DNA of 64,000 bases. It comes from Candidatus Culexmicrobium cathedralense (lineage in GTDB: Archaea > Thermoproteota > Methanomethylicia > Culexarchaeales > Culexmicrobiaceae). The DNA lies in assembly GCA_025061115.1 (NCBI GenBank), contig JANZKC010000001.1, positions 320,001 through 384,000 on the forward strand, read 5' to 3'. This document shows positions 1 through 64,000 of the stretch, one piece after another. Within the stretch, counting starts at the first letter, position 1; the number at the start of each line of letters is the position of its first letter. The position numbers were made by a program, and so were the translations under genes. The notes beneath the pieces were generated by a model, which made no database searches, had not been told where the DNA came from, and was given only the letters and a program-made list of their open reading frames with translations.

Positions 1-1
1 A

Positions 2-1081
2 GAAGCTGGAAAGTACGTCCATCTCGGAGCAACAAGCTACGATATCGTAGATACGGCTTGGGCCGTAATACTTCGAGACGCGCTTAAGATAGTTAAGAAC
101 AAGCTAGCCCAAGTAATCAAAATCCTAATGAAATATTCAAAGGAATTCGAGGAAACCATGATGCCGGGAAGAACCCACGGCCAACACGCACTTCCAATAA
201 CACTTGGATTCAAATTTGCAAACTATGTTTACGAGCTAGCCAGAAGCTACGAAAGAATAGTTGAACTCGAAAGGAGATTGATCAAAGGCAAGATGGCCGG
301 AGCAGTTGGAACAATGGCAGCATGGGGCGAAAATGGATTCACCATTGAAAGAGAAACGCTAAGAAAATTGAACTTAGAGCCACATGCAATTTCAACCCAA
401 GTAGCTCCAAGAGACAGCTTTGCAGAGCTGGTTTCAGCCATCGCAATTCTTGCAAGTCAGCTTGATAGGCTTGCCATTGAAGTGAGAGAGCTAATGAGGC
501 CGGAAATAGATGAATTAGCTGAAGGAATAGGTGAGAGAGTTGGAAGCAGCACAATGCCCCAAAAGAAAAATCCGGTTACAGCAGAAAAAATTTCAGGGTT
601 AGCAAAAATCATTAGAAGCTTAACCATAGCAGCACTGGAAAACATCCCGCTATGGCATGAAAGAGATCTAACTAACAGCAGCAGTGAACGAATAATAATT
701 CCACACACCATGATAACCATAGATGAAATGCTAAACTCAACCATAAGCCTCCTAAGAAACCTAATAATTAAGCCAGAAAAAATGATGAGAAACCTGCAAT
801 TAACAGGCGGAGCAATAATGTCGGAAGCAATAATGATGGCGCTTGCAAGGAAGGGATTAGCTAGACACGAAGCCCACAGCATACTGAGAAGAATAATGAA
901 GAAAGCGGAAAGAAATAAGAAAAGCTTCAAAGAAGAGCTTCTCAAAGACGAGGACATAAAGAAGTACTTGACTGAAAGGGAGGTTGAAGAGCTCCTAAAA
1001 CCAGAAAAATACTTGGGGCAGACAGAAAAACTTATTGATAGAGCATTAAGGTACGCTGAAGAAGTTCTAGGTCATAAATAG
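2..1081 (+). CDS. purB: Adenylosuccinate lyase (5'-partial, runs off the window)
   Basis: Frame is open from base 2 (EAGKYVHLGATSYDIVDTAW). Contains GRTHGQHA and the fumarase-superfamily signature GSSTMPQKKNP. Confidence 0.95.
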   Translation, partial: EAGKYVHLGATSYDIVDTAWAVILRDALKIVKNKLAQVIKILMKYSKEFEETMMPGRTHGQHALPITLGFKFANYVYELARSYERIVELERRLIKGKMAGAVGTMAAWGENGFTIERETLRKLNLEPHAISTQVAPRDSFAELVSAIAILASQLDRLAIEVRELMRPEIDELAEGIGERVGSSTMPQKKNPVTAEKISGLAKIIRSLTIAALENIPLWHERDLTNSSSERIIIPHTMITIDEMLNSTISLLRNLIIKPEKMMRNLQLTGGAIMSEAIMMALARKGLARHEAHSILRRIMKKAERNKKSFKEELLKDEDIKKYLTEREVEELLKPEKYLGQTEKLIDRALRYAEEVLGHK

Positions 1082-1139
1082 CTTGTAAAATACGTAAGAA
1101 GGCATAGAACGATGACAATATAGTATTTCTATAGAAATG

Positions 1140-2333
1140 CTAAACCTTTAACCTCCTACGATAAGCAAAATCCCCATAATCGCTTCTTATAATAAGTTCA
1201 TTATATTGTGCAACGCCCTTCTCAACCCTTCCAATAATGTAGGCATCCACCCCAAACCTATCACAAATGCTAATAACATCTTCAGCACACTCCCTATCAA
1301 CTATGAACTCGAAGCCCACACCCATGTTAAAAACTTCATACATTTCCCTCCAACCCACCTTCCCCTCACGCTGAATTAATAGGAAAATTGGATCTGGAGG
1401 GGGAAGGCTGTCCTTGACGTAGCGGACGTTTAAGCCGACCCTCAATATCTTCGTCAATCCTCCACCAGTATTGTGAACCAAGCCCTTAACTGCGCTTCCA
1501 CACTTCTCAAGCACTTCAGCAATTATTGGAGCATAAATGCGAGTTGGAGAGAGGAGAGCCTCCCCAACAGTCATTCTCAACTCATCCAAGTAGTCGTCAA
1601 CGCGGAATCGCCCATAATACTTTCTATCAGATGAGGACTCACAAACTTCAGGATACCTTAATGCATACTCTCCAGTTAATAGGGAGTGCCTAGCCAAAGT
1701 CAGCCCATTACACATTATACCACTATTCTCAAACTTCTCGAACTTCGCTCTCCCACCACTTCTAAGTCCAACAATGACATCGCCTGCAGCAACCCCATCA
1801 CCACTAATAGCCTTTGAAAGATCGACAGTGGCAAAAACAACTCCAACTACATCGAGAGTCCTAACTTGATCAGGAAGGTCGGCCGTCTCTCCACCAGCAA
1901 ATAATAATCTGAATTTCCTACTTAAATTGCAGCTTGAAGTTGAAAGGAAATTTAGCACTTCCTTAAAGCCAACGCTTAATTCCTTTAGAACTTCAAGTCG
2001 AGGTAGATTTAATGGATTAATTGCAATGTAATCGGCAAATAAAATTGGCTCAGCACCTACAGTGACTACGTCATCAACGTTCATTGCAACAACATCTTGA
2101 GCTAAACCCCTAAACCACCTAACATCGCCAGTTTCCCTGAAATATAGGTATGAAATCACAGGCTTACTGCCAGCTCCATCGACATGGAGAATCAAGCCTT
2201 CACCAAACCTATCATCCTTAATAATGCTCGCAAAAGCATGAGGATAAACTTCCTCAACTAACCTCTTGAAGAACTCCACTCCAGACTTACGCACATCAAC
2301 GCCAAGCTCCAGATACTTGGACCCGTCAGCCAT
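1140..2333 (-). CDS. purM: Phosphoribosylaminoimidazole (AIR) synthetase
   Basis: Motifs YLELGVD, HVDGAGSK, VAMNVDD, GGETA, HNTGGG, FNMGVG; purine cluster context. Confidence 0.93.
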   Translation of the reverse strand: MADGSKYLELGVDVRKSGVEFFKRLVEEVYPHAFASIIKDDRFGEGLILHVDGAGSKPVISYLYFRETGDVRWFRGLAQDVVAMNVDDVVTVGAEPILFADYIAINPLNLPRLEVLKELSVGFKEVLNFLSTSSCNLSRKFRLLFAGGETADLPDQVRTLDVVGVVFATVDLSKAISGDGVAAGDVIVGLRSGGRAKFEKFENSGIMCNGLTLARHSLLTGEYALRYPEVCESSSDRKYYGRFRVDDYLDELRMTVGEALLSPTRIYAPIIAEVLEKCGSAVKGLVHNTGGGLTKILRVGLNVRYVKDSLPPPDPIFLLIQREGKVGWREMYEVFNMGVGFEFIVDRECAEDVISICDRFGVDAYIIGRVEKGVAQYNELIIRSDYGDFAYRRRLKV

Positions 2334-2402
2334 TTACCATCAAGTTAAGTATCAACCTTAAATCTATTTAACCTTATACTAACCTACGTCAAGGTGATTT
2401 CC

Positions 2403-2861
2403 ATGCCGAAGGTGTCATTAATAATAGGAAGTGAAAGCGATAGGATGTTGGGAGATAAAATTCACAATCTACTCAAGAAATTCGAAGTTGAAGTTGAATA
2501 TAGAATTTTATCAGCCCACAGGAATCCAAGGGAATTGGAGAACTACATTAATGAAACAGAAGCCGAGGTTTTCATAGCAGTTGCAGGACTATCAGCTGCA
2601 CTTCCAGGCTTCATTGCATCCAGAACATTAAAGCCAGTCATAGGAGTACCCAGAAGCGTTAAACTAGGAGGGCTCGACGCACTGCTCTCAATAGCTCAAA
2701 TGCCCCCAGGAGTACCAGTGGCGTGCATGGGCATAGATAATGGCGAAAACGCAGCTCTACTAGCAATATCAATTCTAGCCCTGAAATATCCAGACCTCAA
2801 GGAAAAGCTCGAAAAATATAGAGAGGAGAGAGCTGGGAAAAGCGCCAAAATAATAAGTTGA
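2403..2861 (+). CDS. purE: N5-CAIR mutase / AIR carboxylase
   Basis: Motifs [36 protein letters not shown]; AGGTGA SD before ATG 2403. Confidence 0.95.
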
Positions 2862-2868
2862 GGGAAAA

Positions 2869-3675
2869 TTAAGCAATTTCATCCACAATGTAGCCGACCA
2901 TGGATCTAAAGATTAGCCATCCATCAGCATATGTTGAATCAACCACTCCACTTGAAGTGTAATCTGGAAGCTGCCATGAGTAAACAGCCCTCTCAGGATG
3001 AGGCATTAAACCCAAAACATTACCCTTAGGATTGCATATGCCAGCTAAGTCGTAAATGGAGCCATTTGGATTTAAGGGATACTCACCATTAGCAGGCTCA
3101 CCATTTGGCTTAGCATACCTAAAAACAATTTGATCCTGAGCAATTAGCCTATGCAAATAATCTTCACTGCCAAGTATGAATCGACCCTCACTATGAGCAA
3201 CAGGCATTCTAAGCACAGCTCCAAAAGGCAATTCCCTAGTGAAAATGCACTTCCCCCTATTTTCATGCCTCAAGTAAATCCACCTAGCCTCAAATTTAGC
3301 TGAAGTATTTGGAGCAAGAGCAGCTTGAGGCTCCTCCCCAAAACTCCATCCTGGAAGTAAGCCGAGCTCCACCAACACTTGAAAGCCATTGCAAATACCC
3401 AATATTGGCCTTCCACTTTCAGCAAAATTCAAAAACGAGCGCCATAAATGCGCTTTCAATTTCTTAGCCCAAATAGCTCCAGCCCTAACTCTATCTCCAT
3501 AGGAAAAGCCGCCTGGAATAACAAGACCATGATAGTCGAATAGGTTCAACCTGCCATCAACAAGCCTATTAGCGTGAACTACATCAGCTACGGCTCCAGA
3601 CTCCCTCAAGGCTCTAGCAGTTTCTTCATCGCAATTGGTTCCAGGAGCCCTAAGCACTAAAACCTTAACCCTCAT
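2869..3675 (-). CDS. purQ: FGAM synthase glutaminase subunit
   Basis: Motifs PGTNCD, PGGFSYGD, GICNGFQ, GLMPHPER. Start set at the ATGA overlap with the purL stop. Confidence 0.95.
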   Translation of the reverse strand: MRVKVLVLRAPGTNCDEETARALRESGAVADVVHANRLVDGRLNLFDYHGLVIPGGFSYGDRVRAGAIWAKKLKAHLWRSFLNFAESGRPILGICNGFQVLVELGLLPGWSFGEEPQAALAPNTSAKFEARWIYLRHENRGKCIFTRELPFGAVLRMPVAHSEGRFILGSEDYLHRLIAQDQIVFRYAKPNGEPANGEYPLNPNGSIYDLAGICNPKGNVLGLMPHPERAVYSWQLPDYTSSGVVDSTYADGWLIFRSMVGYIVDEIA

Positions 3676-6050
3676 TTCAAACCACTCTTCCAAGCATTTC
3701 GAAGCTCCCGTAAACTTAAATTAACAATGCAGCATTCACCATTTATACCGTAAATCTCAAGCCTACTCCTACTAGTAACTTCTCCAATTAAGGAGTAGGC
3801 GCAGCTCACCGACGATGCAAGCCTCTCAAACTCGCTTCTAAACTCCCTCTTTACCTCAACTAGGAAGCGGCCATTACTCTCAGAAAACAGCAAATGGTCA
3901 TTTCTATCAACATTTATTCTCCTAACCCTATTAAGCCAAATTTCAGCTCCAAAATCGCTTGAAAAAGCCATTTCAGCAATAGCTACTCCCAAGCCTCCAT
4001 CAGAAAGGTCATGGCAGGAAGCAATGAAGCCCAGGTCAATCGCCTCAGTAATGCACTTCATAGCCCTCTTCGACTCATCAGCATAAACCTTGGGAACCGA
4101 ACTACCAACATAACCTTTAAGCCTATAGTACTCTGAGCCGCCAAGTTCTCTGCGGGTTAAGCCAATCAAGTAAATTGGATTTCCAGGCCGCTTAAAATCA
4201 ACTGAAACAGCCTTCCTAATATCAGGGATAACGCCAACAGCAGTTATAAGCAAAGTGTACAGTACGGGTCCAAGGGGAGACTCGTTGTAAAGGCTATCCT
4301 TACCAGATATGAATGGAACGTTAAAAATCTTAGCAAAATCATAGCACGCCTTAACTGCCTTAAAAAGCGCTCCAAGCCTATCAGGCTTTTCTGGATTCCC
4401 CCACGTAAAGTTATCTAGGATTGATATGCGCCTCCCACCAACAGCCACATTATTTCTCAAGGCCTCCTCAATACTTGAAGCAGCCATCCAATATGGATCA
4501 ATCCTACTGTACCATGGCTTCAAACCCACAGATATGACCACGCCCTTCCAAGAATCATCTAAGGGCTTTAATACAACGGCGTCATTTGGGCCGCCGTGAA
4601 TGCCTTGAAGAGGCTTCAAAGCAGTGTTACCCTGCACTTCATGATCATAGGTCCTAATAACCCCCTCCTTGCTAGCAATATTAGGCGAGGAAAGAAGCTT
4701 CAACAGCTCTTCAGCTAAGTCATCAGGCTCAGGAAAATCAGGTTCAATAGGAACTTCAGCTCTTAAACTAGCTCTCCTAACAATCCTTGGCGGGGAAAGG
4801 AGAAAGTCTACATTTAAATCAGCAATCAAGAAACCCTTAAAGTAAATCTTAATCGAATCAGATGAAGTAAATTCACCTATAACTGAGGCTTCAAGCTCCT
4901 CCTCGCCGACTATCTCCAAGACGCGTTCAACATTCCCCTTTGGAACAGCAAGCAGCATTCGCTCCTGAGATTCAGAAATCCAAATCTCCCAAGGAGCCAT
5001 TCCAAGTTCTCTCAAATGCAACTTATCGAGAAAAACCTCTGCACCTCCACCCATTCTATGAGCCATTTCAGCAATGGCAACTGCAAGCCCCCCACCGCCC
5101 AAGTCAGTTATGCCTGAACCCAACCCCTCATCCCTAATTCTAAGTACAGCTCTCCTCAACTTCTCCTCTTCAATTGGATCTGGAATTTGAACAGCAGATC
5201 GGTAGGAAAGCTCTGAATCCTCCCTCAAATCAGCTGACGCAAAAGTTGCTCCATGAATTCCATCCCTCCCAGTCTTATTTCCAACAACAATTATCGAATC
5301 ACCCGGACTAACTTTCCAAAAATACTTGGACTTCGGCAAAACTCCAACGCAGCCAGCATAGACAATGACATTGCCAACATAACCTTCATCAAAGCATATG
5401 GCTCCAGCAACGGTAGGTATACCCATGTTATTTCCATAATGACCTATTCCAGCAACAACTCCCCTAAAGAGGTATCTTGGATGCTTAATGCCTGGCGGCA
5501 ATTTCTCATAAGGGTAGTTTAATGGCCCAAAGCAGAGCACATCGATCAGCGCTATAGGCTTAGCCCAAACTCCAAGTACATCGCGAATTACACCTCCAAC
5601 TCCAGTAGCTGCTCCACCAAATGGATCTATAGCTGAAGGATGATTGTGGGTTTCAACCTTAACTGCAATAGCGTAGTCCTCAGTAAAGTCTATTATCCCA
5701 GCATTATCCTTCAAGAATGAGATAACCCACGGAGCATTAACCTCCACGGTCGCCCTCTCAATAAAGCTTTTCAGCATGTTCTCAACCAAAACATTTCCAC
5801 GCTCATCAACGATAGTTGCTTTAAACGTCTTATGCCTACAGTGCTCAGACCAAAGCTGACCAATTGTTTGCAGCTCAATATCAGTTGGATTTCTCCCCAA
5901 TCGCTTAAAATAGCTCTTAACTGCGATCATTTCGCTTAAACTCAAATTTAGCCCCATGACTGAGCTTATTTCCAGAAGCTCATCCTCTGAAGCCTCCAAA
6001 ACTTCAACTTCATATATTTCAAATGGCATTGGCAGCTTCCTGAACTTCAT
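3672..6050 (-). CDS. purL: FGAM synthase large subunit
   Basis: Motifs WSEHCRH, KVETHNHPS, GAATGVGGVIRD, SESQERM, HDLSDGG. Confidence 0.96.
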   Translation of the reverse strand: MKFRKLPMPFEIYEVEVLEASEDELLEISSVMGLNLSLSEMIAVKSYFKRLGRNPTDIELQTIGQLWSEHCRHKTFKATIVDERGNVLVENMLKSFIERATVEVNAPWVISFLKDNAGIIDFTEDYAIAVKVETHNHPSAIDPFGGAATGVGGVIRDVLGVWAKPIALIDVLCFGPLNYPYEKLPPGIKHPRYLFRGVVAGIGHYGNNMGIPTVAGAICFDEGYVGNVIVYAGCVGVLPKSKYFWKVSPGDSIIVVGNKTGRDGIHGATFASADLREDSELSYRSAVQIPDPIEEEKLRRAVLRIRDEGLGSGITDLGGGGLAVAIAEMAHRMGGGAEVFLDKLHLRELGMAPWEIWISESQERMLLAVPKGNVERVLEIVGEEELEASVIGEFTSSDSIKIYFKGFLIADLNVDFLLSPPRIVRRASLRAEVPIEPDFPEPDDLAEELLKLLSSPNIASKEGVIRTYDHEVQGNTALKPLQGIHGGPNDAVVLKPLDDSWKGVVISVGLKPWYSRIDPYWMAASSIEEALRNNVAVGGRRISILDNFTWGNPEKPDRLGALFKAVKACYDFAKIFNVPFISGKDSLYNESPLGPVLYTLLITAVGVIPDIRKAVSVDFKRPGNPIYLIGLTRRELGGSEYYRLKGYVGSSVPKVYADESKRAMKCITEAIDLGFIASCHDLSDGGLGVAIAEMAFSSDFGAEIWLNRVRRINVDRNDHLLFSESNGRFLVEVKREFRSEFERLASSVSCAYSLIGEVTSRSRLEIYGINGECCIVNLSLRELRNAWKSGLK

Positions 6051-6298
6051 GCCCTCTCAACCCTAAACACATAATTGTCCTTAACTGGATTGGCTAGAAG
6101 CCTCCTGCACATTTCCTCTACCATTCGCTTAGCATCACCTTCATCCTCAGCTTCAAGCAATATTCGATAGACCTTCCCCACTCGAGTTGAAGTCACTTGG
6201 TATCCCAAGTCCCTTAAAGCCTCCATTACAGCCTGCCCCTCAGCATCCACAAGACCCTCTTTAAGCCAAACCTCAACCCAAGCCACAAACCTAACCAT
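6047..6298 (-). CDS. purS: FGAM synthase PurS subunit
   Basis: Motifs LKEGLVDAEG, RVGK, LLANPV; GGTGG SD before ATG 6298. Confidence 0.92.
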   Translation of the reverse strand: MVRFVAWVEVWLKEGLVDAEGQAVMEALRDLGYQVTSTRVGKVYRILLEAEDEGDAKRMVEEMCRRLLANPVKDNYVFRVERA

Positions 6299-6306
6299 AA
6301 AACCAC

Positions 6307-7680
6307 CTAAAACGCGTATGCTATGCACTTTTCAGCAAAATGAGCTATTTGCTCGGCAATTTTCCTGGCCGTGGCGAGATCTTCATGGCAAGCCATAGCT
6401 AAACCCATCCTCCTAGCAGGATAGGCTGTGGGCTTCCCGAAATACCATACGTCACCGGGAAGCCCTCTCCTTCTAATGTAAGAGTAAATGGAGAATGCAT
6501 CCCACTTCACAACTGCAGCGGACTTGAAGTCGCGCTCCGGAGCTAGAATCACGTGAGCAACATAGTACTTGTCATCGGATATGAGCTCCACATCAGATTC
6601 AATCACTGGAAGACCCATTGAAGCTAATAGGTGCAGCTCGCCCTCATCTCTCCTTAAAGCCCACCTAGTCACCATGCCAGTATCATGAGGTCTATTAGCA
6701 AACTCGCTATTGAAAACCTCTCCATCCAAAACGAACTGCTCAATAGCATAGATGCCAACTCCACCCAAGTAGTCGGCTATCCTCCTAGCGTAATCCTGAC
6801 ATTTACGCTTAACATCCTCCGAAATGGTATATGGAAGCCAGCTCTCATGATAGGTTGCCTCAGGCCTATAATGCTCAATGGGCGGAAGAAGCGTGGTGAC
6901 AATGTTTCCACCTTCATCGAAGTGCCTTAAAACAAGTTGAGTAACTTCAACCCCCCTAACCTTGAGGTCAGATAGGTAGCGCTCAACAATAACTTCATCT
7001 CCCTTCCCCCTTGCATGCTTAACCGCATAATCATATGCCCTCTCAACATCAGCCCACGTTCTAGCTATAGTAGTTCCATGACCGCTGGACGTCATTATTG
7101 GCTTGATTATTAGCGGTAGACCCATATCCCTAGCAACCCTCTTCAACTCATCTTCGCTATCGGCATAAGCCCACTCAACCCTTGGAACAGCAACTTTATC
7201 GAATAATAGTTTGGTGCTAAGTCTATCCATCCCTATGAGTGGAGCATATGGAGTTGAAATAACATTATAGCCCTCCTCAACGCCCAGCTTAAATATCCTC
7301 AAGGTGTCGGCGCGCTCAATCTCAAGAAATATGGCGTGTGGATTGTCCTCAGGGTTCTCAACATATTTTTTAATGCACTTTTCAAGCAAATCTCCATTAA
7401 GCATGTCCACAACTTCACATTCATCCGCTACATCCTGAGCCGGAAAGCCCTCATACCTATCTATGGCCACAGTCTTCACTCCACCATTAACTCCACCAAA
7501 AACCCTCTTAGCCGCAGTTAATACTAGATCTCCAAGCTCGCCGCCTCCTATAGATATGTACGTGAATGGCTTCCTTGGATTTAATTCAACAAGCGGCTTC
7601 AACCGCTCCTCATACTCTCTCTTAAAGGAGTGAGCTTCATCGATTAATTTAAGCCTGGATTCAATAGCCTTCAACTTCAA
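6307..7680 (-). CDS. purT: Formate-dependent GAR transformylase (ATP-grasp)
   Basis: Motifs GGGELG, DRY..FPA, IKPIMTSSGHG, RPHDTGMVT, FGKP...RRMG. Confidence 0.9.
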   Translation of the reverse strand: MKLKAIESRLKLIDEAHSFKREYEERLKPLVELNPRKPFTYISIGGGELGDLVLTAAKRVFGGVNGGVKTVAIDRYEGFPAQDVADECEVVDMLNGDLLEKCIKKYVENPEDNPHAIFLEIERADTLRIFKLGVEEGYNVISTPYAPLIGMDRLSTKLLFDKVAVPRVEWAYADSEDELKRVARDMGLPLIIKPIMTSSGHGTTIARTWADVERAYDYAVKHARGKGDEVIVERYLSDLKVRGVEVTQLVLRHFDEGGNIVTTLLPPIEHYRPEATYHESWLPYTISEDVKRKCQDYARRIADYLGGVGIYAIEQFVLDGEVFNSEFANRPHDTGMVTRWALRRDEGELHLLASMGLPVIESDVELISDDKYYVAHVILAPERDFKSAAVVKWDAFSIYSYIRRRGLPGDVWYFGKPTAYPARRMGLAMACHEDLATARKIAEQIAHFAEKCIAYAF

Positions 7681-9206
7681 CCACCAGCCTTAATCTCCCT
7701 AATAAGCAGTTCAACCGGATTTATCCTGCCAATTTTGGGAAGCCAATCTATTCGCTTACCCAAAATGCCCCGCTCCTCACGATACTTGTAGAGCCTCCTA
7801 ACCCTCTCAGCAACGGCCATTCTCCTTTGAATCATCTCAGCAGACCCTATATCCGACCTGTAAAAAATGCCCCAGCCATCGAGCAGCTTAACTGGATTTA
7901 AACTTAAACACTCATCTATTCTTCTGGAAGCTTTAGGCGGATCTTCAGCCAAAGCTAAGATTTCAAGCATCCTCGAGCCGCCAGTTATCATCCTGCCATC
8001 ATCCTGAAGGTGAACTGAGCCCCAATAAAGCTTGCAGCCAGCCTCCTTTATCAGCCGCTCATCAACGCTCACTTCATGCCCCTTAGCTAGGCTTCTAAAG
8101 TCAGGATAGCCCTTAGGGGCAATGGCCTTGACAACAGTCGCCTCATCGGAAAACTCTATCTTCAATTTACTCAGCCTCCCATCAATGATTGCTTCAAAAA
8201 TGTCAATTATGTCGGTTTTCAGCAGAGCAAGCACATTAACTGCTTCAGGATCTCCAAGCCGGGAATACATTTCAATCAGCGTTGGGCCCTCAACCTCAGT
8301 AAGCATCATCTGGCCGGCAATAAAGCCCCTATACTTCTCCCCAGTAACATCCTGCACTGCACGAACCATAGCCTTAACAATCTCAAGGCTTCGCTCATAC
8401 TCCTCCAACGTTATGAATGGAAGAAGCCTTCCACGGCCAGTGTATGAGCCCATCCCGCCGGTTTCAGGCCCAATATCGAAGTCATATGCATGCTTATTAT
8501 CCTGCACCAAAGGCATTCCAACAACAGTATAGCCATCAACAAAGCATTGAAGCGTGTACTCCGGTCCCCAAACCTTCTCCTCAACAAGTATTCTCTCATC
8601 AACATCCCCATACTTCCTCATGTACTCCTCAAGCCACTTAATGTGCCTCTCCTTAAACTCCATCTTCTCCTTATGAAGATAAGCCTGCAAGTCCTCAACA
8701 ACCTTAACACCCTTCCCACCAGCCTGCCTAGCAGGCTTTAAAGCCACATTTTGAAGCCAAGTTAAAGTTTCGGAGAAGCGCTGCAAATCCTCCAAAGCTT
8801 CAGCATATGACTTGTAAGTCCTGAAGAGAAGCTTTCCGGGAACATCATATTTCCACTGAAGCCGCCTCATCTCAGCCTTTGACATCTCAATTATTGAAAC
8901 GCTTCTCTTAGCACCTATGCAGGGAATACCTCTTCTCTCAACTTCATCAGGCACGCCATGAAAGTTAGGCTCCTCAGGTCCAACTACAACCACATCAACA
9001 CTCCAATTATCCGCCAACTCAGCAACTTTTTCAGCATCAATGGTTCTAGCCAACGCATACTCTCCACCACTCCTCTTCACAAGCCTATAAATGCCCGGAT
9101 TCCTAAGCTCACTAACCCAGTAGATCCTAACTTCATGGGAGCTTCTAGCTATGGCTTCAGCCAGCGCATGCTCTCTCGCACCTCCACCAACACCCATGAC
9201 CTTCAT
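7677..9206 (-). CDS. purD: Phosphoribosylamine-glycine ligase
   Basis: Motifs GGGAREHAL, VVGPE, AGGKGV, GPETGGMGS, RLGDPE. Confidence 0.95.
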   Translation of the reverse strand: MKVMGVGGGAREHALAEAIARSSHEVRIYWVSELRNPGIYRLVKRSGGEYALARTIDAEKVAELADNWSVDVVVVGPEEPNFHGVPDEVERRGIPCIGAKRSVSIIEMSKAEMRRLQWKYDVPGKLLFRTYKSYAEALEDLQRFSETLTWLQNVALKPARQAGGKGVKVVEDLQAYLHKEKMEFKERHIKWLEEYMRKYGDVDERILVEEKVWGPEYTLQCFVDGYTVVGMPLVQDNKHAYDFDIGPETGGMGSYTGRGRLLPFITLEEYERSLEIVKAMVRAVQDVTGEKYRGFIAGQMMLTEVEGPTLIEMYSRLGDPEAVNVLALLKTDIIDIFEAIIDGRLSKLKIEFSDEATVVKAIAPKGYPDFRSLAKGHEVSVDERLIKEAGCKLYWGSVHLQDDGRMITGGSRMLEILALAEDPPKASRRIDECLSLNPVKLLDGWGIFYRSDIGSAEMIQRRMAVAERVRRLYKYREERGILGKRIDWLPKIGRINPVELLIREIKAGG

Positions 9207-10498
9207 TAAGGCTCACCTCCCCTCCAACACTTAAGGCAGAGAGAATTGCGAGGTAAACCAATAGAGCTAGCCAATTCATCTAAAGCGAGAAAGTGAAAGC
9301 TATCAGCCCCCACAACCTCGGCAATTTCACTCTCAGAAAGAGAACGGCCAATCAATTCATCTGGAGGAGGAATCTCAACTCCATATGGGCATGAACACCT
9401 AAATGCTGGGCTGCCAATGCGAACATGAACTCTCCTAGCACCCCTACGCTTCAAATTCCAAACGGTATTCCTCAAGGTCGTCCCCCTAACAACACTATCA
9501 TCAATGAGAACTACATCCCTGCCATCAACCGCACACCTAATAGGATTCAACTTCAATTGAACTCCAACTAACCTCTCAAACACCGAGGGCTTAATTGCAG
9601 TTCTAACCTTACGCCCAGTAGTTACGAAACCCAAGTCAAGTGGAATGCCAGTGACCCTCGAAAAGCCTATAGCGAAGGGAATTGCAGTTTCAGGAACCCC
9701 AATAACAGTGTCAGCCTTAACTGGAAAGCTTCTACCCAGCGCTTCACCAATCCTCTCCCTAACCGCGTAAATGGATATTCCATTAATTACCGAGTCAGGT
9801 CTAGCCAAGTATACGTACTCGAAGCTGCAGTACGCTGGAGGAGAATTAACCTTAACTTGAGCTCTCTCAATACTATAAGGATCAAACTTTATGATTTCAC
9901 CAGGCTTAACGTGAAAGACATGCTCCATGCCAAGAACATCTAAAGCAGAAGTCTCAGATGCAACAGCGCCCAAGTCGAAACCTAAAGAGCCTATTTCAAG
10001 AGGCTTAACTCCCATCCTATCCCTCCCAGCAATCATAACTTGATCCTCAGTTAAAGCAATGAATGAGAAGCCTCCATCAACCTCCCCGACAATCTTAACG
10101 GCAGCTCTCAAAGGATCTCCAACCCTACTAATCTCGTCTGAGAGAATCTCGGCGAAAGCCCTCCAGCAAGCATGTCTATCACCGCCAAGAAGCGGCATTC
10201 CATCGCCAATCACCACAAGCCGCGTCGGCGAGGAAGTAACTATGGGCTCATCACCCTTCAATGGAGATGTGAAGCCCAAGCCGACGAAACCCTTAAGCAT
10301 GCTCAACAAACGCTCATCAAACGACTCGTCCACCAATCCACCCCTAGCAGCCATGTGAAACTCACCATCAAAGGTCACTATGGATGAAGCCTCCTGACCC
10401 CTATGCTGCAGCGCTAGCAATCCATAGTAAATGAAGCGAGATATGCTCCACCTATCCCTACCCAACCCGAAGGGATATACTCCAATAATTCCAGGCAA
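9206..10498 (-). CDS. PurF paralog lacking the N-terminal nucleophile Cys
   Basis: Has LQHRGQE, FEYVYLARPDS, IDDSVVRGTT and Fe-S cysteines, but starts MPGIIG rather than (pro)CG. Confidence 0.85.
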   Translation of the reverse strand: MPGIIGVYPFGLGRDRWSISRFIYYGLLALQHRGQEASSIVTFDGEFHMAARGGLVDESFDERLLSMLKGFVGLGFTSPLKGDEPIVTSSPTRLVVIGDGMPLLGGDRHACWRAFAEILSDEISRVGDPLRAAVKIVGEVDGGFSFIALTEDQVMIAGRDRMGVKPLEIGSLGFDLGAVASETSALDVLGMEHVFHVKPGEIIKFDPYSIERAQVKVNSPPAYCSFEYVYLARPDSVINGISIYAVRERIGEALGRSFPVKADTVIGVPETAIPFAIGFSRVTGIPLDLGFVTTGRKVRTAIKPSVFERLVGVQLKLNPIRCAVDGRDVVLIDDSVVRGTTLRNTVWNLKRRGARRVHVRIGSPAFRCSCPYGVEIPPPDELIGRSLSESEIAEVVGADSFHFLALDELASSIGLPRNSLCLKCWRGGEP

Positions 10499-10502
10499 AC
10501 CA

Positions 10503-11984
10503 TCACCCCCCTAAAGTCTCAACAATCCTACCGCTAACACCTCGACCCATAAAAGCTTCACTACGAGCCATATCAGCCAGCTTCTGAGCATATGGAGTCG
10601 GATAATTTCCCGTAACACAAGCTAGGCACAGCCTATCATGGCCAACTGCACTGCAAAAGTCACTTACAGTCTGATAATTAACTGAATCAGCACCCAATAT
10701 CTCCGCAACCTCCTCATCACTCCTATTAAAACCAACGAGCTCATGGAAAGTAGCCATATCAATTCCATAAAAGCAGGGGCTAATTATCTTCGGAAAAGTC
10801 GAGAACACGTGAACTTCAACAGCTCCAGCCCCCTTAAGAACCCTAACGACATGCCTTAAGGTATCTCCACGAACAATGCTGTCATCAATCAATGCAATGC
10901 GCTTCCCATCAACCCTATCCAATAAAATATTATACTTCCTCGAGAGAATGAAATCCCTCTCCTCAGCAGACATGATGAAAGCCCTATGCTTAACATAGCG
11001 ATGCCTAACGATCAAAGGCTCAATAGGCTTTCCAGCTTCCTCATGAAAGCCATAGGCCGCGTCAACTGCAGTTTGCGGCACAGGCACAATCACATCAACC
11101 CTAGAAGCAACATCAGAGTAACGCCTAGCAAGACTCCTGCCAAGCTCCCTCCGAACCTCATAAACGTATCTGCCATCAGCCAATATCGAGTCAGGCCTAG
11201 CGAAGTAAGCATACTCAAAGGCACATAAAGCTTCACCGCGATTACACAGCACACAGCTCTCAATTCTACTTTTATCAACAATCACGAGCTCACCTGGACT
11301 TAGAAAACGCTCAAACTTCACTCCATTAACATTAAGAGCAACGCTCTCAGAAGCAATGAGAAGAAGCTTACGCTCAGAATCAAACCCATAAACCAGCGGC
11401 CTAATTCCATGAGGATCTCTAAAGGCAAATAGAATGCCCTCCCCGGTTACTCCTACAACGGAGTATGATCCATCAACTTTACCCATAAACTCCTTAACGC
11501 CCTCAACAACGTCGCCCTCAGCATTAATCGAGTTTAAAAGGGCATGAGCCAAAACCTCAGCATCCGAAGTACCGCGAAACTCCACCCCCCTCTCCAGCAG
11601 AAACCTCCTTAAATTAATCACATTAACAATATTACCATTATATGCAATAGCCAACCTACGCTCACCATCACCGACAAGACACGGCTGAGCATCAGCCAGC
11701 AACTGCACCTTCGAAAAATCACCTGAAGTTGCATACCTCACATGAGCTATGCCAAGGCTTCCGGAAAGCTCTTCATTCCAAAATGAAAGCTTCTGAAAAT
11801 CCAAATCAGCAACAAGACCCAAATCCTTAAAAACCCTAAAGTCACCATCGAAAGTTAAAATGCCATAGGACTGATGACCCCTATGATTTAGAGTTAACAA
11901 TGCCCAGTAAAGATTTAGCAAAACGCTTTCCCCATTAAAGCTTAAAGCAGCAGCAACCCCGCAATTCTCACCAACAAAGTCCAT
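10503..11984 (-). CDS. purF: Amidophosphoribosyltransferase
   Basis: Short propeptide then ENCGV; motifs HRGH, HVRYAT, NGNI, IDDSIVRG, CFYGID, CLAC. Confidence 0.93.
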   Translation of the reverse strand: MDFVGENCGVAAALSFNGESVLLNLYWALLTLNHRGHQSYGILTFDGDFRVFKDLGLVADLDFQKLSFWNEELSGSLGIAHVRYATSGDFSKVQLLADAQPCLVGDGERRLAIAYNGNIVNVINLRRFLLERGVEFRGTSDAEVLAHALLNSINAEGDVVEGVKEFMGKVDGSYSVVGVTGEGILFAFRDPHGIRPLVYGFDSERKLLLIASESVALNVNGVKFERFLSPGELVIVDKSRIESCVLCNRGEALCAFEYAYFARPDSILADGRYVYEVRRELGRSLARRYSDVASRVDVIVPVPQTAVDAAYGFHEEAGKPIEPLIVRHRYVKHRAFIMSAEERDFILSRKYNILLDRVDGKRIALIDDSIVRGDTLRHVVRVLKGAGAVEVHVFSTFPKIISPCFYGIDMATFHELVGFNRSDEEVAEILGADSVNYQTVSDFCSAVGHDRLCLACVTGNYPTPYAQKLADMARSEAFMGRGVSGRIVETLGG

Positions 11985-12934
11985 CAGCCAGCACTCCCCA
12001 ACTCACGCATAACTTCATCCAAGCTCTTGAGCTTCAAATCATCAATGCTCCTTCGGCCAGTAAGAACTTCATAGGAACCCTTTACCCGAAAAGCTATCTG
12101 CTCAATGAGAAGCCTAGGCAATTTTGGAGGCGGCCCATCACCCCTAAATCCAACCCTAATCAAATAAGCTCTAAGAAACTCCTTATCCAAGCAATGCGAC
12201 TCCTGAAACTTACCCGGAGAATAATGCTTCAAAGACCAAAGCCTAGCTGAATCATGGGTAGGAGGCTCATCAATTTGAATGAGAACGCCATCACGCCTGC
12301 CAAACTCGAACTTAACATCGGGAATAATTATGCCAACCCGTTTAGCCTCAGAGCAGTAGAACTCATAAAGCTTAAAGCAAGCCTCCTCAAGCACATTCCA
12401 CTCATCCCTCGAAACAAGACCCCTCGAAACAGCCTCCTCCCTAGTAATCTCGTAGTCATGGCCACACTCGCTCTTAACTGTTGGAGTTAAAATTGGCTCA
12501 GGAAGCTCCTCAGCCAAGCTAAGACCACTAGGAAGCTTAACGCCAGAAATAACTCTTACACCGCGAGAATAAGCCCTCCAAGCAGAACCATACAAATAAC
12601 CCCTAACAATCCACTCAATATCAATCCTCTCAGCCTTAGCAACCCTCATGGTACGCTCATCAATCTGCTCAATCAAATGATTGGGAAAAATGCGCATACT
12701 CCTCTTCAACCAATAAACCGAAAGCAAATTCAAGTAAACACCCTTAAAAGGTATCAAATCTTCAAAAACAACATCAAAAGCCGAAATCCTATCAGTATGA
12801 AATAGCAAAAGATAAGACCCAAAATCATAGACATCCCTAACCTTACCCCTCCTAGGAAGATGCTCACGCCCAAAAAGCCATGAATTCCTAATAGCCTCAA
12901 CATAACGGCCAGAGTGAAATGGGTCAGGAACCAA
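11984..12934 (-). CDS. purC: SAICAR synthetase (start uncertain, probably TTG 12934 rather than 13129)
   Basis: Motifs RGKVRDVY, TDRISAFD, VRGYLYGS, DVKFEFG, DSARLW, DKEFLR. The upstream 65 codons look non-coding. Confidence 0.92.
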   Translation of the reverse strand: MVPDPFHSGRYVEAIRNSWLFGREHLPRRGKVRDVYDFGSYLLLFHTDRISAFDVVFEDLIPFKGVYLNLLSVYWLKRSMRIFPNHLIEQIDERTMRVAKAERIDIEWIVRGYLYGSAWRAYSRGVRVISGVKLPSGLSLAEELPEPILTPTVKSECGHDYEITREEAVSRGLVSRDEWNVLEEACFKLYEFYCSEAKRVGIIIPDVKFEFGRRDGVLIQIDEPPTHDSARLWSLKHYSPGKFQESHCLDKEFLRAYLIRVGFRGDGPPPKLPRLLIEQIAFRVKGSYEVLTGRRSIDDLKLKSLDEVMRELGSAG

Positions 12935-13438
12935 AGCAGCCTGAAAAATAGAAGAACCACGAAAAACGGGTCTAAAATTCACATTAAAAGCAAAGAAGCA
13001 AGGAAAACCGAAATTCAAGAACAACTGTGATGCAAAAAAGCAGATGATCAAGTTAAGTACGAATAAGATTAAATTAAAATCATGAAAATTAAATATAAAG
13101 GAAATAGCTTGAAGCCTGCAAAGCACCATAAACTCGAATCCCCTACAACAAATAATTGTAAAAACAATTTAAATTTAGCCTTTCATAGCTGCATAAATTT
13201 TAAATAGACATGTAAAAAACAGCCGACCCACATCGATAACCACCTAAAATTTAAGAACCTAATAAAAATGCTAAATAAAAATATAATTAAACCAAGATCA
13301 AGCAAGCCAACCAATAAAATAAAAATTAATCATTAACAAAAACAACTACAGAAATATAAAAGAATAAAAACCCAAGTAGATCTAAATAATTCAAAGCAAT
13401 CAACTCAAATTAAAAAGCTAAATGGAAGTGAATTCAAC

Positions 13439-14470
13439 ATGAAAATTCCGCCAGCCCTAATATTATTCTTCCTAGCACCAGCAATTGCAGAACTCCTATC
13501 AGGCTCAGCTCCACCATCAGAATTCTTCAACCCAATAATCTTCATCATCCTGGCTTCACTATATGGAAGCGGAGCATTAATAATCAGGGAACTGAAAATC
13601 AGGTGGAATAAAAGCTACGTAACAACATTCATCTTAGGCGCAGCCTACGGAATACTTGAAGAGGGACTCATGGTAAAAAGCTTCTTCGACCCAAACTGGA
13701 TGGACCTAGGAATCCTAGGAAGGTATGGTAGGTGGCTTGGAGTAAATTGGGTATGGGCCGAATGGCTAACAATATACCACGCAATATACAGCATTGCAAT
13801 ACCAATAACCCTAGCAGAACTAGCTTACATTGAAAGAAGAAACGAAAGCTGGATTGGAAATAAAACCCTAGCACTTCTAACCATACTGCTAGGAGCAGTA
13901 ACACTACTAGGACACCTATACCTAACACCCTACAAACCAGCTCCAATCCACATCATAATCACAGCAATAACAATCCTAAGCCTCATAATCATAGCATGGA
14001 AAATTCCGCCAAAAACAGGAAAAAGAGGAAAGCAGCAGCCACCAAACCCAACAAAACTAGCCATAGCAGGATACATGATATCCGCAGGCCTATTCGCCCT
14101 ATTCATGGCAGGACCACACATAATCCCCCAACCACCACTCATAATAATCCTAGGAACAATACTAATCACAGCAACAAGCAAACTCCTAAACCAATACAAA
14201 TGGAGCGAACAAACACTATACCAAAAATACGCATTAACAGCAGGAGCAATAGCATTCCTAATAACCCTAACACCAATACAAGAACTAGATAAAAACCGCC
14301 CAGACAACCCACAAGGCATGCTAATAGTAGGAATCACAGCAGCAATCCTACTATTACTACTAAAAAGAAAAATAAAACAAAAACTTATAGCTCATCACCT
14401 TACCCATAAAAACACAAAATTATCTCACCCTTCAAGCAATTCAAATATAGAGTCAAGGGCAGATAATTAA
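13439..14470 (+). CDS. Polytopic membrane protein of unknown function
   Basis: Many hydrophobic segments; motifs AELLSGS, LYGSGALIIRE, AAYGILEEGL, YHAIYSI. Confidence 0.75.
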   Translation: MKIPPALILFFLAPAIAELLSGSAPPSEFFNPIIFIILASLYGSGALIIRELKIRWNKSYVTTFILGAAYGILEEGLMVKSFFDPNWMDLGILGRYGRWLGVNWVWAEWLTIYHAIYSIAIPITLAELAYIERRNESWIGNKTLALLTILLGAVTLLGHLYLTPYKPAPIHIIITAITILSLIIIAWKIPPKTGKRGKQQPPNPTKLAIAGYMISAGLFALFMAGPHIIPQPPLIIILGTILITATSKLLNQYKWSEQTLYQKYALTAGAIAFLITLTPIQELDKNRPDNPQGMLIVGITAAILLLLLKRKIKQKLIAHHLTHKNTKLSHPSSNSNIESRADN

Positions 14471-14559
14471 ACTCAAACCTAAATGCAAATATACGCCCAA
14501 TTACTCTCAGCATTAAATTCTTTCAATTCTATTTAAATAATTAAGATATGATGATAGTT

Positions 14560-14585
14560 CATTCAATTTTCTTTTAATGAGATTC
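14560..14585 (-). CRISPR. Solitary CRISPR repeat (2 mismatches to the main repeat), with a further degenerate copy at 14520-14545
   Basis: CATTCAATTTTCTTTTAATGAGATTC versus consensus CTTTCAATTCTCTTTTAATGAGATTC. The 14520-14545 copy matches about 18/26. Confidence 0.85.
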
Positions 14586-14724
14586 AAGAAAGTTTATATA
14601 TTTGATATTTAAGTGAGCCCTCAATCAATTTTGTTTCTATTTTTCTACTATATAGTTTTTCATCATTTACCGTTGCAGAGGGTTGATGGGTTTATGGAAT
14701 TGATGAGTGTTTTCTGCAATGGTG
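14586..14724 (-). promoter_or_regulatory. Second (orphan) CRISPR leader
   Basis: Colinear with the main leader 23263-23401; shared blocks GAAAGTTTATATATT, CTATATA, GCAGAGG, GATGGG, ATGGAATT, AATGGTG. Confidence 0.88.
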
Positions 14725-14744
14725 ACGTTTGGAACCTAAAAGCA

Positions 14745-15186
14745 TTATTTTATTATTATTTTTCTTTTGGATTGGTGTTTCTTTCTGCAGTATTGATTGT
14801 ATCCGCAGTTTATGCATTTTTGGGATTTGGCTTTATTTTTGGCTGCCTTTCGGTAGTGATAATTTTATATATTTTGCTGATTATTTGTTTTACTTCTTTT
14901 TATCTAAATTTGTAATTTTTGCGATTATTATTGCGTCTAGTTTTCCTCTCATTCGTAGTTTTTTGCTTTCTAGTTGCACTTCTTTTAGGATTTTTGATGC
15001 TTTTAATTTTGGTATTAGTGGAGCGAGCGGAGGTTTATTGTGAAGTTCTTTTACTATTTTCATCGCTTCTGTTTCTGGCTCGTATATGTGGAGCACAGGT
15101 GTGTAGTGTACTATCATTGGGCATAATGCATAGTTTTTGACTTCTACTGTTGTTATGTAGTTATCGTATTCACTCATTTTACCCAC
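14745..15186 (-). pseudogene. cas4: cas4 pseudogene (internal deletion and frameshifts)
   Basis: N-half has KNYALCP and ESKKLRMRGKLDAII. The C-terminal KCINCGYNQYC cluster (about 14787-14816) is in a different frame, and the central nuclease motifs are absent. Confidence 0.82.
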
Positions 15187-15877
15187 TCTGGTAGCTTTTT
15201 ATTAGTTTTACTACGTCTTGGTCTGTTAGATCTCGCCAGGATTTGTATGCATCTACTACTGCGAACCATGGTCTGCTTCTTGGATTTAGGCAGATTATAA
15301 TGTTTACTAGCCTTGACAGGTTTTCTAGAGATTTGATGTGTCCAGTTGGTGTTGCGATAATTATTTTCTCCGCGTTTCTCGACTTGACGAATTTTATTGC
15401 AGCTCTCATCGTGTAACCTGCTGCGATGCCGTCGTCTGTTATTATAACAGTTTTACCTTGTAAAGGTGGGTATGGCTTATTTCTTCGTAGGACTTTGTTT
15501 CTATGCTTTATTTCTTGAAGCTGCTCTTCAATTGAAGCTTTAATGTCTTTGTCTGTTAATCCAATTAGTGCTGCGAATTGCTCGTCTACAAAGTAGTTTC
15601 CATCTGGGTCTACTGCTCCGAAGCCTGCTTCTCGATTCCATGGTATTAAGAGCTTCCTGCAGATGAGTAGGTCAAAATTGGAGTTGAATGCCTTAGCGAC
15701 TTCAATTCCAACTGGAACTCCGCCTCTTGGAATCGCATAGACAATATCTACTTTGTTTAAAATGTACTTACAAGCTTCTGCAAGTATTTTACCAGCTTCT
15801 GCTCTATCTTTAAAAACGTAGAGTAAGTTTTGAAGAGCTTCATCAATTACAATGTTATTTATACGTCTTAACTTCAT
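15179..15877 (-). CDS. Phosphoribosyltransferase family protein
   Basis: Motifs FKDRAEAG, IPRGGVPV, PRPP loop ITDDGIAAGYT. Confidence 0.88.
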   Translation of the reverse strand: MKLRRINNIVIDEALQNLLYVFKDRAEAGKILAEACKYILNKVDIVYAIPRGGVPVGIEVAKAFNSNFDLLICRKLLIPWNREAGFGAVDPDGNYFVDEQFAALIGLTDKDIKASIEEQLQEIKHRNKVLRRNKPYPPLQGKTVIITDDGIAAGYTMRAAIKFVKSRNAEKIIIATPTGHIKSLENLSRLVNIIICLNPRSRPWFAVVDAYKSWRDLTDQDVVKLIKSYQSG

Positions 15878-15972
15878 GACTAGAATTCACCCATCATACA
15901 ATACTTGTCATTTAATACTGATAAATATGCTCAAGCTTGCTCCTACTTGTGATCTTAATTGATGTCTGAGTG

Positions 15973-17052
15973 TTACGCTTTTGCTTCTGTAACAAATAGC
16001 GCGAATAGAATTAGCGTGATGAAGCCTATGGCACCACCTATGATAAATGGAATTGCAATTCCAGGCAGCCATGGAGTTACATAGACGTCTTTAAGGTATG
16101 CGTAGAGGTAGCTTCCAATAAGTGATCCAATTAGCATGCCGAGATTTGAAAATGCCTGTTGAAGTCCAAATACTCTTCCCCTAACTTCACTTGGAACTAT
16201 ATCTGCTTGTAGAGCTCTCATCACTGGCATTGAAATATTAAATGAAATCATCCTTAATAGAAAAATTAGAGTTAGGGAGTTTACATCTCTCACGAATGGT
16301 ATGAACATTATTGCAGCTCTAGATGGAATCATGGCTACAATTGCTACGGGCTTCCTGCCGATTTTGTCGCTTAACCAGTTGCCAGGGTAGGCTGCGATTA
16401 ATCCAGCGATTGCAGATAGGCTCATTAATCCACCTATTATTGCCAGATCTTTGACGACATACTCTATTGCGTAAACCATGACTATAGACATGAAGATGCT
16501 CATTGCTATTCCATTTGTAAGTCCATTTATGTATATGACAGTAAGACTCCTCTTAACATCTCTACTCAGAGTTTTGAATTCTCTAAAGAAGCTACTCAAG
16601 CTAAACTCAATTTTCCTTTCAGTTTGACTTGTTGACTTAACTTTTATAATGGCTAGTGAGGCTATGAGAGCTGGAAAGCAGAATACTGATATAAGAACTG
16701 TTGGTGCTCTAAATGCGGATAAAGGGTCTCTAAAGCCTAGCACGTTTACCGTTATCGAGTATGCTAGTACGCCCATCATAGGGCCGATAATTCTAGCAAC
16801 ATTGCTAAACATCGTGTATAGTGAAATTGCTCTACCTCTAAAATCCCTGGTAACGCTGTCGGCTATTAAAGCTTGAGCTAGTGGCCAGACCATTCCTGAA
16901 GCTACTCCTTATATTGCTCTTAAAACCATTAGCTGGTCAACATTAACTATAATAGTGTAAAGCAGGACAATTGCGATGTATAGCGCTAAGCCCAGCGATA
17001 TTAACTTCTTCCTTCCAAAGACGTCTCCAAGATAACCGCTTACTGCAGCCAT
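15973..17052 (-). pseudogene. MFS transporter with in-frame premature stop; 5' end eroded
   Basis: Upstream in-frame GYLGDVFGRKK (motif A) ... LRAI*GVASGMVWP, with TAA at 16909-16911 where Gln is expected. Second motif A is WLSDKIGRK. Confidence 0.82.
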
Positions 17053-17237
17053 AATACTGGCAGTTTTGCCACACGCAACGCACAATGCACTTGCAGCAAC
17101 ACACTACGCATTAATCCCAATAATAATTGTCATAGACATTATTGCTTTCGCAAAAATAATGGCGAAAGTAGATTAGCATTTAACATTACAATATGACAAT
17201 ATTACAAACTAACCTTTCAATGACAATTAAAGATAAT

Positions 17238-17293
17238 GGGTCAGGCAAGCTTATTCATCACCAATCAGCGGCGCAGGACCCCGAATCATCCTC
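17238..17293 (-). ncRNA. C/D-box methylation guide sRNA
   Basis: Minus strand reads C GGATGA, guide TTCGGGGTCCTGCGCCG, D' CTGA, C' TGATGA, guide ATAAGCTTGC, D CTGA. GC-rich island in an AT-rich intergenic region. Confidence 0.82.
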
Positions 17294-17442
17294 ACAATTT
17301 CCATATCGAAACAAGTTAATAGAATTTTTGACAATAGGTAAGTCAATCTTCAATTGCTCTGTAAGTTCAAGTGCATTTAAGTAAAAAAGCAATCACTTCC
17401 ATGAGAAGTTAAAACTAAATTTTAGTTAAGCTATTTTTAGTT

Positions 17443-17501
17443 GGCGATGAGGTTATTGGCTACCTGCCGAGTAAATGAGGCGTCCCGGCCTTAACCGAGC
17501 C
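17443..17501 (+). ncRNA. C/D-box methylation guide sRNA
   Basis: C GCGATGA, guide GGTTATTGGCTACCTG, D' CCGA, C' ATGAGG, guide CGTCCCGGCCTTAA, D CCGA; terminal GGC/GCC stem. Confidence 0.75.
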
Positions 17502-17548
17502 GCAACAAGCTAATTAATAATTCAAATTTCACTAATTGATGATCGAGC

Positions 17549-18280
17549 ATGTCGATGGAAATGCTGACCTTTGCAGATGCCCACTGCCATTGCAATCCTA
17601 TTAAGGGGATTGGAGCGAGAGAGATTGCAGAGAAATTTAGGAGGAATGGAGGTTGGTTTTTAGGCTTAATTTCACTCCCTCCATGGAGCTACGCCATTAG
17701 ACCCGAAGGAATAAAATCTTACGAAAAGAGCTTCAAATTACTTGTAAAGCAAGGGGAAGCTGCTAGAGAAGTTGGATTAGCATGCGCAATACATCTAGGC
17801 TTTCACCCCGCAGAAGTAGATAAGCTGGCTTCAATGGGCATCGACCTCAACGGTATCAAAAAACTCGGATTGAAAGTTCTAAATTTAGCCTGCAAGTTCA
17901 TTAGTGAAGGATTAGCTCAAGGCCTTGGAGAATTTGGAAGACAGCACTATTCAACCAAGCCTGAGAGAAGGAGAGTTGCAGAGGAAATTTTGAAGGAAGC
18001 ACTCATTAAGGCTGACGAGCTGAACGTGCCCATACACCTACACTTAGAGCAAGGAGGTAAAATCACCGTGAAATTCATTTTAAATTTACTGAAAGAACTC
18101 AAAGTTAGAGAAGAGATAATAGTCATACACCACCTGCCAGCTAAGCACTTAAAATTCATTGAAAACACTAAGTTGAAAGCCACAATCGTTGGAAAGCTCG
18201 ACGAATTGAAAGAGGCAGTCAAAAGTAAGCCAGGCACTCAAATCTATAAAAACAGTATCCCCCATAGTCCTAGAATATAA
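17549..18280 (+). pseudogene. TatD-family hydrolase, C-terminally truncated
   Basis: Motifs DAHCH, GFHP, GEFGRQH, IHLHLE, IHH present; lacks the C-terminal ETD/ESD motif and ends in out-of-frame speE sequence. Confidence 0.72.
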
Positions 18281-18470
18281 CATTTGGATACCATCATTCG
18301 CCTATGCATGCAATTTTATCCTAGCATCAAAACAAAACTACCCAACAGAAATACCAGCAGAAGAAGTAGATAGAAGGCTGAACAAAAGAGGAGTGAAAAC
18401 CAAGTTCTTCAATGGAAAAACGTACACAGCAATTATTAATATGCCAATCTACGTGAACCTTAAAGCATAG
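18234..18470 (+). pseudogene. speE: 3' fragment of spermidine synthase / aminopropyltransferase
   Basis: Start-less frame ALKSIKTVSPIVLEYNIWIPSFAYACNFILASKQNYPTEIPAEEVDRRLNKRGVKTKFFNGKTYTAIINMP resembles the SpeE C-terminus. Confidence 0.68.
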
Positions 18471-18729
18471 AATATTAACGACCCACTATTTTCAATCAAG
18501 AACAATATAAAGAGCTGATAAAACTTAGCAAATCTCAATTCACAAATACAAAGCTTAATACACGAGGACATTCGCAATGCCATGCAATCAAGCAAGTAAT
18601 TCTACACGTAAAACCCATAAGCCCAAGTTTGATTCACCATTAAAGTTAGAAAGATTTAAAATTCTGACATTAAACCAAAGTTGGAAAAAATATTTAGGTT
18701 GCATCATAAATCAATTTTCTGGTGTAAAT

Positions 18730-18978
18730 ATGAATCTAACCTTCAAAGCTAAAGTTGGGAAAAAGCGAGTACTAGTAATTCCTAAGAAGGCTGCTGAAAT
18801 ACTTAGCATCCGCGAAGGCACCACCGTTAAGATAACTATTGATAATGATAGAATGATTATCGAACCCATACGCGACGCTATTTGGCTTTCACTCTATGGA
18901 GAGAAAATAGCTAATATATCCCTCAAAGAACTGGAGGAAATAAGCATTGAAGAACAAGGAAAGATCATTGAAAAATAA
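18730..18978 (+). CDS. vapB: AbrB/MazE-type antitoxin (VapB)
   Basis: KVGKKRVLVIPK..AEILSIREG swapped-hairpin motif; overlaps the PIN gene. Confidence 0.85.
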   Translation: MNLTFKAKVGKKRVLVIPKKAAEILSIREGTTVKITIDNDRMIIEPIRDAIWLSLYGEKIANISLKELEEISIEEQGKIIEK

Positions 18979-19429
18979 AAAACTACTAGTCGATACAAGC
19001 TTCCTCCTCCCAGCTTTAGGCATAAAAGTTGAGGAAAATGTTATGAGAACCATCGAATTCTTCCACCAATACGAAATATGCTACATGGAAGTAAGCATCC
19101 TAGAAGCAATGTGGAGCATTCTAAAATTAATTCCTCACAACAAGCTAAACATAATTGAAAGAGGCATTGAAGCCATCAGAGAAAGCTACGAATTAGTAAA
19201 CCCACCTCCAAAAGCTTTCATCAAAGCCTATGAAATCTACCTAAATGGACATCGAGACTACATTGACAACCTAATATACGCCACATCAACCATACAAGGA
19301 TTAAGCCTACTAACAATAGACCAGCAACTCATAAACTTCCTAAAAAGAAAAAACTACCCCACAGAAAACATCATAACACCAGAAGAATTAATAAGTAAAC
19401 ATATAACTCCACATCCATCACGCATTTAA
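18968..19429 (+). CDS. vapC: PIN-domain toxin (VapC)
   Basis: Motifs LVDTSFL, SILEA, DYIDNLIYA, LLTID. Confidence 0.88.
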   Translation: MKNKKLLVDTSFLLPALGIKVEENVMRTIEFFHQYEICYMEVSILEAMWSILKLIPHNKLNIIERGIEAIRESYELVNPPPKAFIKAYEIYLNGHRDYIDNLIYATSTIQGLSLLTIDQQLINFLKRKNYPTENIITPEELISKHITPHPSRI

Positions 19430-19439
19430 AAGTCAATTA

Positions 19440-20513
19440 TTAAATTATTTTCAAAGGAAATAAGAAGTAAGTAGCAGCCTTATAATCCTTATACTTTCTG
19501 CCAAACCTATTAGCCAGCTCCCTCTCCTCAACACGCGCAATCCACAAATAAATAAGCATCAGGTAAAACCACTCATAAATCACCGTTTCGAAACTTAAAG
19601 TCGAGGCGACTACAGATATCCCCAATGAGAAGGAAATTAAGCCTAAGTACTGAGGATGCCTAATCACGCGGTAAGGACCACCACTAATCACATCAACGCC
19701 GCGAATTCTACACAATATGTAATAAGTGGTAGCATATGCAAACAACGACATACCTGCAATAAAGAGGATCAATCCCATCCAACTAGTTAAATTAAAAATA
19801 AACACGAAATACAGCGGATTATACTCTAACAGTTGGCGGGGCATACTAATTGCAGCGAGAAAAGCTCCAACTCCAATCAACAACAATGTACCAACAAATG
19901 ACAGCGGCACATCTCTCCACTTCCTACCAGCAATAAATCCAGCAACACACCCATACAAGAGGAGGTAAGGCATAATGAGACTTAAAAGTGAACCAGGAAG
20001 AACCAAAGCCTGAACAAATAAAGAATAAGCCACATCTAAAGGAGCAGGCAAATAACCACACAACTCATGCATATACCGAATCAAATTATGAGTACTAGTC
20101 AACACCAAATAAATGCCAGCAGGGAAAAACATCCAGTAAAGAAAAGGCTGAAGCAGCAATGCAATACTAGGCGAAGTAAAGGCAAAATAAGACAGGCCCG
20201 ACAAGGCACCCTCAACAATACACCATCCACTCCAAGCAGAAGCCAAAACAACAACAGGAACAAGAAGTAAGAGAACAATCAATATAAAATCCTTCAAAGA
20301 AACATTAACAATTTCAAGCGAACAATAAGGAACAGCAAAAATCCCCAAATAAAGCCAAGACAAAACAACACCAAGCAACACAACCTCAACAAAAACACAC
20401 CTAAACCTAAACAAAACAACCAAACCTCCCAACCAAGGATACCACAAAATAGAGAGTACTATTTTATTTAAAAACTTTATGAACAATTTAACTATAAAAC
20501 ACCAAATCATCAA
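19440..20513 (-). CDS. ICMT/PEMT-family membrane methyltransferase with extra N-terminal TM region (start uncertain)
   Basis: C-terminal GPYRVIRHPQYLG and EERELANRFG..Y..YK. Confidence 0.8.
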   Translation of the reverse strand: MMIWCFIVKLFIKFLNKIVLSILWYPWLGGLVVLFRFRCVFVEVVLLGVVLSWLYLGIFAVPYCSLEIVNVSLKDFILIVLLLLVPVVVLASAWSGWCIVEGALSGLSYFAFTSPSIALLLQPFLYWMFFPAGIYLVLTSTHNLIRYMHELCGYLPAPLDVAYSLFVQALVLPGSLLSLIMPYLLLYGCVAGFIAGRKWRDVPLSFVGTLLLIGVGAFLAAISMPRQLLEYNPLYFVFIFNLTSWMGLILFIAGMSLFAYATTYYILCRIRGVDVISGGPYRVIRHPQYLGLISFSLGISVVASTLSFETVIYEWFYLMLIYLWIARVEERELANRFGRKYKDYKAATYFLFPLKII

Positions 20514-20605
20514 AATAACGCAAAAGTTCTAACATGAAAACAGTAATCTATTAATAGATTCTGAGGGCATCTGGATATTAGAATTATCGTGAAGGGATAT
20601 CTGCA

Positions 20606-23262
20606 CTTTTAATTTTCTTTTAATGAGATTCTATCTAATGCCCACACAGGTTTTTGTATGAAGATATCCTTTCAATTCTCTTTTAATGAGATTCTAAATA
20701 AATATAGTCAAACTTCTTTGGAAGATCGTACTTCCATCTTTCAATTCTCTTTTAATGAGATTCTAATCTACATCTATGGGGAGGGCATAAAGGGGCAGTA
20801 CCTCCTTTCAATTCTCTTTTAATGAGATTCTACTTGAAAGAAGCAGAGCGACAAATCGAGAAGAAATACTTTCAATTCTCTTTTAATGAGATTCATTTAG
20901 GTGACTGGGAGTTCGTTGCAGTGGAAAACTCATCACTTTCAATTCTCTTTTAATGAGATTCACACCAGTAATCTTCATTTTTTCTCTACCTCCTCTTTAC
21001 TCTTTCAATTCTCTTTTAATGAGATTCGGAGTCTACACTCACTGTCTACCTCTGCAATCTCCTCTAGCTTTCAATTCTCTTTTAATGAGATTCTCCATTG
21101 GATTCACCTCAATAGAAAAAGAGGATGTAGACTTTCAATTCTCTTTTAATGAGATTCCTGAAATAAGGCTCCTAGTTTTAAGGGAAGTCAAGAAGTTCTT
21201 TCAATTCTCTTTTAATGAGATTCTTTACGTTGACAACTTCACGATTAATACTGCGGATACTACTTTCAATTCTCTTTTAATGAGATTCTAAAAGCTGAAC
21301 CCAAACTTAGCAACCCCAACAAAATAACTCTTTCAATTCTCTTTTAATGAGATTCCCTTACCTTTGTCGACGATACTGAAGACACCATATTCGCTTTCAA
21401 TTCTCTTTTAATGAGATTCGGCAAAGGTAAGCATGATGTACAGTAGAAGCATGTTAATCTCTTTCAATTCTCTTTTAATGAGATTCTGAGTTTTACTTTC
21501 CAGTGATTGTTGATGGCGCTTGCTTGCTTTCAATTCTCTTTTAATGAGATTCTTAAATTCGCAAATACTGTAAGTGCAACTGAATTCCTAATCTTTCAAT
21601 TCTCTTTTAATGAGATTCTGATGCTTGAAATGTTTGCGACAAATTTTTCGTATTGATACTTTCAATTCTCTTTTAATGAGATTCGACGAAGCGATATATT
21701 TAGAGTCCTGGTACTGCCAAGTGATCTTTCAATTCTCTTTTAATGAGATTCGAAAGGGGGGATATGATGAGTATGAAATTGTTGATGAACCTTTCAATTC
21801 TCTTTTAATGAGATTCGGAACTTCCAGTCTACATCAGTAGCAGTACTGAAGTCTACATCTTTCAATTCTCTTTTAATGAGATTCCAGCCTTAGAATTGAG
21901 TGCTAGCAGTAAAAAAAGAGTTTCTTTCAATTCTCTTTTAATGAGATTCTAGAACAACACCGCCAAAGAATATAATGAATGTAACAAGCTTTCAATTCTC
22001 TTTTAATGAGATTCATATCTTTTTCGGGGGGATTTTGTATGGAGAGTATTATGCTTTCAATTCTCTTTTAATGAGATTCACTCAGACTCATACACAACAC
22101 CTGAGAGAAAGAGAGTAACTTTCAATTCTCTTTTAATGAGATTCCTATTGAAGCTAGCTATTGTCAGCCTTATGCATTTCTCTCTTTCAATTCTCTTTTA
22201 ATGAGATTCTACAGTAAAACTTATAAATAATCTTTTAACTAAAGACTCTCTTTCAATTCTCTTTTAATGAGATTCGACATAGTTGAGGGTAAGGTGGATG
22301 GAGACAGGATAGTTCCTTTCAATTCTCTTTTAATGAGATTCTTATATTTGGGTTTACGTATAAGGGTTGATGGTGTGGGTCACTTTCAATTCTCTTTTAA
22401 TGAGATTCAGCTTTATAAACTCTAAAATAACATAAGCTCAAGTGGTGAGCTTTCAATTCTCTTTTAATGAGATTCTTAATCTTACAGCAACATATGAATT
22501 ATATGCTTATTATAACTTTCAATTCTCTTTTAATGAGATTCTTATTTATGTTAAGCTTGGTTACGAGAGTAAGGAAAAGCTTTCAATTCTCTTTTAATGA
22601 GATTCATGAATAAGGCTGAGATTGAGGGGTTAGTTCTGAAAATTACTTTCAATTCTCTTTTAATGAGATTCCTACATCATACCATAAATCACGAATAATA
22701 TATGCTGGCGGCTTTCAATTCTCTTTTAATGAGATTCTAACTGTCGGGCGGAGGCTCAACAGCATCCTCAGACTTTCAATTCTCTTTTAATGAGATTCGA
22801 AAAACTAAGGCTTCAACTGAAGTTCTAGAGCAAAAAGGAGCTTTCAATTCTCTTTTAATGAGATTCGGCTTCCTGGTTTTCCGCTCTTTAAGCAACTCGT
22901 CTATACTCTTTCAATTCTCTTTTAATGAGATTCTTTTGAGATAAAGCGTCTTTATCGAATTTGCCGGTATTGTCTTTCAATTCTCTTTTAATGAGATTCT
23001 CACGAGTTAGAGATGCATTTTATAAAGCAAAAGAAGAGCTTTCAATTCTCTTTTAATGAGATTCATATGTTATCGTTATAGCTGATCCCACGCTACCAGT
23101 AGCTTTCAATTCTCTTTTAATGAGATTCTGGCGAATGCGGATGACGACTTAATCATGTCTGCATACTACCTTTCAATTCTCTTTTAATGAGATTCTGAGT
23201 TACTCGATTCACTAGGATTCAGAGTGAATGATGCACCTTTCAATTCTCTTTTAATGAGATTC
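20606..23262 (-). CRISPR. CRISPR array, 41 repeats / 40 spacers (about 35-43 nt); 26-nt repeat GAATCTCATTAAAAGAGAATTGAAAG in transcribed orientation
   Basis: Repeats counted individually. The degenerate trailer repeat is at 20606-20631 and the leader is on the right, so transcription is on the minus strand. ATTGAAAG 3' handle is typical of type I-A/III. Confidence 0.98.
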
Positions 23263-23401
23263 TGAAAGTTTATATATTGGATTTTTAAGGGATGTCTTCA
23301 ATTGAATATATTTCTACTTTCTGCTATATAATTTATCATCATCTATCATCGCAGAGGTTGGATGGGCTGATGGAATTAATGATTATTTTTCTGTAATGGT
23401 G
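23263..23401 (-). promoter_or_regulatory. CRISPR leader with TATA box (TTATATAG on minus strand, about 23324-23331)
   Basis: AT-rich, abuts the first perfect repeat, homologous to 14586-14724. Confidence 0.85.
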
Positions 23402-23469
23402 CCTTTCGGCTTCATTTTTTATTTTAATTTTTTAAGTTGATTGTCGAATATTTTGTTTGGTGATGTGGG

Positions 23470-24378
23470 TTGTTTTATACTGTTGATGACGTTAGGAGGT
23501 TTTCTAGGTTTTTTAGAGGTAGGCCTTGTGAGGTTAGTGAGGAGTTAAGGGGGTGGATGTGGGGTGAGCCTCCTTTATTGTATCCTTATGATTTCTTGTT
23601 GAGTGTTAGTGATGTGGCGGGTGGTTTTTGTGAGAGTGGTAGGATTGTTTATGTTAGGTATGTTTTGAGGCGGCGTGAGTTTCCTAGTTTTAGGTTGTTG
23701 AGGGGTAGTTTTATTCATGCTGTTTATGGTGAAGCTATTAGGGCTGTTAAGTCTTTGATTTATGGTGGCGTCAGTGCTGGCGAGTTTAGGGACGAGTTTG
23801 TTGAGGTTGGTGAGAAGGTTTATGGTAGGTTGATGAGTAAGTTTTCGCATGTTTGGGATAGTCGTAGGATTTTTGATTTGCTTTGGAGGTATGCTGCTGA
23901 TGTTTATTCTTCTTGTTTGTTGAGAGCTAGAAGTATTTCTCCTTATTTGACTGCTGATAGTTTGGCGTCTATGGTTGTTCCTTTGATTACTGAGTATCCT
24001 GTTGATGGTTCTTTGATTGGTTTGAGCAGGGCTATTAGGATTGATGCTTTGCTTCATCCTTCTATAATCGTTGAGGTTAAGACTCGGGAGATTCATCCTG
24101 ACTATGAGATTGGCTTGGCAGGATATGCTCTTGCCTTTGAAAGTCTGTATGAAATTCCTGTAAATTATGCTGTTTTAGTTAAGGTTGACTTGAATGAAAA
24201 GCGTGGTACTGTTAGGTTTTATGAGCGGATCATTCAGATTTCTGATGAACTTAGAACTAGATTTATTGAGAAGCGGGATATGCTTGCTAGAATTGTTAGT
24301 GAGGGTATTGATCCTGGCAGGCCTAGTAGGTGTCATAGGGATTGTCCATACTTTAAAGTTTGCAGCGAGCTCGAATAG
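23470..24378 (+). CDS. csa1: Type I-A CRISPR-associated Cas4-like protein Csa1
   Basis: Motifs VSEELRGW, FCESGR, EYPVDGSLIGLS, VEVKT, LAGYALAFES, C-terminal CxxxCPYxxxC. Confidence 0.92.
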   Translation: MFYTVDDVRRFSRFFRGRPCEVSEELRGWMWGEPPLLYPYDFLLSVSDVAGGFCESGRIVYVRYVLRRREFPSFRLLRGSFIHAVYGEAIRAVKSLIYGGVSAGEFRDEFVEVGEKVYGRLMSKFSHVWDSRRIFDLLWRYAADVYSSCLLRARSISPYLTADSLASMVVPLITEYPVDGSLIGLSRAIRIDALLHPSIIVEVKTREIHPDYEIGLAGYALAFESLYEIPVNYAVLVKVDLNEKRGTVRFYERIIQISDELRTRFIEKRDMLARIVSEGIDPGRPSRCHRDCPYFKVCSELE

Positions 24379-24393
24379 TCTGTGCTTGGAATG

Positions 24394-24837
24394 TTATATT
24401 GATTTCAGATTTATTATTTTAACTCCTACATTTTTTGCTATTTTTAGTAGTGTTTGATCGCTTGTTATTAGTGGCATGTCTTTATTTATTGCTGTTGCAA
24501 GATGAATGGAATCGAAGAACGTCAGCTCGCGGTGTTTTGCTCTGAGGATTGTTGCTAATTGCAGTATTTGAATTGTTAGTGTAGAATATTCTTTGACTCC
24601 ATATTCAAGTAGTTTCATATTCATTGCGTTTAGCACTTGGCTTATGACTTCAAGTTTAAATCCTCTCGACAACAGGGTTGTGACAACTTCTACTGGTGAA
24701 ATTCCTGATATTATTAATTTAAGTTTCTTTGCTTTATGCTCTTTAAGCCGTTTGATTACATGCGGATAGTGATTGTTTGATGAGCTTAATCCGAATAGGA
24801 AGTCTGTTTCTATGAGAGCTTTTCGTGAAGTAGCCAT
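24394..24837 (-). CDS. vapC: PIN-domain toxin (VapC)
   Basis: Motifs LIETDFL, SPVEV, LTFFDSIHLATA, LITSD. Confidence 0.88.
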   Translation of the reverse strand: MATSRKALIETDFLFGLSSSNNHYPHVIKRLKEHKAKKLKLIISGISPVEVVTTLLSRGFKLEVISQVLNAMNMKLLEYGVKEYSTLTIQILQLATILRAKHRELTFFDSIHLATAINKDMPLITSDQTLLKIAKNVGVKIINLKSI

Positions 24838-25046
24838 TGTTCAGCTCTCCTCCTATCTTCTCTGCTAAATTTGAAGTCCCCCAGTATCTCGGCTAGTATT
24901 TCTGATGGGTCTTTGAATTTAGGTTTAAACACTATTTCATTTTCTCTAATTTCGACTTGGAGTTTGGCTCCGGGTTTTAAGCCGAATTTTTCGCGGATTT
25001 CCTTAGGGATGACTACTCTTCCTTTATTGTCAATTATTACCATCAT
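24810..25046 (-). CDS. vapB: AbrB-type antitoxin (VapB)
   Basis: IDNKGRVVIPKEIREKFGLKPG motif; overlaps vapC. Confidence 0.9.
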   Translation of the reverse strand: MMVIIDNKGRVVIPKEIREKFGLKPGAKLQVEIRENEIVFKPKFKDPSEILAEILGDFKFSREDRRRAEQWLLHEKLS

Positions 25047-25048
25047 TT

Positions 25049-25096
25049 TTCCCACTAAAAATTTAAGTGGATTCCCACTAAATAAATTTATCCCAC
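25049..25096. promoter_or_regulatory. Putative VapB operator repeats in the divergent vapB/cas1 intergenic region
   Basis: TTCCCACTAAA twice (25049, 25072), TCCCAC (25091), inverted CCACT...AGTGG. Confidence 0.5.
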
Positions 25097-25160
25097 ATTC
25101 AGCCTTCACTTATTTTAATATTATATTTATACAAATTCTAAAATTATTTAGGGGAATGAT

Positions 25161-26159
25161 TTGACCGGTAAGATTGCTTTGATTGATAGGTATGGAGCTT
25201 TTCTTGGTGTTAAGGAGGGAAGGTTTCAGCTTAAAGTTCGTGGGAAGACTGTTTGGGAGCTAGCTCCTGTTGAGCTTGATTCCATAGTTTTTCTCATTGA
25301 TGGAGCCACTGTTTCAGCTGCTGCTATCGATTTGGCCGTCAAGTTTGGCATTGACATTGTGTTTATGATTAAGCATAAACCTACTGCGAGAGTAGTTCAG
25401 GCCCCATATGGCTCAACATTAAAGAATTGGCTTTTCCAGCTTAAAACCTATAGCAATAAGATTAGAAGCGCTGAGCTTGCTAAGCTTTTTGTTGAAGGTA
25501 AAATTCATAATCAGCGCATGGTTCTAATGGAGTTTTATAGGATGTTCAGGGCTTCTGGGAAGCGTGTTTGGAGGAATATTCTTAGAGCGATAGATGACAT
25601 TGAGAAAATTCAGCTTAAGCTAGGCGAAGTTAATAGTATTGATGGTGCTAGGCAAATTGAAGCTGAAGTTGCTAGAATCTACTGGAGCGCAATTGCTAAG
25701 ATTGTTCCTGAGGAGCTTGGATTTGAGCGGAGAATTACTAGGGCTCGGAGAATTCCGGGCGAGGAAGTTGACCCATTCAATATTGCCTTAAATATTGGAT
25801 ATTCAGCTTTATTGAAGGAGGTTTGGAGAGCCATATTTATTGCAGGATTAAATCCATATATCGGATTCCTCCACAAGCCTAGAGCTGGAAAAATGGCTTT
25901 AGCCTTCGACTTAATGGAGGAATTTAGGGCAATCTGCGTTGATAGACCGCTGATCAAGTTGGCAAGGAGGAAAACCGAAATTTTCATGAAGTTGAGAGAA
26001 GATGACAAAGAGGCTGTAAGGGAAATTTGGAGAGTTGTTATGAGTAGAATTCATGAAGGTAAAAAGCCGCTTTCAGGAATTATTCTTGAGCAAGCAAGGA
26101 AACTTACCAGACATTTTAGAGGTACTGACAAGTATAAACCTTACAAGTCCAAGTGGTAA
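25161..26159 (+). CDS. cas1: CRISPR-associated integrase Cas1
   Basis: Motifs GKIHNQ, EAEVARIYW, DPFNIALNIGY, GLNPYIGFLH, DLMEEFR. Confidence 0.96.
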   Translation: MTGKIALIDRYGAFLGVKEGRFQLKVRGKTVWELAPVELDSIVFLIDGATVSAAAIDLAVKFGIDIVFMIKHKPTARVVQAPYGSTLKNWLFQLKTYSNKIRSAELAKLFVEGKIHNQRMVLMEFYRMFRASGKRVWRNILRAIDDIEKIQLKLGEVNSIDGARQIEAEVARIYWSAIAKIVPEELGFERRITRARRIPGEEVDPFNIALNIGYSALLKEVWRAIFIAGLNPYIGFLHKPRAGKMALAFDLMEEFRAICVDRPLIKLARRKTEIFMKLREDDKEAVREIWRVVMSRIHEGKKPLSGIILEQARKLTRHFRGTDKYKPYKSKW

Positions 26160-26251
26160 CATTAATTCCCATAAACAACCAATAATTTGAATCGTTTAGA
26201 ATTAATAATTAATTAAGGTTATTAAGAATTAAATAAGTATGGTGCATTGCC

Positions 26252-26533
26252 ATGCAAATGATAACTCTTGTCATTTATGACATTCCGGATGATAGATTAA
26301 GGTATAAGGTTGCGAGCTTCTTGAAGTCTATGGGTTTAAAGAGAGTCCAAAAAAGTGCATTTGCCGGTCCACTGACTATTAGTCAGAGAATGAACCTAAT
26401 TGCAGGTTTAAGGAGGCTTATTAAAGGACAAGAGGCAAATATACAGATTTACCCATTAACTCAAGCCAGCTTCAATCAAAGAGTAGTTCTTGGAGTTGAA
26501 TTAAAATATGAAGAGGAAGACATTATAATTTAA
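26252..26533 (+). CDS. cas2: CRISPR-associated Cas2
   Basis: Motifs VIYDIPDD.LR, LKSMGLKRVQKSAF. Confidence 0.95.
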   Translation: MQMITLVIYDIPDDRLRYKVASFLKSMGLKRVQKSAFAGPLTISQRMNLIAGLRRLIKGQEANIQIYPLTQASFNQRVVLGVELKYEEEDIII

Positions 26534-26651
26534 AGTTTAAGTAAATTAAATAATAGTAATAAATCTAATTTTATAATTAATTAAAATCAGCCCATTCAAA
26601 CTACAATAAATGGTGAAGAGTTTATTGAATGATTGCATCTTTATCACTGAT

Positions 26652-27134
26652 TTAATTGAATTGGGCTTTAATTTTGAAGTATTTTTTGACTTCTTCATTT
26701 TTTAATAATATTTTGATTATTAAATATATTATTATGTTTGCGGTTATGATTGATATCATGATCGAGAGTGGGATGCGTGATTGCAGACCATATACTTCAG
26801 CATAACGTCGTCCATAAAAAGCTGGAAGTAATGTTGGTATGAAGGCGCTCCACATGAGGGGAATTGCAAGATACAGATCATTAACAAGATGAAAGACAGC
26901 ATTAACAATACATAATATAGTTATTATTGAAGCTAAGACCGTCAGGATGTAGGCCGCCCAAAGACTCCTCAAACTTCCATTTGCAATTTGAAAGCCCAGA
27001 AAGAGGACAGGTAAACCGAGGGGTAAGAACAAAATTGCGAAAGGACCAGTGAAAATAACGTTAATGAAAAAGTTGATCAAGACCCAAACCATAAGAAATA
27101 AGACGCGATCGGGGATTGCGTAACTTTTAGACAT
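26652..27134 (-). CDS. Hypothetical membrane protein (about 4-5 TM)
   Basis: Hydrophobic ORF ending EEVKKYF; GGAG SD before ATG 27134. Confidence 0.65.
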   Translation of the reverse strand: MSKSYAIPDRVLFLMVWVLINFFINVIFTGPFAILFLPLGLPVLFLGFQIANGSLRSLWAAYILTVLASIITILCIVNAVFHLVNDLYLAIPLMWSAFIPTLLPAFYGRRYAEVYGLQSRIPLSIMISIITANIIIYLIIKILLKNEEVKKYFKIKAQFN

Positions 27135-27486
27135 GTTAAATTTACTCCTCAAATAACATTAAAATTAAAATTTGATTTATATTTTTTCTTTCACTTAATA
27201 TTATACAACATACACCCGCACTTTGGCTGGATACGTTTTAGAGTTCAAGGATTATGGGCATTGTTCTCTGTCAATTTCTTTACGTTCTTGACATGAATCC
27301 TTATCTCAAGTGCATATTTCCCGTTACCTCAGATCATTCCATTAAATCCTGGAATTATCATTTATAGTCATCAAGTCCGCCAAGGCACATTTCAATAAGC
27401 CACATACATCCTCTAATATAAACATATGACATGAGATAATTGATGATATACTTGCTATAATGTTAAGCTGGAAAGCATAGCTTTTA

Positions 27487-27870
27487 TTAATTGACAACTC
27501 GCAGTTTGAGGCGTCTCCCATCATATGTGTAAACTGCAATATCCATTTCAGACTCGTATGGATATCTAATTATCATTAGGAAGAGCTTGTACTTTGAAAG
27601 CAAATCTCTTGTAGAGGGCTTTAAGCTGCCTGAAGGATGGCTGTGAGCAACTCCAATAATTGAAAAGTCGATTGGCAATCTAAATGGGTTGAAAGCTATA
27701 CAACTATTGGAAGTGTAGGATATTGGGGGCATGAGCACTTCATAAATTAAAGCAATTCCAGACTTAATTGAACCCCTCAACAATAGAATCGTTTCCCTCG
27801 GATGAGCTGCCCTAGCAATAGCTAAAAGAGTTTTTAGACAATCTCTCCTAACCCTAACCTCGCTAAGCAA
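27487..27870 (-). CDS. JAB1/MPN (Mov34) metalloprotease
   Basis: HPRE plus JAMM motif HSHPSG...PSTRD. Confidence 0.88.
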   Translation of the reverse strand: MLSEVRVRRDCLKTLLAIARAAHPRETILLLRGSIKSGIALIYEVLMPPISYTSNSCIAFNPFRLPIDFSIIGVAHSHPSGSLKPSTRDLLSKYKLFLMIIRYPYESEMDIAVYTYDGRRLKLRVVN

Positions 27871-28118
27871 GTCAAATCACTCTAAAAAACTATTCTAAGC
27901 AGTATAACTAGTTTATTATAAGCTTGTGCAGGCGTGTTAAAAGATAAATCAGTATGAAACTCTATTTGAGATGCGGAAGCCCCCAAATTTACATAGTTAT
28001 GGAAAAAATTAGGCTTAAATGCATTGAATTTAAATCAATATATGTAAAAATAGGTTTGAACATAAATAGGCTCCAAAAATCACCTAGACTTGAAGACGGC
28101 GGGGTTAGAGGATTGTTC

Positions 28119-28238
28119 ATGAAATTGAGCTTCTACTATGAAATGCTTTCAAACATATTTCTAGGCTTAATAATAGGGCTGGTATTAGCTATCGCTGCAT
28201 TTCTAGTATCAAAGTTGAAGAGCGAAGTTGAAATCTAA
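28119..28238 (+). CDS. Possible small single-TM protein
   Basis: MKLSFYYEMLSNIFLGLIIGLVLAIAAFLVSKLKSEVEI after a GAGG SD. Confidence 0.35.
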   Translation: MKLSFYYEMLSNIFLGLIIGLVLAIAAFLVSKLKSEVEI

Positions 28239-28272
28239 ACTGTAAACCCAGCCAAGAAATGGATATAATTAT

Positions 28273-28932
28273 TTACTTCCCATCCCGAACGAGTGTAAGT
28301 GCTGCTCCAATCGCCCCCTCAAATGCTCTAACCTCATCTTCAGCCCAGCAAAGCAAAATAGCATCACCTTCCTCAACTTTAAATTTAGATTTAAGATATT
28401 CAATTTCCTTAGAATAGATTTTCCCAACCACTTCACGCGTTTTGGGAAATCTAATTTCGCCATTTTCGACAATCAATGTTGTAGCTCCACTAGCTCCACT
28501 TTTTATTGCCTCATCTCTTTGGAGAATACCGTCAATAACTTTAGCTGCTCCACCTTCAACTTTAATTCCAACAACAAACTCCCCTGGAGCTAACTTGGAA
28601 ATTTTCGAGGCTTCAAGCTCCTCCAACTCAACTACCCTTTTAGCTTCAAGATATTCATGAATTGCAGCTTCTCCCTCCCTGGTAAGCGTGCACCCACCCT
28701 TGGCAACCTCAATTAATCCCCTAGCTTTCAACCTATCAATTAAACCTCTCACCACTCCCTGACTCAATTTAAGCTTCCTAGCAAGCGCATACCTTCCTAT
28801 GGGTCCCTCCCTCTCAATGACTTTTAAAGCAACTAGCACTTTAAGCGCATCCAATCGGGGGACAGGACCCTTAGGAACTTTACGCCAGCTGCGAATAATT
28901 TCTTCCAAAATCGTCATGATCTCCAATATCAT
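28273..28932 (-). CDS. wHTH regulator with DUF4443-like C-terminal domain
   Basis: GPIGRYALARKLKLSQGVVR HTH; GILQRDEAIKSGASGATT. Confidence 0.78.
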   Translation of the reverse strand: MILEIMTILEEIIRSWRKVPKGPVPRLDALKVLVALKVIEREGPIGRYALARKLKLSQGVVRGLIDRLKARGLIEVAKGGCTLTREGEAAIHEYLEAKRVVELEELEASKISKLAPGEFVVGIKVEGGAAKVIDGILQRDEAIKSGASGATTLIVENGEIRFPKTREVVGKIYSKEIEYLKSKFKVEEGDAILLCWAEDEVRAFEGAIGAALTLVRDGK

Positions 28933-28968
28933 TAACCTAAGACACCAATATTAACTTTAGCAAAGGTT

Positions 28969-29610
28969 TCACGGAGGTTTTGGAGGCCACTGAGCTACAC
29001 TCTCATATACCCAAATTACCGTTGACCCATCAGACAGCACATACCTATCACATCCAACAGAACCCAACCTCCACTCGCCTATTTCCGAATCCCAATACCA
29101 CCAAATCCAATACATCAACTTACCTGGATTATTACTGACGCCTCCAATTGCATTTATAAACACGCCTAACTGCTGCATGACGGAATAATCAACTCCAATC
29201 ACCTTGACGGTAGCATTAAAAAGCGTATCACCAAGCCTAAGCTCTGTGGAATTAAACCAAATCCGAGTGCCATTACCAAAATCTATTCCAATATTAACGT
29301 GAATCCTTCCACCAGCAATGCTGCACACCTCCCTCAACGTTGCAGTGCAACTCTCCAGCTTCAATGCAACTCCAAAAGCTTCACTGTCAGTTGCATTTTC
29401 AAGAGCTTCCATCAAGTCATCAACAAGCACATTAAGCTTAGAGCCAACTTTTTCCAAAGCACTATTAACGTCCGAGTACATTCTTTCCAACTCTTCAAAC
29501 CTACTATAGTAGTAAGCTGCAGCTACAGTTGAAACTACAGCCCAAACAAGTATTATTCCAACAAGAATCCAAGGATACTTAGCGCTCGTCAACTCTACCA
29601 CCCAGCCCAT
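28969..29610 (-). CDS. Membrane-anchored DUF4430 (transcobalamin-like) protein
   Basis: N-terminal TM, coiled coil, then IDFGNGT, GVFINAIGGV, YWIWW, VGCDRY.L.DG. Confidence 0.78.
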   Translation of the reverse strand: MGWVVELTSAKYPWILVGIILVWAVVSTVAAAYYYSRFEELERMYSDVNSALEKVGSKLNVLVDDLMEALENATDSEAFGVALKLESCTATLREVCSIAGGRIHVNIGIDFGNGTRIWFNSTELRLGDTLFNATVKVIGVDYSVMQQLGVFINAIGGVSNNPGKLMYWIWWYWDSEIGEWRLGSVGCDRYVLSDGSTVIWVYESVAQWPPKPP

Positions 29611-30145
29611 TAATCTTTGTAACCAAAATTGAAGTTATGAGGGCAGATGAAAACTCGGTTACAGGTCCAACCGCATATAAGTATCCACCCATAACCGGCA
29701 GGAACAAGCCTACAACCCCCATTATGAATGCTTCAAGAGGAGGCATTAAAGGCAAGTACAATAAGAATGAGCTCAAAACATCATACAGCAAATACAGAAT
29801 GTAAGATGTCACTAGAACTTCAATTTTCGAAGCCATCCTTCCATTCCAAATCAATCCACTAACTGCGCCAATTAACCCGCATAGCATGCTCGTCACAATA
29901 GTCCAAAAACCCAATCCCAAAATCACGTCGGAAACAATAAAGGATAGCACTCCAACAGCAAAACCATAAATTGGCCCTAACAGCGAGCCTGCAACAACAG
30001 TAAATGCACATGGAAAGTTTACGAATTGAAATGGACCCAATATGGAGTGCTTAAACAGTCTCAACGCCACAGCGGAAGCTGCAAAATTCGCTGTTAAAGC
30101 TAGCTTTATTGAGCTATTCACATAGGCAATTTTGCCTACAACCAC
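29579..30145 (-). CDS. ECF transporter S component
   Basis: Small polytopic protein; GPIYGFAVGVLSFIVSD, GFWT. Confidence 0.8.
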   Translation of the reverse strand: MVVGKIAYVNSSIKLALTANFAASAVALRLFKHSILGPFQFVNFPCAFTVVAGSLLGPIYGFAVGVLSFIVSDVILGLGFWTIVTSMLCGLIGAVSGLIWNGRMASKIEVLVTSYILYLLYDVLSSFLLYLPLMPPLEAFIMGVVGLFLPVMGGYLYAVGPVTEFSSALITSILVTKINGLGGRVDER

Positions 30146-30220
30146 TTATATACTTTGCCCTTCCAACCGCAATTCAAAGCTTCAACTTCAAATTGAAATG
30201 TAAAATTGAAGAGAGTGCAC

Positions 30221-31426
30221 CTAGAAATCCTCAGTTAAATAATGCATGAGAGCATTTCTAACGCACTGAATATCTTTCAAGTACACGTGCTCATTTACGC
30301 CGTGGTAGTTGGTTCCCCTCCTAAGCGGCCCATAGCATATTGTCGGTATGCCCCTAGGTGCAAAATACCTTCCATCATTACCTCCAAATTCACCTGCAAT
30401 TGGTATCGGCTCGCCATAAGCCTTACTTGCAGCCTTTTGAAATGCCTTTGCCATCGGATGCTCAGGATCTATATGCCAATTTCCTCCACCTCTAACGTCT
30501 ACAAGCTCAGCATCAATCTGAGTTTCCTGCTTAACTGCAAGGAAGAATGATTTAAGCTCATTCATCGCTTCCTCTAAAGGCTCATCCGGAAGAACTCTCA
30601 AGTCAAACTTAGCTATTGCCTCCCCTGGAATCACATTTTCCTTCTCACCGGCCCTTAAAACCGTAATTGAAAATCTACCCCACAAGTATGGTAGTGGAGA
30701 TCCTGGCGGAGCAGGGATTTTTGAAATTTTCTTAGCTCGAACCTCAGAAAATCTCCTAAACCTATCTAAGAAAGTTATCAATCCATATATTGGATTCGAG
30801 TATAGGTGCGGGTATGCAGCGTGTCCCTGGGTACCTTTAACCCTAATAGTCCCCCTAATTATTCCTGAGGCCCCAATTGAAACTGCCTCTGGACCGCCGT
30901 CCAGAATAATGACTTCATCACATTGAACCTTAACCACGTTAACCAAGTATCCTATGCCAAATCTACCTCCAACCTCCTCATCTGGACTCATCATCAACTT
31001 CACATTAAACTTAGACCTGTCGGAGACGCGCCTCAAAGCTCCAAGCGCAGTTACTATAGCGCCCTTATCATCCGAAGCACCCCTCCCATAAGCTCTATCG
31101 TCAACTACTGTCAACTTGAATGGAGGATAAGCCCACCCATCACCTGGCGGAACCACGTCGTAGTGAGTTACAATTCCCAACGTCTTGTCGGCTCCAACAT
31201 CCAAAAACGCTACGAGATTCGGCCTTGAAATTTCATCGCCAGCGTAATCCACGCTATCATAAACTTCAACCTTCAATCCAATTGCTTCAGCCTCCTCCCT
31301 CAATATCTTAGCGCACTCAACATAACCAGTCTTCTTCATAACATCAGTATCAACCTCAACTATCCTACTCAAAATCTTCAACTCATAATCCACATCAAAC
31401 ACTTCAATCACCAAAAATAGCTCCAA
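30221..31426 (-). CDS. M20 metallopeptidase (ArgE/DapE family)
   Basis: Motifs HYDVVP, GRGASDDKG, DEE, GHAA, HGVNE. Confidence 0.92.
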   Translation of the reverse strand: MELFLVIEVFDVDYELKILSRIVEVDTDVMKKTGYVECAKILREEAEAIGLKVEVYDSVDYAGDEISRPNLVAFLDVGADKTLGIVTHYDVVPPGDGWAYPPFKLTVVDDRAYGRGASDDKGAIVTALGALRRVSDRSKFNVKLMMSPDEEVGGRFGIGYLVNVVKVQCDEVIILDGGPEAVSIGASGIIRGTIRVKGTQGHAAYPHLYSNPIYGLITFLDRFRRFSEVRAKKISKIPAPPGSPLPYLWGRFSITVLRAGEKENVIPGEAIAKFDLRVLPDEPLEEAMNELKSFFLAVKQETQIDAELVDVRGGGNWHIDPEHPMAKAFQKAASKAYGEPIPIAGEFGGNDGRYFAPRGIPTICYGPLRRGTNYHGVNEHVYLKDIQCVRNALMHYLTEDF

Positions 31427-31438
31427 ACTAAACCTAAA

Positions 31439-32338
31439 TTAAGCTTCCTTACCTCTCTCACCAATCAAAGTCAAAGCTATTCCAAACAAGGTTAATGCAA
31501 TTGAAAAGTATGTAGCTGCATAGCATTTCTGCTTTAAAATGAATTCAGCAAGAATAGCAGCACCTACAGGCTCACCCAAAGTAACAGTTGTAACTGCAAT
31601 TAAGCTAAAAAACCTTAAAGCGTAGTTCAGCATGGTGTGCCCAAGCATCATTGGAACAACAGCCAACGCAAGGAAAGCCAGCCAGGATTTCAAGCCATAG
31701 CCAATTAAATCAACCTTATTTAATATGGCATATGCAAGCAATATGAGCGAAGCCCAACTATAAACAAGCCCAGTATAAGTTAAAGTGTCCATCTCCCGCC
31801 TAAGAAGCCTACCAACAGCAAAGTAAGCAGCTACAGATAAAGCTCCAACCAACGCATAAATTACTCCAAATAAACCCACTTCACCTACAACCCTTGAAGT
31901 TGAAAATGCAAGCTCAGCAATGCCAACTATTCCAACAACCGACCCTATAAGCTGAAGAAGCCTCGGCCTCTCCCCCAAAATCATGAAACCCAGAAAAGCC
32001 GAGAAAAGCGGATGAGCATTAACTACAGTAGTGCTTATAGCCACTGGAACCATAAATAGGGACTCCATCCAAAATGCGAAGTGGGCAGCCAAGCAAACAC
32101 CGGCCAAAAAAGTTAAAACAATTATCTTCAAGCTAATCCGCGTCCCTCGCTTAAACATTAAAACTGCAATCCAAGTTAAAGCTGAAGAGAAAATTAATCG
32201 CCAGAAAGCACATACAGTGCCGGGCGCACCTGACAAAACAACAAGTATTGAAGCCCATGAAACGCTGAAAACTGCAACTGCAAGTGAAATTAAAGCTTTA
32301 AACTTTGAGGAACCCTCACCGCCATTTCCAACACTCAT
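31439..32338 (-). CDS. DMT/EamA family transporter
   Basis: About 10 TM; AFWRL, GERP, LGHT, LGEPV. Confidence 0.9.
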   Translation of the reverse strand: MSVGNGGEGSSKFKALISLAVAVFSVSWASILVVLSGAPGTVCAFWRLIFSSALTWIAVLMFKRGTRISLKIIVLTFLAGVCLAAHFAFWMESLFMVPVAISTTVVNAHPLFSAFLGFMILGERPRLLQLIGSVVGIVGIAELAFSTSRVVGEVGLFGVIYALVGALSVAAYFAVGRLLRREMDTLTYTGLVYSWASLILLAYAILNKVDLIGYGLKSWLAFLALAVVPMMLGHTMLNYALRFFSLIAVTTVTLGEPVGAAILAEFILKQKCYAATYFSIALTLFGIALTLIGERGKEA

Positions 32339-32399
32339 CCCTACTCTCTCGCATCAATACTAGTTTCAAGAACTCCACGAATTAACTTCAACTGCAAAC

Positions 32400-33428
32400 C
32401 TAATTTTGCATCTCTAAAACAAGTTTTTCAAGCCAAGCTAATTTCTCAGGAAGCATTTCAGTTATAGGCAATTCGTACGGGCACTTTTCTTCACACTGCT
32501 TACATTTAATGCAGCTTGGAACCTTCTCCTTAGCCTCCCTGTAAATACTCTTAACCCACTCAGTAACTCCAACTCTCCTAACAATAGACTCAATTCTCAG
32601 TAATTGGCTAATTGGAATTCCCTGAGGACACGGCATGCAGTACATGCAGCCTCTACAGAAGACCTTATTAAGCCTACGCTTATCCTCATCAATTACCTTC
32701 AAGTCCTCATCAGTCAACTCCCAATCCTCAAATAGCGTTTTAGCATTTTCCTCAACCTCTGCAATGCTTTTCATCCCAGGAATAACTGTTGAAATTGGAT
32801 ATTGAATTATGAATCTTAAAGCAGCTTTAGCATTTGAAAGCTCACCGCCAGCTAAGGGCTTCATAATAATCATTCCAATGTTTAGCTGCTCAGCGCGCGG
32901 AATCAGCTCCCTTTCAGCTTCAGTTGCTAGGTAATTAAATGGAAACTGCACGGTATCGAATTCCCCGGTCTCAATCGCCTTTAATAGAACGTCAGGCCTA
33001 TGCCCAGTAATTCCAATAAACCTAATTTTCCCATCCTGCTTAGCATCCTTCAACGCCACCAATGCGCCATTAGGAGCTAAAACCTGCTCCAAAGTTTCAA
33101 AATTATTTACTCCATGCAGCTGCCAAACATCAACATACGTGGTGCCAAGCTCGGATAAGCTGGCCTCCAAGTCCCTCATAGCTTCATCATAAGTTCTGGA
33201 TGCAGTTTTGGTTGCAATGTAAACTTCACTCCTAACATCGTTGAGGGCAGCTCCAATTTTACGCTCGCTATCAGCATAATTCCTAGCAGTATCATAGAAG
33301 TTTACACCCAACTCGAAAGCTCTACGCACAACCTTAACTGCTTCATCCAAGCTTAAAGTTCTAATTGGAATTCCTCCAAAACCTAAAACTGAAACCTTAA
33401 GCTGCGTTCTACCTAAAATCCTATACAT
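32400..33428 (-). CDS. Aldo/keto reductase with C-terminal 4Fe-4S dicluster
   Basis: Motifs DTARNY, ATK, LHGV, MKPLAGG; CxxCxxCxxCP and CxxCxxCxxxCP. Confidence 0.92.
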   Translation of the reverse strand: MYRILGRTQLKVSVLGFGGIPIRTLSLDEAVKVVRRAFELGVNFYDTARNYADSERKIGAALNDVRSEVYIATKTASRTYDEAMRDLEASLSELGTTYVDVWQLHGVNNFETLEQVLAPNGALVALKDAKQDGKIRFIGITGHRPDVLLKAIETGEFDTVQFPFNYLATEAERELIPRAEQLNIGMIIMKPLAGGELSNAKAALRFIIQYPISTVIPGMKSIAEVEENAKTLFEDWELTDEDLKVIDEDKRRLNKVFCRGCMYCMPCPQGIPISQLLRIESIVRRVGVTEWVKSIYREAKEKVPSCIKCKQCEEKCPYELPITEMLPEKLAWLEKLVLEMQN

Positions 33429-33482
33429 GGCTTATCGCTAATATTAGGGTGAAAATGAAAATAAGTGTTTAGATGATCTAAG

Positions 33483-33938
33483 CTAGATGAGCAAAATCAC
33501 CGCTGCAACCACGCAGCCATAGCGGGCAGCCTCAACCCTCATACTTTCAACCCGAACCTTAATCTCATCAATCTCCATGCCCCTCGCTTCAGCCATCTCC
33601 TTCAGCTTAGCCATTAGCTCCTCCCTCAATTCAACTTCAGATTTACTGCCGTACGCTTCGGCAATCAATCCATAATCAGCACATTTAGCAATTCCAACTC
33701 CAGCTCCAATAACTTCACCCAATTGCCCATCAGCCCTAGCCATGACCGTGAACGTCACCGTTCCGGGAAGAATGTCCTCATAATCCACCTCAACAGCATT
33801 TTTAGGCAAAATTGAAGTTACTGGAACTAAATTGCACTGGGCAATGCGAGCCTCCATCAATGCTCTATCAAAAGCATTGAGCGGGGAAACATTGCTAACA
33901 GCTTTACCCGAAGTCACGAAGTACCTAGTTGGCATCAA
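33483..33938 (-). CDS. pdaD: Pyruvoyl-dependent arginine decarboxylase
   Basis: LNAFDRAL and NLVPVT/SILP self-cleavage region. Confidence 0.85.
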   Translation of the reverse strand: MMPTRYFVTSGKAVSNVSPLNAFDRALMEARIAQCNLVPVTSILPKNAVEVDYEDILPGTVTFTVMARADGQLGEVIGAGVGIAKCADYGLIAEAYGSKSEVELREELMAKLKEMAEARGMEIDEIKVRVESMRVEAARYGCVVAAVILLI

Positions 33939-34046
33939 CTTCCAATCAACCTCTACCTTCAATGCGTTAAATAGCATTAATTTAACCTTTCGGCCCTAAA
34001 TCACTACGCTCAAATATTAGTAAGCGTAAATAAATGGGAACTTGAG

Positions 34047-35309
34047 GTGCAAGCCATGAACATCCGATTAACAGCCACTGCAGGCTTAATTTGGGCTGCA
34101 GCTTCAATGAGCGTAGGCATATTAAGCTTCACCCTATCATCAATAATATCATCATTAAATGCAAGTGGAATACAAGTTCAATTACTCGCCGCTTCAACAA
34201 CAATTGGAATGCTCATCGGAGCATCCGCAAGCGGACTACTAGCTGAAAGAATAGGGCGAAAGAAAACCTGCATAGCATTTGCACTCACATTTTCACTTTC
34301 CAACATACTCATATACATTGCACCCCAAATTTTCCACGCAATATTTCTACTAAGAGCCATCTCAGGAATTGGGGTTGGAGGCCTCCTACCAGTTCTAGCC
34401 GCACTAGTATCCGAACTCTCAAAAATGGAAGAGCGAGGAAAGAACATATGCTTTCTAGAGAGCTTCTGGGCCTACGGCTGGCTAATAGCACTACTCATAG
34501 CATGGGCAATCCTCCCAGTAACAGGATGGCAAGCAGCCATGGCTGCAACCGGCCTCACATCCCTAGCCCTAACATTAGCAGCATACCCCTACACACCCAA
34601 ATCGCCCAGATACCTAATGATGAAAGGGGAAAAAGGAGAAGCACAAAACATAGCTGAAAAGTATGGATTAAAGCCACCAAAAATAAAAGCTTCCAAGCTA
34701 AACCTGGCAGAGCAGATATCCATACTCTTCTCCAAGGATAATAGGCGAGTTACAATAGCACTATGGATCGTGTGGTTCACCATAGCAATGGGCTACTACG
34801 GAGTCTTCATATGGCTTCCAAAAAGCGTTTTAGCAGCCAAAATCCCACTAGTAAAGAGCTTCGAATACCTAGTCATCATGACAATAGCTCAAATACCAGG
34901 CTACTACAGCGCAGTAGCCCTCGTCGAGAAAGTGGGCAGAAAACCAATTCTAGGAGGATACCTAGCACTAACAGCGCTATCCTCATTCATGTACGCAAAC
35001 TCAACAACAGTAACTGAAATGCTCATCTGGGGCAGCACACTATCATTCTTCGACCTAGGATCATGGGCAGCAATATACGCCTACACCCCAGAGCAATATC
35101 CAACCCACGTTAGAGGACTTGGATCCTCATGGGCCTCAGCAATTGGAAGAATTGGAGCAATACTTGGACCATACATAGTTCCACCACTAGTAGCCATGGG
35201 AGGCTGGTTCCAAGCATTCAGCTTCTTCGCACTAGTACACCTAATCGGTGCAGCAGCAGCATTCATGGGAAGAGAAATGAAGGGCAAAGAAATGCCAGAA
35301 CTAATTTAA
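34047..35309 (+). CDS. MFS transporter (sugar / aromatic acid type)
   Basis: Motifs GLLAERIGRK, PKSPRYL, EKVGRK, YTPEQYPT..RG.G. Confidence 0.92.
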   Translation: MQAMNIRLTATAGLIWAAASMSVGILSFTLSSIISSLNASGIQVQLLAASTTIGMLIGASASGLLAERIGRKKTCIAFALTFSLSNILIYIAPQIFHAIFLLRAISGIGVGGLLPVLAALVSELSKMEERGKNICFLESFWAYGWLIALLIAWAILPVTGWQAAMAATGLTSLALTLAAYPYTPKSPRYLMMKGEKGEAQNIAEKYGLKPPKIKASKLNLAEQISILFSKDNRRVTIALWIVWFTIAMGYYGVFIWLPKSVLAAKIPLVKSFEYLVIMTIAQIPGYYSAVALVEKVGRKPILGGYLALTALSSFMYANSTTVTEMLIWGSTLSFFDLGSWAAIYAYTPEQYPTHVRGLGSSWASAIGRIGAILGPYIVPPLVAMGGWFQAFSFFALVHLIGAAAAFMGREMKGKEMPELI

Positions 35310-35368
35310 AGGCAAAACTGCACTAATAAATAAAAATTCAAAAATAATCTTTAAATTTAATTAAATTT

Positions 35369-35875
35369 TTATTTAAAAATATGAATTAATCTTCCAATTA
35401 TTTTCATCATTACTAAAACAACCCCACTAATAGCAATCATATAGACAGCGACATCTGGCTGATAGGGAGCATACGAAAACGATGGCATTGGAGGAGAGCC
35501 GGGAGCTGGATGAGGAAACACCATTACGCGAATTATCATTAGGCTTTGCGCCCATAAATTTGCCGATATAATAGCTAACAAGCCACCAGCAAAACTAAAA
35601 TCACCCCAAAATAATGAAAGCACCATGAAAACTATGGAAGATAAATAAGCAATAACCGACAGCAATGCCAATGGATAATACTCAGCCAACCGCCCAGTAT
35701 TCTTAATAAAGCTAAGCGAATCAATAACGTTTAAACTTTGAACTTTAACTACTTCCATTTTCTGCAAATCATATATTCCAGTCCAAGGCAGAAATAAAGA
35801 TAAAATCAGAATTGAAAACATAAGTATTTTAATTACCTGCATCACGCTTAAACTACTCTTTAATGATAACAACAA
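35369..35875 (-). CDS. Hypothetical membrane protein
   Basis: About 4 TM, LFLPW motif, GAGGGG SD. Confidence 0.65.
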   Translation of the reverse strand: MLLSLKSSLSVMQVIKILMFSILILSLFLPWTGIYDLQKMEVVKVQSLNVIDSLSFIKNTGRLAEYYPLALLSVIAYLSSIVFMVLSLFWGDFSFAGGLLAIISANLWAQSLMIIRVMVFPHPAPGSPPMPSFSYAPYQPDVAVYMIAISGVVLVMMKIIGRLIHIFK

Positions 35876-36227
35876 TACCCCTCACCGACACCATCTAATC
35901 CATTATTTTATAATTCAATTAAATTTATTTAACATACTACTTAGCTAATTTGAGTTCCACTTCATTATCCATAATAAACAACTAAGTAAAGTGTATGCCA
36001 CTTATCTTCCTCCCTGTATTAAATTGCCATAAAAGCTCGCACCAAACTTAAACGGCTAATCAAACTAATTACATGACTAACTTCACAAGTTAATCCCTTG
36101 CATTAACAAGTTGAAATGAGCAAAGCAACATAAGCTTAGCTTTAGCAATCTCATAAGGACATAAAATTAGAAGGAAATGCTAGTGGTGAAGCTAATTGGA
36201 AGCAGAATTAAAATACAATAACAATAA

Positions 36228-37208
36228 TTATCCAAATATAATTTCTATTATCTGCTTAATTGCTAGTGGATTTAAATCCGTATTATCAATTGTTTGAACA
36301 CCTCTCAAGCTTAACTTGTATTTAACTCCTCTTGGAACCTTAACTTTTGAAACTAGAATTATCCCCCCTGGATTGTAGAGCTTACGATATAATTCAATGA
36401 CCTTTACTGCATCAACATTCTCAACTTCACCGCTGGTTAAGTGCTTAATTCCCTTAGACTTCCTAGTGCTCTTCCACCATCCAGTGATTTCCTTGCATTC
36501 AATTATGAAGTCTGGAGATTTAATTAGTGTAGCGTTAGACTTTTCATCGACGATATTTTCAATCCAGCCCCTGTAAATCATTATGTCTGGCCTTGGCGCA
36601 GCGTGGAGGGGAAGTTCATCCTCACTTTTCAGAGGTAAGCTCCACTTTATAGGCCTTGGAGCTTCTATGAAGAAGCTGAAATATGATCCATTCATCTCTA
36701 TGATGTAGTTTGGAGGAATGTGTCCGCCGCGCTGATGACCTTTCCTGTCTAGGTGCACCCAAGAGTTGGGAGGATATTTAACTTTAATATCATAATTGTA
36801 CATATTGTAGAGTATTGATAGCGCAATGAAATTTTGGAACAATATTCTACTATTAGTATCAATGCACTTTCTCACAGTTAGATTTGCAATCTGATTAAAT
36901 CGCTTAAGCGCCAACTTCCTCTTCACCGAACTCTCAATCTTAGATATTAAGACGTCTCTAATGTGGCTTAATGGATCTTGAATAAATGAGTTGAAAGCCT
37001 TGCTGTGGAAGATATACTTGATGCCGAAGAAAGTCTTGACATCATCGCACAAGCGGCTGTACTTAGATATATCCAGCTCAATTTTTTCAATTTCACCTTT
37101 ATACTTCTCATTAAGATAAGCATCAGCTACATCGTAAATTAGCTCTTCATCTGGGCTGGAAGCTTCAATTAGCTTCTTATACAGCTCTCTCCAATTCATA
37201 TCCATCAC
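36228..37208 (-). CDS. Hypothetical protein with putative PD-(D/E)XK nuclease C-terminus
   Basis: RPDIMIY...PDFIIECK pattern. Confidence 0.6.
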   Translation of the reverse strand: MMDMNWRELYKKLIEASSPDEELIYDVADAYLNEKYKGEIEKIELDISKYSRLCDDVKTFFGIKYIFHSKAFNSFIQDPLSHIRDVLISKIESSVKRKLALKRFNQIANLTVRKCIDTNSRILFQNFIALSILYNMYNYDIKVKYPPNSWVHLDRKGHQRGGHIPPNYIIEMNGSYFSFFIEAPRPIKWSLPLKSEDELPLHAAPRPDIMIYRGWIENIVDEKSNATLIKSPDFIIECKEITGWWKSTRKSKGIKHLTSGEVENVDAVKVIELYRKLYNPGGIILVSKVKVPRGVKYKLSLRGVQTIDNTDLNPLAIKQIIEIIFG

Positions 37209-37258
37209 CAGCGATAATGTGAAGTGGTAAAAGTAGTGATCCTAAAATTTATGAGAAA

Positions 37259-38512
37259 TTACACTCCTCTATTTACTTCAATTCTACCTTCCTTCATCAC
37301 CAACCTTATATTTTCGATTTTTCGCAGAACCCTAATATCTTCAAGAGGGTTTCCATCAACTACGATGACGTCAGCCAGCTTACCAACCTCAATAGTTCCA
37401 ATTTTATCAGCTAAGCCGCAAGCTTCAGCTGCAATTTTAGTTGCAGACACAATGGCATCCATAGGCTTAAATCCAACCTCATCAACTAGCAACTCCAACT
37501 CCATTGCATTAGTACCCATCCGCCATAGAGGAGGGCCGCCAAAGTCAGTTCCAGTAGCAATCTTAACACCAGCCTCATAAGCCAACTTAACGCTCTTCAA
37601 GTGGTACTCGAAAGCCTCAGCAGCCTTCCTCACACCCCACTCAATAATGCCAGCCTCCTTACCCTTAGTGACAATCTGATGCGAAATCGAAAGAGTCGGC
37701 ACCAAAATAACATTTCTCCCCTTCATCATCCTGATAGCCTCATCATCCAAGTATATTCCATGATCAATAGTTTTAACTCCAGCAGCAATAGCAATCTTAA
37801 TACCCTCAGTACCCTGAGCATGGGCAGAAACAAAAGTCCCAACCTTCCTAGCCTCCTCAACTATAGCTCTAATCTCGTCAAACGAAAATTGAGTATGCTC
37901 AGGCCTATCACGCATAGACAATACGCCGCCAGTAGCGCAAATCTTAATAAAGTCAGCACCCTCCCTCAAAGCATACCTAGCAGCCCTACGGCAATCATCA
38001 ACACCATCACAGATAGTGGGAATCTTCTGCTTAACCCACTCAATAGGGAGAAAATGGATATCACCATGACCAAAAGTTTGACTCAAAACATGCCCAGCAG
38101 CCAAAATCCTCGGCCCACGAACACTGCCCTCATTAATAGCCATCTTCAAATACAAGCCATTAGTACCGCCACAATCCTTAACAGTAGTAAAGCCAGCCCC
38201 CAACAAAGCCTCAGCATCACTAACACACCTCAAAAGCCTAACCTGCTCAGGAACAACAAAATACTCCTCCAACCTATGAGTGCGAGTACCCATAAAATGA
38301 ACATGAGCATCAATCAAACCAGGCATAACAGTCAAACCATCAACATCAATAACCTCAGCACCAGCCGGAACCTCAACATCACCAACACGCCCAACAGCCC
38401 TAATCCTACCACCCTCAACCACAACAACACTTCTATCAATTGGGGAAGAACCAGAACCATCAATCAAAAAGCCATTAACCAAAGCTAAACTCTTGCCACA
38501 ACACCTAGCCAT
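37259..38512 (-). CDS. Metal-dependent amidohydrolase, prolidase/peptidase-like subgroup
   Basis: Motifs PGLIDAHVH, GHGD, FIKICATGG, HAQ, DHG, GTDFG; GGTGA SD before ATG 38512. Confidence 0.9.
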   Translation of the reverse strand: MARCCGKSLALVNGFLIDGSGSSPIDRSVVVVEGGRIRAVGRVGDVEVPAGAEVIDVDGLTVMPGLIDAHVHFMGTRTHRLEEYFVVPEQVRLLRCVSDAEALLGAGFTTVKDCGGTNGLYLKMAINEGSVRGPRILAAGHVLSQTFGHGDIHFLPIEWVKQKIPTICDGVDDCRRAARYALREGADFIKICATGGVLSMRDRPEHTQFSFDEIRAIVEEARKVGTFVSAHAQGTEGIKIAIAAGVKTIDHGIYLDDEAIRMMKGRNVILVPTLSISHQIVTKGKEAGIIEWGVRKAAEAFEYHLKSVKLAYEAGVKIATGTDFGGPPLWRMGTNAMELELLVDEVGFKPMDAIVSATKIAAEACGLADKIGTIEVGKLADVIVVDGNPLEDIRVLRKIENIRLVMKEGRIEVNRGV

Positions 38513-38574
38513 AAAATCACCAGCAATAATAGAAAGACGCAAAAAATAACCTTAACGGTAAAAATAGAAGTAAA

Positions 38575-39744
38575 CTATGCAGGTATACTACGCAACTTCA
38601 CTGCTTTCCTCGCTATCTCCTGAACTCTACTAATATACTGCTTATGAGGATAAATCCACCTACCATCCACATACCGCTCATAGGGAATAGTTTGACGCAA
38701 ATAGTTTTTAATGTCTAAAATTATATAGCTGAAATCACTTATTACGCCTATACTAGCTAGACTTAATAATGCATTGACAAAATTAAAGAATTCTAATTTC
38801 GGCAAGTACACGTTCATATATATTACATTCTTATTAACAACTTTAGCAACAGATGATGAAAATGGCTTTCCATTAAGAGATTTTATAAACTTATTTAATA
38901 ACACATTATTATTAAATTCAACTCTAAATACGTACATATCAGCTACACTCGATGGATATGGAAAGACAACCGGTCTATAACCTCTTATTAATTTAAATCG
39001 CAAAACATGATTATAATAATGATAACGAATTGCAGGTGGAGTCATTTCTAGCTTTGACGCGATCTCTCTAAAGCTAACACATGCGTCTTTTTCCAATTCT
39101 TTCAAAATAAATATGTCAATATAATCTGGCTTAAACATTAAATTATTTTGGTCAAAATCTACTTTTGAAGTACTTGAAGAAGACCCATTAACTATTTCTT
39201 TAATCCAATCATTCCATCTAAATAACCACTTCTTTCGTTTAAAATCAAACCAATAGAATCCTCTTGAAATATCTATGATATCTTCAACCCATTCAATTAA
39301 GAATCTTTTTATTAAACCACTTTGTTGCATACTTTCTAAGAATGATTTAAATTCAATTTCCTTACCAAAAGGAATTGCAGCACTAACATAAAAACCATTA
39401 TAGTACCCAAAGCAGGGTGCTATATAATTCCAATAATCATTTGCTTTTAGAGCCTCTTTCACAAAAATTCTTTTCCTTGGAAGAATCTCGATTAAAATAT
39501 AAGAAGGCCTTAAACCAATTTTCGGATAATTAATCTTTGTAGTAATTTTAAGCATTTTGTTATTTAATAGTCTTTTAAGATGATAATGAGCTAAAGAAGG
39601 AGATAAACCAGTCATTCTTGCAACTTCGGATATATTCCTAGGATTAGCACGAGTCAATGCCGAAATTAATTGGGCAACAACATGATTTAATTGATTAAGA
39701 TATGCAGTATATTTACTCCAGAGCTCCTTTTCTTCAGCAAACAA
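38575..39744 (-). CDS. Tandem (double) Lrp/AsnC-type wHTH transcriptional regulator
   Basis: Two HTH units: ISEVARMTGLSPSLAHYHLKRL...INYPKIGL and LKELEKDACVSFREIASKLEMTPPAIRYHY. GGGGG SD before TTG; AT-rich gene. Confidence 0.85.
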   Translation of the reverse strand: MFAEEKELWSKYTAYLNQLNHVVAQLISALTRANPRNISEVARMTGLSPSLAHYHLKRLLNNKMLKITTKINYPKIGLRPSYILIEILPRKRIFVKEALKANDYWNYIAPCFGYYNGFYVSAAIPFGKEIEFKSFLESMQQSGLIKRFLIEWVEDIIDISRGFYWFDFKRKKWLFRWNDWIKEIVNGSSSSTSKVDFDQNNLMFKPDYIDIFILKELEKDACVSFREIASKLEMTPPAIRYHYYNHVLRFKLIRGYRPVVFPYPSSVADMYVFRVEFNNNVLLNKFIKSLNGKPFSSSVAKVVNKNVIYMNVYLPKLEFFNFVNALLSLASIGVISDFSYIILDIKNYLRQTIPYERYVDGRWIYPHKQYISRVQEIARKAVKLRSIPA

Positions 39745-39807
39745 ATTGAGCCCCCTTTATTGTAATATTTTGAAGCAGAATAAAAACTTTTCTAAAGAAA
39801 ATTAAAT

Positions 39808-39828
39808 CAAAAAGAAAAAGAAATAAAG
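39808..39828 (-). terminator. Oligo-T terminator after the peptide ORF
   Basis: Minus strand CTTTATTTCTTTTTCTTTTTG starting about 12 nt after the stop codon. Confidence 0.6.
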
Positions 39829-39839
39829 TGTTTATTTAC

Positions 39840-39899
39840 TTAATTTGTGTCGGGCCAAGGATCATCTACAGGGTCTCCCATCGGGTATATCTCTACCAT
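39840..39899 (-). CDS. 19-aa acidic Pro/Asp-rich peptide MVEIYPMGDPVDDPWPDTN
   Basis: GGGGGAG SD about 8 nt before ATG; in-frame upstream stop; 28/60 GC within very AT-rich flanks; own TATA box and terminator. Confidence 0.7.
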   Translation of the reverse strand: MVEIYPMGDPVDDPWPDTN

Positions 39900-39950
39900 T
39901 TCTTTTTCTCCCCCGATTTAATTTTCAAGTAAATTATGTACTAATCTCGC

Positions 39951-39999
39951 CTTATATTTTTTCTTTTTTACAAAAATGTTAAGTTACTCTTTTGTAAAA
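39951..39999 (-). promoter_or_regulatory. BRE/TATA of the peptide gene plus perfect 10-bp inverted repeat
   Basis: Minus strand AAAAAGAAAAAATATAAG. TTTTACAAAA (39966-39975)-N14-TTTTGTAAAA (39990-39999) lies directly upstream. Confidence 0.6.
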
Positions 40000-40276
40000 T
40001 GGGAAGAACATAGTAGTGAATTATTAATCTTTTTTATGATTAGTTTATATGATTAGTAGATTGTATGTAATAATTTCTTTTATTTTATTATCCTTTTTTG
40101 TAGTTAGATTTTTATTTATTTTTTATATGCTTTTGCTATTATTTTGTAAATTAAATTATAGTAGTTTTACTTTTTCTATTTGTATTTTATAGAGAAATTG
40201 TTTTTTAGCATTAAGTACAGAAATCAATTAAATATCTTTTCCTTATGGCATACTGAATATGGCATTTTAGTTTTTG

Positions 40277-41212
40277 TTATTTTATACTGTTTTTTAGTTG
40301 CCAATAATGTCTGATTCCTGTTATTCCTGGTATTTGGGTGTAGAAGTATAGGTGTTGTGTCCATGGTATTGTTGCTATTCTTATTCCGTTTAGTCTCATT
40401 GATTTTAGTGCTTTGAATAGTAGGATTGTTCCTATGCCTTTGTTTTGTTCTTTTTTGATTACTCCTATTGGTCCGAGCCAGCTTGGTTCTAGTGCTCCGT
40501 ATGCTGCGAATCCTATTGGTTGGTTGTTTTGGTTGTATGCTATCAATAGTCCGCCTGTTGGTTCGATTGTTGCTCGTTTTGCTTCGTATGCCCAGTATGG
40601 TGAGAATTTTGTTTTTATCCAGTTTTCTAGTTGATTGATCTCTCCTCTTGTTACTTCTTTAAATGTTGTTCCTTGTTTGATTAGTTTTTGTTTTAGTGTT
40701 TTTATTCTTGTTGGGATGTAGAAGCGTTTTAGGTCTACTTCGTAGTCTACTACTTCTCCGTATTTGGTGAAGCCTGCGGTAAGGTAGTTTGTTAGGTAGT
40801 AGTCATAGTGGATGTCTATTCCTGGGTGGAAGTGCCAGCTTGGAAAGTTTGCTACTCTTATTTCTGTTTTATTTTTGGCTTTTATTTCGTTTAGATATTC
40901 GTTTATTAGTTGTTGGAATAGTTTTTTGGTTCTGTGTTTTGGTGGGATTGCAATTACTTTTATCCATGCAAGGTGTTTTTGTGCTTCAACTAATTCTTTT
41001 GGTGCCCTTGTTCTTTCAACTCCTATTAGTAGGCCTATTAGCTTGTCTTTTTCTAGGGCTAGGAATGTTAGTTTTGATGTGTAATTTGGATCTTGGACTG
41101 TGCATCTTCTTAGCATGTGGTCTGTTATGAAATCTCTCTCCAAAGAAAGGTTGAGAAATTGTTTTAGTTTTAATGCGTGTTCCGGCTTTTCATCTAATCT
41201 ATATATTTTCAA
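40277..41212 (-). CDS. Tandem GNAT N-acetyltransferase
   Basis: Acetyl-CoA motif LGPIGV...QNKGIGTILL in the second domain; degenerate first GNAT domain. Confidence 0.85.
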   Translation of the reverse strand: MKIYRLDEKPEHALKLKQFLNLSLERDFITDHMLRRCTVQDPNYTSKLTFLALEKDKLIGLLIGVERTRAPKELVEAQKHLAWIKVIAIPPKHRTKKLFQQLINEYLNEIKAKNKTEIRVANFPSWHFHPGIDIHYDYYLTNYLTAGFTKYGEVVDYEVDLKRFYIPTRIKTLKQKLIKQGTTFKEVTRGEINQLENWIKTKFSPYWAYEAKRATIEPTGGLLIAYNQNNQPIGFAAYGALEPSWLGPIGVIKKEQNKGIGTILLFKALKSMRLNGIRIATIPWTQHLYFYTQIPGITGIRHYWQLKNSIK

Positions 41213-41231
41213 TTTTTAGCCTCATATTGCA

Positions 41232-42599
41232 TTATTTGATTGTGGCGTATTCATGTATTATTGCCGCTACGTGTTTCATTCCTTCTATGAAGTCTTTTAT
41301 TCTGATGTTTTCGTTGGGCGCGTGTGCTCTTGAGGCGTAGTAGCCTACTCCTGTGGATGCCATTGGTATTCCGAGGTTCTTTATGAAGAGGTACATTGGA
41401 CCTGAGCCTGCCATTGTTGGATATACTACTGGGGGTTGACCATAAACTTTCACTGCTGCATTTATGGTTGCCTTGACGATTGGAGTGTTGATTGGAGTTT
41501 TAGCTGGATATAACTTTCCTAGCAGCTTTACTTCTATGTCGCTGTAACCTTTGCTTTCCAAGTGCCTCTTCAACTTTTCAAATATGTCTTGGGGATCTTG
41601 ATCTGGAACTAATCTAAAATCTATTTTTGCTACTGCTTTTGAAGGTAGAACTGTTTTGCTGCCCGGTCCAGTGTAGCCGGAAATTATTCCGCATATATTG
41701 CATGTTGGAGAGTATAGGTGATGCTTAAGTGCTTCATATCCTTCAAGTCCATGAAGTAGCTTTTCCAGCTTAAACTCCTTCTTCATCTTCTCGGAGTCGA
41801 ATTCTATTGACTTAACGTGCTCTAGCTCTTCTTTTGATGGAGGTATTATGTTGTCGTAGAATCCTGGGATGAGGATTCTTTCATTTTCATCTTTTAGGGT
41901 TGTTAGTGCTCTTATTAGTTTCCAAGCTGGATTTGGAATTAGAGTTGCATTTGCTGAGTGCACATCTCTAGCTGGGCCGGTTGCAATTAATTCAACATAA
42001 AGTATTCCTTTAACGCCCAAGTAAATGGTTAGTCTTTCCTTAGCGTCTTTTGAACCACTTTCCCAAATTCCTCCATCAGCTTTAAACTTCTCACCATACT
42101 TCTCAATATATCTTGGCAGATTGGGGCTTCCAATTTCCTCTTCACCTTCAATTACGAATTTAATGTTTATTGGAAGTTCACCTAGGGTGTTAAGCATTGC
42201 TTCAATAGCCTTAATTCTAGCAACGATGTTACCCTTATTATCTGAAACTCCTCGAGCAAATATCTTCCCATTTTCAATTACTGGATTGAAAGGCGGATTT
42301 CTCCACTCTTCAATGGGCTCTGGAGGCTGGACGTCATAGTGATTGTAGAATAACAGTGTTTTATTTGAGCGACTCGACCTGATTTCTCCATAAATTAGTG
42401 GAGGAGCACCCTCCAGTCTAAGCAGCTCTACTTTCGCTCCAATACTCTCCAGCAGCTCCTTAACCTTACCTGCACAATCCTCTAGGCCCTCATTTCTCGC
42501 TGAAATACTTGGCTGAGAACACAATTCCACTAAGTCTCGAATCGCCTCACCCGAATGCTCATCAATATACTGGAAGACCCTGCTTAAGGAACTTTCCAC
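41232..42599 (-). CDS. M20 dipeptidase (CNDP2/DUG1-like)
   Basis: Motifs YNHYDVQP, ARGVSDNKG, EGEEEIGS, DVHS, HAPNE. Confidence 0.92.
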   Translation of the reverse strand: MESSLSRVFQYIDEHSGEAIRDLVELCSQPSISARNEGLEDCAGKVKELLESIGAKVELLRLEGAPPLIYGEIRSSRSNKTLLFYNHYDVQPPEPIEEWRNPPFNPVIENGKIFARGVSDNKGNIVARIKAIEAMLNTLGELPINIKFVIEGEEEIGSPNLPRYIEKYGEKFKADGGIWESGSKDAKERLTIYLGVKGILYVELIATGPARDVHSANATLIPNPAWKLIRALTTLKDENERILIPGFYDNIIPPSKEELEHVKSIEFDSEKMKKEFKLEKLLHGLEGYEALKHHLYSPTCNICGIISGYTGPGSKTVLPSKAVAKIDFRLVPDQDPQDIFEKLKRHLESKGYSDIEVKLLGKLYPAKTPINTPIVKATINAAVKVYGQPPVVYPTMAGSGPMYLFIKNLGIPMASTGVGYYASRAHAPNENIRIKDFIEGMKHVAAIIHEYATIK

Positions 42600-42720
42600 G
42601 GCAAACCACCAATTTAAATTTAAACTTAAGAAGTATTTAATTGATTATATTTGGCGAAATGCACTTAATTGGCAATGCCCTTAAATTAGGAACTAAAGTT
42701 GCATAGTATTGAAGGTTACC

Positions 42721-43446
42721 TCATTGTTGCCCTTCCAATTTTTCAACTACAACGGCTGTTCCATAGGCTGAGAAGGCAATCGCAACTCCCGCAAATAAGT
42801 CGCTTGTTTCGAAATCCACACCAATAACTGCATTTGCACCCATTTTCTCAGCATTTTTAATCATTCTTGCTAGTGCTTCGATTCTTGCTTTTTCAAATTC
42901 CATTGTTAATGACTTTAATTCTCCTCCTGTGAGAGATTCGAGGGCTGCAGCAAGTCTCCCTCCCAATCCTCTACTTCTTATCGTTAATCCAGAAACTGGG
43001 CCTAGCACTTTCACTATTCTATAGTTTGGTATTGTTGGTGTTGTTGTTATAATCATTTTTTCAGTTAACTTTCTATAATACTTAAATAACGCTTCATCTC
43101 CAAATGATTCAATGATGCCTTGCGACTTCTCAGCAGTTACTTCCAAGAGCTTTTTGAGCTGATCTCCCCAATCTTTTAATTTTACCGCTGCCTCCTTGAT
43201 TGCCTCACTAAACTCAAGCCCTGACTCTCTTAAAGATTCCACCAATTCTATTCTTACTCCATTTTCATAGGCCAATTTAATGAAGGCTTCAACCAAATTT
43301 AATCCGCTCTTAATCGATCTTTCAAGGTGAAACTTTAGTACTCCAATGGGGTTGTGAGGATAATTTTCTTCATACTTATTTAATACCATCCTAAATAATT
43401 CATCAACTTTTCTTGCTGCCAATTCAATCCCACTCCATCTTAACAT
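42721..43446 (-). CDS. YbjQ/UPF0145 domain protein with N-terminal helical extension
   Basis: C-half MIITTTPTIPNY...GGEL...GANAVIGV...AYGTAV. Confidence 0.82.
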   Translation of the reverse strand: MLRWSGIELAARKVDELFRMVLNKYEENYPHNPIGVLKFHLERSIKSGLNLVEAFIKLAYENGVRIELVESLRESGLEFSEAIKEAAVKLKDWGDQLKKLLEVTAEKSQGIIESFGDEALFKYYRKLTEKMIITTTPTIPNYRIVKVLGPVSGLTIRSRGLGGRLAAALESLTGGELKSLTMEFEKARIEALARMIKNAEKMGANAVIGVDFETSDLFAGVAIAFSAYGTAVVVEKLEGQQ

Positions 43447-43458
43447 TATAATGTAGAA

Positions 43459-45159
43459 TCAAGTTATTTCCTTCGACTTCCTTCTAAACTGATCTTCAAA
43501 TATCTCCCTAACCCTACTTATAGTATCTGCCTCTTCCGGCGACTTATCACTCCTTATCCGAACTATCCTGGCAAATCTCAACGCAAAGCCACTTTTGTAG
43601 TGGGGGCTCCGCTGTATTTCTGAAAATGCAACTTCAAGCACTATTCTTGGTTGAACTATAACTGTTCTGCCTCTCCTCATTATTGCAAGCTTTTCAAGCT
43701 GCTCAGTCATCCACTTTATCTCCTCATCGCTTAATCCCGTAAAGCACTTTCCAATTACCAGGTACTCACCCGTTTCAGGATCTCTAGCCGCTAAATAATA
43801 GTCGCTTAACCACCTGTATCTGTAGCCGTAGCCATAGTCTGCGGCTACCACCACCAAGTCAAGCGTTTGAGGGACTGCTTTAATTTTAAGCCACTTTCTG
43901 CCCCTAATTCCAGGAGTGTATGGGGAGTTTAGCTCCTTTGCCACAACACCTTCATGCCCATTTTCAATGGCTTTTTCAAAGAATTTTCTTGCTTCAGCAG
44001 CATCTCTTGTGACAATTTGAGGTATTATCAGTTGGGGAGGGACGATTTCCTTAAGCTTTTCTCTCCTTTTGCGGTAAGGCTTATCTATTAAAGTTTCTCC
44101 ATCAACGTAAAGTACGTCGAAGAGATAGAGCTTTACAGGTATCCTTGCCATTGCCTCCTCAACGCCCCTTATCCTTCTAAACCTCCTCATTACGTATTGG
44201 AAGGGCATTGGCTTACCGTCTTTACCAACAGCTATAACTTCACCTTCAACGATCAACTTCCTAGCTGAAACTTCACTTTCCATGCATTCGATAACTTCCG
44301 GTAATGACTTTGTAACGTTGGTTAGCCTTCTACTGAAAATTTCAATTTTATCTCCATCCTTATGTATTTGAACTCTAGCTCCATCAGGTTTAACTTCAAA
44401 TGCAGCTATACCTCCAAACTCCAGAAGCGCATCATCAACGGTTTTAGCATCTTCAGCTAGCATCGGCTTAATAGGGTGGAATAGGGTTATACCCATAGCC
44501 TTAATTCCACTTATCCCAGACTCCCTGGCTTTATAAGCTACATACCCTATATCGCTTATCAGCATGTTCGCCTTTCTAATCAAATCTCCAGGTATATCAA
44601 ATGCCTTTGCTATTGCATCTTCCATTAACCCCTCTCCAAAGCCATGCCTCCTCTCACCTATTATTAATTTGACAAGGTACTTGGCTTCAAGCGGTGAAGC
44701 TCGGCTGAGCAGCGATTTTAATAGCCGCTCCTTCTTCTTTCTCGAGCCAGCGCCATACACCTTAGCTATCTCCTCCAACACCCTGTAAACTTCCCTTATG
44801 GTTAAGGACTTTTCAACGAGAAGTCTTTGCACAGGCTTCCTCTTAACTTCGAAAATCAGCTTGAAGCATGATCCCACATCTCCAGTTTCATTAAAAAATT
44901 TAATGTATTCGTCAGGAGCTATTCCAGTTAAGTCTTGAAGAACTTTAAATAGAGTTGTACCGCTAACCTCAAACTCCCTCTGATCCCAGGAAGGAAAGAC
45001 CTTTCCAATTATCATTCTAACAGCTGGAGCAATTTCACTTAAATCCAACTTTCTTATAAAACTTGCAACGAGGTCGATTTTAGATATTCTACTTGAAATT
45101 TGAGATAATCTCTCGCAGAGATTGCATAGCTCCTCAAATTTCGTCTGCAAATCAATCAC
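43459..45159 (-). CDS. lig: ATP-dependent DNA ligase
   Basis: Motifs PMLA, EVKPDGARVQIH, EGE, FDVL, EGVVAK, WLKIK, ALRFAR..RIR.DK. Confidence 0.96.
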   Translation of the reverse strand: MIDLQTKFEELCNLCERLSQISSRISKIDLVASFIRKLDLSEIAPAVRMIIGKVFPSWDQREFEVSGTTLFKVLQDLTGIAPDEYIKFFNETGDVGSCFKLIFEVKRKPVQRLLVEKSLTIREVYRVLEEIAKVYGAGSRKKKERLLKSLLSRASPLEAKYLVKLIIGERRHGFGEGLMEDAIAKAFDIPGDLIRKANMLISDIGYVAYKARESGISGIKAMGITLFHPIKPMLAEDAKTVDDALLEFGGIAAFEVKPDGARVQIHKDGDKIEIFSRRLTNVTKSLPEVIECMESEVSARKLIVEGEVIAVGKDGKPMPFQYVMRRFRRIRGVEEAMARIPVKLYLFDVLYVDGETLIDKPYRKRREKLKEIVPPQLIIPQIVTRDAAEARKFFEKAIENGHEGVVAKELNSPYTPGIRGRKWLKIKAVPQTLDLVVVAADYGYGYRYRWLSDYYLAARDPETGEYLVIGKCFTGLSDEEIKWMTEQLEKLAIMRRGRTVIVQPRIVLEVAFSEIQRSPHYKSGFALRFARIVRIRSDKSPEEADTISRVREIFEDQFRRKSKEIT

Positions 45160-45193
45160 CAGCTAACTCACCGCTAAATTTAGGAGTAAACGC

Positions 45194-45913
45194 TTACTTC
45201 GAAGGCATCTTAATTTCAATTTTCCTCAATTCACTAAGACCAATTGGTAATTCGTTTAGGAAACTATTAAATTTAAAAACTGGGACTATTGGAATCCCCT
45301 CATAGATTTTAATTTTATCCTCATAGATTGAAAGTATGGCCGCTATGAAAATTGCTCTTGGCCAGCCGTAGATGCCCAATCTAGTCAATGCACTTCTACA
45401 AATAGATAGAGCTTCAAGTCTTTCAAAGTGGCGTAGTGCGCTTTTCCTAACTGCAGAGAATCTGCCCGCCGACCACCTCTTACAGTCAACGCATATAATT
45501 AGAGGCTCCCTAATTCCAATTACATCTATTTCATATCGATGCCTCCAAACTGCAAATCTGAAATTCCTATAAACATCATACCCGTGAATTTGAAATGCTC
45601 GGGCACATATGTCCTCAAACTCTCTCCAATTTAAGGTTAAAGCGACAGACTGAACATCTGCTCCCAACTTAATAGCATAAAAAGCTAACTTCAATCTATC
45701 AGTAGGATAGCATTGAAGTGCCTTCCCATCGAACTCCAAATTAATTAGATTTTCATCAGCTAATTCACGCATTAGCTCTCTAACCCTACTTAATGGAAGT
45801 ATAACGCCCTCTGCAATTTCCCTATCAACTACTATGCTACGCCCCAAGGATAGCTTCAGAATCTCGCAGGCAATCCTAGCTTTCAAATTCAAGGCTACTA
45901 CACTATTCCCCAA
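45194..45913 (-). CDS. wHTH + Mrr-like restriction-endonuclease-fold protein
   Basis: Motifs WREFE, YEIDVIG, VDCKRW. Confidence 0.78.
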   Translation of the reverse strand: MGNSVVALNLKARIACEILKLSLGRSIVVDREIAEGVILPLSRVRELMRELADENLINLEFDGKALQCYPTDRLKLAFYAIKLGADVQSVALTLNWREFEDICARAFQIHGYDVYRNFRFAVWRHRYEIDVIGIREPLIICVDCKRWSAGRFSAVRKSALRHFERLEALSICRSALTRLGIYGWPRAIFIAAILSIYEDKIKIYEGIPIVPVFKFNSFLNELPIGLSELRKIEIKMPSK

Positions 45914-46138
45914 GAAGTTATATATGCAGTTCGCACTTCAACAAAACTCAGAATTACATGGGTTGAATCAAAAATCAAGATTCAAAATTCAACTAAAATT
46001 AAGATAAAAATTTAAAATATATGACTCGATTCAATTAAAGCCCCTCAAATTCTAGGAGCAAAAATGAAGCGGCATTTTATTTGATTATTTAAAAAATTCC
46101 TTATTAGCAGTAGAGTAATATATTTTTAAGGTGATTCC

Positions 46139-46381
46139 TTGTCAAGCAACATTAAACAGCGAAAATATAAGTGCGCAGTCTGCGGCAGGAGGCTCACCAG
46201 AAACGACTTGGTTACTTCAAGGGGAACGCTCATTCCATTTTACAATCTTTTAGATTCAAATGGCGAGCTAAAGCCCATATGCGTCAAATGCTACCATGAA
46301 ATTGTAGGGAAAATCATTGCAAGACTATCTAGAGAAGAGCTTCACGTTAGGACTAGCGCACTCAGGTCAATGCACGGTTAG
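46139..46381 (+). CDS. Small zinc-finger protein
   Basis: CAVC...CVKC; GGTGA SD before TTG. Confidence 0.62.
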   Translation: MSSNIKQRKYKCAVCGRRLTRNDLVTSRGTLIPFYNLLDSNGELKPICVKCYHEIVGKIIARLSREELHVRTSALRSMHG

Positions 46382-46446
46382 CTGTAAAATTCAAATTTGA
46401 AATAGGATATACTAAGAGTTAAGCAAGTTTAATTAAAGTGATTATC

Positions 46447-48006
46447 ATGCGCGCTCAAGCCGCCACAGTCGAGGAAATGGTGGCAATTGACATTAACTCG
46501 GAATATTTAGGTGTTTCCAGACTTTTACTAATGGAGAACGCTGGAGCTGAAATAGCTCGATCAATCAAGGAGAAGATGAACATTAAGGACAAAAAGATTG
46601 TCATAGTTGCCCACACTGGCAATAAGGGTGGAGACGGATTCGTAGCAGCAAGACACCTCGCAAATCTAGGAGCAAAAGTCAATGTAGTTTTGATAGGAGA
46701 TCCCAAAACCATTCGAACTAGCGAAGCTAAGAGAAACTGGGAAATACTGCAAAGTATGGAGAGCTCAATAAACATTATTGTCGTTCGAGGCTCAGCGAGA
46801 CTATACTTGCTAGAAGAAGCATTAAGGGAGGCAACTGTAATCGTAGATGCACTACTGGGAACCGGAGTTAAGGGTGAATTAAGGCCGCCAATTTCAAATG
46901 CAGTTCAAATGATAAATGAGGCGGGAAAAGCTGGAGCGCTAATAGTTGCAATAGATCTCCCAACAGGAATAAATCCAGACACTGGAGAAATTCTTGGAAC
47001 TGCAGTTGAAGCCAACTTAACGGTAACCCACCACAAACCAAAAATTGGACTACTAACCGAAAAGGCGAAAAAGTATGTTGGAGAATTGAAGGTAGCTAAC
47101 ATTGGAGTTCCACCTGAAGCAGAGCTATTTGCCGGCCCTGGAGACGTATTAATCGCATTGAAAAAGAGAAAGCTAACAGCGCATAAAGGAGACTTCGGCC
47201 GAATAGTCATCGTAGGGGGAAGCAAGGACTACTCCGGAGCTCCCGCACTAGCAGCATTAGCAGCACTAAGAGCGGGATCAGACTTGACAATAATAATTGC
47301 TCCAAAAGCAATCTCAACATCCATAAGAGGCTACTCTCCAAATCTAATAGTAAGAGACTATGAAGGCGAATATTTGAATAAGAGTGGAGTTGAACTCGCA
47401 CTAGCAGAAATAAAGAGGGCAGATGCAGTTATAGTTGGTCCAGGACTAAGCCTCAAAGAACAAGTAGTTAATGCAGTCCAAAACTTACTGGAGGAAGTTA
47501 AGAAGATTAAAGTGCCAGTTGTTGTAGATGCAGACGCCATCAAAGCATGCGCCGGAAAAACTGAAGTTATAAGCGGTTTAAGTTGCATCATAACTCCACA
47601 TGCAGGAGAATTTAAGATATTAACCGGAATCCAGCTGCCTCCAGAAAATAGTGGAGGATGGAAGAAGAGAATGGAAATAGTAAGGAGGGAAGCTGAAAAC
47701 CTGAAGGCCACAATACTTTTGAAAGCCCACTATGACATCATATCTGATGGAGTTAAAGTCAAGGTTAATAGAACTGGAAATCCAGGAATGACAGTTGGAG
47801 GAACTGGAGATGTGCTAGCTGGAATTGCAGCAGCATTCCTAGCATGGGGCAACCCACCCATAAAAGCAGCTACAGCCGCCGCATTCATTAATGGCCTAGC
47901 AGGAGACCTAGCAGTTGAAGAGAAAGGTTATCACATACTGGCAACCGATGTAATAGGGAAAATTCCAGATGCATTTGCGAAAATCGAGAAATGCATCATG
48001 AAGTGA
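46447..48006 (+). CDS. nnr: Bifunctional NAD(P)HX epimerase/dehydratase
   Basis: LMENAG, GNKGGDG, DALLGTG; then HKGDFG, GAP, DADA, TPHAGEF, GGTGDVLAG. Confidence 0.95.
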   Translation: MRAQAATVEEMVAIDINSEYLGVSRLLLMENAGAEIARSIKEKMNIKDKKIVIVAHTGNKGGDGFVAARHLANLGAKVNVVLIGDPKTIRTSEAKRNWEILQSMESSINIIVVRGSARLYLLEEALREATVIVDALLGTGVKGELRPPISNAVQMINEAGKAGALIVAIDLPTGINPDTGEILGTAVEANLTVTHHKPKIGLLTEKAKKYVGELKVANIGVPPEAELFAGPGDVLIALKKRKLTAHKGDFGRIVIVGGSKDYSGAPALAALAALRAGSDLTIIIAPKAISTSIRGYSPNLIVRDYEGEYLNKSGVELALAEIKRADAVIVGPGLSLKEQVVNAVQNLLEEVKKIKVPVVVDADAIKACAGKTEVISGLSCIITPHAGEFKILTGIQLPPENSGGWKKRMEIVRREAENLKATILLKAHYDIISDGVKVKVNRTGNPGMTVGGTGDVLAGIAAAFLAWGNPPIKAATAAAFINGLAGDLAVEEKGYHILATDVIGKIPDAFAKIEKCIMK

Positions 48007-48715
48007 GCATTCTAACAAGAAACCTAACGTTCAAAAGTCGAGTTAAATCCAAAATTTTCCTTAAATAGTGTGGCAACCTACATACAGGGTGAACGTGCCC
48101 GCTCCTAATGAGCTCCAAAGCATCAACCAATGATGAAACCTCACCTTCAAATGCAGTAGCAGCAAAACCAAGAGTTAAAGCAGTATGAGAATCGGAACCT
48201 GCAATTCGCGGCAAATTCAGCTTCCTAAGAAAATCTACTTGTGGAGGAGGGTAATACTCCAAAGCGTCAAGATATTCAGCATATTTCAATGAATTTAACC
48301 CCAGCCCCGAGCGCCTAAAGACATGTGCAGCGACAAGAATACCTCCAGCAGATCTAACGTGATCGGATAAGGCGGGCAAATTCCAAGCCTCTACACCGAA
48401 ATGCAAGCTGAAGTCATAGGATGGAAAAATAGCTAGAACGTGCCCCTCGCTAAGAGAAAACTCCACTCCAGGCAAAATGAGAAAACCAGCATGAGCCGAA
48501 GCATCCCTGTAAAGCCTAAATCGCTTAGCAATTACTCGTGAATCCCAAAGCTTAGGTGCATGATCCACAATCGCAATTCCACCCAACCCTCTCCTCTTAG
48601 CATGCCTAGCTAAAGAAGCGGGATTATGAGTACCATCGGAACAATTGCTGTGAACATGCATATCGATTAAAGTTGAATTTCCAGTCAAGATATCTCCATC
48701 CACAATAAATGCCAT
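47996..48715 (-). CDS. PHP-domain phosphoesterase
   Basis: Motifs DMHVHS..SDG, VDH, GVE, AAH, GSDSH. Confidence 0.88.
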   Translation of the reverse strand: MAFIVDGDILTGNSTLIDMHVHSNCSDGTHNPASLARHAKRRGLGGIAIVDHAPKLWDSRVIAKRFRLYRDASAHAGFLILPGVEFSLSEGHVLAIFPSYDFSLHFGVEAWNLPALSDHVRSAGGILVAAHVFRRSGLGLNSLKYAEYLDALEYYPPPQVDFLRKLNLPRIAGSDSHTALTLGFAATAFEGEVSSLVDALELIRSGHVHPVCRLPHYLRKILDLTRLLNVRFLVRMLTS

Positions 48716-48742
48716 TTTCAGCAAAAAATCAAATTTGTGTAT

Positions 48743-49252
48743 TTAGGGCAGCGCTATAATTGACACCTCCAACGTGTCCAAATCCAATATAGCCACAGTT
48801 CTCTTTCCAGTCAAGTATCCGCAAGCTTCACCTGGATTAACAATTAAGCATCCACTCAACTTAACAAGTTCAGGCTTATGCGTATGACCTCTAACAACAA
48901 CATTGTACATTCCAGATCTAGCCAAAGCTTCAACAACCCTTTCATGCCTACCATGAATTACCGCAATCTTCACCCCTTGAAAATCAACCTCTCCAAAATC
49001 CCCAAGCAACTCAACACCAACCTGAGATGCCTTAACCTTCATGAACTCCCTTTCCCCATCGACGTTTCCAAATACTCCATAAACCTTGCAGTTCACCTTA
49101 GCCAGCCTAATCATCGTAAATGGAGCGCACCAATCACCAGCATGCAAAACTGCGCCGACGCCATGCTCGTTAAAAACTTTAACTGCAGAATCCACAGCAG
49201 CCTGATTATCGTGGGTATCTGAAATTAATCCAATCTTCAATCCAACCACCAA
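48743..49252 (-). CDS. YfcE/MJ0936-family metallophosphoesterase
   Basis: Motifs SDTHDN, HAGD, GNVD, GHTH, NPG. Confidence 0.92.
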   Translation of the reverse strand: MVVGLKIGLISDTHDNQAAVDSAVKVFNEHGVGAVLHAGDWCAPFTMIRLAKVNCKVYGVFGNVDGEREFMKVKASQVGVELLGDFGEVDFQGVKIAVIHGRHERVVEALARSGMYNVVVRGHTHKPELVKLSGCLIVNPGEACGYLTGKRTVAILDLDTLEVSIIALP

Positions 49253-49339
49253 AACTACTGTTTAGGTAAACTCTTATAAGGTGAATGCTTCAACATCATT
49301 TATTAATTTGAAGTGAGAGAATATTTCCGGTATATAATC

Positions 49340-51883
49340 ATGCCTAAAAACAGGCCAACATATCCATTTTCAGCTATAGTTGGTCAGGAAAAGTTGAAGT
49401 TAGCACTTCTAGTTAACCTTGTAGATCCAAGCATAGGCGGATTACTGATCGTTGGACCTAAGGGCTCAGGAAAATCCACTGCAGTTAGAGGGCTCATAGA
49501 TCTTCTGCCCGAAATTGAGGTAGTAGTAGACTGCCCATTCAACTGCGACCCCAAAGATCCAAATTTAATGTGCGACAATTGTAGAGCCAGATTTGAGCTC
49601 CACGGCAAGCTGCCAACCAAGAAAATTAAAATGCCATTCGTAGAACTGCCATTAAGCGCAACTGAAGATAGAGTCCTAGGGTCAGTTGATATTGAGAAGG
49701 CCATTAGAGAAGGAGCAAAAGTCCTACAGCCAGGACTCCTAGGAGAAGCGAATAGAGGCATACTATACATTGACGAGGTTAACCTGCTACCAGACAACAT
49801 TTCAGACGCCATACTGGATGCAGCTTCAAGCGGCTGGAACCACATCGAAAGAGAAGGCTTAAACTTCACTCATCCAAGCAAGTTCATCCTCATCGGAACA
49901 ATGAACATCGAGGAAGGATGGCTTAGACCTCAAATACTCGATAGATTTCCACTCTGCATCAAAGTTGAAAAAATCAGCAATCCCAAAGACAGAATTGAAG
50001 TAATGACTAGAAACCTAGAATTCGAAGAAAATCCAATAGAATTCATCGCCAAGTGGCAGCCAAAGCAAGAGGAGCTTCGAAAGAAAATATTAAGAGCAAG
50101 AAAAACCCTTTCAAACATCAATGTTCCCAAGGAACTCGAAGAAACCGTAATAGATTTCTGCATAAAACTTAAGGTTGACGGCCACAGGCCAGACATAGCA
50201 ATAATCAAGACTGCAAAAGCCATAGCAGCGCTAAATGGAAAAGAGCAAGTAGATTTGGAAGATGTTATTCAAGCAGCAGAGCTAGCATTAGCTCACAGAA
50301 GTAGAAGTGGAGGACTTGAAGGTCCACTAACGCCCGAGGAAATTGAAGAAGAACTATCAACGACAATCACGAAAAAGAAGGAGGAAGAGGAAGAAGAGGA
50401 AATAAGGAAGATCGAAGTTGAAGTCGGCAAAAGCGGAAAGCTGCCATCAATAGCAACTCGACCCCCCATCAAGCCAAAAAAGGAAATAGTTCTTCCAAGA
50501 CCAGTAGGCATGCTCTTAGTACTTGCACTATACTACATGCTATTCTACTTCGCATTTGCAGCTGGCTCAATACTATTTTCAGGAGTCATGGAGCTACCAT
50601 GGGAGCAAACCATAAAGCTCATGAAGGAAGACGTCCTAATTTGGTCAGCAATCGCACTAATAATATTCACGATACTCCAAGGAATAGGAAACTTAAGGCG
50701 CGGAAAAGTAGCCTACGTAAAGTTCAAGGAACCCCCACTAGAAGAATATAGAAGAATTAAAGCGCACAGGCTCTTAATAAAAGAACATGTAGTGGAGGGG
50801 CCGCCTACAAAGCAAGTATTTGGAAAGCGAGTCTGGCAATTTATATCAATATTTGGAGCAAAAATACTCCAAACATACAGGTCAGCCATAGAAAAGGGAA
50901 GAAAAATAGCTGAAAGCATGTTCGATTTAATGATTCAGCCTCCAAGCACATTCAAGATAACACTAACTCCAGAGCACATGAGAGGGAAAAAAGCTAGAGC
51001 AGAAGTGGTTAGGGGAATATGGCTTAGGAGAGGAAAATACGTGAAGCACGCGATGCCAAGGGAAAAACCGTGGGACATTGCCCTAGCACCAACATTAAGA
51101 GCAGCAGCACCATATCAGAAAATAAGAAAATCATCAAAGCTCGCCATCAAAGTCGACATGAGCGACATAAGAGTTAAAGTTAGGGAGTACAGAGCACCCC
51201 TATGCATCGTAATACTTCTCGACATGAGCGAGTCAATGATAGTTTCACTAGAAAACGTGAAGAACGCCATTAGAGGACTACACAAAGGCGCTCACAGGCA
51301 TAGAGATAAAGTGGGACTAGTAGTTTTCAAAGGCACAAGCGCAAAAGTACTTCAATATCCAACCACAAACTTGAGGGCAGTAGTCGAAAAGCTCCTAGAA
51401 GTTGGAGCCAGCGACTTCACTCCACTAGCAGCCGGAATGCTAAAGGCATACGAAATACTTAAGCTCGAGAAGATAAAAAGCAAGGAAACAATTCCCGTCC
51501 TAGTAATAATTTCAGATGGAATAGTCAACGTGCCGCTAGATAACCCCCTAACACCAGAACTCAGAAAGAAATTCCTAAACCCAGCCCAAGCAGACGTTAT
51601 AGACGTAGCCAAGAGAATAGCCAAGGATAAAATTAGGACAATAATCATAAACACCGACCACAGGCCAGATGAAATATACAAGAAAATATACTACGGAGCC
51701 AAAGGAGCAACTTTCAGCTACACTCCAACAGCACTACTCATGGAAATTGCAAGAATAACCGGAGGCAAATACTATGGACTTAGAACAGACATACCAGGAG
51801 AAACGATAATCATACCGGAAGTAATTTCTGAAATAGCAGAAGCGCCAGCTAGGCTGGAAGAAATTTTCGGGCCAGTAGAGTAG
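49340..51883 (+). CDS. ChlI/ChlD-like AAA+ ATPase-vWA fusion with two internal TM helices
   Basis: [42 protein letters not shown]; acidic linker; two hydrophobic helices; MIDAS DMSES and TPLAAG, ISDG. Confidence 0.88.
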
Positions 51884-51929
51884 AGAGCCTACTCACAAAG
51901 CCTATTAACGTAAGGCACATCTAAAATCA

Positions 51930-53327
51930 TTGGGGATTAACTTGAAAGAACTATTAAGTTGGATAGTAGATGAGGGTAGAGCTGAAGGAGCTGACTACGT
52001 AGAAGCCAGATATCAAAAGTTCTTCAGCACCGAAATTGAAGTTCGAGACGGCAAGGTAATTTCGGCAACCCCAGGAATTGAAAGGGGAGTCGCAATTAGA
52101 GCTCTATTTAAAGGTGGATGGGGCTTCTCAACCACAAACGACGTAAGCAAAGAAGGCCTCAGATCAGCACTTAAAATGGCATTAAAAATGGCGAGGCAAG
52201 CAAGCGCAGACACTGAATTAATAACACTGGCACCAGCAACAGTAGTTGTAGATAAGGTTGAAGTTCCAGTAAAAGAGCCCCTAGAGGAAACTCCCATAGA
52301 TGAAAAGATAAAAGTACTACTTGAAGCCGACAAGTCGGCTAGAAGCGTGGCGCCATCAGTAAAGGCAACTTCAAACTACTGGGACTACTCGGAAGAGAAA
52401 ATCATATGCACAAGCGATGGAACCGAAATTGAAATTAAAAATTCATGGATATTCTTTGGCATATGGGCATACGCCAGCGAAGCAGGCCTCATACAATCAT
52501 ATAGAGATAGATTCGCAATGCTAGGAGGCTTCGAGGTAACAGAAAAAATGGACGTTCAAGGAAGAAGCAAAAGAGCAGCTGAAAAGGCATTAAATCTACT
52601 TAAAGCCAAGCCAGCGCCAGGCGGAAAATTCACAGTAGTTATTGACGGCGTGCTAGCAGGGCTACTCGCCCACGAAGCGATTGGCCACGCTTCGGAAGCA
52701 GACAGCGTATTGAGAGGAATAAGCGTGCTCAGAGGAAAGCTAGGGAAGAAAATAGGATCAAAGTACGTGACGCTAATAGACGACGCAACAATAACGGGGA
52801 GATTTGGAAGCGACTTCTACGACGACGAGGGAGTTAGAGCCCAAAGGAAAGTGCTAATTCAAAATGGAGTTCTAAAAGGATACCTAACCAATAGGGAAAC
52901 TGCAGAGAAAATGAACCTACCATTAACTGGAAACGCTAGAGCTCAAGACTACAGACACCCACCGATAGTTAGAATGACAAACACGTTCTTCCAGCCGGGA
53001 AACATGACCTTTGAAGAGCTAATAGAAGACATAAAGTACGGAATATATGCTAAAGGAGGAAGAGGAGGTCAAGTAAGCCCAGCAGAAGGAGTATTTCAAT
53101 TCGGAGCGCAGGAGGCATACCTAATTAAAAATGGGGAGCTGAAGGAGCAGCTTAGAGACTTCAGCATGAGCGGATTCATACTAGAAACGCTGAAAAACGT
53201 GACTGGAGTTGCAAAGGACTTCGAAATCTACCCAAGCTTCTGCGGAAAAGCAGGACAATTAATGAGAAACACTTGCGGAGGACCCCACGTAAGAATTGAA
53301 AATATAATTGTAGGAGGTAGAGCGTGA
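51930..53327 (+). CDS. tldD: TldD metalloprotease
   Basis: Motifs HEAIGHASEAD, DDEG, GNAR, RMTNT, CGK.GQ. Confidence 0.93.
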   Translation: MGINLKELLSWIVDEGRAEGADYVEARYQKFFSTEIEVRDGKVISATPGIERGVAIRALFKGGWGFSTTNDVSKEGLRSALKMALKMARQASADTELITLAPATVVVDKVEVPVKEPLEETPIDEKIKVLLEADKSARSVAPSVKATSNYWDYSEEKIICTSDGTEIEIKNSWIFFGIWAYASEAGLIQSYRDRFAMLGGFEVTEKMDVQGRSKRAAEKALNLLKAKPAPGGKFTVVIDGVLAGLLAHEAIGHASEADSVLRGISVLRGKLGKKIGSKYVTLIDDATITGRFGSDFYDDEGVRAQRKVLIQNGVLKGYLTNRETAEKMNLPLTGNARAQDYRHPPIVRMTNTFFQPGNMTFEELIEDIKYGIYAKGGRGGQVSPAEGVFQFGAQEAYLIKNGELKEQLRDFSMSGFILETLKNVTGVAKDFEIYPSFCGKAGQLMRNTCGGPHVRIENIIVGGRA

Positions 53328-54679
53328 TGGAGCTAATTGAAGCCGTAAAATTTGCAGTTGAAAAAGCACTTAAGTTTGGAGCAAATCAAGCAGACGCATA
53401 CGCATCAAAAAGGCGCGAAACCTCAATTCAAGCGACAAACGACAAAATTGGAGGAATAAGGGATAGAAGAGCTACAAGCGAAACAATTGAAGGCATTGGC
53501 GTTAGAGTAGCCGTAGGAAAAAGCGTAGCCTACGCATACACTACCATACTAGAGGAGGAAAGCATCCTTCAAGCAATAAAAACCGCAATCAAATTAGCTA
53601 AAGTTAAAGAGCCAGATCCAGACTTTAAATCCCTACCGCCAGTTAAGCCTCCAGCTAAAGTTGAAGGCATATTTGATGAGGCGATAATTACACCGCCAGT
53701 AGACGAAGCATTCGAGCAGATAAGAAAAGTTCTAAGCGAAGCAATGGAGGCAAACCCCAACTTCAACACAGTAATTTCAGGATACTCATTCACATGGGCT
53801 GAAAGAGCAATAGCAAACAGCTTAGGAGTCGAAGTTCACTTTAAAGAAAGCATGGCAGGCACAGGAGTCTACATCATAGGCGAAAGGGAAGGATTGAGAA
53901 GCCTAGGTGGAAAAACCGATGAAAGCAGATTCCTCAAGGAAGTAGACATCGAAAAGTGCGCTGAAGAAGCAGTGAAGTACGCTAAAGTAGGGCTTGAAAA
54001 GACCAAGATAGAAGCAGGAGAAAAAACAGTTATTTTCCAGCCCGAAGCACTATCAAGCTTAATGCACTACGCATTCATCAATGCAATAAATGCCTACAAC
54101 GTTCAGGAAGGAAAATCGTACTTGACTGGAAAGCTTGAAACTCAAGTAGCCTCGGAAAAACTCACAATAATAGATGATGGAACCACACCTAAAGGATTAA
54201 GAACAGCGCCGGTTGATGGAGAAGGAGTGCCAACAAGGAGAAACGTGATAATCGATAAGGGAGTGCTGAAAAGCTACCTATACGACAGCTACACGGGATT
54301 CAAAGAAAATAGGGAAAGCACAGGCAATGCATCAAGGCAGTTTAGAAGCGCAGTGACAGTAGCTCCAAGAAACCACATCATAAGTGGAGAAGAAGTAAAG
54401 CTCGAAGAACTACTTGGAGAAGTGAAGGAAGGCCTACTCGTAAGGGGAGTTATGGGAGCACACAGCACAAACATAGCGACAGGAGCATTCTCAGTTCTAG
54501 CTAATCCAGCATACGTCATCAGAAACGGCGAAATAATGGGTCAAATAAAGGGATGCATGATTGCAGGGACATTCCAAGAACTACTAATGAAGTATTCAGC
54601 CCAAGGAGACGACGTAATTCAAAAAGGCTTCCTGGTAGCACCGTCCATCAAATTCGAAAAAGTGAGAATAGCACTCTAA
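53324..54679 (+). CDS. pmbA: PmbA/TldE
   Basis: TldD/PmbA fold without HExxxH; DGEG, STGNA, TGAFS; overlaps tldD. Confidence 0.9.
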   Translation: MMELIEAVKFAVEKALKFGANQADAYASKRRETSIQATNDKIGGIRDRRATSETIEGIGVRVAVGKSVAYAYTTILEEESILQAIKTAIKLAKVKEPDPDFKSLPPVKPPAKVEGIFDEAIITPPVDEAFEQIRKVLSEAMEANPNFNTVISGYSFTWAERAIANSLGVEVHFKESMAGTGVYIIGEREGLRSLGGKTDESRFLKEVDIEKCAEEAVKYAKVGLEKTKIEAGEKTVIFQPEALSSLMHYAFINAINAYNVQEGKSYLTGKLETQVASEKLTIIDDGTTPKGLRTAPVDGEGVPTRRNVIIDKGVLKSYLYDSYTGFKENRESTGNASRQFRSAVTVAPRNHIISGEEVKLEELLGEVKEGLLVRGVMGAHSTNIATGAFSVLANPAYVIRNGEIMGQIKGCMIAGTFQELLMKYSAQGDDVIQKGFLVAPSIKFEKVRIAL

Positions 54680-54681
54680 AC

Positions 54682-55332
54682 TCAACCACCTTTCTTTATT
54701 ACCTTAACTCCAACAACATTTTCAATTTCTTCAACACTTATAGCTCCCTCCCTAACAACCACCAGGGAACTCCCAGTCAAATCCACCACAGTTGATGGAA
54801 CGCCAATTGGGCACTCACCAGCATCAATAACGAGGTCAACGGCATCACCCAATTGCCTCAAAGCTTCATGAGCAGTTCTAGGTGCCCTCCCACCAGAAAT
54901 GTTTGCACTTGTACCTAAAATATATCCATTGCAAAGCTCCGCAAGTTTAACTGCCACCAAGTGATTGGGCATTCTAACCCCCAACGAGAACCTGCCGGCA
55001 GTCACTTCATTTGGAACGTAGGGCTTCTTGGGCAGAACAATAGTTAATGGGCCCGGCCAAAAAGACCTCATCAACCTCAAAGCAAGGTCATTAACATAGA
55101 CCACTTCCTCAGCAGCCCTAATGCTTGAAACTATAACTGGCATAGGCTTTCCAGATCTCCTTTTAACAAAAATAGCCTTCTTAACCGCCCTGACATCAAA
55201 TGGATTTGCACCTAAGCCATAAACAGTGTCCGTTGGGTAAACTATTAGACCTCCAGAAAGAACGATGTCTGAAGCTTCAACTAGAATTGATAAGCTAAAC
55301 GCAGTTGGAGAGATTGTGATAATCCTAACCAT
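54682..55332 (-). CDS. tsaC: Threonylcarbamoyl-AMP synthase (YrdC-only, TsaC-type)
   Basis: Motifs YPTDTVYGLG, KRR, FWPGPLT, TSANISG, PSTVVD; no SUA5 domain. Confidence 0.92.
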   Translation of the reverse strand: MVRIITISPTAFSLSILVEASDIVLSGGLIVYPTDTVYGLGANPFDVRAVKKAIFVKRRSGKPMPVIVSSIRAAEEVVYVNDLALRLMRSFWPGPLTIVLPKKPYVPNEVTAGRFSLGVRMPNHLVAVKLAELCNGYILGTSANISGGRAPRTAHEALRQLGDAVDLVIDAGECPIGVPSTVVDLTGSSLVVVREGAISVEEIENVVGVKVIKKGG

Positions 55333-55377
55333 ATCAACAAAACATGAGCTTAAACAAGCCCTTAAAAGTTTTGTAAG

Positions 55378-57351
55378 TTAGCTGAAACCAGCAAGCTTAA
55401 AAACTATGTTTGCTGCACCTCCAACAATCAACGCTAAGACAATGCTTACAGCTGAAATTATGGCAGCCCTCTTCCACCCGAACTCCTTAACTAATGCAGC
55501 AATAGTAGCTATGCATGGAACATAAATCATTGTAACCAGCGAAAAAACGACCATTTGACCTCCACTTAAAACAGCTCCAAAGTCTTCAATTCCAAAAACC
55601 TCCAAGAGCATTATTAGCGTAAGCTCCTTCCTTAAAATTCCAAAAATAAGTGGAACCGCACATTCAGCAGGCAAGCCAAGCAAACCAGAAATAATTGGAC
55701 TTGCAATTGAGGATATCGTCCAAATGAAGCCAGTAATCTTGAAAAACTCCAAAACAACGCTTCCAAGAACAATGAGTGGAAGCGCAACGTAGATGAAATC
55801 CTTAGTTCTTACCCACGTCTTAATGATCACAGTTTTAATCATTGGAGCCCTATAGTCGGGTATCTCCATGATCAATCCAATGGGCTCACCTGGAAGTTTT
55901 TTAGTTAAAAAGCGCCCAAGCAAAATAACCAGGATTAAGTCAAAAGCGTAAAGCGAAAGAGCCGGAAGAAGACCAACATACTTACCCACAAGCCCTAGAA
56001 TAACTACGGTTCTAGCTGCGCATGGAATTAAAACTACTAGGAAACCAAGAATCAACCGCTCCCTATCAGTCTCCATAATTCTACATCCAATGCAAGCGGG
56101 GACATTACAGCCATAACCCAACAATAGCGGTATGAAGCCCTTCCCATGAAGGCCAATCTTGTGCATCAAGTTGTCCATCAGAAAAGCAGCTCTAGGCAAG
56201 TAGCCTGAGTCCTCAAGCAAAGCTAGTAAAATGTAGAAAGTAAGCACATACGGAATTGCTATTGTAACTCCAGCAATTACGCCGGTGAAAAAGCCATTAA
56301 TAATTATGTCAGCTACAAGGCTCGAAAAAGAGCTGTAAATTAATGATTCAATTGGAGGCAACAATAAATCCTCAATCAAGTATGATAAGAACTCTTCAAG
56401 AACAGCGCCCCCCATAAAGACTAATGAAAAGACGGAAATCATAATCGCCAGAAGAATTGGATACCCAAAGATTGGGTGCGTAGTTATGTAGTCAAGCCTT
56501 TCAGATAACGTAACTTTAGCAACAGCCTCAATCCTCTGCACCTTCGATATCACCCTATTAATTATCGAGTACCTCTCGGAAGCAATAATCACAGGCGAAG
56601 GCTCACCATGCATCTCCTCAAGCTGGCTAGCAAGCTCATCAGCCAGCAAAAGCACGAGCGACCCATTCTCCATGCTTGAAATGCGCCTAACGACCTCCTC
56701 ATCCTTCTCGAGAAGCTTAACTGCAATCCAACGGGCAGGATAATTTTCACATAATTCTGGAAGGTTCTCAGCTATAGCTCTAACTAAAACTTGAATTCTC
56801 TCCTCAACCTCCCTTCCATACTCAATCTTCATGGGATGAAGCTCCAACTTGCCCTCAACAACATCAATGATCGTGGAAAGAAGTCTATCCACTCCATAAC
56901 CAGTAACAGCTATAGTCGGAATAACAGGAACACCTAAAATCATCTGAAGCAATGAAACATCAATTTTAATTCCCTTCTTAGAAGCGACATCCCATAAGTT
57001 TAAAGCAATCACAATTGGAGCTTCAAGCTCCAGAAGCTGTATTGTCAAGTACAGGTTTCGCTCCAGCGCCGAGGCATCAACAATGTTCACAACAACATCC
57101 GGCCGCTCAACTGCAATGTAATCCCTAGCAACGATCTCCTCTTGCGAATAAGCTGAAAGCGAATAGGTTCCAGGCAGATCGAGCACACAAATCTCATACC
57201 CTCTATAGAAAAGCTTGCCCTCAGCCCGCTCAACCGTTTTTCCAGGCCAATTCCCAACAGTTTGACTTGCACCTGTAAGTTGATTGAAAATAACGCTCTT
57301 ACCAACATTTGGATTCCCAGCTAGAGCAACAGTAATTCTCTTGCCAGCCAA
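55378..57351 (-). CDS. feoB: Ferrous iron transporter FeoB
   Basis: Motifs GNPNVGKS, GNWPGKTVE, DLPGTYSL, LEDSGYLPRAA, GYGCNVPA, YVPCIAT. Confidence 0.96.
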   Translation of the reverse strand: MAGKRITVALAGNPNVGKSVIFNQLTGASQTVGNWPGKTVERAEGKLFYRGYEICVLDLPGTYSLSAYSQEEIVARDYIAVERPDVVVNIVDASALERNLYLTIQLLELEAPIVIALNLWDVASKKGIKIDVSLLQMILGVPVIPTIAVTGYGVDRLLSTIIDVVEGKLELHPMKIEYGREVEERIQVLVRAIAENLPELCENYPARWIAVKLLEKDEEVVRRISSMENGSLVLLLADELASQLEEMHGEPSPVIIASERYSIINRVISKVQRIEAVAKVTLSERLDYITTHPIFGYPILLAIMISVFSLVFMGGAVLEEFLSYLIEDLLLPPIESLIYSSFSSLVADIIINGFFTGVIAGVTIAIPYVLTFYILLALLEDSGYLPRAAFLMDNLMHKIGLHGKGFIPLLLGYGCNVPACIGCRIMETDRERLILGFLVVLIPCAARTVVILGLVGKYVGLLPALSLYAFDLILVILLGRFLTKKLPGEPIGLIMEIPDYRAPMIKTVIIKTWVRTKDFIYVALPLIVLGSVVLEFFKITGFIWTISSIASPIISGLLGLPAECAVPLIFGILRKELTLIMLLEVFGIEDFGAVLSGGQMVVFSLVTMIYVPCIATIAALVKEFGWKRAAIISAVSIVLALIVGGAANIVFKLAGFS

Positions 57352-57353
57352 TG

Positions 57354-57986
57354 CTAATCCTCCAAAACTTTAATGAAAACCCTAGACGCTACACCTCTTC
57401 CAAGCGCGACAGAACAACCTCTAACCTGAACTACGATCGGCCCTCCAAAAGGAGCATTCCTCACAACAGTAACTTCAACTCCAGGAGTTAACCCCATATC
57501 GGCTAATCTTCTTATAAAGCCATATCCACCAACCATGAATGCAACTACACCCTTACTTCCAGGAGAAAGAGATGATAGAGGTTTAACCTCTTCAATCCTA
57601 CCTTCAAGCGAGCTTAAGGAGCTGTGAAGCTGATCTAAACTGGCTTCATCCAATCCATGGCTGAACGTCCAATGAGCCCGCATATCCCTAATGGTCTTAA
57701 AGCTCTGCCATGGAGAAGTATATTTGTGAATATACTTATCATGCAAAAATCTTTCCCTATGGCTTAAAACTAGGGATCTACCTGCCTCGGTCAGGTCATA
57801 TGTGCCGTCAACTATAAGCCCCTCTCTAATAGCCAAGTTCAAAGCTTCAACGATATTATTAACATTAACTCCAAGGCGGCTTGCAATCAAATCCGGAGTT
57901 GGGACGATGCCTTTAGCTTTAATTGACAATATCACTTCAAGCACGCAAGGAATAAGCCGCCTAATTCTTCTCCTACTAAAAATCAT
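57354..57986 (-). CDS. wHTH / His-rich / FeoA fusion (DtxR-like architecture)
   Basis: N-terminal IASRLGV...YDLTEAG wHTH; C-terminal RRLADMGLTPG...APFGGP...VRG..VALGRGVA FeoA domain. Confidence 0.8.
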   Translation of the reverse strand: MIFSRRRIRRLIPCVLEVILSIKAKGIVPTPDLIASRLGVNVNNIVEALNLAIREGLIVDGTYDLTEAGRSLVLSHRERFLHDKYIHKYTSPWQSFKTIRDMRAHWTFSHGLDEASLDQLHSSLSSLEGRIEEVKPLSSLSPGSKGVVAFMVGGYGFIRRLADMGLTPGVEVTVVRNAPFGGPIVVQVRGCSVALGRGVASRVFIKVLED

Positions 57987-58084
57987 GGTTCAACCTCCTA
58001 TGGAATGAACATAACTTTAATGGTCGCTGATGCTGGCAGATGTCCACTGCAACAATTTGCCACATTAACGTAACATGCACCTCA

Positions 58085-58104
58085 ATTTTCGGATTTACGA
58101 AAAT
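58085..58104. promoter_or_regulatory. Putative metal-regulator operator of the feo operon
   Basis: Palindrome ATTTTCG-N6-CGAAAAT immediately downstream of a minus-strand TATA-like AAGGTATATTT. Confidence 0.55.
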
Positions 58105-58123
58105 CAAAATATACCTTACGCTT

Positions 58124-60586
58124 TCACTTCAAAACTTCCACGCGGCTAACTCCAGACTCATCTTTGTAAATGTGAATTTGACTTTCAAAGTATGGGCTAT
58201 CCCTAACTTCATCTACGTGGGAAATCACTATTATGCGCTCATAGTCCTTTTGAAGCTCATTAAGAGTTCTAAGCAGCTCGCTTCTAAACTCCCTGCTCAA
58301 CGGCCCAAACCCCTCATCTATGATTAGGAAGCGAGGAGCTACGCCGGCTTTCTCAGCTAAGGCCCTTGCTATTCCAAGCCTAATTGCAAAGCCTAGCAAA
58401 ACCATTTCTCCACCAGAATAGGTTGTTAAATCCCTAATAGTAGCTCCATCATAAACTATTATTGAAACAGCATCTTCAAGAGCCTCTATCCTAATGCTCT
58501 TTCCAGGAAGGAATCTAGAGACGTAGTGGTCAGCCCACTCCTCAACCCGCTCCAAATACCTCTTAAGAAGAGCCAACGGTAAGCCTTTCTCATGAAAAAC
58601 ATACTGGTACAGGTAAAGGTATACGTTGACCTTTCTCTCAAGCTCTAAGCTCTTAGATTGAAGCTCCTTAAGCTTCCTCCTCTTATTCTCAATTTCCCTC
58701 AAAGAATCCACGATAAGCTTTAATTGCTCTTCAACTCTTGCCTTGCGATTGCTCATTTCAACAATTAATGAATCAACCTCTTCAATTTTTGATTTAACCC
58801 TCTTCAGCTCCAAATCCAGCTTTCCCTTCAACTCGCGAAGTGAAGGATACTCACCAAGCTTAGATTCAAGCTGAGCAATTAGAGCTTCAAGTTCAATTTT
58901 CCTTCGCTTCAACTCGTCAATTCTACCTGCAGCCTCCCTTACCTCCATCAAATTCCTCGAAAGCTGCTCAAGCTTCTCCTTAAGCACATTTAGAGCTCCT
59001 CTTGCCTCCCCAATCTTTATGAGAACGCCAAACATTAGCATGAACTGACTTGATAACTTCGAGAACCTGCTCATGACGTCGCTGAGCTTTGCCTCTTCAT
59101 CGCTTAGCTCTTTAACGTAAGCATCCAGCTCCTTTACTTGCCGATTTAATTGCTCAATTTTAGCTGCAAGCCTTGAAGCCATCTTCTCAGCGTATCTCAA
59201 CTTCTCCTTTGATAACTTCAATTTCTCAATTTTTAGAGCTATAGCCCGCTTCTCTCCCTCTAAAGACTTCACCTTTGAACTTATAGTAGCCAACTCTTCG
59301 GAGAGATGCCTGATAGCTTCACCTGCCCTTTCCCTACTCAGCTTAGTGCTACAAACCGGACATGTGACTTCGTCTCCTAAATTCTCCTTGAGCGCACTTA
59401 TGCTCTTTTCAATGAAGCCCGAGTATCCAGTGAGCTTTGAAATTTCCATTTCTATACGGCTAAGCTCATCGCTTAGCTCATCGTACTTTTTAGCTTCAGC
59501 TTCTAATCTTCCTAGTTCCTCTTTAACACTCCCAAGTTCCCTCTGAGCATCAGCTAGCTCTTTTTGGAGAAAATCCCTCTTTGAAGTAAGCTGCTTTAAC
59601 TGGAAAATTCTCTCCCTAATTATCTCCGCATTCCGCTCCAATTCGAACATTTCCTCAAGAATTTGCATTTGACGTGAAAGTAGAGAGTGCTTTCTCTCCA
59701 ATTCCTTTCTTTGACTCAAAAGAGAGCCGAGCTCCTCTAAATCCTTAGAAATACGCATAAACTCCTCTCTGTAAGCAGTAAGAGTCTTACTTAGCTGATC
59801 TAAGCTAGCTAACCTCCTCTCAACGCCAGTTAGCTCGCGCTGAACTTCTTCGACTCTCTCGCCAAGCTGTCTCTTCTCATCGCTCAACTTCCTAAACTTA
59901 ACGTTAATCTCTTTAAGCTGAGCTTCAAGCTCAACTGCTTTTAATTTCAAATCTTCCTCAACGGAAATTTCCTCATTGATTTTCTCGATTTCGCTCTTCA
60001 ACTTCTCAAGTTCACTCTTAGTTTTAATGTATAGCTCCCTCGCCACCTCCTTATGCTTTGTGAAATCTATGTCGAAAGCCTTTAGGAAAAGCTTCCTACG
60101 ATCGGAGGGAGTTATATCTCTACTTATTAGCTCAGCAACCCTTCCCTGCCTAACAACTATCGTATTCATAAATGTCTTGAAGTCCAAGCCTACCAGCTTT
60201 TCAATTTCACTTTCAACTGCACTCACGCCGGTAGCTATAGTTCTCTCAATATTTCCATCATCACTTAACTTATATAGAACTGCGCTTGAAGAACCCTCCC
60301 TCTGCAGTACCCTAATCACCCTATATTTAGAGCCAGTTGGAACTCTAAACTCAATTTCAACTCTAGATTTTAAAGCCCAGCTTGGAATTACGTGCTTAGC
60401 ATACTCCTTCTTCGCTTGCCCATAAGCCCTACCATAAAGTGCAAGTGTCACAGCGTCCACGAAGAATGTTGTTTTACCTGCGCCAGTACTCCCAAAAACC
60501 GATATTGTCGGCCCAAGCTTATTTAAGTCTAGCTCAGCCCTCCTATACGTTGCGAAATTCTCGACTTTAATACGCTCAATAATCAT
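58124..60586 (-). CDS. rad50: Rad50/SbcC ATPase
   Basis: Walker A GSTGAGKTT, Q-loop VRQG, coiled coils, zinc hook CPVC, signature YSGGE, Walker B IIDEGFG, ISH. Confidence 0.92.
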   Translation of the reverse strand: MIIERIKVENFATYRRAELDLNKLGPTISVFGSTGAGKTTFFVDAVTLALYGRAYGQAKKEYAKHVIPSWALKSRVEIEFRVPTGSKYRVIRVLQREGSSSAVLYKLSDDGNIERTIATGVSAVESEIEKLVGLDFKTFMNTIVVRQGRVAELISRDITPSDRRKLFLKAFDIDFTKHKEVARELYIKTKSELEKLKSEIEKINEEISVEEDLKLKAVELEAQLKEINVKFRKLSDEKRQLGERVEEVQRELTGVERRLASLDQLSKTLTAYREEFMRISKDLEELGSLLSQRKELERKHSLLSRQMQILEEMFELERNAEIIRERIFQLKQLTSKRDFLQKELADAQRELGSVKEELGRLEAEAKKYDELSDELSRIEMEISKLTGYSGFIEKSISALKENLGDEVTCPVCSTKLSRERAGEAIRHLSEELATISSKVKSLEGEKRAIALKIEKLKLSKEKLRYAEKMASRLAAKIEQLNRQVKELDAYVKELSDEEAKLSDVMSRFSKLSSQFMLMFGVLIKIGEARGALNVLKEKLEQLSRNLMEVREAAGRIDELKRRKIELEALIAQLESKLGEYPSLRELKGKLDLELKRVKSKIEEVDSLIVEMSNRKARVEEQLKLIVDSLREIENKRRKLKELQSKSLELERKVNVYLYLYQYVFHEKGLPLALLKRYLERVEEWADHYVSRFLPGKSIRIEALEDAVSIIVYDGATIRDLTTYSGGEMVLLGFAIRLGIARALAEKAGVAPRFLIIDEGFGPLSREFRSELLRTLNELQKDYERIIVISHVDEVRDSPYFESQIHIYKDESGVSRVEVLK

Positions 60587-61818
60587 TAACGCTCCCCTCG
60601 CTCGAGGCTCTCAATGATCTTCAAGCCCTCAGCTAACATCAGCTCAATAAGCTCCTTGGATATTGAGGGCAAGTACTTCTTAGCTAAGATCCCCTCAACA
60701 TACTCCCTGAAAGCATCTCTAATGCTTGTAAAGCTCCTCCTAATGTGCACGTCGCTGACCCTCGCCCTCACCAAGTCTATTACCCAATGCATCACATTCT
60801 TCTCTCTCATCACCTTCGCAATTTCACTCCTATCGATGCCCCGCCCATATGGAAGCTTAACCAAAATTCTAACAATTGACTCTTCAGGTATTCTAGTCGA
60901 GCGCAAAACTTCAACAAGCTTTCTAGTTGGACTTAACGCATCAGTTAAATCGAAAACATCCTCCGAAAAACCATACTTTTCCCTAGGCAAAGTCACTAAG
61001 GGCCTGCATGGAAGCTCCTCAAACCTATACTCAAGATCACCTCCAACCTCCTCAACCAAAACCACGCCCTTATCCTCATCCTCCTCCCCAAAATTCATCC
61101 TCTCAATAGAGCCGGAGTAAACTATGGAGCGCTTCAGCTCCTGATAGCGGTGAATATGTCCAAGAGCAGCGTAGCTAATATCGCTCTTGGAGAAAACGCT
61201 CTTAGGAACTCTAACATCAAAAATAGGGAGATATCCAGCCGACGAACTTACTTGAGCACCTTCAACATGAAAGTGAGCTGAAACGACGAGGTAGTCGTAG
61301 TTTCCCCCATCCTTAATAAAGCTATCCAAAGCATCATCAATCAACTTTACGTACTCTTGCTCCTCCATACCTGCAATTGGAAAGTATGGTAATGATATGA
61401 ACTTTACAGCCCTCCCACTCCTGGAGCCCCTCAAAATGATTGAGCCCGGCTTATTGAAGTAATAGAATCTAGGGGCTCTAGCTTCATAAATAGCCTTTAA
61501 GTAAGCCTCAGTCCTGGAGGTTCGAGGCTGATCGTGATTGCCGGCAGTAACCAACACATAAACGTCGTTCTCAGCCAAGGAAGCAACAAACTTTGAAAAC
61601 TCGTTTAAAAGCAAGCCGCTCGGCCTTAAGGAGTGAAAGATGTCGCCTGAAATAACAAGAAAGTCGCACTCATTATTGATCACTAAATCCCTAATTCTCA
61701 TGAGCTGCTTAATGAAATCACTATCCCGCCTTTGAGCCACAATTGAATTGGGCTCAGCACCTCTCAATCCAGCTCCAAGATGAAAATCCGCCGTATGGAG
61801 AATTTTAAGTCGAGCCAC
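60586..61818 (-). CDS. mre11: Mre11/SbcD nuclease
   Basis: Motifs HTADFHLG, SGDIFH, GNHD, AH, YAALGHIH, YSGS.ER..FGE. Confidence 0.92.
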   Translation of the reverse strand: MARLKILHTADFHLGAGLRGAEPNSIVAQRRDSDFIKQLMRIRDLVINNECDFLVISGDIFHSLRPSGLLLNEFSKFVASLAENDVYVLVTAGNHDQPRTSRTEAYLKAIYEARAPRFYYFNKPGSIILRGSRSGRAVKFISLPYFPIAGMEEQEYVKLIDDALDSFIKDGGNYDYLVVSAHFHVEGAQVSSSAGYLPIFDVRVPKSVFSKSDISYAALGHIHRYQELKRSIVYSGSIERMNFGEEDEDKGVVLVEEVGGDLEYRFEELPCRPLVTLPREKYGFSEDVFDLTDALSPTRKLVEVLRSTRIPEESIVRILVKLPYGRGIDRSEIAKVMREKNVMHWVIDLVRARVSDVHIRRSFTSIRDAFREYVEGILAKKYLPSISKELIELMLAEGLKIIESLERGER

Positions 61819-63511
61819 GCTTAACCCTCCCATACCCAAACATCTCTCCAATTTTCACAGACTCCTCACTGCTAACAAGCTCGCTATACAACTTCTTGGC
61901 CTCTTCAATGGCCTCTCCATAATCCCTAACCGCAACCACCGATGGAACTGAAATCGCCTCCCCAAAAACAAGCACTTCTTTTCTCCTTAACCTCTCGATA
62001 ACTGGCTTGAACAGCTTGGGGTGAGGTAAGCCCTTTGACGCCGCCTCTATATCTGAGTCCTCCGTCAAGCACATAACAAAGTTGTTCCAAAGCATTGCCC
62101 TAGCATCCTCGAATATCTGGGATGGACGCTGATCTATAATGCATAAAACCACTCCCCGCTTTCTCAGCTCCCTAGCAATATTTCCAAACGGAGTCATGAA
62201 GTAAACTGATGGACCTAAAAACTTGTGCGCCTCCTCAAGGAAAATCACAACGCGGTACTTTAGCTTTTTACCCGCCATAATCCTCTTAATGCACTCACTC
62301 CAAAGCCTCCTCGCAAGTATGTTTGCTATTAGCATGTATGCAACCCTATCATCACCATACCTTCCAAAGCTAATTACAACACTTCTACCTCCATCCAGAA
62401 TCTCGCTAACTACGGTAGAAGCAGTATCAACCTCCACATCATCCCACTTAATGAACTCATACCTAGCTAAGCGTGCAAGCCTACCTCTAGCAGAAAGAAG
62501 AGACATCAATGCTCCCTGACCATACCTCTCCCTAACCTCCTTCCTAACTTGCTCATCCTCCCGATCGCTAATGAAGCCGCAAAGAGCCTTCAGCCAGTCA
62601 TCCTTAAATTGCCCCTTCAGCAAGCCGGCAATCGAAGGCAGAAGGTCCATGAAAGTCCTAGTGAAGCCTAACGCTTCGCCAGACGCAATCAAATCTTCAA
62701 CAGTTATCCCCCTATAGCTCAGCATGAACATGTCCAATCCAGACTCTCTGGACAATATTTCGTCGGGAGTCAACCTAAGAAAGTCATACTTAAACGCCAG
62801 CCCAACTCCATCAGCATACTCCTCTCCAAGCTGATCCTTAACTTTCAATCCATACTCGCTGTGCATGTCGAGAATTAGAAGCTTAACCTTTTTCTCGAAA
62901 GCACCAGTATGATTCGCAAGAATAATGTAGGTTGCAATGAGATTGCCCAGGAAGGTCTTTCCAGTTCCACTTTTACCAAATATACCGAAGCATCCTCTAA
63001 CCAGCACATCCACATTGATAGGGACAAAAACAGCTAGGTCTTCGCCAATTATTGGAGCCTTAGGCTTTCCAATGTTCCACAACCTCTTGCAGTCAGCCCT
63101 TCCATAAAACGACTCAACATCATCTATTGATGGAATTCTAACTCGAGACATTAACTCCGGAATATTGTCAGCCCTCTCAACAGCCCCATTCCTATACACT
63201 GCAATTGGAATCAAAGTTATTTCAGCACCAAGCACACCTTCACGCTTAAGCCCCTCAGCAGCAACCTCTTGAACCACCCTCAAGTCATTTGAAGCCCCAT
63301 CTTCACTTCTAACCAACGCTTCAGCAATATCAGAACCAGACTTAAGCTGCAAATCGGAAATCAATGCAAGATAGGTATTCTTAGCGCCAGAAACAACTAC
63401 AATTGAGCTGGCTCTAACATCCTCAGGCGAAAATCCCCTCAAAATGTGAGCCTCAATCCCCTTACTCAAACTCCCACCAGTAATTCTAGCAAACATCTTT
63501 TCCATCATCAA
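61805..63511 (-). CDS. herA: HerA-family DNA translocase
   Basis: HAS barrel, GKSGTGKT, DMHSEY, FLEEAHKF, IARELRKRG, DQRPS. Confidence 0.92.
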   Translation of the reverse strand: MMMEKMFARITGGSLSKGIEAHILRGFSPEDVRASSIVVVSGAKNTYLALISDLQLKSGSDIAEALVRSEDGASNDLRVVQEVAAEGLKREGVLGAEITLIPIAVYRNGAVERADNIPELMSRVRIPSIDDVESFYGRADCKRLWNIGKPKAPIIGEDLAVFVPINVDVLVRGCFGIFGKSGTGKTFLGNLIATYIILANHTGAFEKKVKLLILDMHSEYGLKVKDQLGEEYADGVGLAFKYDFLRLTPDEILSRESGLDMFMLSYRGITVEDLIASGEALGFTRTFMDLLPSIAGLLKGQFKDDWLKALCGFISDREDEQVRKEVRERYGQGALMSLLSARGRLARLARYEFIKWDDVEVDTASTVVSEILDGGRSVVISFGRYGDDRVAYMLIANILARRLWSECIKRIMAGKKLKYRVVIFLEEAHKFLGPSVYFMTPFGNIARELRKRGVVLCIIDQRPSQIFEDARAMLWNNFVMCLTEDSDIEAASKGLPHPKLFKPVIERLRRKEVLVFGEAISVPSVVAVRDYGEAIEEAKKLYSELVSSEESVKIGEMFGYGRVKRGST

Positions 63512-64000
63512 CCCTCCAACAATATCTTCCTAGCCCTATCAAGCACAAGCGAAATATTCGAGTCAACACCCCACCTAGCCATCGAAGTTGAAATGGACTT
63601 GAAAAGAGAGACGCGCTCGTCAATTGAAAACTTCTCAGCTAAAATCGAAAAGAATGCCTCTGCCAGAAACATGAACTCCCTAGTTCCCAATGCATGAACA
63701 ACAAGAGGAATGTAATCAGCTTTAAATTGATCATTGTACTCGTGAAATTCCCTTATGAACTCATCGCTTGGAATGAACGCCAAATCATGAATTAAAGGCT
63801 TCCTCCTAGGCCTAGATTGGAAGAAGCGGCCATTAGAGTACCATCCAATTGAAATTGCATGATAAGTGTCGATTAATCTGTCCTCCAAATCAGGATACCT
63901 ACTCTTAACCTGCTCTCTAGAAGCCCTCATTGGAACTGGAATTGACTGAAGGCCAGGAGCAACAAGCATTTCAGAATAATACACTATGCCTACAGTCAAG
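63508..64000 (-). CDS. Probable stand-alone HAS-barrel protein (5'-partial)
   Basis: GIV....PVPM...REQV...YPDL...IGW....FFQ.RP...PLIH pattern; translationally coupled to herA. Confidence 0.6.
   Translation of the reverse strand, partial: LTVGIVYYSEMLVAPGLQSIPVPMRASREQVKSRYPDLEDRLIDTYHAISIGWYSNGRFFQSRPRRKPLIHDLAFIPSDEFIREFHEYNDQFKADYIPLVVHALGTREFMFLAEAFFSILAEKFSIDERVSLFKSISTSMARWGVDSNISLVLDRARKILLEG

Follow-up and report, generated by a model that had tools for sequence, protein, structure and literature searches.

Two genes on the minus strand, with the signals around them, make up the locus described here; positions are those of the window, the whole 64,000-nt stretch of the Candidatus Culexmicrobium cathedralense genome that was analysed. 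The upstream gene (39840..39899) encodes MVEIYPMGDPVDDPWPDTN, 19 aa followed by a stop codon, with four Pro, four Asp, one Trp and no Lys, Arg or His, and the GC content of this 19-codon ORF (28/60) stands out from the 21-22% of its flanks. An SD-like GGGGGAG (39908..39914, minus) lies 8 nt 5' of the ATG, and orthologues carry G-rich counterparts at the equivalent spot. Further 5' is a BRE/TATA-like A-rich block, AAAAAAGAAAAAATATAAG (39951..39969, minus), which was near-invariant in seven aligned orthologous loci and is the putative promoter of the peptide gene. It is abutted by a perfect dyad, TTTTACAAAA-N14-TTTTGTAAAA (39966..39999, without strand, read here on the minus strand), a candidate operator to which a protein would bind. 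With up to two mismatches allowed, the dyad occurred once in the window and in none of 100 dinucleotide-preserving shuffles, a relaxed regular expression gave a single match in the 1.98-Mb genome, and both arms and their spacing were retained in orthologues with one or two changes. Conserved columns in an alignment of seven orthologous upstream regions marked a further promoter block 5' of the dyad (40001..40043, minus), with a small TAATC...GATTA repeat and TTCTTCC.

On the other side of the peptide gene, a T-rich tract (39794..39827, minus) resembling an archaeal oligo-T terminator starts 12 nt past the stop codon, is found at the same place in orthologues, and probably ends transcription. 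It is followed by a second BRE/TATA-like block, AGAAAAGTTTTTATTC (39778..39793, minus), which is GTAAAGCTTTTAT-like in five of the seven aligned orthologous loci and is the likely promoter of the second gene, a regulator, whose TTG start at 39744 is separated by 95 nt from the peptide stop codon and preceded by GGGGG at 39755-39751. The preliminary description of the locus had given the regulator a TATA-like element and SD of its own, and had listed the dyad, BRE/TATA, SD, ORF, oligo-T tract and a gap of about 95 nt; all of these sequence statements were reproduced. The separate promoter with its dyad, the strong SD, the T-rich stop region and the second promoter block are together consistent with a peptide product that acts in trans. 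The RNA from the peptide to the regulator start folded no better than shuffles (z = +0.51), RNAalifold returned no consensus structure for 26 Bathyarchaeial 5' regions, and a stem drawn by hand between TATA box and SD reached 58% pairing, compared with 62% when slid by -1. An Rfam scan of 36000-42000 with E up to 1 gave only two chance-level matches (E 0.67-0.69), on the opposite strand within the regulator ORF, and a sigma-70/hairpin-terminator scan, of a kind not applicable to an archaeon, counted no hairpin terminators.

The short ORF is under purifying selection at the codon level. Among eight copies of the core, differences at the first, second and third codon positions were 0.15, 0.085 and 0.63, and codon pairs (the variable x codon excluded) showed 100 synonymous against 34 non-synonymous differences, which is the synonymous-biased variation that had been proposed as a check. 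A chance ORF was ruled out because amino acid conservation beside orthologues far exceeds chance, and the 19-codon ORF is a genuine gene, with translation predicted from its sequence. Comparison of orthologues also bore out GDPVDDPWP, earlier put forward as the core, as the conserved part of the peptide. The motif ORF is single-copy in the window's genome, where no second copy of the 231-nt mini-gene region was found elsewhere, and G000, G001 and G002 hold a single site each. Both of the short homologues of at least 20 aa were absent from a collection of 15 billion proteins, in which the 19-aa product itself is too short for an exact look-up.

The second gene (38575..39744, minus) encodes a 389-aa tandem Lrp/AsnC-type protein of two HTH+RAM units, as judged by Pfam, profile comparison, AF2 and Foldseek. 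Pfam recognised two HTHs only, at residues 25-61 and 207-242 (HTH_5/HTH_24/HTH_AsnC), and its RAM model had no match in the protein. When a profile of the regulator family was used, each half aligned to whole Lrp/AsnC chains (PH0140, E 1.5e-10; LrpC, E 1.5e-6), and the HTH signature residues are conserved in the family. The AF2 model (pLDDT 91.7) has an HTH and a beta-alpha-beta-beta-alpha-beta domain, twice, and in it the Lrp/AsnC architecture, an AsnC-type wHTH followed by a RAM domain, is present two times within one chain, which makes the protein an intramolecular 'Lrp dimer'. Foldseek placed NirDL first (4ch7, E 2.3e-14, TM 0.50/0.60), then single Lrp/AsnC proteins; NirDL fits the whole chain best since it also consists of two fused Lrp-like units. 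However, identity to NirDL/AhbA-AhbB is 11-12%, AhbA/B reached only E 0.025 against the family profile, haem-pathway context is missing, and siroheme decarboxylase families were not among the eight Pfam matches at the window locus. At the level of fold, the earlier claim of two fused Lrp/AsnC units is correct, and the protein has an Lrp scaffold and not a TPR one, with HTH families alone in Pfam and a tandem HTH+RAM fold. Each half resembles the Lrp/AsnC proteins PH0140, FL11/PH1519, LrpA and LrpC in that it aligns over HTH and RAM and superposes, but the 389-aa protein differs from them in fusing two units and in its candidate effector, the tail of a gene-encoded peptide. Lrp/AsnC proteins are known to respond to free amino acids and to small molecules of a similar kind (in part from the titles of PDB entries).

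Relatives of the regulator were recovered with an alignment-based query, a search with the single protein having found none. In five further lineages, the orthologous regulator is preceded by a short ORF with the core DP[VI][DY]DPxP (MFAIYPMGDPVDDPFPW, MFAIYPMGDPIDDPYPDGDPIDDPYPD, MKFTFGGDPVDDPVP, MFGLIYRDDDDGREPIDDPYPN and MDPVYDPLPGC/MDPVYDPFPGY), so that the conserved short ORF which the preliminary description had expected beside homologous regulators is present. More widely, 79 of 96 distinct loci, mostly from Bathyarchaeia, have a same-strand ORF ending in a tail of the form ~P[LM]GDP[IV]D[DNSG]PxxP just 5' of the regulator (69 by a regular expression for the tail and ten variant tails by eye), while in two control sets, of 1071 and 1415 ORF tails, the same expression had one match each. 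Stop and start codon are 30-76 nt apart in all but one of 56 Bathyarchaeial loci, compared with the 95 nt in the window. A reverse search with a profile of the small protein over 301 genomes of the phylum gave seven matches, five of them credible, and each of the five is followed immediately, in the same orientation, by a tandem-Lrp gene; the two weakest fall within frames of 299 and 489 aa. The small-protein family is genetically locked to one tandem Lrp/AsnC subfamily, and the pair is found widely among Bathyarchaeia and Methanomethylicota/Culexarchaeia.

Beyond the pair, Bathyarchaeial loci have PadR or NitrOD5-like genes as neighbours, and loci of the window's clade have GNAT, M20 and a nuclease-like gene; the neighbours of the window regulator itself are amidohydrolase, GNAT, M20 and YbjQ genes. 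A conserved gene for a transporter, protease, modifying enzyme or exporter was not found near the pair in the neighbourhoods of either Bathyarchaeia or the window's clade. SBP_bac_5 (Opp/Dpp-type) binding proteins are encoded at two loci on C2 of the window's genome, which speaks for capacity only. Nine small proteins of all size classes gave best E values of only 0.065-0.2 against Pfam/NCBIfam, no Pfam domain was present in 72 database relatives, and those relatives that had been named by their source were all called 'hypothetical protein', except for one probable misnomer. Listings of non-subscription literature showed no earlier account of an archaeal peptide paired with an Lrp regulator. 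The tail is nearly identical across distant lineages, unlike the private signals of RRNPP systems, which diverge fast.

Most ORFs of the family encode 39-76 aa with an N-terminal hydrophobic helix, and leaderless forms are 11-27 aa long. In the 56 homologues of 39-76 aa, the hydrophobic mean over 19 aa was at least 1.89 and the conserved tail was at the C-terminus, whereas the window's peptide is without a hydrophobic segment (best 9-aa Kyte-Doolittle mean, 0.24). The number of residues after the helix ranged from 6 to 52 across the family, with as few as 6 in forms of 39-46 aa. The motif is at the extreme C-terminus, its last Pro 0-4 residues from the stop; Pro and Gly are swapped in the tail variants GDPGGGGWP and GDAVGGGGGPH, and the motif was tandemly duplicated, independently, at loci L050 and L115. 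By comparison with these proteins, the window ORF encodes little more than the tail found at the C-terminus of an archaeal small-protein family not described before, of which it is a leaderless minimal member (tail GDP[IV]D[DNSG]PxxP), and the sequences indicate that the N-terminal helix is lost in the window's lineage and that the leaderless form is a derived state. The preliminary description had remarked that the peptide has no signal sequence, leaving export unexplained; the window's peptide indeed has no hydrophobic segment, and most family members carry the helix, which may serve for export or anchoring. A toxin-like small membrane peptide was rejected, as the window form is without the helix. 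An N-in/C-out topology was predicted for 52 of the 56 helix-bearing homologues, and a function as a membrane tether for the regulator was rejected because this prediction places the tail outside the cell. The same prediction puts the tail across the membrane from the regulator, which counts against a reading of the tail as an effector of that regulator.

The precise relationship between tail and regulator was explored by co-variation and by co-folding. When p5, the tail position after DP[IV]D, was compared with all regulator columns, the highest mutual information was with column 68 (1.57 bits). Of 14 cases with Asp at p5, 10 had His or Arg as residue 68, and Asn at p5 went with N, S or G, this being Asn or Ser in the three sister groups that were compared: L074 (DD, H) versus L068/L079 (DN, N), L044 (DD, H) versus L043/L063/L075/L090 (DN, N), and L065/L096/L099 (DD, H) versus L076/L078/L095/L097 (DN, S). 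Five independent contrasts between p5 and residue 68 gave 4.9 concordant and 0 opposite, to be read with the facts that column 68 was found by scanning all columns and that the floor of a sign test at five contrasts is p = 0.0625. Among the 218 columns in which both basic and non-basic residues occur, column 68 alone reached at least 3, the runner-up having 1.8. A test of Asn against small polar residues again ranked it first, with 4/4, but largely on the same switches. Co-variation with the Gly and Ser tail classes was set aside as evidence, there being three and two contrasts, respectively, and column 68 ranking 6th of 158 and 20th of 241. Conservation of residues such as K219, K301 and R350 in peptide-linked but not in peptide-less regulators was rejected as evidence because the peptide-less comparison set came mostly from one clade, and K301 is not retained in the short-peptide orthologues. 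In the window's own clade, regulators whose peptide has Asp at p5 carry Thr, Val or Arg as residue 68, so the rule fails there and is applied to the window by homology only.

Co-folding of the peptide with the regulator, a check that the preliminary description had proposed, gave a score of 0.56 (runs 0.01, 0.56 and 0.56) against 0.02 for the best control, a weak pass with one run in three at 0.01. When the tool was calibrated on 80 solved complexes and 110 mismatched pairs, 58 of the former and 2 of the latter reached the mark; only 7 of the 80 solved complexes, together with both mismatches that passed, did so with scores of 0.60 or less, and a 19-residue partner is outside this calibration; the runs shared at least 9% of contacts, with a partner pLDDT of at least 29. 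Co-folding thus lends the peptide-regulator relation weak, model-based support, and returned no interface.

The reading towards which we lean, with moderate assurance, is that the tail serves the adjacent regulator as a gene-encoded effector. The regulator would recognise the tail directly, probably with the involvement of the strand after the first HTH (residues 66-71, with the specificity position at 68). By also binding the dyad next to the BRE/TATA at the peptide promoter, it would close a feedback loop of either sign. In lineages with the helix, the tail would come to lie outside the cell, either displayed or released, and could then reach the cytoplasmic regulator only by import, as in the logic of RRNPP systems, while the leaderless peptide of the window may act inside the cell, or may leave it by another route like the leaderless communication peptides. 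The peptide/receptor circuit proposed in the preliminary description is upheld in so far as the gene is real, its core conserved, its linkage to the regulator firm, the promoter and dyad conserved, p5 and residue 68 co-vary, and co-folding gave a weak pass. A private quorum signal is disfavoured by the unusual conservation of the motif across phyla and by the failure of the residue-68 rule in the window's clade. A more far-reaching version, in which this would be the first genetically encoded peptide signalling in archaea, with a tandem Lrp/AsnC protein whose effector side reads an exported or leaderless GDP[IV]D-x-P..P tail, a 'pherotype' code at p5 and residue 68, and RAM as a peptide receptor, is put forward tentatively and is doubtful.

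The systems most similar in layout are those of the RRNPP(A) type, for which Rap-Phr, PlcR-PapR, NprR-NprX and AimR-AimP, of Bacillota and their phages, were compared. According to excerpts of three sources, the genes for the small propeptide and the cytoplasmic receptor-regulator are adjacent in these systems (PMC10075063), the propeptide carries a secretion segment at its N-terminus and the active part at its C-terminal end (PMC10518010), and the active part can be tandemly duplicated (PMC11343458). The archaeal peptide gene likewise adjoins its regulator (79/96 loci; 5/5 credible reverse matches), tandem duplications of the motif occur in the family as well, and the helix of its longer members may correspond to a secretion segment. 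The parts, however, are unrelated: in place of a TPR fold the candidate receptor has two HTH+RAM units of Lrp/AsnC type, the module belongs to an archaeon, its peptide gene precedes that for the receptor, and the tail is highly conserved across phyla. In the SIP/LCP-RopB system of streptococci, as described in an excerpt of PMC10518010, an ultrasmall ORF encodes an active peptide without secretion or processing sequences, and RopB, the cytoplasmic receptor encoded beside it, binds the promoter of the peptide gene. The 19-aa form of the window and the 11-aa form of a relative are similarly leaderless, but RopB is a member of RRNPPA, and the archaeal leaderless form is predicted to derive from a helix-bearing family.

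The explanation that survives best beside the effector reading, although we judge it fairly unlikely, is that the regulator merely controls the small-protein gene and the tail is directed at something else, such as a membrane or surface partner or an ion. Conservation of the dyad at the peptide promoter would be expected on this basis, genetic linkage alone would be accounted for, an importer or protease is not conserved nearby, and the majority of members seem, from predicted topology, to be exported or anchored with the tail outside. On the other hand, co-variation of p5 with residue 68 is unexpected if the partners never meet, leaderless forms of 11-27 aa are under purifying selection despite loss of the export segment, and the co-fold, however weakly, passed.

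It is also conceivable, at distinctly lower probability, that the Asp/Pro/Gly tail, lying beside the stop codon, stalls the ribosome in an aIF5A- or termination-dependent manner and so tunes expression of the downstream regulator, as arrest peptides and the uCC/uORF sensors of eukaryotes do. The invariably C-terminal position of the motif, with its last Pro 0-4 residues before the stop, the interchange of Pro and Gly and the existence of 11-aa forms are in keeping with this, and as the ribosome is a universal target, conservation across phyla would be explained. The composition of the tail resembles eIF5A-dependent motifs of yeast, where, according to an excerpt of PMC5499558, loss of eIF5A leads to stalls at D-x-x motifs with Pro or Gly downstream, DDP being named among them. 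Against stalling are the gaps to the regulator gene already given (95 nt in the window, and 30-76 nt in nearly all Bathyarchaeial loci), the conserved promoter-like blocks 5' of the regulator, an RNA that is not unusually structured in the window (z = +0.51), and an N-terminal helix whose conservation a pure leader does not need; the co-variation with a regulator residue would be left unexplained. The arrest peptides SecM, MifM and VemP have an N-terminal signal or TM segment and a conserved C-terminal Pro-rich motif upstream of another gene, and the archaeal family shares this layout of helix, C-terminal Pro-rich motif and 3' gene. It differs in a helix-to-tail distance down to 6 residues, gaps of 30-95 nt, no RNA switch that could be found, and a transcription factor as the downstream gene. 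With the helix as few as 6 residues from the C-terminus, force sensing of the SecM/MifM type is not possible, and the 39-46-aa forms are too short for the distances understood to be required.

A RiPP-like precursor, with the wHTH protein as its recognition element or enzyme, is very improbable: a short peptide with a conserved core, duplication of the motif in two lineages and the siroheme decarboxylase NirDL as top Foldseek match (E 2.3e-14) speak for it, but there is no conserved modifying enzyme, protease or exporter in the neighbourhood, the halves are closer to Lrp regulators than to decarboxylase AhbA/B (1.5e-10 versus 0.025), the decarboxylase family is missing from the Pfam matches, and the HTH signature residues are retained. 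Least credible of all is an attenuation leader that senses the supply of Asp or Pro and decides whether transcription passes the T-tract and continues to the regulator gene, for although four Asp and four Pro fall in 19 codons, a T-rich tract lies 12 nt past the stop, and Lrp-type proteins are feast/famine regulators, it is residue order and not just composition that is conserved, alternative RNA structures were not found, the regulator has a promoter-like block of its own, and the homologues are mostly membrane-type proteins of 39-76 aa.

The pair of a peptide and a tandem-Lrp protein is a widespread, undescribed archaeal module that may be a peptide-sensing switch. To our knowledge, peptide pheromone circuits with cytoplasmic receptors come only from Bacillota and phages, with receptors on a TPR scaffold, and cell-to-cell signalling in archaea has barely been charted. 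The hosts of the module are uncultured sediment archaea that are globally abundant, and its two genes lend themselves to experiment, with an easily synthesised peptide, a well-folding 389-aa receptor candidate, a candidate operator, and a predicted specificity pair, p5 and residue 68. The family also illustrates that ORFs of 11-27 codons, missed by gene callers, can be under strong selection in archaea. If the tail proved to act by stalling the ribosome, it would be a conserved archaeal nascent-peptide sensor, and likewise new. If instead the tail is an effector read by the regulator, the effector range of Lrp/AsnC proteins would be extended from amino acids to gene-encoded peptides, and RAM domains could be peptide receptors, whether in communication from cell to cell or from the envelope to the cytoplasm.

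Along the minus strand, an AT-rich block that is conserved (40043-40001) comes first, followed by the perfect dyad TTTTACAAAA-N14-TTTTGTAAAA (39999-39966) and by AAAAAAGAAAAAATATAAG (39969-39951), which is A-rich and TATA-like. Next are a GGGGGAG (39914-39908) and a peptide ORF with an ATG start and the product MVEIYPMGDPVDDPWPDTN (39899-39840). Beyond it lie a tract rich in T (39827-39794), another BRE/TATA-like block (39793-39778), and the 389-aa regulator ORF, with a TTG start after GGGGG (39744-38575). The peptide composition given in the preliminary description was exact (four Pro, four Asp, one Trp and no basic residue), as were its 28/60 GC for the ORF, set in AT-rich flanks (21-22% GC), and its gap of 95 nt to the regulator. 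A search allowing up to two mismatches gave a single dyad match in the window and none in any of 100 shuffles, and a relaxed form occurred once across the 1.98-Mb genome; an Rfam search of the region returned no family accounting for it. The peptide-regulator segment (38575-40276) is also an AT-rich island, at 23-31% GC in 400-nt windows, compared with 41% for the genome (25 contigs, completeness 99.99%, contamination 7.65%) and 42-46% for the adjoining amidohydrolase gene.

A regulator homologue was present in 18 of 41 relatives' genomes, and upstream regions were inspected at eight loci, including the window's own. Core-bearing short ORFs beside homologous regulators, which had been predicted, were found: four other orthologous loci carried one on the same strand, 84-111 nt upstream, and metagenome loci added two, one with a tandem duplication of the motif; among the eight inspected loci it was absent upstream of one orthologue (G003) and two paralogues. 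The expected synonymous bias was likewise seen, the eight core copies differing at rates of 0.15, 0.085 and 0.63 at codon positions 1, 2 and 3, with 100 synonymous against 34 non-synonymous codon-pair differences, so that, judged from sequence comparison, selection acts on the peptide in this reading frame. Nucleotide-level conservation extends to the promoter block, the dyad arms, the SD and the T-tract, although identity between the regulators is only about 50%. The window's genome (G000) has one copy of the motif ORF; a degenerate motif pattern had one site each in this genome and the relatives G001 and G002, and was not found in G003 (92% complete).

The orthologue alignment, used as query, retrieved 11 genome and 75 metagenome loci, and 96 distinct upstream regions were usable, some of them near-copies and hence not independent. 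In 69 of the 96, a same-strand ORF ended no more than 160 nt from the regulator's extrapolated start and its last 16 residues matched the tail regex, a pattern matched by 1/1071 and 1/1415 control ORF tails; variant tails were recognized by eye in ten more (L011, L045, L052, L058-L061, L101, L116, and L124). Nearly all of the 17 regions without a tail ORF belong to one peptide-less Methanomethylicota paralogue clade, which includes a copy on contig C2 of the window's genome. Most family members are 39-76 aa long, with an MN[WL]K start, a hydrophobic helix of about 20 residues, a variable linker and a C-terminal P[LM]GDP[IV]D[DNSG]PxxP (for example ...YEPMGDPIDGPWAPN, compared with IYPMGDPVDDPWPDTN in the window). 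In the regulator tree, the helix-bearing form occupies a 57-row clade; short leaderless peptides occur only in the window's clade, the sister of the peptide-less one. When a small-protein profile was searched against 301 genomes, seven matches were returned, and the regulator lay directly downstream in all five credible ones. Public databases held 72 relatives of the small protein, none with a Pfam domain or a functional name; Pfam and NCBIfam searches of the small proteins gave no match, and no earlier description of such a pair was found in the open-access literature.

Several variants of the small protein were observed. A distant set consists of proteins of 83-145 aa in which a Sec-like signal and a beta-rich body are combined with a C-terminal FDPPG..PG.P tail. 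They precede distant tandem-Lrp paralogues (L025, L026, L033-L035, and L038), some of which come from genomes in the same family and order as the window, and possibly show the pair in its ancestral form. The tail motif was duplicated in tandem independently in a leaderless peptide (L050:541-624, GDPIDDPYPD twice) and a helix-bearing one (L115:162-338, AIDNPVPL / DIDNPVPL). At two loci counted as lacking a peptide, L023 (G026) and L024 (G018), a same-strand ORF with a hydrophobic stretch followed by ...GPGPIPMPPF or ...VPGPIPMPPL ends about 30 nt upstream of the regulator, and these may be divergent members without Asp.

In all 56 helix-bearing members the 19-aa Kyte-Doolittle mean was at least 1.89, and the N-flank was more positive than the C-flank in 52, which predicts an N-in/C-out topology that places the tail outside. 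The helix is followed by 6 to 52 residues, stop-to-regulator-ATG gaps are 30-76 nt without overlap in 55 of the 56 loci (a mis-picked start accounts for the other), and the stability of the window's peptide-to-regulator RNA is not unusual (z = +0.51), all of which argues against a SecM/MifM-type or RBS-masking leader. Within 170 nt upstream of the small ORF, the promoter layout was conserved in 54 helix-type loci (e.g., L069:1125-1212). A palindrome, TTCTAGAA, stands just upstream of CATATAAGC in 28 of these, and a dyad whose sequence varies by subclade (TTTTTGTCGAA..TTCGACAAAAA; CATCC..GGATG) lies between the TATA and the AGGAGGTGA SD. RNAalifold found no structure in the helix-type promoter regions, and a hand-drawn stem was 58% paired.

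The preliminary description was correct in calling the regulator a tandem Lrp. Pfam recognized two winged HTHs (residues 25-61 and 207-242), with no match to its RAM model; a 32-homologue profile aligned each half along whole Lrp/AsnC chains (PH0140, 1.5e-10; LrpA, 1.8e-7; LrpC, 1.5e-6); and the AF2 model (pLDDT 91.7, pTM 0.88) shows an HTH plus beta-alpha-beta-beta-alpha-beta, twice. Foldseek placed NirDL, an enzyme of fused Lrp-like units, at the top (E 2.3e-14) and many single Lrp/AsnC regulators after it; in sequence, the protein is nearer the regulators than the decarboxylases. With 180 clusters at 50% identity (E ≤1e-30), the family is of moderately large size. Among the genomes sampled from the phylum it occurs in 52 of 301, in 26 of 123 genera, and its members are named at source only as 'Lrp family' or 'AsnC family'. 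In G004, the orthologue (L015/L037/L042) is divided between two ORFs (167 and 211 aa), the break falling in the linker that joins the units, and the locus retains its upstream peptide gene (MFGLIYRDDDDGREPIDDPYPN). The second paralogue of the window's genome (L028, G000:C2:339501-340610; 33% identity) has no upstream peptide, and members of the peptide-less clade in related orders lie between pelota-like and aEF-2-like genes, as judged from translations only.

The minus-strand gene order is M20 peptidase, GNAT, peptide gene, regulator, amidohydrolase, and a 326-aa gene without a family. The GNAT (311 aa) and M20 peptidase (455 aa) genes (40277-42599, minus strand) keep their position in six fetched loci each, several being repeat fetches, from at least three genomes (G000, G003, and G004), and may be syntenic or in the regulon. 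The 326-aa gene (36228-37208, minus strand; no Pfam family) lies downstream of the regulator in orthologous loci, with the amidohydrolase intervening in the window's genus. Its product is better conserved than the regulator (mean column identity 70%) and has a PRPD...ECK pattern resembling PD-(D/E)xK nucleases; its AF2 model (pLDDT 79.6) gave only weak Foldseek matches, to the restriction endonucleases BstEII (6.9e-4) and then BsoBI. In Bathyarchaeial loci, the peptide gene has on its upstream side a small gene transcribed divergently from it (e.g., L113:2338-2886 and L094:40-504, both minus strand). This gene belongs to the PadR family in 28 loci (E 4.7e-11), and in 16 its product, about 105 aa long, matches NitrOD5 weakly (3e-4).

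Co-variation between tail and regulator was examined in 52 pairs with a parsable tail. The tail residue after DP[IV]D (p5; S 15, D 14, N 12, G 11) shared most information, 1.57 bits, with regulator column 68, on the strand after HTH1 within a conserved FLR-x-X-x-N[IV]YHT. Of the 14 Asp tails, 10 went with H or R; Asn went with N, S or G, Ser mainly with L (more rarely N or H), and Gly mainly with Y or F (more rarely H or N). Most of the weight came from three sister-group switches: L074 (DD, H) versus L068/L079 (DN, N); L044 (DD, H) versus L043/L063/L075/L090 (DN, N); and L065/L096/L099 (DD, H) versus L076/L078/L095/L097 (DN, S). Tree-aware contrasts gave five independent pairs, 4.9 in the same direction and none opposite (sign test p = 0.0625, the lowest attainable with five pairs). 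Because column 68 had been picked after scanning all columns, the test was rerun on every one, and of 218 varying between basic and non-basic only column 68 reached at least 3 (runner-up 1.8). It also ranked first for Asn versus small-polar (4/4), a test that draws for the most part on those switches; for Gly and Ser the contrasts were too few, and column 68 was not top there. The window's own clade breaks the rule, pairing D with T, V or R.

Co-folding of the regulator (with alignment) and the 19-mer, suggested as a check on a peptide/receptor pair, lent weak support: the score was 0.56, without an interface, and the best control 0.02, but one of the three runs fell to 0.01 (the others, 0.56 and 0.56). 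Partner pLDDT was 29-65 and contact agreement at least 9%. In a calibration that does not extend to a 19-residue partner, the mark was reached by 58 of the 80 solved complexes and by two of the 110 mismatched pairs; passes at ≤0.60 comprised only seven of the 80 complexes plus both of those mismatches.

Most economically, the tail is read as a candidate gene-encoded effector of the adjacent tandem-Lrp regulator. That the regulator merely controls a small protein acting elsewhere seems unlikely. An aIF5A-type stalling ORF is distinctly improbable, although the strictly C-terminal position of the tail, its conservation across phyla, and its D/P/G make-up with Pro/Gly interchange (compare PMC5499558) speak for it. 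RiPP-like and attenuation readings are minor ones.

As a candidate effector-receptor pair, the peptide and its adjacent regulator are like the RRNPP systems in working logic, and the window's helix-less peptide recalls a leaderless communication peptide (PMC10518010); the pair is a member of neither family, since the test for a TPR receptor was negative. Under the effector reading, the tail would act on the neighbouring regulator, which would in turn act at the dyad next to the promoter of the peptide gene. The peptide of most lineages would first pass into or through the membrane, a step that would have been lost or replaced in the window's lineage.
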